Assembly (NCBI GenBank): GCA_046290225.1
Contig: JBKAGE010000021.1
Span: forward strand, 1 to 13,187
Direction: 5' to 3'
DNA length: 13,187 nt
DNA from: Bradymonadia bacterium
GTDB lineage: Bacteria; Myxococcota_A; Bradymonadia; UBA7976; UBA1532
The position numbers and the translations under genes were made by a program. Of this stretch, positions 1 through 13,187 are shown piece by piece. Each line of letters opens with the position of its first letter. The first letter of the stretch is position 1. The notes under the pieces were generated by a model. That model did not search any database, was not told the DNA's origin, and saw only the letters and a list, made by a program, of their open reading frames with translations.

Positions 1-95
1 GCCCCACCCGATCCCATCCCGAACTCGGTCGTTAAGCTCCTTTGCGCCGATGGTACTGCATGGTTCTCCGTGTGGGAGAGTAGGTCGCCGCCAGG
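1..95 (+). rRNA. rrf: 5S ribosomal RNA (5' end truncated by the window)
   Basis: Hallmark bacterial 5S motifs CCACCCGATCCCATCCCGAACTCGG, GTTAAG, GCCGATGGTACTG and GGGAGAGTAGGTCGCCGCCAGG. Confidence 0.97.
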
Positions 96-105
96 TTTTT
101 ATCTC

Positions 106-141
106 AAAACCCCAGCAGGCATATGCTTGCTGGGGTTTTTT
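106..141. terminator. Bidirectional intrinsic terminator between the rRNA operon and the convergent cytochrome c gene
   Basis: AAAACCCCAGCAGGC-ATAT-GCTTGCTGGGGTTTTTT: GC-rich stem with one G-U pair, a T-tract on + and an A-tract on the other side. Confidence 0.9.
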
Positions 142-179
142 CTTTCCGTGCATCAGATCTTGACCCGAATGCCTTGAGC

Positions 180-686
180 TCAGAGCGTCTCGATGTAGTG
201 CACGAGGGCCCAGATCTGTTCTTTTGAAAGCTGTGATTTCCAGGCTGGCATGGGTGATGGCTGATCATCTGTGCGATCTGCCCCACCCTCGGCGATCTTG
301 GTGTAGATACCAGCCCTCATTTTGTCCCCACCAAACAAGAAGCCCATCGAAGGTCCGAAACCAGACCAGTCCCTTGGACTGGGCTCAAATCGAGTTGTTG
401 CTGTGCTGGGATCCCCGAACTGTCCATGGCAGTTCGCACACACACGGGCCCAAATCGTCGCGCCTTCCAACTGTGTGTCTGGATCGAGTGTTGGAGGGCT
501 GGTTTCCGAAATCGCGGCATCTCTCGCTTTGGCCTGGGCAACCGATACTCCAAGCTGTTCAGCTCTGTGAGAGAACCAGGACTCACCCATGTGGGGTTGT
601 GCGTCGTCTGCAGGTTTGATCGGGGCACCACCACATCCGAACATCACCAGAGCGGTGCAGACAGCCGAGAGGCTAGCGGTTCGCAT
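180..686 (-). CDS. Monoheme c-type cytochrome, probable lipoprotein (~168 aa)
   Basis: CANCH heme-binding motif and distal Met in PSPMPAW followed by LSKEQIWALVHYI. Signal/lipobox MRTASLSAVCTALVMFG-C. Start reassigned to the ATG at 686, which has an upstream AGGAG and overlaps the SDR stop by 14 nt. Confidence 0.88.
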   Translation of the reverse strand: MRTASLSAVCTALVMFGCGGAPIKPADDAQPHMGESWFSHRAEQLGVSVAQAKARDAAISETSPPTLDPDTQLEGATIWARVCANCHGQFGDPSTATTRFEPSPRDWSGFGPSMGFLFGGDKMRAGIYTKIAEGGADRTDDQPSPMPAWKSQLSKEQIWALVHYIETL

Positions 687-1644
687 CGAGGGGGATCTCC
701 TGTTGACGCCAGCTGCGGAGCTGCGGTCTGAGCAGGTGTGCAGATTTGTCTCCCCCACGGGTGTGGGGCAAGAGGTGAGTGCTGACCTCTCGGCGATCAA
801 ACCAGAAGCGCCCCGTTTTGCCTTTCAGGTGTGCCGCTGCTGTGAGCCAGATGATCGTATCTGCACCTTGCTCTGCACTGCGCAGACGGCTGCTCATCAT
901 CTTCGAGAAGCCGGGAAGAGAGGACTGGACGCCAGGTGTCGCGGCCCAGCCTGGGTGCATGCAGTTCACTGCAATGCCAGATGTTGCCAATTCGCTCGAG
1001 AGTTGCTCAGTGAGTAGAACCTGAGCGCGCTTGGTGCGGGCGTAGGCTTTGACGCCGTTGTAGCTGCCCGACAGGTTGGCCAGGCTCTTCATGGAGAACC
1101 GTTGTGTGTACATGCCACCTGACGAGACGAAGAGCACTCTGGCTTCACCATACTGTGCGACTGCTTTACGCAGGTTGGGCAAGAGTAGAGAAGTGAGGTA
1201 ATCGGGGCCTACGAGATGGGTGGCTACGGTGAGTTCGACGCCGTCGCTGTTCAGCATGCGGGTGTCAGGCAACAGGCCTGCATTGTGTACCAGAGCATAG
1301 ACAGGCAGGGCGCCGAGGCCATCTACACACTCGGTGATCGTGTCCATTTCAGACATGTCGACGATGTGTAGCTCGAAGTGGGCTTCTGGGACTTCATCTC
1401 GAAGTTGCAGGCATGCTCGCTCCCCACGCTCGGGGTTTCGACAAAGCAGATGAATGATGCCACCGAGCTCTCCCAACTGTCGCGCCGTGGCAAAACCCAG
1501 GCCCGAGTTGGCACCTGTCACCAGGATATGGCGCCCGGACAAGTCAACTTCGAGATCAGTCGGATCGAACATTTGAGCATGGCGACGGAACCCATGGGCA
1601 TCGAAGGACGCTACGATGGATGCATCAAGAAACTGATCGAGCAC
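673..1644 (-). CDS. Short-chain dehydrogenase/reductase, DHRS12/retinol-dehydrogenase-like (~323 aa)
   Basis: TGANSGLG cofactor motif, HNAG, VSSGGMY, catalytic YARTK, MHPGWAATPGV. Start reassigned to the GTG at 1644, preceded by an AGGAG that overlaps the upstream gene's stop. The ORF track extends to 1812. Confidence 0.92.
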   Translation of the reverse strand: MLDQFLDASIVASFDAHGFRRHAQMFDPTDLEVDLSGRHILVTGANSGLGFATARQLGELGGIIHLLCRNPERGERACLQLRDEVPEAHFELHIVDMSEMDTITECVDGLGALPVYALVHNAGLLPDTRMLNSDGVELTVATHLVGPDYLTSLLLPNLRKAVAQYGEARVLFVSSGGMYTQRFSMKSLANLSGSYNGVKAYARTKRAQVLLTEQLSSELATSGIAVNCMHPGWAATPGVQSSLPGFSKMMSSRLRSAEQGADTIIWLTAAAHLKGKTGRFWFDRREVSTHLLPHTRGGDKSAHLLRPQLRSWRQQEIPLDANR

Positions 1645-1658
1645 CGTCTGAAAGCTCC

Positions 1659-4097
1659 TCAGAGTGGGAAGAGTGAAGGCTGACTGGGTTTTGGGGCTGG
1701 ATATGGCTCCGCCATCTGTGATGGTGCCGTGTGAAGGAGCCGTCCTGCAAGGGCCCGACCGGAGCACCATGCGTGCTCCAGACCTGCAAAGGGATCTGTG
1801 GTTCCATGACACCAGTCACCACAAGCACCCAACTGCTGTTGCTCATCGTAGAGGTACTTGAGACCCGTCGAGTTGAGCTGAGCCGAAAACGCAAACCGCC
1901 AACGATGAGCGTTTGAGAACAGAATACGCTTCGGATCGAGTTGAGCGAGTGTGCAGAAGTCATCGAGCAGATTCTCGGCGATCCACATCTTGTCTGCCTC
2001 AAGGTGAGCTCTCGACCAGTCTCCATGTGCTTGCACAACCCACCCAGAAGATGAGACGCGCCCTGGTCGTGCTTGCTCCATACATGCCCAGGCAATGCTC
2101 GGGTGATTCTCGAGGAGGTACCAGGATGTCTCGGGCACATCTGCACACTCGAGGCTAAACATCAGAGTCCAGCAAGGCTCCATTTCGATCTGGGCTGCAG
2201 CTGCTGACAAATGTGGTGAGGTACTGAGGAGCGGAGCGGCCTGTGGCGCAGGGGTGGCCACCAATACCCAATCAAATGTCTCCTTCGAGATGGGCAAGCC
2301 ATCCATATCCAAAAGGCGCCAGCTGTGACCTGTACGGTCGATGGAGGCCACACGTGTGCCGAAGTCGACGTCGAGCCCTTGAGCCATGTGCTTGATGATG
2401 GCGTTCATACCGGGTACCCCCACCCACGCAGTATGGCCCAGGTGAGCTGATAGCTCGGGCCACTCTCTGACATGACCCTGCTGCGCCCATGCACGGATGT
2501 GACGCTGGAGTTGGGGATCCCGTGCTGTCAGAGCGCGCGCGCTATGATCGAAACGCTGATCGCCATGGCGTCGAGTCGAGGATCTGCCCCCAGGGCCCCG
2601 CCCTTTGTCGAACAGCTTCACTTGCCAACCATGACGTGTGAGGGTCTGGCCACAAGAAAGCCCTGCCATGCCGGCACCGATGATGGCCACCCGTGGCGTG
2701 GGCTGCCATGGGCATTGTCGTGTCAGCGTGTTGTAGGCATCGACATCGAGGTAGGAGCGATGGCGATCCAGAGATCTGAGCCGGGTCTTTCCGATGATGG
2801 GCTGTGCCGGGGTGAAGGGCCGATCAAAGAGGCCAAAGCACCAGAGAATACTGCACAGCGACACAGGATCTCGGCCATCAAGGGCGAACCGGTCGTTGAG
2901 ATCAAGAGCGAGGCTCAGAGCGTCCTGCGGTGTGCGCGCCCATTGCTGGAGGGCCTTACACCACGTCATTCTGACATTGTTATGAAGCTCGCCGTGCTGG
3001 AGAAGGCTACGTTGGGCTGCATCCCAGAGAGCATCTCCAGAGCGGGCGAGGGCAAGACGCTCCCAGTCGAGATGTGCAGGGCGGGGATCTTCGAGGTGAG
3101 CACTCCACGTCTCTTGAGCCCAAGCAGGCAAAGCGTTCAACGTCGCCATTTCATCTGAGAGTGTGTGGAAACACCAGTGCCAGGCGAGCTCTCTCCAGAC
3201 CAGCAGCTGGCGACACCATGCCTCTCCTGAGGTGCCCGCACGTGTTGCGTGGCGCGCCAGTCGAAAGGGAGACACATGGCCATAGTGCAAGTAGGCCGAC
3301 ATCCGGCTGCTGGGCTCGAGCGGGTTGTTTCGGTGGCGCTTGTATGTCGACAGCCGTGACGCTCGGAAGTGTTCCCAGCGTGAATAGCCAGCGGCAGAGC
3401 CACCCTTTGTATGAGGGACCGGGCCGACGCCGTGATCGATCTCGCATGTGCTGATCAGAGCGTCGAGATGTGTCTCGTCGAGGTTTACAGGCGTGAAGGA
3501 GAGCTCAGTTGGGGCATGCATCGCCCGGTGGGGGGTGAGCGTGCGCCATGTGTGGCTCAGCGTGGCGTGGCGAGGTTGCTCAGTGGCGATCTCGAAGGCG
3601 AAGGCCCGAGTGTATGCCTTCGAGGTGCTGGACATGGGCACAGCGCAGCTGGCGTCCACCGTCCACAGTGGGCAACTCCTCGAAACCGCGAGCGCCCAAC
3701 GGTGATGGTGGAGCAACGGAAACTCGTCTGTGACGACGAGGCTGGCCCGTGATGCGAGATCTTTGAGGGCCTGGCCCCGGTGACCGGGCCGGCTCAGATG
3801 AAAGAGGTAGGGGATGCCCTTCTCGGCGAGGCCACGGGCCACGTCCTGGGCGCCCTCGAGGATGAAGCGGTGATGCCGATCGCTGGCGTAGGGGTAGCGC
3901 TCGTCGAGGCCATGATAGACCCAGAGATCCCGGTCGAGTTGAGCGGCAACCTCCAAAGCGAGCTCGAGCGCAGGGTTCTCATGATCTCGTACGGCCACCC
4001 TCATCCAGTAGACTACGGGTCCAGGCCGCTCAGGATCGAAGTGTGCACCCAGCCGGTGGCAGATACGCTCCTGGAGGTGAACTGGCAATGTATCCAT
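1659..4097 (-). CDS. Class II CPD deoxyribodipyrimidine photolyase fused to a C-terminal renalase-like FAD/NAD(P)-dependent oxidoreductase (812 aa)
   Basis: aa ~1-465: PVVYWMR..R...NPAL, SRMSAYLHYGHVS, LHNNVRMTWCK, LNDRFALDGRDP, FGLFDRPF (class II photolyase). aa ~469-790: RVAIIGAGMAG, DKGRGPGGRSSTRR, ATPAPQAAPLL, HRWRFA, GACGDW (renalase family). One uninterrupted frame. Confidence 0.92.
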   Translation of the reverse strand: MDTLPVHLQERICHRLGAHFDPERPGPVVYWMRVAVRDHENPALELALEVAAQLDRDLWVYHGLDERYPYASDRHHRFILEGAQDVARGLAEKGIPYLFHLSRPGHRGQALKDLASRASLVVTDEFPLLHHHRWALAVSRSCPLWTVDASCAVPMSSTSKAYTRAFAFEIATEQPRHATLSHTWRTLTPHRAMHAPTELSFTPVNLDETHLDALISTCEIDHGVGPVPHTKGGSAAGYSRWEHFRASRLSTYKRHRNNPLEPSSRMSAYLHYGHVSPFRLARHATRAGTSGEAWCRQLLVWRELAWHWCFHTLSDEMATLNALPAWAQETWSAHLEDPRPAHLDWERLALARSGDALWDAAQRSLLQHGELHNNVRMTWCKALQQWARTPQDALSLALDLNDRFALDGRDPVSLCSILWCFGLFDRPFTPAQPIIGKTRLRSLDRHRSYLDVDAYNTLTRQCPWQPTPRVAIIGAGMAGLSCGQTLTRHGWQVKLFDKGRGPGGRSSTRRHGDQRFDHSARALTARDPQLQRHIRAWAQQGHVREWPELSAHLGHTAWVGVPGMNAIIKHMAQGLDVDFGTRVASIDRTGHSWRLLDMDGLPISKETFDWVLVATPAPQAAPLLSTSPHLSAAAAQIEMEPCWTLMFSLECADVPETSWYLLENHPSIAWACMEQARPGRVSSSGWVVQAHGDWSRAHLEADKMWIAENLLDDFCTLAQLDPKRILFSNAHRWRFAFSAQLNSTGLKYLYDEQQQLGACGDWCHGTTDPFAGLEHAWCSGRALAGRLLHTAPSQMAEPYPAPKPSQPSLFPL

Positions 4098-4103
4098 GCT
4101 TGA

Positions 4104-4607
4104 TCACCAGCCCCATGAGCCTGGACCCCCCTTGAAGGGGCCCACGAGGTTCTGGGTGATCCATCCACCATAGAAGTCACCCGGTTGGGGGGTCACTGAC
4201 TCTCCATTCACCCGGCAATCACCCACACGCCCTGCATAAAAGGCGAGGTGGTGGGCGATCTGGTCGAAGCCCGTCACAGGCACTGGGTAGGCCCAAGCCA
4301 CTGTATGTCCGCGCTGCCCGCTCGAGCTCTCCACATCGAAGTAGATGGCCTGGCCTTTCCACTCACAGTGGGTCGTGGCGGGCTGCCGCTTCAGAAGGTG
4401 CATGCGTACGTCTTCGGGAGGGAAGTAGTAAACTGGAGGGTGGGTCGTCTCCAGCACGCGATGGCCTCGTGTCGTCCTGGCCAGCAGCTCACCATCGAAG
4501 AACACCTCGAGTGTTGCGTTGACCGCCTCAAGGCGAGGAGGGCGGGGGTAGTCCCAGACCCACTCCTGTCCTGGTTTCAGCGCAGGGCGACGGTTGGGGC
4601 GTTGCAC
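4104..4607 (-). CDS. DUF427 domain protein
   Basis: [46 protein letters not shown] and GPFKG motifs. GTG start with upstream AGGAG; 6 nt gap to the photolyase gene. Confidence 0.9.
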
Positions 4608-4669
4608 AGTGCTCTCCTGTTCACGAGGTGTTGAGAGAGATAGACGACGGCCACTTCGGTTGCCTCACC

Positions 4670-4681
4670 TGTCAAGTGACA
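4670..4681. promoter_or_regulatory. Palindrome TGTCA-AG-TGACA in the divergent intergenic region, candidate operator
   Basis: Perfect 5-bp inverted repeat with a 2-nt spacer. Its left part reads TTGACA on the minus strand, toward the photolyase operon, but no matching -10 is visible. Confidence 0.3.
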
Positions 4682-4725
4682 TAACCAGTGCGCCGAATAT
4701 CAAGTGTCTGGGCAGAGAGCAGAGA

Positions 4726-6744
4726 GTGAGGCGCCTCTTGAAGATCTCGACACGCATCGCGCTGGGATTCGCCGTTTTATCGACCCTTGTGTTGTTGAAC
4801 GGCATCGCCGGCTGGCAAGGGCTTGAGCATGCACAGGAGCAGGTGGGGGAGCTTGCTGCCATCAACGAAAAGAGTGAGCAAGCTGCTCAGATCAGAACGC
4901 ATCTCTTGAGGGTTCAGGGCGACATCAGTGAGTTTCGGCGCACTGGCTCTCCAGAGATCTTGAAGAAGATCACTGATCAGCTTGGCTCGGTGAAAAAAGA
5001 GCTCGGTGAGAGCATGGCCCGGTTCGAAGGGGAGGCGCGTCAGGCCTTCACAGAGCTGGAGGCGTTGATCCTCAAATATGGGCAAGCCTTCGAGGAGGCG
5101 GCCCAATATGACCAGACCGCACGAAAGCTCATCGTCGGGACGATGGCGCCTGCAGGTGAGCGGATCAACGAGCACCTGAGCAATATGCTGGAAGAGGCGG
5201 GCAAGGCAGATGAGCGATTTGCCATCGACACGGTGAGCCGAGGGTTCGAGCAGACGCTCACAGGTCGACTGAACGTTGCTCAGTACATCCTGAACCAGGA
5301 TGAAGATACCTTCGACGATGCTCAGAGCGGTTTCAACCTGGCGGTGCTCTCACTGGGCGCTCTGTCGAGGACGAGCCCGCAGCCCAAGGTGAAGGCCCTG
5401 GCCACCAAGGCCGTGGAAGACATCGAGGTGTATCGCGAGGCTCTGGCAGATGTGGAAGAGGCCCTGGTCGAGCGCAACACAGTGATGACGGAGCAGCTCG
5501 AGCCTGCAGGCAAGCAGATCATGACTTCAGTCGAGACTGTGACTCAGCGGCTGGCGGGTGAGCGGGAGTCGGTCATTGCGACCTCGAGTGAGGCGACGGC
5601 GGGTGCTCAGAACACAGGGCTGACTTTGCTGCTGTTGAGCTGTGTGGTGGCGTTCGCCGCAGCATGGATGTTGAGCCGGTCGGTGACTGTGCCGGTGAAG
5701 GCGTTGAACTCGGCCATGGCAGAGCTGGCAGAAGGACACCTTGAGGTAGGCGTGCCCGGGTTGAGGCGCCGAGACGCCCTCGGGCAGATGGCCAACACGG
5801 TCCTGGTCTTCAGAGATCATGCTCGAGAAGTAGAGCGGCTTCGGGCCTCTCAGGTCGAGGCTGAGGCGCGCGCCGAGGCCGAGCGTTCTGCGTCACTTCG
5901 GCAGATCGCCGAGGAGCTGGAAAGCAGCCTGATGGGTGTGGTCTCCGAAGTGGAGGGTGCTGTGAGCCAGGTGGGCGAGAATGCTCAACAGATGGACACT
6001 CAGGCCCGGGAGACCATCAGCCAGTCCGAGCAGGTGGCCCGGACGTCGGCTCAGGCTGCAAGAAACGTCGACGGTGTCTCCGAGGCTGCGCGCTCGCTCT
6101 CTGCGCAGATCGCGGACATCTCCGATTCGCTCAGCAAGGCTGCCGAGGGGGTGAGTACCGCCTCTGATCGCGCCGAGCAGGCGACGGATATCATGGATCG
6201 CCTCAACGACGCGGCTCAGGAAGTGGGCTCGGTGGTTCAGTTGATCAAGGACATCTCCGACAACACCGGGCTGTTGGCTTTGAACGCCACCATCGAGGCT
6301 GCCCGGGCGGGGGAGCTCGGGAAGGGGTTCGCGGTGGTCGCAGATGAGGTCAAGAACCTCGCCACCCAGACGGGCCGGGCCACCACCAACATCAGCGCCC
6401 TGGTGGAAATGATCCAGACCACGACACAGGAGGCTGTGCAGGCCATCGCTGCGGTGAGCCACGATGTCAGTGCGGTGCAGCAGAGCACCCACAGCATCGC
6501 TCAGGCTGTGGAGGCGCAGCATGGTGCCACGCGGACCATCTCGGCGCACATCGAGGAGATCAGCAACGGCTCCCGGGTGGTGGTGGAGCGCATGTCTCAA
6601 GTCGATCAGGCCGCACAGAGTACTCAAAGCGGCTCTCAAGAGGTGGTTCAGGCCGTGTCTCAGTTGCATGGCTCGACACAGCGACTCACGGCGCAGGTGG
6701 GCGCCTTTGCTGCTCAGATCAAAGCGCAGAGCAGCCGCACCTGA
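4726..6744 (+). CDS. Methyl-accepting chemotaxis protein (TM1, large helical periplasmic sensor, TM2, HAMP, signalling domain)
   Basis: TM1 [22 protein letters not shown]2 [43 protein letters not shown]; hairpin tip [34 protein letters not shown]. Start placed at GTG 4726 (TTG 4738 is an alternative) because 4594 overlaps the divergent gene. Confidence 0.95.
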
Positions 6745-6777
6745 GGCGGGTGCCTTGCCAAAGGCCCTGGCCTCAGG
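6740..6777 (+). other. Stable intergenic stem-loop without a U-tract
   Basis: CCTGAGGC pairs with GCCTCAGG; inner GCCTT-GCCA-AAGGC. Confidence 0.6.
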
Positions 6778-6789
6778 CATCACAGGGGG

Positions 6790-7479
6790 GTGAGCACCTA
6801 CACCCCACTGATCATTCTCTTCGACATCGATGGCACCCTGGTGAGTACAGGTGGCGCTGGTCGCCGGGCCATGGCCTCTGCGCTGAAGGACTACCTCGGT
6901 CAACCAGGCGCCTTGGGCTTTCACTTCGCCGGGATGACCGATCGAGCGATCCTCCGCCGCGCCATTGAAGGCGTCGGCGCCACCTATGACGAGCGTGCCC
7001 ACGACGCAGTGGTGGAGATCTACCTCGAACACTTGAAGGTCGAGCTGCCCCAGTCGACGAACTATCGGGTGATGCCGGGGGTAGCAGACTTCATCGAGGC
7101 CTGCCTGGCGTTGCCCGATGCTGTGTCGGGCCTCGGCACAGGGAACATCGAGCCTGCGGCACGCCTCAAGCTCGCGCCTGCAGGGCTGGATCGTTACTTC
7201 GAGTTTGGTGGCTTCGGCGATGACGCCGAGATCCGCAGCGACATGCTGATCGCTGGTGCACGCCGTGGCGCTGCACAGCTGGGTCTCGAGCTGTCGAGCT
7301 GTGAGGTGATCGTCATCGGGGACACTGTCCGAGACATTCATGCTGCGCGGGCTATGGGTGCCCGATGCATTGCGGTGTGCACGGGGGGAGACGCTCGGAC
7401 TGATCTCGAAGCAGAGCAGCCGTGGCGCGTTGTGGAAGATCTCACCGAGCCCGGTCTCGTCGATCGTCTACGGAGCTGA
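6790..7479 (+). CDS. HAD-superfamily hydrolase (phosphoglycolate-phosphatase-like)
   Basis: Motif I LFDIDGTL, motif II GLGTGN, motif IV VIGDTVRDI, plus FAGMTD and GGFGDD. Confidence 0.93.
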   Translation: MSTYTPLIILFDIDGTLVSTGGAGRRAMASALKDYLGQPGALGFHFAGMTDRAILRRAIEGVGATYDERAHDAVVEIYLEHLKVELPQSTNYRVMPGVADFIEACLALPDAVSGLGTGNIEPAARLKLAPAGLDRYFEFGGFGDDAEIRSDMLIAGARRGAAQLGLELSSCEVIVIGDTVRDIHAARAMGARCIAVCTGGDARTDLEAEQPWRVVEDLTEPGLVDRLRS

Positions 7480-7483
7480 GCCA

Positions 7484-8302
7484 ATGTGCGTCATTGGCAT
7501 TGCCATGCACGTGCATCCTCAGTGGCCCGTGATCATCGCTGCCAACCGTGACGAGTTTCTACAGCGGCCGACTTCGGGTCCTCAGCAACTCGGCGTGGAT
7601 GCACAGGGTCATGCATTCTTCGGAGGCCGCGATCTGGAGAAGGGCGGCACCTGGATGGGGGTAGGCGCCGGAGGTTTCTTCGTCGGCCTGACCAATCAAC
7701 GCCTTGGAGGTGGTGCCGGCTCTCCAGCGCCTCGCTCCCGAGGGGAGGTGGTGCTCGAAGCCCTGCGCCTGGCGTCGGTGGTCGAGATCAACGCCTGGCT
7801 CTCGACCTTGCCCACGGCGGACTACCTGCCCTTCAACTTGATGTATGGTACCGCTGAGGCCATGTGGGTGGCGTACGTGCGCCCTGACGCTGCGCCCCAG
7901 GTCGAGCAGGTGCCTTCAGGCATACATGCGTTGCCCAACGACGTGCTCGACAGCCCGAGGTTTCCCCGAGCTGCGAGGGTGGTGGCGGGTATGGGCGGGG
8001 CCCTCGACGGCCTCCCATCTGATGCATCATGGCCTGATGTGTCAGCATCGCTCACCACGCTCCTCGCGGATCGCACGCCCCCCAATGAGGATGAGCGGGC
8101 AGTGCTCGCTGCTCAGGGCGGTGAGCTCGATCTGTGGGTGGCGCTGGATCACATTCTGATTCGCACCCCTGTGTACGGCACCCGTTCGAGTACTCTGGTG
8201 GCCCTCTCCCCAGGCGCTGTGGCCGGGTATGGGTTCGTGGACGGAGCCCCTGGAGATGCGCCTCTGGTGGATTACACCCACTGGCTTCGGGCAGGTGAGT
8301 AA
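7484..8302 (+). CDS. NRDE/TANGO2 (DUF833) family protein
   Basis: N-terminal MC, AANRDEF, GRDLEKGGTWMG, LTN, SRGEVV, YLPFNL, YGTRSST. Start at ATG 7484, 4 nt after the HAD stop. Confidence 0.94.
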   Translation: MCVIGIAMHVHPQWPVIIAANRDEFLQRPTSGPQQLGVDAQGHAFFGGRDLEKGGTWMGVGAGGFFVGLTNQRLGGGAGSPAPRSRGEVVLEALRLASVVEINAWLSTLPTADYLPFNLMYGTAEAMWVAYVRPDAAPQVEQVPSGIHALPNDVLDSPRFPRAARVVAGMGGALDGLPSDASWPDVSASLTTLLADRTPPNEDERAVLAAQGGELDLWVALDHILIRTPVYGTRSSTLVALSPGAVAGYGFVDGAPGDAPLVDYTHWLRAGE

Positions 8303-8324
8303 GTGGAGGATGCACACCGTCAGG

Positions 8325-8342
8325 GTGTGACACATGTGTGAC
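8325..8342. promoter_or_regulatory. Direct repeat GTGTGAC-ACAT-GTGTGAC (11-bp period), candidate OmpR/PhoB-family box
   Basis: Exact 7-bp repeat with a 4-nt spacer; the minus strand reads GTCACAC-ATGT-GTCACAC. Lies in the intergenic region upstream of the nuclease operon. Confidence 0.4.
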
Positions 8343-8368
8343 GAACCCCGAGCGCTCCATCCAGTGGG

Positions 8369-8397
8369 TTGACTTGTTCGGGGGGTTACCTTTTATT
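8369..8397 (+). promoter_or_regulatory. Possible sigma70-type promoter for the nuclease operon
   Basis: TTGACT (8369-8374), 17-nt spacer, TTTATT (8392-8397). The -10 is weak. Confidence 0.35.
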
Positions 8398-8427
8398 AGC
8401 GCCGCCCCGACGGCACTGGAGGCCCAG

Positions 8428-9432
8428 ATGAGCTTCAGCCGCCCCAAGCCCTTCACTCGCTTCTCTGCATCGCAGGTGCTGAGCGCTGCCTGCTGTGGCG
8501 CTCTGCTGTGTCTTGCAGCCTTCTCCACGGCCCATGGCCGGGCGCAGAGCAAGGTGTTCCTGAACGGTGTGCCCCACCCAGTGCACTTCAACGATGGCGA
8601 CAGCTTTCAGGTGATCAGTGGCCAGTTCGCCGGCACGAAGGCCCGCCTCGCAGGGTTCAACACCCTGGAGAGCTTCGGCCCGGTGCACCGCTGGGGCAAG
8701 TGGACGGCGAAGGAGCTCTACAAGAACGCCAAGATGGCCACGATGAACGCCCGTAGGGGTGTGTGGCACTGCGAGTCGGATCTCAAGACTGACTTCTACG
8801 GCCGTATCTTGTGGTGGTGTGAAGATCTCGCTGTCGATCAGGTCCGCAAAGGCCTGGCCCACGCCATGAGCGTCACCGAGGAGGCGGCGAAGCCCGCGGT
8901 GGTTGCGGCGCAGCAAGAGGCCATCGCCAACCGGCGGGGCATGTGGGCCCACGGAGTGCCCGAGTTCGTGCTCACCTCGATCCACTCCAACGACGAGCGC
9001 CCTGGCGACAAGAAGTCGTACAACCGCCTCGTCTCCAGCAATGACGGCCACTCCCGCCGTTGGCAGCACGAGTTGCTCTATTCGGAGTGCGAAGAGGTCT
9101 GCTGGCAGCCCCCCGACGCCGATGAGCGCAAGCGCCTGATGTTCGACCGCCTGCGGCGTATGACCAAGGGGGCTGAAGAGGTGCTGAAGGCCTACGACGA
9201 CGATCGGCTGATCGCCCTGGTCAAGAAGTACAAAGAGACTGGCAAGCTGGGCCTGGTCGGGGCCGGTGGCCTCGCCGACGCAGCTCATCGGGAGACGCTC
9301 GAGCCCATCGTGAAGGACTGGGTGGAGCACGATTGGCTGAGGAACCTCGACACCGAGATCTCGAGCTGTATGACCTACGTGGATTTCCGGCGCCGCTTCG
9401 GTAGCAACCAGGCGAGCTGTTTGAGGAAGTGA
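8428..9432 (+). CDS. Secreted thermonuclease (staphylococcal nuclease/SNase) family protein with C-terminal extension (~334 aa)
   Basis: Signal peptide ending AFSTAHG; NDGDSF, RLAGFNTLE, DFYGRIL, QVRKGLA and AQQEAIANRRGMW match the SNase pattern. GGAGG RBS at 8418-8422 before ATG 8428. Confidence 0.85.
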   Translation: MSFSRPKPFTRFSASQVLSAACCGALLCLAAFSTAHGRAQSKVFLNGVPHPVHFNDGDSFQVISGQFAGTKARLAGFNTLESFGPVHRWGKWTAKELYKNAKMATMNARRGVWHCESDLKTDFYGRILWWCEDLAVDQVRKGLAHAMSVTEEAAKPAVVAAQQEAIANRRGMWAHGVPEFVLTSIHSNDERPGDKKSYNRLVSSNDGHSRRWQHELLYSECEEVCWQPPDADERKRLMFDRLRRMTKGAEEVLKAYDDDRLIALVKKYKETGKLGLVGAGGLADAAHRETLEPIVKDWVEHDWLRNLDTEISSCMTYVDFRRRFGSNQASCLRK

Positions 9433-11033
9433 TGCATCACCGTTTCAGTGCCCGTCGACGTCGCGTCTCTGCTTTGAGGCGCCCTCTCCTGATCGCTGGC
9501 GGGTTGCTGGCGGTGTGTACTCTGGGCCTCGCGAGCTGCGAGTTCAACCGACCCCTCACGGCCCCTGTAGGTTACGAATACACCGATCAAACCTGCAGTG
9601 ACGGTTTCGACAACGATGATGACGGTCTCATCGATTGCCGTGATCCAGAGTGTCTGGGGAACTCGACGCTTTGTGGCCCCACTGTGCCGCCCAACCTCCA
9701 GTTCGAGGTGGAGAACACCATCGAGCTGTGCCAGGACAGCGCGGACAACGACGATGACGGCAACTTCGATTGCGGTGATCGCAAGTGCCAGGCGATCCCG
9801 GAGAACTGCTGCGGCAGCGAGGTGACCAACGCCAAGTGCTCCGACGGCATCGACAACGACGGCAATGGCTTCACTGACTGTGCCGACTTCTCCTGCCGTC
9901 GTGGTGCCTTCGTCACGGTCTGCCCGAACCCGGAGCCTGAGGCTGGGGAGCGGCAGTGCAGCGATCAGCTCGACAATGACGGGGATGGCCTCCGCGATTG
10001 CGCAGACGATGGCTGCGCCGAGTTCTGCAACACGCCCGAGGCGGGTGATGCAGCCTGCTCCGACGGGGCAGACAATGACGGTGACGGTGATGCCGATTGT
10101 GCAGACTCCGGGTGCGCTCAGGCCTCGAACTGCCGTGAGAGTGACTGCGGCGACGGCATCGACAACGACAACAACGGCGTCGCCGATTGCCAGGATCGTG
10201 GGTGTATCGGGATCGCGCCTTGCACTGAGCCAGAGACCACCCTGCAAGCATGTCAGGATGGCGTCGACAACGATGGCAATGGCTTCATCGACTGTGGCGA
10301 CTTCAGCTGCAGCCGAGCGGAAAATGGTGCCAGCGCTGAGTCCGTGACGTACTGCGCTTCGCTCTCGGAGATGAGCCTGCAGGCATGCCAGGACGGCGTC
10401 GACAACGACAACAACGGCTTCACTGATTGTGAGGACTTCAGCTGCAGTCGCAGTGAGGATCCCGATGTCGCGGGTTACTGCGCATCGTTGTCGGAGACCG
10501 GTCTCGCCAAATGCCAGAATGGCATCGACGATGACGGCAATGGCTTCATCGATTGCGCCGACTTTAGCTGCAGCCGCAGCGAAGATCAGGATGTGCTCGA
10601 CTATTGCGCGTCGTTGTCGGAGTCAGGGCTGGAGAAGTGCAGCAACGGCATCGACGATGATGAAAACGGGTTCGTCGACTGCGGCGACTTCAGCTGCAGC
10701 CGCAGTGATGATCCGGCGGTGATCGCCTACTGTGCCGATGTGCTCGAAGAGAGCGTAGAAAAGTGCAGCAACGGCATCGATGACGACGGCAATGGCTTTG
10801 CCGATTGTGATGACTTCAGCTGCAACCGCTCGACCACCATCGACAATGGGGTGATCGTCAAGAGCGTGTGCTTCGAGACGTTCTTGGAGCTGAGCCCTCA
10901 AGAGGCCAACGCCGCCTGCTCCGACGGCATCGACAGTGACGGTGATGGCTTCACCGATTGTGACGACTACGACTGCAGCGTTGATCCTCGAGTCACGGTG
11001 TGCGCCGGCCGGCGCATCTGTGGCCTGGACTGA
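9429..11033 (+). CDS. Cys/Asp-rich repeat lipoprotein, putative Ca2+-binding (534 aa)
   Basis: Arg-rich n-region, hydrophobic h-region and lipobox LAS-C. Twelve copies of C-x-[DN]-x-x-D-[NDS]-D-x-[DN]-G-x-x-D-C-x-D-x-x-C. Start (GTG 9429 or ATG 9432) overlaps the nuclease stop in GTGATG. Confidence 0.88.
   Translation: MMHHRFSARRRRVSALRRPLLIAGGLLAVCTLGLASCEFNRPLTAPVGYEYTDQTCSDGFDNDDDGLIDCRDPECLGNSTLCGPTVPPNLQFEVENTIELCQDSADNDDDGNFDCGDRKCQAIPENCCGSEVTNAKCSDGIDNDGNGFTDCADFSCRRGAFVTVCPNPEPEAGERQCSDQLDNDGDGLRDCADDGCAEFCNTPEAGDAACSDGADNDGDGDADCADSGCAQASNCRESDCGDGIDNDNNGVADCQDRGCIGIAPCTEPETTLQACQDGVDNDGNGFIDCGDFSCSRAENGASAESVTYCASLSEMSLQACQDGVDNDNNGFTDCEDFSCSRSEDPDVAGYCASLSETGLAKCQNGIDDDGNGFIDCADFSCSRSEDQDVLDYCASLSESGLEKCSNGIDDDENGFVDCGDFSCSRSDDPAVIAYCADVLEESVEKCSNGIDDDGNGFADCDDFSCNRSTTIDNGVIVKSVCFETFLELSPQEANAACSDGIDSDGDGFTDCDDYDCSVDPRVTVCAGRRICGLD
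10251..10823 (+). repeat. Intragenic tandem repeat: five units, one 135-bp spacing then three 126-bp spacings
   Basis: Units start at 10251, 10386, 10512, 10638 and 10764 and share GACTT(C/T)AGCTGCA and C[QS][DN]G[VI]D.D.NGF.DC.DFSC.R. Confidence 0.9.
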
Positions 11034-11076
11034 TGCACCTCCATCTCGCCTTCACCTACGATTTTCGAGGATGAAC

Positions 11077-12690
11077 ATGGCCCTCCGCTTTGCACCTCTC
11101 GGCTCCAAGCTCGTGCTCGGCGCTGCTTGCTTGTTGGCGCTGCACGCGCTGACTTTCTCTACGGTGGCGAGCGCTCAGAACGCCCCCGGCGCGAAAGAGA
11201 CGCAGTGCGACAACGGCGTCGACGACGACAATGATTCGTTGCCCGACTGCGCCGACAGCGACTGCACCGATACGCCGGCCTGTGCCCCTGACGGCAACCC
11301 CGAGAGCACGGATCAGCGTTGCTCTGATTGGGTGGACAACGATCAGGATGGCGCTACGGACTGTGACGACAGCGATTGTCAGGCCTCGTTCATCTCCGTG
11401 TGCTCCGGATCCTGGTCAGGCTCCACTGGTGGGGAGACCAAGGCCAAGCCGAAGGACAACACCGACATCCGTCCTGATCTGCCGGGCCTCGCCGACGGCG
11501 TCTCTGCCTACGAGCTGATCGGGAAGGGTGGTGACATCGACGGTGAGCGCAACGACTACCTCTGCTCGGACGGCATCGACAACGACGGCGACGGCCGCAT
11601 TGACTGTGCAGATTACGGCTGTCGCTTCGACGACAGCGTCCGCGTGTGTCAGGGGGCCCCGGGCCTGCGCTTCTCGGTGGTGGCCATGGCGGAGCAGAGC
11701 TTCGACATCGAGCAGAACCGCCAGAACGGCGATCTGGACGATGCACAGAAGATCACGCCCTGGGATACGCGCATCTCTCGCTTGCAGCTGCGTGCCCTGG
11801 GTCCGATCCCCCAGATTCAGAACTCGTTCTTCCTCGTGCAGGTGCTGGCAGAGCGTACGCCGCGCTTGTCCTTCGCGATGTTCTCGGTGCCTTTGGGCCG
11901 CAGCGGTCACTTCATGGCCATCAACAGCGGCGCCGCAGGCCTGTCGCAGATCGGCGCGGTCTCGGTACACAAGCAGCTGTTCCTCGATCGCACTGACCTG
12001 TTCCGGGCGATGGAGCAGTTCAACTCCTCGGCCATCGAGTTCACGGGTCCGCTGACGAGCAACGGCAAGCTGATGTACCGCACCTTCGCTGCCGGTGGCG
12101 CAGGCCGCTTCGACGGCAACGTGGGTGGCCGCTCGGTGAATGCCGAGGGGGCGAACTATTCCTGGGCTGGTGGCGGCGCGCTGACGATCAACCTGAAGGG
12201 TTACTACAGCCGCTTCGATACGCCGTTCCTCTACACTCCGGTGCCCCTCACGGCTGCAGCGATCATCGGTGCGAAGTACGACCAGCGTGACATGGAGCGC
12301 TACGCCTCGGTGAACGTGCACGTACCGATCCGATGGAACCGCCTGCTGCTCATCGGTGAGTACTACGGGAAGCAGGAGTTCGAGTTCGAGTCGACGCAGC
12401 ACTCATACCTGATTCAGGCAGGCTTCCTGGCGATCCCAAGGAAGCTGTTCCTGGCTGCGGACTTCGGTTCGTACCTCGCAGGCGACTACGGGAACCCCCC
12501 GGAGACGTTCACGGGCGAGCTGCGCAATCAACGGGACGAGACCGAGATCCGCGCTGCGGCTCACTATTACTTCTTCCGCAACATCGGCGTGATGTCGCTG
12601 GTCTACCGCAACCGTGATGTGAAGTCTGGCAACGGCCGAGAGGGCTTCAAGGAAGAGCTCCTCCGCCTGGTGGCTCAATTTAGATTCTAG
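11077..12690 (+). CDS. Outer-membrane beta-barrel (porin-like) protein with N-terminal Cys/Asp-rich repeats
   Basis: Sec signal ending ASA-Q. Three repeats of the same motif as the upstream lipoprotein (11206-11622). Then ~340 aa of amphipathic beta-strands ending in the BAM-type beta-signal LRLVAQFRF. GAGG at 11067-11070; start is ATG 11077 or 11071. Confidence 0.82.
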   Translation: MALRFAPLGSKLVLGAACLLALHALTFSTVASAQNAPGAKETQCDNGVDDDNDSLPDCADSDCTDTPACAPDGNPESTDQRCSDWVDNDQDGATDCDDSDCQASFISVCSGSWSGSTGGETKAKPKDNTDIRPDLPGLADGVSAYELIGKGGDIDGERNDYLCSDGIDNDGDGRIDCADYGCRFDDSVRVCQGAPGLRFSVVAMAEQSFDIEQNRQNGDLDDAQKITPWDTRISRLQLRALGPIPQIQNSFFLVQVLAERTPRLSFAMFSVPLGRSGHFMAINSGAAGLSQIGAVSVHKQLFLDRTDLFRAMEQFNSSAIEFTGPLTSNGKLMYRTFAAGGAGRFDGNVGGRSVNAEGANYSWAGGGALTINLKGYYSRFDTPFLYTPVPLTAAAIIGAKYDQRDMERYASVNVHVPIRWNRLLLIGEYYGKQEFEFESTQHSYLIQAGFLAIPRKLFLAADFGSYLAGDYGNPPETFTGELRNQRDETEIRAAAHYYFFRNIGVMSLVYRNRDVKSGNGREGFKEELLRLVAQFRF

Positions 12691-12692
12691 CT

Positions 12693-12728
12693 CCGGCGCT
12701 GCGGCGGCGTCAGCCGCCGTGACGCCGG
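12693..12728 (+). terminator. GC-rich hairpin directly after the barrel gene (terminator or 3' stabiliser, no U-tract)
   Basis: CCGGCG-CT-GCGGCGGC-GTCA-GCCGCCGT-GA-CGCCGG. Confidence 0.55.
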
Positions 12729-12880
12729 CGATCTCCCGCCCAGCTACGACCTTTCCGTCCTCGACGTAGCGCAGCTACCTCTGCGGGTGAAAGCCCGCAT
12801 CTGGACGAGACCTCACCAACCTCACGACGACTGCCGCCGCGACCCGCCTACCCTACTAGGGCTCGTGCATCCCTGGATTA

Positions 12881-13082
12881 TGGCTTTGTAGGGCTCTTTG
12901 GAGCCATTGGCTTCTGGCTACGCTGCTCTATTTTTCACGACGTCTGCGTGAAGGCCCGTGAATCCCACAATGACAACAGTCTGACTGCAGCCAGCTTCGC
13001 GCTTCCGCGGGGCACATACACACCACTTCTCTGATATTTGCGGTGGCTTTGTAGAGCCCTGGCTGCTGTAGCCAGTGGCTCT
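12881..13082. repeat. Imperfect direct repeat pair, each copy containing the palindrome AGCCA-N-TGGCT
   Basis: 12881 TGGCTTTGTAGGGCTCT..GGAGCCATTGGCT and 13044 TGGCTTTGTAGAGCCCT..GTAGCCAGTGGCT, 163 bp apart. Confidence 0.65.
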
Positions 13083-13163
13083 GATCGCCCTACACATTTT
13101 GGTTGGTATCGTTGAGCCTAATTGGCGAATGCGAGTACTGGTGCCAAAGAGGTGTAGGGTTTG

Positions 13164-13187
13164 ATGAGTAAAGACAAGGGATTACCA
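13164..13187 (+). CDS. Probable start of a truncated ORF (MSKDKGLP...), product unknown
   Basis: ATG open to the window end with GAGGTG at 13149-13154. Only 8 codons are visible. Confidence 0.35.

Follow-up and report, generated by a model that had tools for sequence, protein, structure and literature searches.

Three co-oriented genes of a Bradymonadia genome, coding for an exported SNase-fold protein, a repeat lipoprotein and an outer-membrane barrel protein, are one conserved envelope module. We found this trio strictly conserved in about 15% of the sampled genomes of the phylum, which gives three defined proteins to study. Each part falls within a known family or is similar to one, and we found no description of the nuclease-lipoprotein-porin combination in the literature searched (listings and the starts of abstracts). 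This is in line with a preliminary description of the same DNA, which did not recognise a named system. At the functional level, we tentatively read the trio as a port that faces the periplasm and salvages nucleic acid.

Gene layout

The window, the whole stretch of DNA analysed (13,187 nt), is the entire contig C21 of an 8.58-Mb genome that is 99% complete (Table 1). The trio had been described as three co-oriented, exported genes, the first two overlapping at a stop/start and the third following after ~40 nt. The open reading frames, signal peptides, lipobox and C-terminal Phe bear this out, together with the TGA overlap and a lipoprotein-barrel gap of 37 nt (start at 11071) or 43 nt (start at 11077). 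The latter start has GAGGA upstream and matches a 537-aa database record.

Table 1. Positions of the trio, its domains and its flanking signals in the window
Feature	Position	Strand	Details
Sigma70-like promoter candidate, weak	8369-8397	+	by eye only; within the 125-nt gap downstream of the TANGO2 gene
Exported SNase-fold protein	8428-9432	+	334 aa; GGAGG 5 nt upstream of ATG
SNase core motifs	NDGDS 8590, RLAGFNTLE 8644, DFYGR 8791	+	within 8428-9432
Repeat lipoprotein	9429/9432-11033	+	GTG/ATG start overlapping the nuclease TGA; lipobox LAS-C
Outer-membrane barrel protein	start 11071 or 11077, end 12690	+	C-terminus ..AQFRF
Outer-membrane protein domains	11077-12690	+	signal peptide, three repeats, predicted 16-strand porin-fold barrel, C-terminal Phe
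N-terminal arm	11206-11622	+	repeats 11206-11265, 11320-11379, 11563-11622; probably periplasmic, by porin topology
Barrel domain	11662-12687	+	342 aa; conserved turns, probably periplasmic
GC-rich hairpin	about 12695-12726	+	directly 3' of the barrel stop; z -3.06 for 96 nt

A promoter before the genes and a hairpin after them had also been reported. What stands of the promoter is a weak candidate seen by eye, TTGACT (8369-8374), a 17-nt spacer and TTTATT (8392-8397), with the -10 A absent; the promoter scan of the window called none on the + strand. The hairpin is real by its z value, but it lacks a U-tract and the terminator scan called no terminator there. Beyond it, the ~450 nt to the contig end (12730-13187) hold no ORF of 80 aa. 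On the other side, an 11-bp direct repeat of OmpR/PhoB-family-like type, GTCAC-N6-GTCAC (8327-8344, - strand), lies 5' of the promoter candidate and is not kept in relatives. MCP, HAD hydrolase and TANGO2/NRDE genes (4594-8302, + strand) precede the trio on the same strand and are not kept next to it elsewhere. The GC3 of the trio genes is 0.85, 0.74 and 0.82, vs 0.60-0.74 for the remaining genes of the window. Further upstream, an 812-aa ORF (1659-4097, - strand) fuses an N-terminal part resembling DNA photolyase (PF00875, weak PF03441) with a domain similar to flavin amine oxidases (PF01593, PF13450).

Co-occurrence and descent

In a sample of 401 genomes from the phylum, 60 gave a match to the barrel domain and 95 to the nuclease, whose E-values leave a gap from 1.1e-69 to 6.2e-52. 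With the nuclease cut placed inside this gap, after the gap was seen, the 60 genomes above it are exactly the 60 barrel genomes. Nuclease, lipoprotein and barrel keep this order on one contig and strand in 56 of them, nuclease and barrel being 2.5-4.0 kb apart, with a repeat gene in between in 56/56 (in locus L034 in two frames). In the other four, a contig ends at or within the lipoprotein gene and interrupts the trio. The preliminary description had proposed checking the neighbourhood, and this 60/60 co-occurrence upholds its three-gene set. The trio is spread over 17 families and 38 of 254 genera, and as 28 of the 60 genomes come from one family (f16), the counts are not independent.

A quick tree placed 62 trio nucleases (two from the relatives search added to the 60) and 20 stand-alone ones (the fetched part of 53 weaker matches) on opposite sides of a branch with an SH-aLRT of 100, and its groups largely track families. 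Around the 20 stand-alone loci, neither repeats nor a barrel were found within about 6 kb. These loci (L079-L098) make up a clade within the Asn-40 SNase family that includes the trio nucleases, and by eye 7/20 lie beside Mla-type-like ABC cluster genes. A few genomes have tandem copies. The named sources of homologues are all Myxococcota MAGs (Bradymonadia, Polyangiaceae, Sandaracinaceae and Nannocystaceae), so heterologous expression would be needed.

In family f16, the genes run exbB-exbD-exbD-nuclease-lipoprotein-barrel-comEC, all co-oriented (27, 27, 28 and 25 of 28 for the four flanking genes in this order), and in the three loci other than the 25 the contig ends just past the barrel. 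Locus L023:3723-13005 shows this layout, and the 27 other f16 loci are alike. It may be one inherited arrangement. No comEC was found beside any non-f16 locus examined, and the window's genome carries comEC and exbB on contigs other than C21. Outside f16, the clustered loci and 63 Pfam-scanned neighbours (15 + 48, chosen by hand from the neighbours called) had no flanking gene common to several families, with two exceptions. One is a second, canonical SNase gene directly after the barrel at three loci of two families (L047:11043-11450, L064:5473-5868, L060:5305-5724), and the other is exbB-exbD-exbD one gene away in one f49 locus. Among the neighbours scanned, no nucleotidase, phosphatase or inner-membrane nucleoside transporter travels with the trio.

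Nuclease

The first gene had been called an SNase nuclease, and the predicted fold agrees. The match to Pfam SNase (PF00565) just passes (E 9e-5, 23.3 bits vs a cut-off of 21), and Foldseek with the model (pLDDT 95) gave staphylococcal nuclease in 50/50 among the matches listed (E about 4e-4 to 9e-4). The protein has a signal peptide of ~37 aa; by eye, all 62 trio nucleases have cleavable-type signal peptides.

Like staphylococcal nuclease, the trio nuclease has equivalents of D19, D21, R35, E43, D83 and R87, with the D83/R87 register shown and the other catalytic equivalents resting on motif spacing. The equivalents of D21, R35, E43 and R87 are invariant in 62/62 trio and 20/20 stand-alone nucleases, and D19, D21, R36, E44, D85 and R89 are invariant in the 62. 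Unlike staphylococcal nuclease, it has six Cys that are invariant in a 114-sequence alignment, a Cys-containing C-terminal extension and an optional helical insert of ~80 aa (~9110-9360), which is missing from 21/62 trio nucleases and is thus dispensable.

The main departure is at the D40 Ca2+-ligand position, which is Asn in 82/82 (62 trio and 20 stand-alone). Substitutions D40E/G impair the enzyme, according to the available part of one study (10.1101/2021.10.25.465661), and no data on Asn at this position were found in the literature searched. Of two related canonical SNases adjoining trio loci, one has Asp and one has Asn there, which shows that the exchange is found in nature. The SNase-fold protein may be an active nuclease, likely Ca2+-dependent.

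Lipoprotein and repeats

The lipobox Cys is encoded at 9537, and 12 acidic double-disulfide repeats span 9594-10976; the protein has 118 D+E vs 30 K+R. The pattern C-x-[DN]-x2-D-x-D-x-[DN]-x3-D-C-x-D-x2-C has 12 copies in the lipoprotein and three in the barrel, and 0 matches in 2000 shuffles of the lipoprotein. NCBIfam NF033662 (acid_disulf_rpt, cut-off 41) gave 326 bits over 12 stretches and 96 bits over three. These results confirm the repeat counts reported beforehand and show that the repeat is not new but an already named family.

The repeat matches the C-rich domain of teneurin (PDB 7PLP), for which the available part of one paper reports three bound Ca2+ (PMC9058538). Its core Asp/Asn positions coincide with the teneurin Ca2+ ligands, and the Ca2+-loop core noticed earlier now has homology to a solved Ca2+-binding domain. 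Among 534 repeats, chosen by the pattern, which itself demands the core Asp, the ligand positions are D/N at +2, N/D at +9 and D at +16 (527), with +18 D in just 162 and -3 D/E in 156. Of the teneurin ligand set, eight acidic residues and Asn, barrel repeats 1-2 retain nearly all; in the lipoprotein repeats, other residues often stand at the first and last acidic ligand positions. The repeats would therefore likely bind fewer than three Ca2+ each. The teneurin C-rich domain is present in one copy, whereas the trio proteins carry tandem arrays, and the trio thus offers bacterial arrays of this Ca2+ module. In its available part, a 2011 paper traced the origin of the module to a diatom or alga and, for the motif, reports diatom, algal and MopE-like matches (PMC3278476); the available part of a paper on bacterial teneurin-like proteins gave no mention of C-rich homologues for the terms searched (PMC13018210).

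All 57 full-length lipoproteins have a Cys following a hydrophobic stretch and carry 7-18 repeats each. None has Lys at +2, and 9/57 have Ala at +7, the window copy not among them. In terms of the M. xanthus sorting rules for these two residues, as given in the available part of their description (PMC3222651), the sequences point to the outer membrane. Mean repeat identity is 0.56-0.63 for repeats 1-3, 0.59 for the last and 0.45-0.48 for repeats 4-5, as expected if the ends dock and the middle is a variable spacer. At L034:2792-4670 (- strand), the gene is split over two frames with 6 + 4 repeats, by frameshift or assembly error.

Lipoprotein and barrel had been noted to share the repeat. Four other proteins of the same genome carry it too, so it is a generic module in this genome and no proof of partnership. 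These proteins (C78:468603-470639, C80:97991-99295, C36:89123-90163 and C71:15114-17141) have 10, 4, 1 and 1 copies and are apparently lipoproteins; one resembles, by eye, a papain-type peptidase.

Barrel

The barrel model (pLDDT 87) has 16 strands, no plug and an inward L3, a long loop between strands 5-6 with a Porin_O_P-like S..K....[DE] motif. A Foldseek comparison with OprO/OprP had been suggested earlier. Foldseek matched general porins and OprP alike, with general porins ranking first. VIA-align put OprO and OprP on top with a lead of ~2 Z units; the alignments were longer but also looser. When the barrel profile was compared with five Porin_O_P members found in the sampled genomes, 206 columns aligned from L3 onwards (E 2.6e-6), and the ESM Atlas embedding match agrees with an OprO/OprP-like assignment. 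By its model, the barrel is a divergent OprO/OprP-like porin and not SusC. It shares with OprO/OprP (PF07396) the 16 strands, an inward L3 and its motif, a C-terminal aromatic residue, an N-terminal extension and the best structural and embedding match. It differs from them in that 0/60 members reach the cut-off of any Pfam porin family, Porin_O_P included, in an identity of 7-9%, in the three Cys/Asp repeats of its arm, and in being always accompanied by nuclease and lipoprotein. Across the phylum, the barrels keep about 50% identity.

The N- and C-termini of this porin class face the periplasm. Thus, the three repeats would be periplasmic, as would the conserved turns (PIPxIQNS, GxxSRFDSPFLYTP and RNIG), and the variable loops would point outward. 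OprO/OprP pores are phosphate-selective trimers with an arginine ladder and a central phosphate-binding Arg. From strand alternation, the lumen of the trio barrel is predicted to be modestly net basic, with conserved R3, R40, R44, R140, K205, K237, R297 and R341. The L3 position that presumably matches OprP R133 is Arg in just 7/60, so phosphate specificity is at most a possibility.

SusCD loci resemble the trio in their logic of barrel, lipoprotein and hydrolase, and this analogy had been drawn before. SusCD has a 22-strand TonB-dependent barrel with a plug and a SusD lid. With 16 strands, no plug and no SusD family match, a SusC/D-type identity was rejected, and the analogy fails structurally.

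Discussion

Among known systems, the SNase-ABC operons of Mycoplasma (MAG_5030-5070 of M. agalactiae and homologues) also combine an exported SNase, a lipoprotein and a transporter, and the available part of their description proposes that they supply nucleotide precursors (PMC3585158). In Mycoplasma, the lipoprotein is the nuclease itself and transport is by an inner-membrane ABC system, whereas the trio has an outer-membrane porin and a repeat-array lipoprotein. No conserved ABC importer of the Mycoplasma style was found beside trio loci among the neighbours scanned.

The reading that we put forward, as possible rather than probable, is a periplasm-facing salvage port. Nucleotides and short oligonucleotides would enter through the predicted OprO/OprP-like porin, and its putative calcium-binding periplasmic arm would form a scaffold beneath the pore with the repeat lipoprotein. 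The nuclease-like protein, likely held at this scaffold and likely Ca2+-dependent, would cut the fragments, and their phosphate and bases would be reused. The three proteins may thus form a physical complex; we infer its periplasmic location, its substrate and its nutritional purpose. Duplex DNA should not get through a porin of 16 strands, so a periplasmic nuclease would depend on upstream cutting. Against a salvage port stand the Asn at D40, the scarcity of the R133-like Arg, the first rank of general porins in Foldseek, the 0/60 matches to Porin_O_P, the generic nature of the repeat within the genome, and the absence, among the neighbours scanned, of an accompanying nucleotidase, phosphatase or inner-membrane nucleoside transporter.

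Links to phosphate limitation and to a need for nucleotides, proposed beforehand, found no support, which speaks against a nutritional role. We found no conserved Pho-box-like motif upstream in relatives and no association of the trio with loss of purM or pyrB: purM was not found in 8/40 trio genomes vs 4/40 others, and the window's genome has both genes.

The preliminary description had seen a surface machine. A nuclease beyond the outer membrane, possibly on a surface lipoprotein, would digest nucleic acid outside the cell or from prey, and nucleotides or phosphate would come in through the porin. The same co-occurrence data apply, and cutting outside suits the small pore better. Moreover, myxobacteria export some lipoproteins (PMC3222651, available part), and use of eDNA as a phosphate source by Vibrio needs secreted nucleases (PMC4714964, available part). 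We consider this reading somewhat unlikely: by topology, the repeats of the barrel and its conserved turns fall on the periplasmic side, which a port facing the periplasm fits better, the M. xanthus +7 Ala export signal is missing in the window's lipoprotein and in most others, and the nuclease has a cleavable-type signal without a lipobox.

It is unlikely that the SNase-fold protein is instead a narrower phosphodiesterase or a binder of nucleotides or phosphate esters, in a module for a small phosphorylated solute or a periplasmic Ca2+ store. The D40N exchange in all members, the extra Cys-containing subdomain, the long repeat arrays of the lipoproteins and a barrel identity that suggests a specific ligand would suit such a role. 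However, the two catalytic Arg, the Glu and D21 never vary, related canonical SNases vary naturally between Asp and Asn, and the predicted lumen is net basic and not cation-favouring.

The f16 neighbours raise the question of DNA uptake. As a competence accessory, the module would admit or process ssDNA for ComEC, for transformation or food, and a secreted thermonuclease was reported as necessary for transformation of M. maripaludis (PMC10133366, available part). We regard this as quite unlikely, since the comEC linkage is confined to one family and probably one event. One ExbB and two ExbD presumably also fit the AglRQS gliding motor; the f16 motor genes may be AglRQS-like and hence unrelated to the trio. 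Very unlikely, in our view, is the more elaborate version, a pilus-independent outer-membrane gateway for ssDNA or oligonucleotides with a calcium-stiffened periplasmic cage that passes strands to a docked nuclease, driven in f16 by ExbB/ExbD and feeding ComEC.

Finally, a weapon or barrier, with the nuclease as an effector for predation or against DNA, the acidic lipoprotein as its DNA-mimic inhibitor or chaperone and the barrel as release route, would suit the translational coupling of a very acidic protein to the nuclease but is the most improbable reading, because the three genes are conserved and not polymorphic, with tree groups largely following families, the pore is probably too small for a folded 33-kDa protein, and stand-alone paralogues have no repeat gene nearby.

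How products of nucleic-acid breakdown pass the outer membrane of Gram-negative predators and scavengers is poorly mapped. As a salvage port, the trio would exemplify a hydrolase tied to a passive porin and not to a TonB-dependent transporter. At one further locus (L022:3944-5492, - strand), genes for another repeat protein and for an endonuclease/exonuclease/phosphatase lie divergent from the trio.
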